Origin: Gemmatimonadota bacterium
GTDB taxonomy: Bacteria; Gemmatimonadota; Gemmatimonadetes; Palauibacterales; Palauibacteraceae
NCBI GenBank assembly: GCA_039587395.1
Contig: JBDHIQ010000090.1
Span: 1-16,007, forward strand
Direction: 5' to 3'
Length of the DNA: 16,007 nucleotides
The translations under genes and the position numbers were made by a program. Positions 1 through 16,007 of this stretch are shown here, one piece after another. Below the pieces are notes generated by a model. That model did not search any database. It saw nothing but the letters and a program-made list of their open reading frames with translations, and was not told the origin of the DNA. How positions within the stretch are numbered: the first letter of the stretch is position 1; every line of letters begins with the position of its first letter.

Positions 1-762
1 CCATCCGGGTGGGTCACCTTCGAAATGAGGAACGAGGGGCGCGAGCACCACTTCTTCCTCCTGAACCTCCTGCCTGACGGCAAGACCCTGGAGGAGTATC
101 AGGCTGAAGTCGCAACGCCGTTCGACTCCGTGTGGCATGCACTGAACACGGGTTCCGTGGACAAGGCGGAGGCTGGGCAGATGCTGGGCAGTCTCCTTCC
201 TGAGTGGTATGCCTCCGTTCGGCAGATGGGGGGAACCGGTCTCACTGCGCCGGGCCGAACCGCACGCACGACGGCGAACCTGGAGCCGGGCCTGTACGTC
301 ATGGAATGCTACGTTAAGACGCCCGACGGGACCTTTCACACGTCCCTTGGAATGCAGCGGCAGATCACGGTCACTGACACGGACTCCGGCGGGTCGGCTC
401 CCGAGGCCGACGTCAACATCAGCCTGTCCAACTTCCAGATCCTCGTCGAGGGTGAGGTTACACCCGGAGAGCACACCGTCGCGGTCCATTTCCAGGCGCA
501 CCCTGAATTCGGTTTGGGCAACGACATTCACTTGGTCCGGTTGGACGACGAAGTCAGCCTGGACGACGTCATTCTCTGGATGGACTGGATGAACATTGGC
601 GGCCTTCGATCGCCCGCCCCGGCTTCATTCCTTGGCGGTACTCAGGAGATGCCGATTGGTCACACAGCGTACTTCACCGTGGACCTGGAGCCCGGTCGCT
701 ACGCCTGGATCGCAGAGTCGACGGCCGCCCAGGGGATGGTCAAGCAGTTCACCGTGGAGTGA
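1..762 (+). CDS. Hypothetical protein, 5'-partial (ORF open to the window edge; first Met at 25). Two tandem cupredoxin-like repeats each carry LEPG-Y...GM...TV. The first has a possible type-1 Cu ligand set (H38, C95, H105, M110 counted from Met25); the second lacks the Cys/His
   Basis: Six-frame ORF 25..762 is open upstream to position 1 in the same frame. No signal peptide is visible, so the N-terminus is probably outside the window. The motif GLYVMECYVKTPDGTFHTSLGMQRQITV resembles the C-terminal Cys-His-Met loop of plastocyanin/azurin-type blue copper proteins (my recollection of that family). There is an internal repeat at EPGRYAWIAESTAAQGMVKQFTV. Confidence 0.5.
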   Translation, partial: PSGWVTFEMRNEGREHHFFLLNLLPDGKTLEEYQAEVATPFDSVWHALNTGSVDKAEAGQMLGSLLPEWYASVRQMGGTGLTAPGRTARTTANLEPGLYVMECYVKTPDGTFHTSLGMQRQITVTDTDSGGSAPEADVNISLSNFQILVEGEVTPGEHTVAVHFQAHPEFGLGNDIHLVRLDDEVSLDDVILWMDWMNIGGLRSPAPASFLGGTQEMPIGHTAYFTVDLEPGRYAWIAESTAAQGMVKQFTVE

Positions 763-979
763 TCATTCTGATCGGCTGGCGAACATGAAGATACGCCAGA
801 AGACGAGGACGACTTCTTCTCTCTCATCGAAGACTACCTGAGCTGATCCCAGCCAGCCGGGCATCTTCGCGCACGCGGGTGCCCGACCTATTAGCTTCCC
901 TACGCAATACCGTGGGACCCCATTCGGCTGCGGGTCCGCGGATAGCCAACCTGCGGTTTCAAACAAGAGGTCAGTCAAG

Positions 980-2626
980 ATGTTGTCACGCTTCACCCCC
1001 ACGTCGTCGCTTGCCCTGGCATGTTTCGCGATCGTTGCCGCACTCGCTGCGCCCCGCGCCGCGGCGCAGGAGCCAGTGCACATAGAGGGGCTGGGGAGCC
1101 TGTCGTTCCCGAACTCCGGCGACATCGAGGCCCAGAGTGACTTTCTGAGCGGCGTGCTGCTGGTGCACAGCTTCGAGTATGATCGGGCGGCAGACGCGTT
1201 TCGCAGGGCACAGGAGATCGACCCGGATTTCGCCATGGCCTACTGGGGCGAGGCGATGACCTACACGCACCCGGTGTGGAACCAGAAGGACACGGACGCT
1301 GCCCGAACAGCGCTTGCTCGCCTGGGGCCTACGGCTGACGCCCGGCTCGCAAAAGCGCCGACCGAGCGGGAGAAGGGCTACCTGTCCGCCGTGGAAGTGC
1401 TATACGGCGAAGGCAAGAAGGCCTCGCTGGACACCCTGTATGCCGCCGAGATGGCAAAGCTCGCGAATGCGTATCCGGACGATCTCGAGGCGCAGGCATT
1501 TCACGCGCTCGCGCTGCTGGGATTGAGCCAGGGAGATCGTGACGTTCCGACCTATATGGAGGCGGGTGCGATCGCGCTGGCCGCGTTTAACCAGAACCCG
1601 GATCATCCGGGCGCGGCGCACTACACCATCCATTCGTTCGATGACCCGACGCATGCCATCCTCGCGATGGATGCAGCCCACGCCTACTCGGTGATCGCGC
1701 CCAACGCAGGGCACGCGCAGCACATGACCACGCATATCTTCCTGGCCCGCGGGATGTGGGACGATGTGGTGGCCCAGAACCTCCGTGCGGTGGACGTGTC
1801 GAACCGCACGCGGATGGAGCGCGGCGGCCTGGCCAGTGCGTGCGGCCACTACAGTGAGTGGCTGTTGTACGGCTACGACCAGCAGGGCCGGTACGAAATG
1901 ACGGCCGACGGGCTGGCGGAGTGTCTGGCACAGAGCCAGGACCGGGAGCGCCCTGACAACGCCCGGCGATCCGCGGCGTTCTCATTCGTTTACATGCGAG
2001 GCCTCCACCTGGCCAACACGCGCGACGGCCGGAGCGCCGCCGCGACGGCCAGAATGGATGTGCCTGAGCCCACGCGCACCATTCAGCTCATCAGAGCCTG
2101 GGGGGATGGCGTAGCAGCCCTTTACCGGGGAGAGCGCACTCCCGCCAAGACGGCCTACGAATTCCTGATGGAGAAGGGCGAGGACGCCCCACGCGACTTC
2201 GTGACGCCGTACCTGCCCGTCTGGCAGGGGACGCTAGAAGCGATGCTGCTGGCCGACGCGGGCGACATGGAATCCGCCATCTCGGCGGCCGGACGGGCGG
2301 CCGACTACGAGGCGTCGCTTCCGGTCGACTTCGGTCCCCCCCTGGCGCTCAAACCCGCGCGTGAGCTTGAAGGCGACCTGCTCCTGCAGAACGGCCAGCA
2401 CGCCCAGGCCATGACGGCCTTCCAGCGGCAGCTAGGCCGAACGCCAAACCGAATCGTGACCCTGGGCGGATTCGCCCGAGCCAGCGTCGCGGCGGGACGA
2501 ACGGACCTGGCCGAGCAGACGTACCGGTTGCTGGCCGAGCTCCTCCGGCAGGCTGACGCGAATCAGCTCGAGCACGACGAGGCGCACGCCTTTCTTTCAG
2601 GGCTGGCCGGATCCGGGGAGTCATGA
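980..2626 (+). CDS. Secreted hypothetical protein with a Sec-type signal peptide, TPR-like helical repeats and a His-rich segment
   Basis: 548-aa ORF. The N-terminus MLSRFTPTSSLALACFAIVAALAAPRAAAQEP is a classic signal peptide with an AxA cleavage site. An AAGAGG Shine-Dalgarno-like motif lies about 9 nt upstream of the ATG at 980. The stop overlaps the next gene start (ATGA at 2623-2626). Residues about 209-252 contain 10 His (HPGAAHYTIHSFDDPTHAILAMDAAHAYSVIAPNAGHAQHMTTH). Confidence 0.6.
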   Translation: MLSRFTPTSSLALACFAIVAALAAPRAAAQEPVHIEGLGSLSFPNSGDIEAQSDFLSGVLLVHSFEYDRAADAFRRAQEIDPDFAMAYWGEAMTYTHPVWNQKDTDAARTALARLGPTADARLAKAPTEREKGYLSAVEVLYGEGKKASLDTLYAAEMAKLANAYPDDLEAQAFHALALLGLSQGDRDVPTYMEAGAIALAAFNQNPDHPGAAHYTIHSFDDPTHAILAMDAAHAYSVIAPNAGHAQHMTTHIFLARGMWDDVVAQNLRAVDVSNRTRMERGGLASACGHYSEWLLYGYDQQGRYEMTADGLAECLAQSQDRERPDNARRSAAFSFVYMRGLHLANTRDGRSAAATARMDVPEPTRTIQLIRAWGDGVAALYRGERTPAKTAYEFLMEKGEDAPRDFVTPYLPVWQGTLEAMLLADAGDMESAISAAGRAADYEASLPVDFGPPLALKPARELEGDLLLQNGQHAQAMTAFQRQLGRTPNRIVTLGGFARASVAAGRTDLAEQTYRLLAELLRQADANQLEHDEAHAFLSGLAGSGES

Positions 2627-3477
2627 TGTCGACATTCAGACTCTGGCCGTGTCTTGCCGGCGTGGTGTTTTTCGGCTGCCAGGCGCCTTACTCGGATGGT
2701 GGCACTGAATCCGAGGGTGGTACCGACTCCGGACCCGATTTCGCGGCCGTGTTCGACGGGTCCGGCGGACGCTGGGTGGACCTCAGCCACGCGTATTCGC
2801 AGGAGACCATCTATTGGCCGACGGACACGCTGGGCTTCCAGTTCGAGGAGCTGGCCTACGGGGACACCGGCGCCGGCTATTTCTACAGCGCCTACCGGCT
2901 CGCCACCGCAGAACACGGCGGGACGCATCTGGACGCTCCCATCCACTTTGCGCGCGACGGCGAAGCGGTCGACGCGATCCCGGTCGAGAGGCTGATTGGC
3001 CCGGCCGTAGTCCTTGATGTTCGCGACCACGCGACGGCCAATTACCAGGTCAGCGTGGCCGATCTCGAGACGTTCGAGCGCGACCACGGTCCGATCCCGA
3101 CCGACGCAATCCTACTGATCCGGACGGGTTGGGGCGATCGCTGGCCGAACCGCGAAGCGTACCTGGGGACCACGGTGGTGGGGCAGGAGGCGATACCCGA
3201 CCTGCACTTCCCCGGGTTGCACCCCGATGCCGCTCGCTGGCTCGTAGAGTACCGCTCGGTCGGTGCCGTAGGGATCGATACGCCCAGCATCGATTACGGC
3301 CAGTCCGGCGACTTCGCGGCGCATGTAGTGCTCTATGCCTCCGGCATCCCCGGGCTCGAGAATATCGCGAATCTGGGTACGCTCCCGGAGACGGGCAGCT
3401 TCGTGGTCGCGCTTCCGATGAAGATCGAAGGTGGCAGCGGGGCGCCTGTACGAATCGTCGCGTTCATCCCGGGCTGA
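2623..3477 (+). CDS. Cyclase-family protein (kynurenine formamidase-like metal-dependent hydrolase, PF04199-like) with an N-terminal signal peptide, possibly a lipoprotein
   Basis: 284-aa ORF. The motif HGGTHLDAPIHF matches the HxGTHxDxPxH metal-binding signature of the putative cyclase / KynB family. N-terminus MMSTFRLWPCLAGVVFFGCQAP is signal-peptide-like. Start is translationally coupled to the upstream gene by a 4-nt ATGA overlap. Confidence 0.8.
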   Translation: MMSTFRLWPCLAGVVFFGCQAPYSDGGTESEGGTDSGPDFAAVFDGSGGRWVDLSHAYSQETIYWPTDTLGFQFEELAYGDTGAGYFYSAYRLATAEHGGTHLDAPIHFARDGEAVDAIPVERLIGPAVVLDVRDHATANYQVSVADLETFERDHGPIPTDAILLIRTGWGDRWPNREAYLGTTVVGQEAIPDLHFPGLHPDAARWLVEYRSVGAVGIDTPSIDYGQSGDFAAHVVLYASGIPGLENIANLGTLPETGSFVVALPMKIEGGSGAPVRIVAFIPG

Positions 3478-3506
3478 CGGCCCGGGGGCGCTGCTTGTAG
3501 CACCCC

Positions 3507-3522
3507 GCGAGGGCTGCCTCGC
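3507..3522. terminator. Short GC hairpin (GCGAGG-GCTG-CCTCGC) between the convergent cyclase and DUF4440 genes; possible bidirectional terminator, no U-tract
   Basis: 6-bp perfect inverted repeat with a 4-nt loop, lying in the 49-bp gap between stop 3477 (+) and stop 3527 (-). Confidence 0.2.
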
Positions 3523-3526
3523 TGGC

Positions 3527-3982
3527 TCAGGGATCCTGTCCGCAGTCACAGGGTGGACACCCCTTGTCGAACACCACTCGCCAGCGGCCATCGGCCTCGA
3601 GCCGCCACACGGAGTTGAACGTGCCGACTCGCTGTCCATCCGGCGTCCGAACCGGTCCACTGCTCAGCGCCAGGGTGCCGTTATCGAGCACCTCGACTTG
3701 CTCCGGCTCCCACGAGAACGGTGCCGTGTCCCCCTGGAAGAAAGGGCTCCAACCCGCCCTCACCGCGTCGATTCCCCGCAAGACGTTCAGGCCGCCGAAG
3801 AACACCGCGTCTTCCGCAACGTGAGACAGGAAGGCCTCGAGATCCCGATCGGCCATCGTCCTGGCAAAAGCCGTCTCGGCCGACCGGACCTGGTCGGCCA
3901 GATCCTCGGGCGTCTGACTCTCCGCAGGTCCAGCGGTCAGAACGGATCCGACCACCAACAGAAGTATGCACGCGGCTCTCAT
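3527..3982 (-). CDS. Secreted DUF4440/SnoaL-like (NTF2-fold) protein, paralog copy 1, with C-terminal CPPCDC cysteine cluster
   Basis: The ORF track extends to 4108, but I place the start at Met 3980-3982 (MRAACILLLVVGSVLTAGPAESQ), giving a signal peptide directly parallel to that of copy 2. Body motifs VRSAETAFARTMADRDLEAF...AVFFGG...AGWSPFF fit the DUF4440/SnoaL-like NTF2 fold. C-terminus is FDKGCPPCDCGQDP. Confidence 0.75.
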   Translation of the reverse strand: MRAACILLLVVGSVLTAGPAESQTPEDLADQVRSAETAFARTMADRDLEAFLSHVAEDAVFFGGLNVLRGIDAVRAGWSPFFQGDTAPFSWEPEQVEVLDNGTLALSSGPVRTPDGQRVGTFNSVWRLEADGRWRVVFDKGCPPCDCGQDP

Positions 3983-4100
3983 AAGCTCTATCCGGTAACT
4001 GAAGTACGTCGCCAAGGTTGAGGTCCACCTGCAGAGGTTATCGCCAGCTCTTTCAAGATAAGGATGCCGAAACCTGACCGCGGGCGCACGCGAGCATGCG

Positions 4101-5240
4101 CTACTCACCTGCGTCGACCGACGGATTCTCGGCCTCGTTAGCCTGCCGAGTCTCCGCCTCGGCGATCGCGTCCTTGCCGAACGCGGTCAGACCGCCCAGC
4201 GCACCGAGGCCCATTGTCTCCACCGCCGTCGAAGGCACGATGATCATCGAGCCTTTCTGCCGCAGCCCCTCGTACACCATGTTCATCGCCCGCAGGTGCA
4301 GGGCAACGGGGTTGTCGCGGTAGTGTTCCGATGCGCTGGCGAACTTCTCGGCGATCTCCGTCTCGGCCGTGCCCAGGATGATCCGGCTCTGGCGCTCGCG
4401 TTCGGCCTGTGCCTGGCGCGACATGGCGTCTTCCAGGCCCTTCGGTATGATGATGTCGCGGATCTCCACGGCCTGCATCGTGACCCCCCAGCCGCTGGTC
4501 TTCTCTTCCAGTAGCGTCTGGATCTCAAGCCCCAGGCGGTCGCGCTCCGACAGCAGGATGGCCAGGTCGTTCTTGCCGATGGCATTCCGCAGTGCCGTCT
4601 GCGCCGACAGCACCACTGCCTCGTCGAAGTGCTCGACCTCCAGCACCGCTTTCTGCGCGTCCCACACCATCCAGAACGCGATGGCATCCACGTTCACCGG
4701 CACCGTGTCCGCCGTCAGCGTGGTCTCGGCGCTGAAATCCGTCACCCGGATCCGCTGGTCGACGAATTGTGCCACCTTGTCGATGATCGGCACGATCAGG
4801 AAGAGACCGGAGGTCCGAATTCCGCGGAAGCGGCCAAGGCGCAGTAGCACCGCCCGCTCCCACTGGTAGGCAATCTGTACAGATGGAGCGACGATCACGG
4901 CGATCACCGCCGTGATCAGGAGCACCTCGCTCTCAGGTCGCAGCTCCAGGAAGATCATTAACGCGTCCGCCGTGCCCAGTAGCACCACCCATTCCCACAT
5001 CTGCCCGAGCCGGAACAGAGTCGACAGCGCAAGTGCCGATCCCAGGGCCAGGGCGACTGCCGTCACCGAGAACGAGTACACGTTCAGGTGCACGACCAGC
5101 CCCGCCACGTATATCGCCACGAGGATCAACGCGTTCAGTGGCGAGAAACGGAAGTCGGCACGCATTGTGGCAGAGAACCTCTCCAGCGAAGGTCCCGGCC
5201 TCGCGCGGCCGGATCCTGCCCTACGAGACGGCCGGTTCAT
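4101..5240 (-). CDS. SPFH/band-7 (stomatin/prohibitin-like) membrane protein with an N-terminal multi-TM extension
   Basis: 379-aa ORF. Several hydrophobic helices at the N-terminus (LILVAIYVAGLVVHL, AVALALGSALALSTLF, LLITAVIAVIVAP) are followed by the SPFH core: YQWERAVLLRLGRFRGIRTSGLFLIVPIIDKV ... VTMQAVEIRDIIIPKGLEDAMSRQAQAERERQ. The start overlaps the GntR stop (ATGA at 5237-5240). An alternative start is Met at 5165. Confidence 0.8.
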   Translation of the reverse strand: MNRPSRRAGSGRARPGPSLERFSATMRADFRFSPLNALILVAIYVAGLVVHLNVYSFSVTAVALALGSALALSTLFRLGQMWEWVVLLGTADALMIFLELRPESEVLLITAVIAVIVAPSVQIAYQWERAVLLRLGRFRGIRTSGLFLIVPIIDKVAQFVDQRIRVTDFSAETTLTADTVPVNVDAIAFWMVWDAQKAVLEVEHFDEAVVLSAQTALRNAIGKNDLAILLSERDRLGLEIQTLLEEKTSGWGVTMQAVEIRDIIIPKGLEDAMSRQAQAERERQSRIILGTAETEIAEKFASASEHYRDNPVALHLRAMNMVYEGLRQKGSMIIVPSTAVETMGLGALGGLTAFGKDAIAEAETRQANEAENPSVDAGE

Positions 5241-5623
5241 GGGGATGACTCCTTTCTGGCGTGCAGTCCCTCGAGCACGTCGTCGACGGTAAAGCCATAG
5301 CCACCGGCTCGCGCCAGAAGCTCGGTGAGAATCTGGTCCAGCATCCGCTGCTTCTCGAGCTCGTCCACCCGCGGTTTCTCTTGACCGACATAGGTCCCCG
5401 AGCCCTGCTGCGTGTCGAGCACACCCTCGATCTCCAGCTCCCGGTAGGCACGGATGACCGTGTTCGGATTGACCGAGAGATCCACCGCCAGCTGGCGGAC
5501 CGTGGGCAGCTGCTCACCCGGAGCCAGTCCCCCCCGGGCGATGGCGAACTTCACCTGTTCGATGATCTGGCGGTAGAACGGGACGCCGCTCTTCGGATCG
5601 ATCAAGAAGTCCAAGATTTGCAC
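5237..5623 (-). CDS. GntR-family transcriptional regulator, short YtrA-like subfamily (winged HTH plus about 50-aa C-terminal helices)
   Basis: 128 aa. N-terminus MQILDFLIDPKSGVPFYRQIIEQVKFAIARGGLAPGEQLPTVRQLAVDLSVNPNTVIRAYRELE matches the GntR HTH signature. The start codon is GTG (plus-strand CAC at 5621-5623); there is no in-frame ATG before the upstream stop. It is 4-nt overlapped with the downstream SPFH gene. Confidence 0.8.
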   Translation of the reverse strand: MQILDFLIDPKSGVPFYRQIIEQVKFAIARGGLAPGEQLPTVRQLAVDLSVNPNTVIRAYRELEIEGVLDTQQGSGTYVGQEKPRVDELEKQRMLDQILTELLARAGGYGFTVDDVLEGLHARKESSP

Positions 5624-5644
5624 ATCATCTAGTGAGATAGTGAA

Positions 5645-5656
5645 CTAGTATACTAG
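5645..5656. promoter_or_regulatory. Perfect 12-bp palindrome CTAGTATACTAG (GTATAC core), a candidate GntR-type operator in the divergent promoter region
   Basis: Seen directly at 5645-5656, 22-33 bp upstream of the GntR start. It sits in a roughly 70-bp AT-rich island (about 30% GC) within a genome of about 65-70% GC. CTAG occurs three times within 30 bp, and TAGTGA direct repeats lie at 5630-5635 and 5638-5643. GntR-family operators are typically palindromes with GT..AC cores (established knowledge). Confidence 0.4.
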
Positions 5657-5660
5657 AGCA

Positions 5661-5690
5661 ATAATACAAACTATACGGCGCTGATGTCAA
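5661..5690 (-). promoter_or_regulatory. Sigma70-like promoter for the GntR-SPFH operon: -35 TTGACA (5690-5685), 18-bp spacer, -10 TATTAT (5666-5661). The predicted TSS falls inside the palindrome
   Basis: Minus-strand read 5690 to 5641 is TTGACAtcagcgccgtatagtttgTATTATtgctctagtatactagttca. Assumes E. coli-like consensus applies to this organism. Confidence 0.3.
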
Positions 5691-5811
5691 CCCGGTCTGG
5701 TGGTTCCCCGGTTCGGGCGGTGTCGATATTGCGAAGACCGCAGGATCACGTACCATCCATGGTGAGTTCGGGTGACATGCCTGTGCGTTTCACCAGCCTG
5801 AGGACCAGCCC

Positions 5812-6282
5812 ATGGCACTCATCGGATTTCGGCTCAATGGCGAGCCCACGGAATTGGATATCGACCCCAACCGTAGGCTCCTCTGGGTACTGCGCACCGA
5901 TCTGGCGCTCACCGGCGCCAAGTACGGCTGCGGTGCCGGATTGTGTGGATCCTGCACGGTGATCGTGGACGGTGAGCCCGTCCGCTCGTGCCGTACGCGG
6001 ATGCGAGACGTCGAAGGCGCCGACTTGATGACCATCGAAGGACTGGCCAGCGACGGGAATCTTCATCCGCTGCAGGAAGAGTTTGCCGAACGGGGCGCCC
6101 TGCAATGTGGCTACTGCACGCCCGGCATGATCATGAATGCCTACGGCCTGCTGCTCGACAACCCCAGTCCGAGCCGTGACGAGATCATCGAGGGGATGAA
6201 CCGCAACCTGTGCCGCTGCGCTGCGCACAAGCGCATCGTGGAAGCCATCGAAGCGGTGGCCGGAAGGGCGGGGGCCCGATGA
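5812..6282 (+). CDS. (2Fe-2S)-binding small subunit of an aldehyde oxidase / xanthine dehydrogenase-family molybdenum hydroxylase (IorA/CoxS-like)
   Basis: 156 aa. Plant-type ferredoxin cysteines GCGAGLCGSCTV and second cluster motif QCGYCTPGMIMNAYGLL ... NLCRCAAHKRI are present. GAGGA Shine-Dalgarno motif lies 6 nt upstream of the ATG. Stop overlaps the next start (ATGA at 6279-6282). Confidence 0.9.
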   Translation: MALIGFRLNGEPTELDIDPNRRLLWVLRTDLALTGAKYGCGAGLCGSCTVIVDGEPVRSCRTRMRDVEGADLMTIEGLASDGNLHPLQEEFAERGALQCGYCTPGMIMNAYGLLLDNPSPSRDEIIEGMNRNLCRCAAHKRIVEAIEAVAGRAGAR

Positions 6283-8456
6283 GCGCGCGACGAGGGAGCG
6301 TGGACTTCGCGGATCTGGCCCGCGATGACGCACGGAAGCCGCCCGCCGACCAGCCCTTAGCCATGGACCGACGCAACTTCGTCAAGGTGCTGGGTGGCGG
6401 TATTGTCGTCCTGTTCACGCTCAATGACCGGATCCTGTTCGCGCGGCAGGACTGGGGCCAGGACAGGCCCACCAATCCCAACGCATACCTGAGGATCGGC
6501 AAAGACGGACGGGTGACCATCTTCACCGGCAAGATCGAGATGGGGCAGGGGATCCACACCTCGCTCGGCCAGATGGCTGCGGAGGAGCTGAGGGTTTCCC
6601 ACGAATCCATCGACATGGTCATGGGTGATACCGACCTGTGCCCCTGGGATATGCTTACCGTCGGGTCGCTGACCACGCGCTTCACCGGCCCGGTTCTGCG
6701 TGCCGCGGCCGCCGAGGCGCGCGAGATCATGATCGACCTGGCCGCAGACCACCTGGGAGTCGGTCGCGAACAGCTCGGTGTCGAGGACGGAGTCATCTTC
6801 GTCGTGGGTGCCAGGGCTCGGACGATTTCGTATGCCGAACTCGCCGGGGGCAAGGAGATCGTCCGGACGCTGGATCGAGAAGCGATGCTCCGGTCGGTGT
6901 CCGAGTTCACCGTCATGGGCCAGTCGACGCCGCGCGTCGATGCGATCGACAAGGTCACCGGAAAAGCACAGTACACAGGCGACATCCGATTGCCGGGCAT
7001 GCTCTACGGCAGGCTGGTCCGACCGCCGTCGCTGGCCGGGGAGATGACCGGGGTCGACACCTCGGCCGCCGAGGCCATGGACGGTGTGATCGTCGTCCAG
7101 GAAGAGGACCTGGTCGCGCTGCTGCACGAAGATCCGGAGATGGCCGAACGAGCCCTGCAGGCCGTCGAGGCCGAGTTCCATGTGCCGGAATCGGACCTGA
7201 CCAACGAGACCATCTTCGATCACCTGGTGCGCGTGGCTCCGGATCCCGATGTACAGGACCCGCGCGGCAGCCTCGCCGAGGGCGAGCGCATGGCCACCCA
7301 ACTGTTCGAGGAGACGTACCTGGACGGCTATGTGGCGCACGCGCCCATGGAGCCGCACACGGCGCTGGCCAACGTTGAGGACGGCAAGCTGACGGTCTGG
7401 GCCTCCACGCAGGGCCCGTTCTCCCTCAAGGACTTGCTGGTGCGGCAGTTCAGCCTGGAGCCGCACCGGGTAAGGGTCATCACGCCGTTCGTAGGTGGTG
7501 GCTTCGGCGGCAAGACCAGCAATTCCCAGGCGGTCGAGGCGGCGACACTGGCCCGGGCAACGGGCAAACCCGTGATGGTCGCCTGGACTCGCGCCGAGGA
7601 GTTCCTGTACGACCGGTTCCGGCCGGCCGCGGTCGTCAAGATCCGCTCCGGGATCGACGACGCCGGCAAGATCTGTCTGTGGGACTACCACCTCTTCTTC
7701 ACGAATGCCCGCGGGTCGGAGATGATCTACGACGCGCCGCACAGCGCCATCAAGGTTGCGGGCGGTGGGTGGCGCAGCCTGCCGGGGAGCCATCCTCTGT
7801 TCACGGGAGCCTGGAGAGCCCCCGGCGCCAGCACGAACGTGTTCGCCAAGGAGTCCCACATCGACGTGATGGCGGCAGCGGCCGGCGTGGATCCGCTAGA
7901 GTTCCGTCTCGCCAATACCTCCGATTCGCGGGCGCGCAGCGTGCTGACGGCCGTAGCCGACCGTTGTGGCTACCAGCCCGCCGCGGCGCCGAGCGGCCGC
8001 GGGATCGGCATGGCGTGCGGGCTCGACTCGGAGACGTACGTGGCGCACATCGTGGAGGTGGACGTGGACCGGTCAAGCGGCCAGGTGCGGGTGAAACGGG
8101 TCACGTGTGCACAGGACATGGGCGTTGTCGTCAATCCCGATGGAGCCCTGATGCAGGCCGAGGGCTGCATCATGATGGGGCTTGGCTATGCGCTCACGGA
8201 GGACGTGCGGTTCCGGGGTGGGGAAGTGCTGGATCGCAACTTCGACACCTACGAGTTGCCGCGCTTCTCGTGGCTGCCGGAGATCGACGTCGTCCTGGTG
8301 GAGAACAACGATCTCCCGCCGAAAGGTGGCGGCGAGCCGGCCATCATCTGCATGGGGGCGGCCATCGCCAACGCGATCTACGATCTCACAGGCGCCCGGC
8401 TGTTGCAGCTGCCGATGAACCCGGAGAGCGTGAAAGCGGCGCTGGCGGCGATCTGA
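6279..8456 (+). CDS. Molybdopterin-binding large subunit of a xanthine dehydrogenase-family enzyme (IorB / aldehyde dehydrogenase beta-like) with twin-arginine (Tat) signal
   Basis: Tat motif MDRRNFVKVLGGGIVVLF. Conserved IGKDGRVTIFTGKIEMGQGIHTSLGQMAAEELRV and the C-terminal Mo-cofactor domain are present. The start is ambiguous. The ORF-track Met at 6210 lies inside the upstream gene. Met 6279 has a purine-rich SD and ATGA coupling. Met 6363 would put the RR motif at the extreme N-terminus. Confidence 0.85.
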   Translation: MSARRGSVDFADLARDDARKPPADQPLAMDRRNFVKVLGGGIVVLFTLNDRILFARQDWGQDRPTNPNAYLRIGKDGRVTIFTGKIEMGQGIHTSLGQMAAEELRVSHESIDMVMGDTDLCPWDMLTVGSLTTRFTGPVLRAAAAEAREIMIDLAADHLGVGREQLGVEDGVIFVVGARARTISYAELAGGKEIVRTLDREAMLRSVSEFTVMGQSTPRVDAIDKVTGKAQYTGDIRLPGMLYGRLVRPPSLAGEMTGVDTSAAEAMDGVIVVQEEDLVALLHEDPEMAERALQAVEAEFHVPESDLTNETIFDHLVRVAPDPDVQDPRGSLAEGERMATQLFEETYLDGYVAHAPMEPHTALANVEDGKLTVWASTQGPFSLKDLLVRQFSLEPHRVRVITPFVGGGFGGKTSNSQAVEAATLARATGKPVMVAWTRAEEFLYDRFRPAAVVKIRSGIDDAGKICLWDYHLFFTNARGSEMIYDAPHSAIKVAGGGWRSLPGSHPLFTGAWRAPGASTNVFAKESHIDVMAAAAGVDPLEFRLANTSDSRARSVLTAVADRCGYQPAAAPSGRGIGMACGLDSETYVAHIVEVDVDRSSGQVRVKRVTCAQDMGVVVNPDGALMQAEGCIMMGLGYALTEDVRFRGGEVLDRNFDTYELPRFSWLPEIDVVLVENNDLPPKGGGEPAIICMGAAIANAIYDLTGARLLQLPMNPESVKAALAAI

Positions 8457-8474
8457 AGGGTCTCCAGCGGCTCG

Positions 8475-10837
8475 CTACTCGGATCTCAACGCGACCACCG
8501 GATCCACACGCGTGGCTCGCCGGGCAGGAACCGCGATGGCCGACAGCGACACGGCGAGCAAGATCGCCACGACGGCGCCCAGCGTGGCGGGATCCGTGGC
8601 GCCGACGCCGTAGAGCAGACCGCCCAGGGTTCGAGCCAGGAGAGCCGAGGCTGCCAGGCCCAGGCCGGCTCCGACCAGTACCGGACGCATCCCCTGGCCA
8701 ATGACCAGGCGGAGTACGTCGCTCGACTCCGCACCGAGCGCCATGCGTATCCCTGTCTCATGCGTTCGCCGGCTCACGGAGTAGCTGATCACGCCATATA
8801 TCCCGACGGTTGCCAACAACAAGGCTACCAGGGAGAAGACCCCACGGGAAGCGCCGGATCAAATCTACGGACCTCCGCTCGCAGCAAAGTCAGCAGTGCC
8901 TCGCCCGCTGTGCGACTGCGCACGACCATGGAAAGGCCTCCGCTCCACGGGACCTGTGCGTAGGGGACGTACATCGTGGGTGTCGATTCTTCGCGAAGCG
9001 TATTGTGTCTGACGTCTGCCACGACACCCACAATTCGACGGGCGCTTCCATGCACCATCAGCCGACGTCCGAACGGGTCATCCGCGGGAAGGTACGTCCG
9101 GGCAAACGTCTCGTTGACGATGAGGACCTCTTCGCTGTCCGATCGGTCCCGATCCTCGAATGGGCGCCCGCTCACCAGGCGTATCGCCATCGCGTCGAAG
9201 TACCCGGGTGTCACCATGCTGAAGTTGGCGCCACGGTACATATCAGGTGTGGGATCGGCCTCGCCCTCGAAGACGAAGCCAGTTCCCTGTCTGTCGGCAG
9301 CCAACGGTACATCGTAGATGAATCCGCTCGCCTCGACGGCAGGAAGCGCTGCGAGTCTTGCTTCGAGAGAACGAAAGGCCGCCACGCGATCGGACACCTC
9401 TTGATACCGGGTCTCGGGGAGACTCACTCGCATGGTGACGGCGTTCCGTGCTTCGAATCCCATGTCCACCGTGCGCAGTCGCACCAGGCTCTGAATCAGC
9501 AAGCCGGCGCCGACCAGGAGCACCAACGACATCGCCACCTCGGCCGCGACCAGCGTGGACCGGAGACGTCCACCTTGCCTGCCCTCGCCGCCCGATCGGC
9601 CTCCCTCTCGAAGACTCTGCCCCAGTTCTGCGGATCGTCGCCGAAGAGCTGGAACCAGCCCGAAGAACAGACCGGTGAGCAGCGACACGGCTACCGTGAA
9701 GAGAACCACCGTGGCATCGAGCCCCGCCTCCCCCAGCCGCGGCACGTTCGGAGGAGCCATGCGCACGATGAACCGGAGGCCGACCACGGCGAGAACGAGA
9801 CCCAGCGCTCCTCCCAGCACCGAAAGCAGAAGGCTCTCGGTAAGCAGTTGTCGCGCCAGCCGGGCGCGACCCGCACCGAGCGCGGCCCGGACCGCAAGCT
9901 CACGCTGTCGGGCCGCGCCCTTGGCCAGTAGGAGGTTGGCTACGTTCACACAGGCGATCAGGAGTACGAGCGCCACCGAGCCAAACAAGACGAGGAGCTG
10001 GGCGCGGACCTCCCCCACCACCTGCTCTTCCAACGGAACGAGGACAACCGACCAGTCCTCGTTCGAGTCCGGGTACTGATCCGCCAGACGGCTCGCGAGC
10101 GCTCGCATCTCGGCTTGCGCTCGAGCTATTGCTTCATCGTCCCGGAGCCGGCCTATGACCGTCAGGAAGTGGGCACCTCTGTTCCCGTTTCGGAAGTCGC
10201 GAGCGAAGGGGATCCAGATGTCCGCCTGGCGTGTACTCGCGGTCCCTTCCTCGATAATCGGCGGTGGAAACTCGAAGCCAGCTGGCATCACCCCTGCAAT
10301 CGTGTGCAGCCTTCCGTCGATACGAATCGACTGCCCGATCGCGTCTGTATCTCCGCCGAATCGGGATTGCCACAGCCGGTGGCTGAGAAGCGCTACCGGC
10401 GCCGCGCCGGGTACGTCGTCATCGGGTTCGAACAAGCGCCCGCCCACGGGATCGACGCCGAGCACGTGATGCAGACTGGCCGTCACTTCCGCACCGAACA
10501 GGGCATCGGTTTCGCCGTCCAGGTCCAGAAAAAACCGCTTTTCGTTGTATGCACCAATTGCTTCCAGCGCGGTTCCTTCCGACTGCCAGTCCTGGTAATT
10601 GGGAGGGGAGGCGTACATGGTGGGAAGGCTGCGCTCCAGGCTTTGCTCCCACACCACGACCAGTTCCTGGGGAGATTCGTAGGGGAGAGGCTGAAGCAGG
10701 ATCGAGTTTACCACCGAAAAGATCGCGCTTGTGGCTCCGATACCCAGCGCCAGTGCGCCCGCTGCAACTGCCGTGAAGCCGGGATTGCGTCGCAGCAGAC
10801 GTATCCCGTGTCGAAGGTCCTGCCAGAGTGCTTCCAT
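8475..10837 (-). pseudogene. ADOP-family (duplicated FtsX/MacB-like) ABC transporter permease, interrupted by a -1/+1 frameshift between 8828 and 8860; either an authentic pseudogene or a sequencing indel
   Basis: The 670-aa ORF 8825..10837 begins MEALWQDLRHGIRLLRRNPGFTAVAAGALALGIGATSAIFSV, the ADOP N-terminal signature, and contains the first FtsX TM bundle and a second periplasmic domain. It ends ...EVRRFDPALPVGSSPW. The 115-aa ORF 8475..8822, in another frame, carries the final FtsX helices. Its frame extended upstream reads SGASRGVFSLVALLLATVGIYGVISYSVSRRTHETGIRMALGA. Combined length is about 787 aa, consistent with the family. A strong GGAGGA SD lies 5 nt upstream of the ATG. Confidence 0.7.
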
Positions 10838-10951
10838 CGATCCTCCAAACGCTACATCGGTTGTAGAACCATGTACTTGGATGAAGCAGCCGGACTGATA
10901 GTTGGGGGTCAGTCGACCTGGAACGGAGAGAGGGAGGACGCTGCCCCGGAT

Positions 10952-11617
10952 CTAGCCCCCTTCCAGCTCACCCAGCGCCGCCAGGATGTCAGCGTGCTCC
11001 GGCCGGATGCGGTAGTTCACCTCCGTGAACTTCCAGTGGACCCGGCCGTCCCTGTCGATCACGTACACGGTCGGGTGAGGGATGGCGCGTCCGCGGGCGT
11101 CATCTGCGTTGAACAGCCCGTACCGCTTGATGATGGCGGCCATCGGATCGGACAAAAGCGGGTAGTCCAGAACGTATCCGTCATTCTCGCTCGCGACCCT
11201 GTCGATCATCAGCTGGAGATCGGCCGGTCCGTCGGACGATATGGCCAGAAGCTCCGTGCGCTCACGCTGCTCTGGTGTCAGGAGGTCTCGCAGCTCCCCG
11301 AGCTGCTTTGCACAGTACGGTCACCAGTGGCCGCGGTAGAAGACCAGGACGACGTTCTTCTGACCGCGGTATCCGGAGAGCGTGATGGCCTCGCCGTCTC
11401 TCGACATCGCGGTGAAGTCCGGCGCCAGGTCACCCGCGGACACCCGCTCCAGGTCGGTGGCCGGCAGGTCGTGACCGTCCACGGGTCCCAGCACGACTTC
11501 CTGTACCTCTTCCGCCTGCTGATCGGCAGGCTCCTCGGCTCGTTCCTCCTGCGCGCAGCCGGCCAGCCCTGCCAGGAAGGCCGTGCAGAGGGTCAGCGCG
11601 GCGGCCCCCGCCCTCAT
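10952..11617 (-). CDS. Thioredoxin-fold AhpC/TSA-Redoxin family thiol:disulfide oxidoreductase lipoprotein with selenocysteine (TGA at 11321-11323) in a U-P-Y-C active site; predicted selenoprotein, 221 aa
   Basis: ORF-track pieces 11321..11617 (...GQKNVVLVFYRGHW) and 10952..11209 are in the same frame. The stretch 11210-11320 in between is open and lacks only a Met. Translating through TGA gives FYRGHW-[TGA]-PYCAKQLGELRDLLTPEQRERTELLAISSDGPADLQLMIDRVAS..., the canonical FYRGxWCPYC redoxin motif with TGA in place of the first Cys. The N-terminus has a lipobox (FLAGLAGC). The start overlaps the upstream gene stop (ATGA). Confidence 0.7.
11290..11306 (-). promoter_or_regulatory. Candidate bacterial SECIS hairpin: mRNA 5'-GCAGCUC-GGG-GAGCUGC-3', stem starting 14 nt 3' of the UGA, G-only apical loop
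   Basis: Perfect 7-bp GC-rich inverted repeat seen directly. The UGA-to-apical-loop spacing (21 nt) is in the range I recall for bSECIS elements (about 16-37 nt). The loop/bulge details of a canonical SelB-binding element are not verified. Confidence 0.35.
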
Positions 11618-12729
11618 CGATCCAACCTCACCAGGGCATCCCCCAGTCCCGTCAGGTACACCGGACCGCGTCCCTGGCTGATGATCACCCCGGTGACGGG
11701 GCCGGGCAGCGGGGCCCAGGAATCCGGCGTGAACAGTTCCAGCCGGGGGGTTCCGGACTCGCCGCGGCGGGCGAATTCCTCAGCCGCCTCCTGCTGAGCG
11801 GGCGTCAAAGAGCGAAAAGCGGTATGGCGCTCACCGGTCTCCGTGTCGACCATCAGCAGTTTGTTCGTGAGTGGCGCCGCGATCCACAGGTATCCTTCAC
11901 CGTCCAGCTCGAGGTTGTCCGGCTCGACGCCGTCCACAAATACCGAGCGCTCGCTCAACCGCCCCGTGTCCAGATCGACGCGATAGCGCAGCACGCGGCC
12001 TCCCATCGTTTCGGACACGTACAGGTGGCCGCTCGTCTCATCAATCGCCACGCCGTTGGCGAAGTACAGGGAGTCCACCAGGACCTCGGCCTCGGCGGCA
12101 AGACCATCGCCCTGCATGCCGAGCCGGAGCAGCGCACCCTCCGGCGCGGGGATGTCCACCGTCTCCCACATGCGTGCCTCGCCGGCTTCAGGGGTGTTGT
12201 GCGCGCTCTGGGTGAACCAGATCGCCCCCCTCGAGTCCCGGACTGCCGTGTTGACGCCATAGCGGTGCTGGTAGACCCGTTCGGTGTGGCCGGTCGCCAC
12301 CTCCACGCGGTAGATCCCGCCGTGGAAGATGTCCGCGACCAGCAGGTGCGTCCCGCCGGGCTCGAGCGAGACTCCGTTGGCGCCGCCGCTGTGCTCCGGT
12401 GGGCTGTGGACATACCCGGCCGCCACCATCTCCCCGAACGGGGCGCTGCTGCCGTCGACCCCGACCAGACGCAGCCCGTGGATCTGATCGCCCACGATCA
12501 GGCGGCCGTCAGGCAGCGCGACGCCGTCCTCCGGGCGCACGAGCGAGCGGTCGATTGGAAAGATCGCGCTGGAGTCGTACTGCCACTGCGGCAGCGTCGC
12601 GACATCGCTCGCGCCTTCGTCCCCCGTACCTTCATCACTCGTACCACCGGCGCAGCCGGCCACGAGGGGGAAACCTGCGGCAAACAACGCCATGGTCACA
12701 ATGACCCGGCAAGACCGATCCGAATTCAT
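11614..12729 (-). CDS. Six-bladed beta-propeller lipoprotein with NHL / SMP-30-gluconolactonase-like repeats
   Basis: The ORF track extends to 12912. I prefer Met at 12727-12729 (MNSDRSCRVIVTMALFAAGFPLVAGCAGG), which gives a lipoprotein signal with an LVAGC lipobox. Repeated NHL-like units: GVSLEPGGTHLLVADIFHGGIYRV, ANGVAIDETSGHLYVSETMGGRVLRY, PDNLELDGEGYLWIAAPLTNKLLMV. The stop overlaps the redoxin start. Confidence 0.75.
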   Translation of the reverse strand: MNSDRSCRVIVTMALFAAGFPLVAGCAGGTSDEGTGDEGASDVATLPQWQYDSSAIFPIDRSLVRPEDGVALPDGRLIVGDQIHGLRLVGVDGSSAPFGEMVAAGYVHSPPEHSGGANGVSLEPGGTHLLVADIFHGGIYRVEVATGHTERVYQHRYGVNTAVRDSRGAIWFTQSAHNTPEAGEARMWETVDIPAPEGALLRLGMQGDGLAAEAEVLVDSLYFANGVAIDETSGHLYVSETMGGRVLRYRVDLDTGRLSERSVFVDGVEPDNLELDGEGYLWIAAPLTNKLLMVDTETGERHTAFRSLTPAQQEAAEEFARRGESGTPRLELFTPDSWAPLPGPVTGVIISQGRGPVYLTGLGDALVRLDR

Positions 12730-12917
12730 GGACTCTCCCTGGGGCTTCAGTTCAAAGACAGAGGAGTGTTGGTCTCCACCAGGCAGAATAGCGCCTCCGG
12801 CGTCATCTTGCCGCCTGATCCAGCCGTGGCAAACCTGTGAATACGCCAACCCCCGCACGGGGCCGACGGCCGAGCCCGTCAACCTCAGGGTTTTCACTTC
12901 AGAGACGGACACGGACC

Positions 12918-13139
12918 ATGACCCACCTCAACTGTTTGACATCTGCGCTCCCCTGTCGAGCCTTCGGGCTCAGTCTGGCCCTTTCCGCCGCCTTGCTGAT
13001 CGGCCTTGGCCAGCCCTCATCGGGTCAGGAAGTCGGTCAGGCCGAGGCGGTTTCTGCAAGAGGAAGCCAGGAAGCCGAAGAGATCGCTGACTGGCGTGGG
13101 GTCCTGTACCCGCAGTTCAAGGTTGCGACGGGAGGGTAG
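12918..13139 (+). CDS. Speculative small ORF (73 aa) with signal-peptide-like N-terminus and acidic C-terminal part, in the long amrS upstream region
   Basis: MTHLNCLTSALPCRAFGLSLALSAALLIGLGQPSSGQEVGQAEAVSARGSQEAEEIADWRGVLYPQFKVATGG. It has only a weak SD, and GC3 is about 71% against about 82% in amrS. It may be non-coding. Confidence 0.2.
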   Translation: MTHLNCLTSALPCRAFGLSLALSAALLIGLGQPSSGQEVGQAEAVSARGSQEAEEIADWRGVLYPQFKVATGG

Positions 13140-13200
13140 GGGCCCGGGGCAGCCTCACAGACGACTGGCAGCATCCCTCGCAGCGCCTATGTTTTGAGAC

Positions 13201-14286
13201 ATGGTGTTTCCCACCCTACACTGGCATGCCCTGAGTGACGGCCGGGTCCAGTGCGACATATGTCCGCGGGAGTGCCGCCTTCGCGACGGGCAGCGAGGGT
13301 TCTGTTTCGTGCGGGCAAACCGCGGTGGAGCTGTCGTCCTGACCACCTATGGCCGGTCCAGCGGATTCTGCGTGGACCCGATCGAAAAGAAGCCGCTCAA
13401 CCATTTCCTCCCGGGCACGCCGGTGCTGTCCTTCGGGACGGCGGGCTGCAACCTGGCCTGCAAGTTCTGCCAGAACTGGGACATTTCCCGGTCGCGGGAG
13501 ACGGACACTCTGGCCGATGCCGCATCGCCCGAGGTCATAGCCCGCGCCGCGGAGCGACTGGGCTGCCGGAGCGTGGCGTTCACCTACAACGACCCGGTGA
13601 TCTTCCACGAGTACGCGATCGACGTGGCGGGAGCGTGTCGCGAACGCGGGATCCGGACGGTCGCGGTGACCGCCGGCTACCAGAGCCGGGAGCCCAGGAC
13701 AGAGTTCTACGAGTACATGGACGCGGCCAACGTGGACCTCAAGGGCATCCGTGACGCGTTCTACTCGAAGCTCTGCGCCGGACACCTGGAGCCGGTTCTG
13801 GAGACGCTTCGCTACCTGCACCGGGAGACAGACGTCTGGCTGGAGGTCACCACGCTCCTGATCCCCGGACAGAACGATTCCGATGCGGATCTCGAGCAGG
13901 AGATGGACTGGATTGCCGAGCACCTGGGACCGGATGTGCCGCTGCACCTCACGGCATTTCACCCGGACTGGAGGATGCGGAACCTGCCTTCCACTCGCCC
14001 CGAAACGCTGAACCGGGCACGGCGCATTGGACGGGCACGCGGCCTGCGCCACGTCTATACGGGGAACGTGCACGACCGGGAAGGCCAGAGTACCTGCTGC
14101 CATGCGTGCGGAGAGCTGGTGATAGGCCGGGCCGGGTACTCGCTGGACGCGTGGAATCTGGACGACCGCGGGCGCTGCCGCGGATGCGGAGAGCGCTGCC
14201 CCGGGCGATTCGAGGCCGAGGCAGGGACCTGGGGCGCGCAGCGTCTTCCGGTGCGACTGGCAGCTTTCCGGGAGCTCGCGACATGA
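13201..14286 (+). CDS. amrS: AmmeMemoRadiSam system radical SAM enzyme (AmrS; PFL-activase-like radical SAM)
   Basis: 361 aa. The CNLACKFC CX3CX2C radical-SAM cluster motif is present. The N-terminal RVQCDICPRECRLRDGQRGFCFVRANRGG and the VDPIEKKPLNHFLPGTPVLSFGTAGCNLACKFCQNWDIS block match my recollection of the TIGR04337-type family. Confidence 0.9.
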   Translation: MVFPTLHWHALSDGRVQCDICPRECRLRDGQRGFCFVRANRGGAVVLTTYGRSSGFCVDPIEKKPLNHFLPGTPVLSFGTAGCNLACKFCQNWDISRSRETDTLADAASPEVIARAAERLGCRSVAFTYNDPVIFHEYAIDVAGACRERGIRTVAVTAGYQSREPRTEFYEYMDAANVDLKGIRDAFYSKLCAGHLEPVLETLRYLHRETDVWLEVTTLLIPGQNDSDADLEQEMDWIAEHLGPDVPLHLTAFHPDWRMRNLPSTRPETLNRARRIGRARGLRHVYTGNVHDREGQSTCCHACGELVIGRAGYSLDAWNLDDRGRCRGCGERCPGRFEAEAGTWGAQRLPVRLAAFRELAT

Positions 14287-15140
14287 AGATCCGGGAGCCG
14301 GCCGTTGCGGGGCTGTTCTATCCGGCGGATCCGGATGAGCTGCGGGAGATGCTCTCGGCCCTGCTGGCCGCCGAGTCGTCGCGGGCGCCAGCGCGCACGG
14401 GGACTGCGTCCCTCAGGCGCCGGACTGTGCGGAAGGCCGTGATTGCCCCTCACGCCGGGTACGTCTACTCCGGTCCGGTCGCAGCCAGCGCCTACCGCTG
14501 GTTGGCCGGGATGGACCGGCGCCTGGCCTCGGGCGGGGACGACCGCATCGCCTCCGGGGTGATCCTCATCGGACCCTCCCACCGGGTCGCGTTCCGGGGG
14601 CTCGCGCTCCCCGGAGCGGATGTGTTCGATACGCCGCTGGGCCGCGTGTCCGTGGACCGGGAAGCGTGCGATGCGCTCCTCGAGCTCCCGTTCGTGCACC
14701 AGCGAGACGACGCACACGCGGACGAGCACTCCCTGGAAGTCCACGTCCCCTTCCTACTGACTGTCTTCTCCGGGATCCGGATGGTCCCGATCGTCATCGG
14801 GGCGGCCGATGATGATGAGGTCGCGGAAGCGCTCCGCCTGCTGTGGGGCGGACCGGAGACGGTGATCGTCGCGAGCTCCGATCTCAGCCACTTCCTCCCG
14901 TACGCCGCCGCACAGCGCGCGGATCAGGCCACCGCCCGGGCCATCGAGGAACTGCGGAGCGAGGCGGTGGGCTACAAGCAGGCCTGTGGATCTGCCGGGA
15001 TTCAGGGGCTCCTCGCCCTGGCCAGGGAACGAGGCCTGGCAGTCAGCACGCTAGACCTGAGAAACTCGGGCGACACGGCCGGTCCCAGGGACCGGGTGGT
15101 CGGCTACGGCGCATTCGGGATCGAGGAACAGGTTTCTTAG
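14283..15140 (+). CDS. amrB: AmmeMemoRadiSam system protein B (Memo1-like, AmrB)
   Basis: Start ATG 14283 overlaps the amrS stop (ATGA). MKIREPAVAGLFYPADPDELREML and VIAPHAGYVYSGPVAASAY are characteristic Memo-family motifs. The ORF-track upstream extension from 14106 is probably non-coding overlap with amrS. Confidence 0.85.
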   Translation: MKIREPAVAGLFYPADPDELREMLSALLAAESSRAPARTGTASLRRRTVRKAVIAPHAGYVYSGPVAASAYRWLAGMDRRLASGGDDRIASGVILIGPSHRVAFRGLALPGADVFDTPLGRVSVDREACDALLELPFVHQRDDAHADEHSLEVHVPFLLTVFSGIRMVPIVIGAADDDEVAEALRLLWGGPETVIVASSDLSHFLPYAAAQRADQATARAIEELRSEAVGYKQACGSAGIQGLLALARERGLAVSTLDLRNSGDTAGPRDRVVGYGAFGIEEQVS

Positions 15141-15145
15141 AGGCT

Positions 15146-15157
15146 GTCAGGCCTGAC
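15146..15157. terminator. 12-bp perfect palindrome GTCAGGCCTGAC between convergent amrB (stop 15140) and DUF4440 copy 2 (stop 15162); possible bidirectional terminator hairpin
   Basis: Seen directly. No U-tract. Confidence 0.2.
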
Positions 15158-15161
15158 CCCT

Positions 15162-15608
15162 TCACTCTTCGCAGTTACACGGCGGGCACCCCTTGTCGAA
15201 CACGACCCTCCAGCGGCCATCGGCCTCCAGCCGCCACGTGGAGGTGAAGGTGCCCACCCTCTGCCCTTCCGGGTCGAATACCGGACCGCTGCTGAGCCCC
15301 AGGGTGCCGGACTCCAGCACCTCCACGTGCTCCGGCGCCCACGAGAACGGGGCCGCTTCCCCCTCGAAGAATGGACTCCAGCCTGCCTTCACGGCGTCCG
15401 CGCCCCGCAGCACCTGGCCGCCAAAGAACACCGCCTCTTCCGACACGAATGAGGCGAAGGCGTCCAGGTCGCGGTCGGCCATCGTCTGCGCAAACGCCGT
15501 CTCGGCAGACCGGACCTGTTCCGCCAGCTCCTCGGCCGTCTGGGACTGCGCCGGTCGGGGGAGCATGGCGGATGCGATCACCAACACACCAAAACACGCC
15601 AATTTCAT
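15162..15608 (-). CDS. Secreted DUF4440/SnoaL-like (NTF2-fold) protein, paralog copy 2, with C-terminal CPPCNC cysteine cluster
   Basis: Start Met at 15606-15608 (MKLACFGVLVIASAMLPRPAQSQ). It is about 75-80% identical at amino-acid level to copy 1 (VRSAETAFAQTMADRDLDAF...AVFFGG...AGWSPFFEGEAAPFSW...RVGTFTSTWRLEADGRWRVVFDKGCPPCNCEE). Nucleotide-level similarity is also evident. Confidence 0.75.
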   Translation of the reverse strand: MKLACFGVLVIASAMLPRPAQSQTAEELAEQVRSAETAFAQTMADRDLDAFASFVSEEAVFFGGQVLRGADAVKAGWSPFFEGEAAPFSWAPEHVEVLESGTLGLSSGPVFDPEGQRVGTFTSTWRLEADGRWRVVFDKGCPPCNCEE

Positions 15609-15800
15609 TCTCTCTACCGTCCCCTTCTGTGCCGTTTGCCGCCGTCTCGGTCGCGACGGGGTTGCGGCTGGCACTAACCGGTCTTTGCTGCGATCAACTC
15701 CACGGGAGCCACTCTGCCCTGAGAGATGTTCTCGATCATGTTCTGGACCTTCGTTGACGCGTTCTTTCCCATCAGGAGGTGCAATCCCAGTGGAGGCGGA

Positions 15801-16007
15801 CAGGCGCTCGAAGAACCCCAGGGCAAAATCACGTCGATTGCGCTCGTTCACCAACTCGAATCCTGCGCTGACCAGCGCGCTCTTGTAGTCGCCAGGCGCT
15901 GCCACCGAGCTTGTTTCAGGAACGGTGGCCCATGGCACGGGAAACAGGAGATCCTCGCTACCCACGCGCATGACATCATAGATGCCGAAGACACCGCCGG
16001 GCTTGAG
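15801..16007 (-). CDS. C-terminal part of a class I SAM-dependent methyltransferase-like protein (3'-partial in window; gene continues beyond 16007)
   Basis: Minus-strand translation from the window edge reads LKPGGVFGIYDVMRVGSEDLLFPVPWATVPETSSVAAPGDYKSALVSAGFELVNERNRRDFALGFFERL. The LKPGG motif and C-terminal region are typical of Methyltransf_11/25-like enzymes. The 3' boundary is uncertain because no stop codon separates it from DUF4440 copy 2 in this frame. Confidence 0.4.

Follow-up and report, generated by a model that had tools for sequence, protein, structure and literature searches.

The closest described counterparts of the protein considered here are the Prx-like thiol:disulfide oxidoreductases (PF00578), in which selenocysteine (Sec) forms the first residue of a UxxC motif. 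A 2026 review (PMC13188914) gives Geobacter sulfurreducens WP_010940744.1 as the example of this family, credited to its ref. 12, and lists the family as "predicted with high confidence." In the Sargasso Sea study (PMC1088965), the "Prx-like protein" was treated as a previously known family represented by 22 sequences, while the GOS study (PMC2398784) assigned 225 sequences to "Prx-like 1" (pfam00578, UxxC); by both studies, UxxC Prx-like proteins count among the more common selenoprotein families predicted in bacteria. A Prx-like UxxC selenoprotein has also been reported in the genomes of Geobacter, Syntrophus, and Desulfotalea. Gemmatimonadota were unmentioned as hosts of this family in a few papers on bacterial selenoproteins, and no claim of novelty is made for them.

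The window, by which is meant the whole stretch of 16,007 nucleotides that was analyzed, comes from a Gemmatimonadota bacterium and holds a redoxin gene that is divided by an in-frame TGA (Table 1). The original prediction had named Sec-for-Cys Prx-like proteins as a known class of bacterial selenoproteins, and this is borne out by a literature on the UxxC family that goes back to 2004-2005. On the sequence comparisons described below, the locus is very likely a true selenoprotein gene, with UGA-encoded Sec standing where a CxxC motif would have its first Cys.

Table 1. Features of the redoxin locus and its upstream neighbor
Feature	Position	Strand	Details and basis
Probable selenoprotein gene, complete	10952..11617	minus	ATG 11617..11615; 221 codons including Sec99; TAG 10954..10952
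In-frame UGA, predicted Sec codon (Sec99), first position of U-P-Y-C	11321..11323	minus	Alignment to WCP[YF]C
Cys102 codon (TGT), second residue of UxxC	11312..11314	minus	Alignment
Predicted lipoprotein signal peptide, residues 1-21 (MRAGAAALTLCTAFLAGLAG followed by C)	11555..11617	minus	Sequence pattern
AhpC/TSA domain (peroxiredoxin-type thioredoxin fold), residues 62-195, across the UGA	11033..11434	minus	Pfam
Candidate bacterial SECIS core, 7-bp stem GCAGCUC/GAGCUGC, apical loop GGG	11290..11306	minus	Consensus fit
SMP-30/gluconolactonase/LRE-like (SGL) gene, upstream context	11614..12912	minus	PF08450, E = 1.3e-21

A redoxin reading frame across a TGA codon

Translation of the complete gene gave the TGA as the sole internal stop, lying between VVLVFYRGHW and PYCAKQLGEL. 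The list of minus-strand open reading frames contained the fragments 11321..11617 (98 aa) and 10952..11209 (85 aa), and the coordinates first given for two same-frame fragments parted by one TGA were all correct. The GC content at third codon positions (GC3) was 0.86 on the 5' side of the TGA and 0.82 on the 3' side; the 37 codons that separate the TGA from the ATG at 11209, which gene callers left unassigned, had a value of 0.73. The expectation that gene callers would split the gene was confirmed by the public records, which carry products of 98 aa and 85 aa named "hypothetical protein" or "SCO1/SenC." The SGL gene, which the public calls list with a product of 359 aa, ends in a TGA that overlaps the start codon of the redoxin (ATGA), and because of this overlap the two genes are probably cotranscribed. 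The 432-aa and 245-aa open reading frames had no matching public record, and their called starts probably differ. The SGL, radical-SAM, Memo, and Mo-enzyme neighbors were all missing beside the Sec forms in the loci of other species, and no functional link was therefore taken from the gene context.

The family assignment was obtained from the joined product, written with Cys at position 99. The Pfam match to PF00578 (E = 3.1e-28; 98.6 bits against a cut-off of 26) runs across the TGA, in agreement with the proposed membership of the AhpC/TSA-Redoxin family, and PF08534 (Redoxin) was matched at E = 1.5e-20. A search of a protein collection returned 112 homologues, and the best 40 of the 112 were aligned. 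In approximately 35 Cys homologues of 41-56% identity, the TGA column corresponded to the leading Cys of W-C-P-[YF]-C, a nearly invariant motif, and the 122 codons 3' of the UGA could be aligned to the C terminus of the homologues. Both the predicted alignment to the first Cys of CPYC and the persistence of conservation to the C terminus were thus found. In alignment A3, comprising 51 homologues, position 99 was at least 90% Cys and C102 was invariant, and Pro182 was near-invariant across the family.

The TGA was reproducible. It was present in at least 11 contigs from assemblies of 7 JGI metagenome samples (3300041075, -78, -79, -80, -81, -83, and -86), whose loci were 99.5-99.97% identical to the window and carried the TGA in each case. 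In two contigs from other metagenomes (P0033 and P0034), the called product ends in FYRGHW, and the C-terminal part that comes next is called on its own; a further locus, L001, has TGA at this codon and a frame that runs on beyond it. A DNA pattern scan found FYRGxW-TGA-P[YF]C in at least 120 species-representative genomes, for a pattern of approximately 42 bits that is expected by chance approximately 0.3 times per 596-Gb genome collection. The hosts among the matches listed belong to the Acidobacteriota, Gemmatimonadota, Poribacteria, Binatia, Methylomirabilota, Dehalococcoidia, and several proteobacterial classes. The frame after the TGA was open for approximately 105-200 codons, the few shorter cases being due to the end of the locus or to masked sequence.

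The closest of the matches listed was from a Longimicrobiales metagenome-assembled genome (MAG) (L020; JANQME01), with 72% identity over 177 aa spanning the TGA and approximately 71% identity on either side of it. It was followed, again among the matches listed, by the Gemmatimonadota MAGs L062, L047, L071, and L023. Taken by themselves, these best hits would likewise place the window in the Gemmatimonadota, probably as a Longimicrobiales-like member. Against the closest Gemmatimonadota orthologues, including that of the Longimicrobiales and all with TGA, the dN/dS ratio 3' of the TGA was 0.20-0.38 at a dS of approximately 1, and the ratio 5' of the TGA was similar. The frame 3' of the UGA is, on these ratios, under purifying selection. 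TGA is also the stop codon of 9 of the 13 window genes, including the gene that overlaps the redoxin start, and a reassigned genetic code was ruled out by this count. Since UGA is the usual stop in the window, the decoding of UGA-99 must be local.

Hairpins downstream of the UGA

The original prediction described a perfect 7-bp GC hairpin 14 nt 3' of the UGA, and both its sequence and its position were correct. The element GCAGCUC-GGG-GAGCUGC at 11306..11290 begins 14 nt after the UGA, with 21 nt between the UGA and the loop, and when folded alone has a free energy of -10.1 kcal/mol. The bacterial SECIS (bSECIS) consensus given in a recent review comprises a loop of 3-9 nt, an upper stem of 4-16 bp, a UGA-to-loop distance of 16-37 nt, a G within the first two loop positions, and a minimum free energy (MFE) of -7.5 kcal/mol or lower. 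The window hairpin passes on every one of these points. A scan of 10900..11700 against Rfam, with E values up to 10, matched no SECIS model; its sole output was four matches to eukaryotic lncRNA, snoRNA, and sRNA models, attributed to chance. A 6-bp lower helix in the centroid structure, pairing CUGGUG (which includes the UGA) with CACCAG, was judged to be due to chance, as no CACCAG was seen by eye in L001 or L020.

The 76-nt fold of the region had a z score of +0.48 relative to dinucleotide shuffles, that is, no extra stability, and a stem of at least 7 bp was obtained in 16% of the synonymous-codon shuffles of the redoxin gene (p = 0.16). Furthermore, the Cys orthologue L250, which shares the peptide KQLGELR, has an identical 7-bp stem with the loop GGC in place of GGG, and another Cys orthologue (L249) has a 5-bp stem. 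The hairpin in this gene follows for the most part from that peptide and from GC-rich codons. As it is expected from peptide and codon usage, it is weak and nonindependent evidence for a SECIS in this gene. The claim that it is compatible with a bacterial SECIS was therefore upheld as to the consensus but not as independent proof, given the outcome of the synonymous shuffles and the stem of L250.

The case for a SECIS was strong at the level of the family, as judged from a comparison of Sec forms with a control of 121 Cys forms from metagenomes, which have TGY for TGA in the same motif. A strict version of the bSECIS consensus was passed by 70 of 122 Sec forms and by 5 of the 121 Cys forms (Fisher p = 3e-21). 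The median best stem was 6 bp in Sec forms versus 4 bp in Cys forms (p = 9e-25), and the mean MFE of the segment +9..+42 was -10.3 versus -5.6 kcal/mol (p = 1e-22). The excess of structure outlasted the synonymous-codon shuffle across the family, with a mean z score of -1.2 for Sec forms versus -0.2 for Cys forms (p = 5e-12). The loops of the Sec forms lie at fixed sites, being either AGUUG, AGUUA, or AGUU from +19 (16 nt past the UGA) or GGN at +23/24 (20-21 nt), while those of the Cys forms have no preferred site.

In the register of the window, 6 of 8 pairs were changed on both sides (G-C, C-G, U-A, and A-U) and the covariation score was reached by none of 500 shuffles, in a set that was picked for the best stem in this register and whose paired percentage is consequently inflated. 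The 9 closest Sec orthologues among the matches listed were picked by protein similarity alone, and each of the 9 forms a hairpin with 6 bp or more in the window register. The next protein group, from Pyrinomonadaceae and Blastocatellia, has the other register.

This comparison of Sec and Cys forms, with its two hairpin registers and its peptide-encoded hairpin in a Cys orthologue, bears on the origin of Cys-to-Sec switches. It is possible, but rather doubtful, that in the subfamily of the window protein the conserved [KQ]-Q-L-G-E-L-R in GC-rich codons supplies a "free" consensus-type SECIS, such that one change between TGY and TGA would switch between Cys and Sec. If this were true, it could account for the intermingling of Sec and Cys forms among close relatives. 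Alternatively, the hairpin of the Cys forms may be a fossil of an earlier Sec state.

Alternative readings of the interrupted gene

The doubt that is left about selenoprotein status goes mainly to the chance that the organism has no working Sec system. The Sec machinery would then have been lost or never present, and UGA-99 would terminate translation or allow weak read-through by a near-cognate tRNA (Trp or Cys), giving mostly a 98-residue fragment from a gene that is decaying or weakly functional. This is considered improbable. It is favored by the lack of selA, selB, selC (tRNA-Sec), and selD in approximately 45 kb of contig around the gene; that segment, the window, and 14 related loci contained no tRNA gene of any kind. 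However, sel genes are usually unlinked to their target genes, and their absence from approximately 45 kb therefore means little. It is also favored by the neighborhood scan, in which the redoxin gene was the only one affected and no further TGA-interrupted coding frame of high GC3 was found, and by a hairpin that is no more than peptide and codon usage would give. Against it stand the intact frame 3' of the TGA, with its low dN/dS ratio relative to orthologues that keep the TGA, and the GC3 that is still high past this codon. Furthermore, the redoxin gene has no second lesion in a near-identical population recovered from 7 samples, while a neighboring gene, by contrast, has a disabling deletion in one assembly.

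The same observations bear on the suggestion that a nonsense mutation (TGC or TGT to TGA) has turned the gene into a pseudogene or that the TGA is an error of sequencing or assembly. Only one base change separates TGY from TGA, and the public gene calls are indeed two fragments, but the TGA is present in every independent assembly and recurs at the same codon in far more species genomes than chance would provide. No other stops or frameshifts were seen. A pseudogene or error was deemed extremely unlikely and is effectively refuted by the recurrent TGA together with the purifying selection 3' of it. Two separate genes, encoding the 98-aa N-terminal protein and an 85-aa protein that starts at ATG 11209, would match the annotation by gene callers. 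This arrangement is hardly conceivable in view of the 37 codons from the TGA to that ATG (PYCAKQLGELRDLL...). Sec and Cys homologues alike conserve these codons in frame; the invariant Cys102 is among them, and their GC3 value is given above. One Pfam domain covers both parts, and from the modeled fold neither half would make a complete thioredoxin fold; the two-gene arrangement was refuted by the alignments. A single gene, very probably for a selenoprotein, is the preferred reading.

Predicted function and comparison with known systems

The product is in all likelihood an exported Prx-like thiol:disulfide oxidoreductase whose redox center would be U99-P-Y-C102. The proposal of a periplasmic or exported oxidoreductase was supported by pattern matching, which placed a lipobox, L18-A19-G20-C21, after a positively charged n-region (R2) and a hydrophobic core. 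The lipobox consensus is [LVI][ASTVI][GAS]C. Lipoboxes were also found in the orthologues L020 (LAGC), L062 (VSGC), L071 (VLAC), and P0033 (LAGC), and further orthologues have signals of the SPase I type or hydrophobic N termini. From these patterns, the protein is probably exported and anchored by a lipid.

The nearest solved structure by sequence was that of Mycobacterium tuberculosis AhpE (E = 2e-15). A structure model (pLDDT 86) was made for the Cys homologue P0001, which is 56% identical, as a stand-in for the joined product. It superposed on AhpE with a target-normalized TM score of 0.88 and a root mean square deviation of 1.8-2.0 Å, and in this model the Sec-equivalent Cys93 directly precedes the active-site helix 94-103. 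In the alignment to AhpE, Cys102 corresponds to the peroxidatic Cys45, Sec99 to Thr42, Arg95 to Pro38, and Pro182 to Arg116. The canonical peroxiredoxin signature (PxxxTxxC plus the catalytic Arg) is therefore lacking, C102 being the only one of these AhpE residues that is retained. According to the alignment, the Pro, Thr, and Arg of the peroxidases are absent and a thioredoxin-type U/CxxC pair is present instead. The UGA had been placed at the catalytic Cys; this holds in that it encodes the first position of the CxxC motif, but it is Cys102 and not Sec99 that aligns to the peroxidatic Cys of AhpE. No NCBIfam cut-off was reached by the product, the scores being 35.7 bits against 270 for PrxU (NF040737), 38.8 against 120 for SelL-related (NF040769), 45.2 against 170 for ResA (NF002854), and 20.6 against 230 for TlpA (NF047696).

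The following sequence of events is proposed. The ribosome would pause at UGA-99, and SelB-GTP carrying Sec-tRNA(Sec) would bind the hairpin at 11306..11290 and insert Sec. Once exported, the precursor would be cleaved and would receive an acyl group at Cys21. The periplasmic protein may then attack an oxidized substrate, which could be a disulfide, a sulfenate, or a peroxide, through its Sec99 selenolate, placed at the helix N-cap in the active site. The resulting Sec99-Cys102 selenenylsulfide would presumably be rereduced by a DsbD/CcdA-type electron shuttle in the membrane. The Cys orthologue P0014 adjoins a DsbD gene, and this neighborhood hints at the reductant.

The main value of the finding lies in a correction of annotation, by which a publicly split gene becomes one probable selenoprotein gene, along with a modest set of data on the placement of SECIS-type hairpins in the family. 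Many of the at least 120 species genomes that bear the motif are probably misannotated in the same way; split calls were observed for the window population and for the P0033 and P0034 contigs only. The gene also indicates that an uncultured Gemmatimonadota bacterium decodes Sec, and it would place a selenolate redox center on a predicted exported lipoprotein.

Among the systems with which the protein was compared, M. tuberculosis AhpE (Rv2238c; PDB 1XVW, 1XXU, and 4X0X), a 1-Cys peroxiredoxin, is the nearest by both sequence and fold. It differs in having a single Cys, whereas the window protein has a CxxC-type pair and a predicted export signal; AhpE is cytoplasmic. The Prx TxxU/PrxU (NF040737) and SelL-related (NF040769) proteins share the thioredoxin/peroxiredoxin fold and a Sec in the turn of the active-site helix. 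In Prx/PrxU the Sec replaces the peroxidatic Cys (TxxU), whereas in the window protein it lies three residues upstream (UxxC). The experimentally defined SECIS elements of Escherichia coli fdhF and fdnG resemble the window hairpin in being stem-loops within the coding region, right after the UGA, with a G opening a small apical loop, and all fit the general bSECIS consensus. They differ from the candidate in that there is no likeness of sequence and in that the candidate has no bulged U in its stem, which is a feature of the E. coli SECIS.

The window protein belongs to an already described selenoprotein family, the Prx-like UxxC proteins, and what is known of selenoproteins is unchanged by it. 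The likeness consists of PF00578, the UxxC motif, the CxxC of the Cys homologues, and a SECIS-type hairpin right after the UGA. The Sec form from a Geobacter MAG (L038), which was used as a proxy for the prototype WP_010940744.1, is 29% identical to the window protein (E = 3e-18), and identity to most other Sec forms is 20-40%. Relative to the other Prx-like UxxC proteins, that of the window falls in a distinct subfamily, whose hosts are Gemmatimonadota, Binatia, and some Acidobacteriota and which is marked by the N-terminal signal or lipobox, a GPxDG...TDLERV extension, and a C-terminal NY[RK]IRP motif.

Hairpins after the Sec and Cys codons

The Sec forms of the gene from other genomes (L009-L128), in which the motif carries TGA, were found to place the post-UGA hairpin in two main registers family-wide. 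In the first, the loop is AGUUG, AGUUA, or AGUU and starts 16 nt past the UGA (about 50 sequences), and the encoding peptides include RRQLAGF, NSELRSF, and LRQLADY. In the second, the loop is GGN and starts 20 to 21 nt past the UGA (about 40 sequences), corresponding to peptides such as QLGEL and NLELEAL.

Hairpins were also observed in two Cys orthologues, which have TGY at the same codon. In locus L250 (P0026) the 7-bp stem, GCAGCUC/GAGCUGC, is identical to that of the candidate SECIS in the window, with a loop of GGC, and its distance from the TGT equals the distance of the window stem from the TGA. This hairpin could represent a preadapted or fossil SECIS. The stem in locus L249 (P0014) is 5 bp.

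Coordinates of the features discussed
Feature	Location	Coordinates (strand)	Length
Cys orthologue P0026	L250	133..735	
Cys orthologue P0014	L249	3001..3621	
DsbD gene	L249	598..2787	729 aa
P0036, partial redoxin	L002	2367..2741	124 aa
N-terminal selenoprotein fragment	window	11321..11617	98 aa
1-Cys peroxiredoxin (AhpC-TSA + 1-cysPrx_C)	L003	within 3321..4913	218 aa
Pyr_redox_2 flavoprotein	L003	within 3321..4913	305 aa
MacB/FtsX-type ABC permease	window	8825..10837 (-)	670 aa
SnoaL/DUF4440-like gene	window	15162..15971	
Radical-SAM gene and Memo-like gene, side by side	window	13201..14286 (+) and 14106..15140 (+)	

Homologue neighborhoods and public annotation

The P0014 gene adjoins a divergent DsbD gene (DsbD_N, DsbD_TM, and Thioredoxin_7), and a thioredoxin gene lies nearby. 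At the edge of the same locus (6600..6621), a gene with a match to Sel_put (PF04328) was noted. P0036 contains only the C-terminal half of the redoxin, lacking the CxxC, preceded by a hydrophobic N terminus of its own. Its gene immediately follows a DinB_2 gene, with a reductive-dehalogenase gene close by. Truncation or rearrangement of a redoxin copy may account for P0036.

The N-terminal fragment is labeled "hypothetical protein" in public sources and, in one record, [quoted passage not shown] The latter is a misannotation, which arose because the selenoprotein gene was split.

Flanking genes and differences among assemblies

The 1-Cys peroxiredoxin and the Pyr_redox_2 flavoprotein, the latter possibly of the thioredoxin-reductase type, are encoded beyond the right end of the window, approximately 5 kb from the selenoprotein gene; redox-defense genes are therefore loosely clustered here.

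A 73-bp segment present in the contigs compared (L003-L007) is absent from the window between 8843 and 8844, producing a frameshift in the ABC permease gene, such that the window encodes a truncated ORF of 670 aa versus 811 aa in the other contigs. Either the gene has been disabled by a genuine deletion in one strain, or the gap is an artifact of assembly. The stretch at 15800..15913, inside or beside the SnoaL/DUF4440-like gene, also varies in length between same-population assemblies (113 bp in the window, 139 bp in L003, and 1 bp in L005).

The radical-SAM and Memo-like ORFs overlap as listed, and the corresponding public calls are 304 and 285 aa. Their pairing resembles the AmmeMemoRadiSam system.
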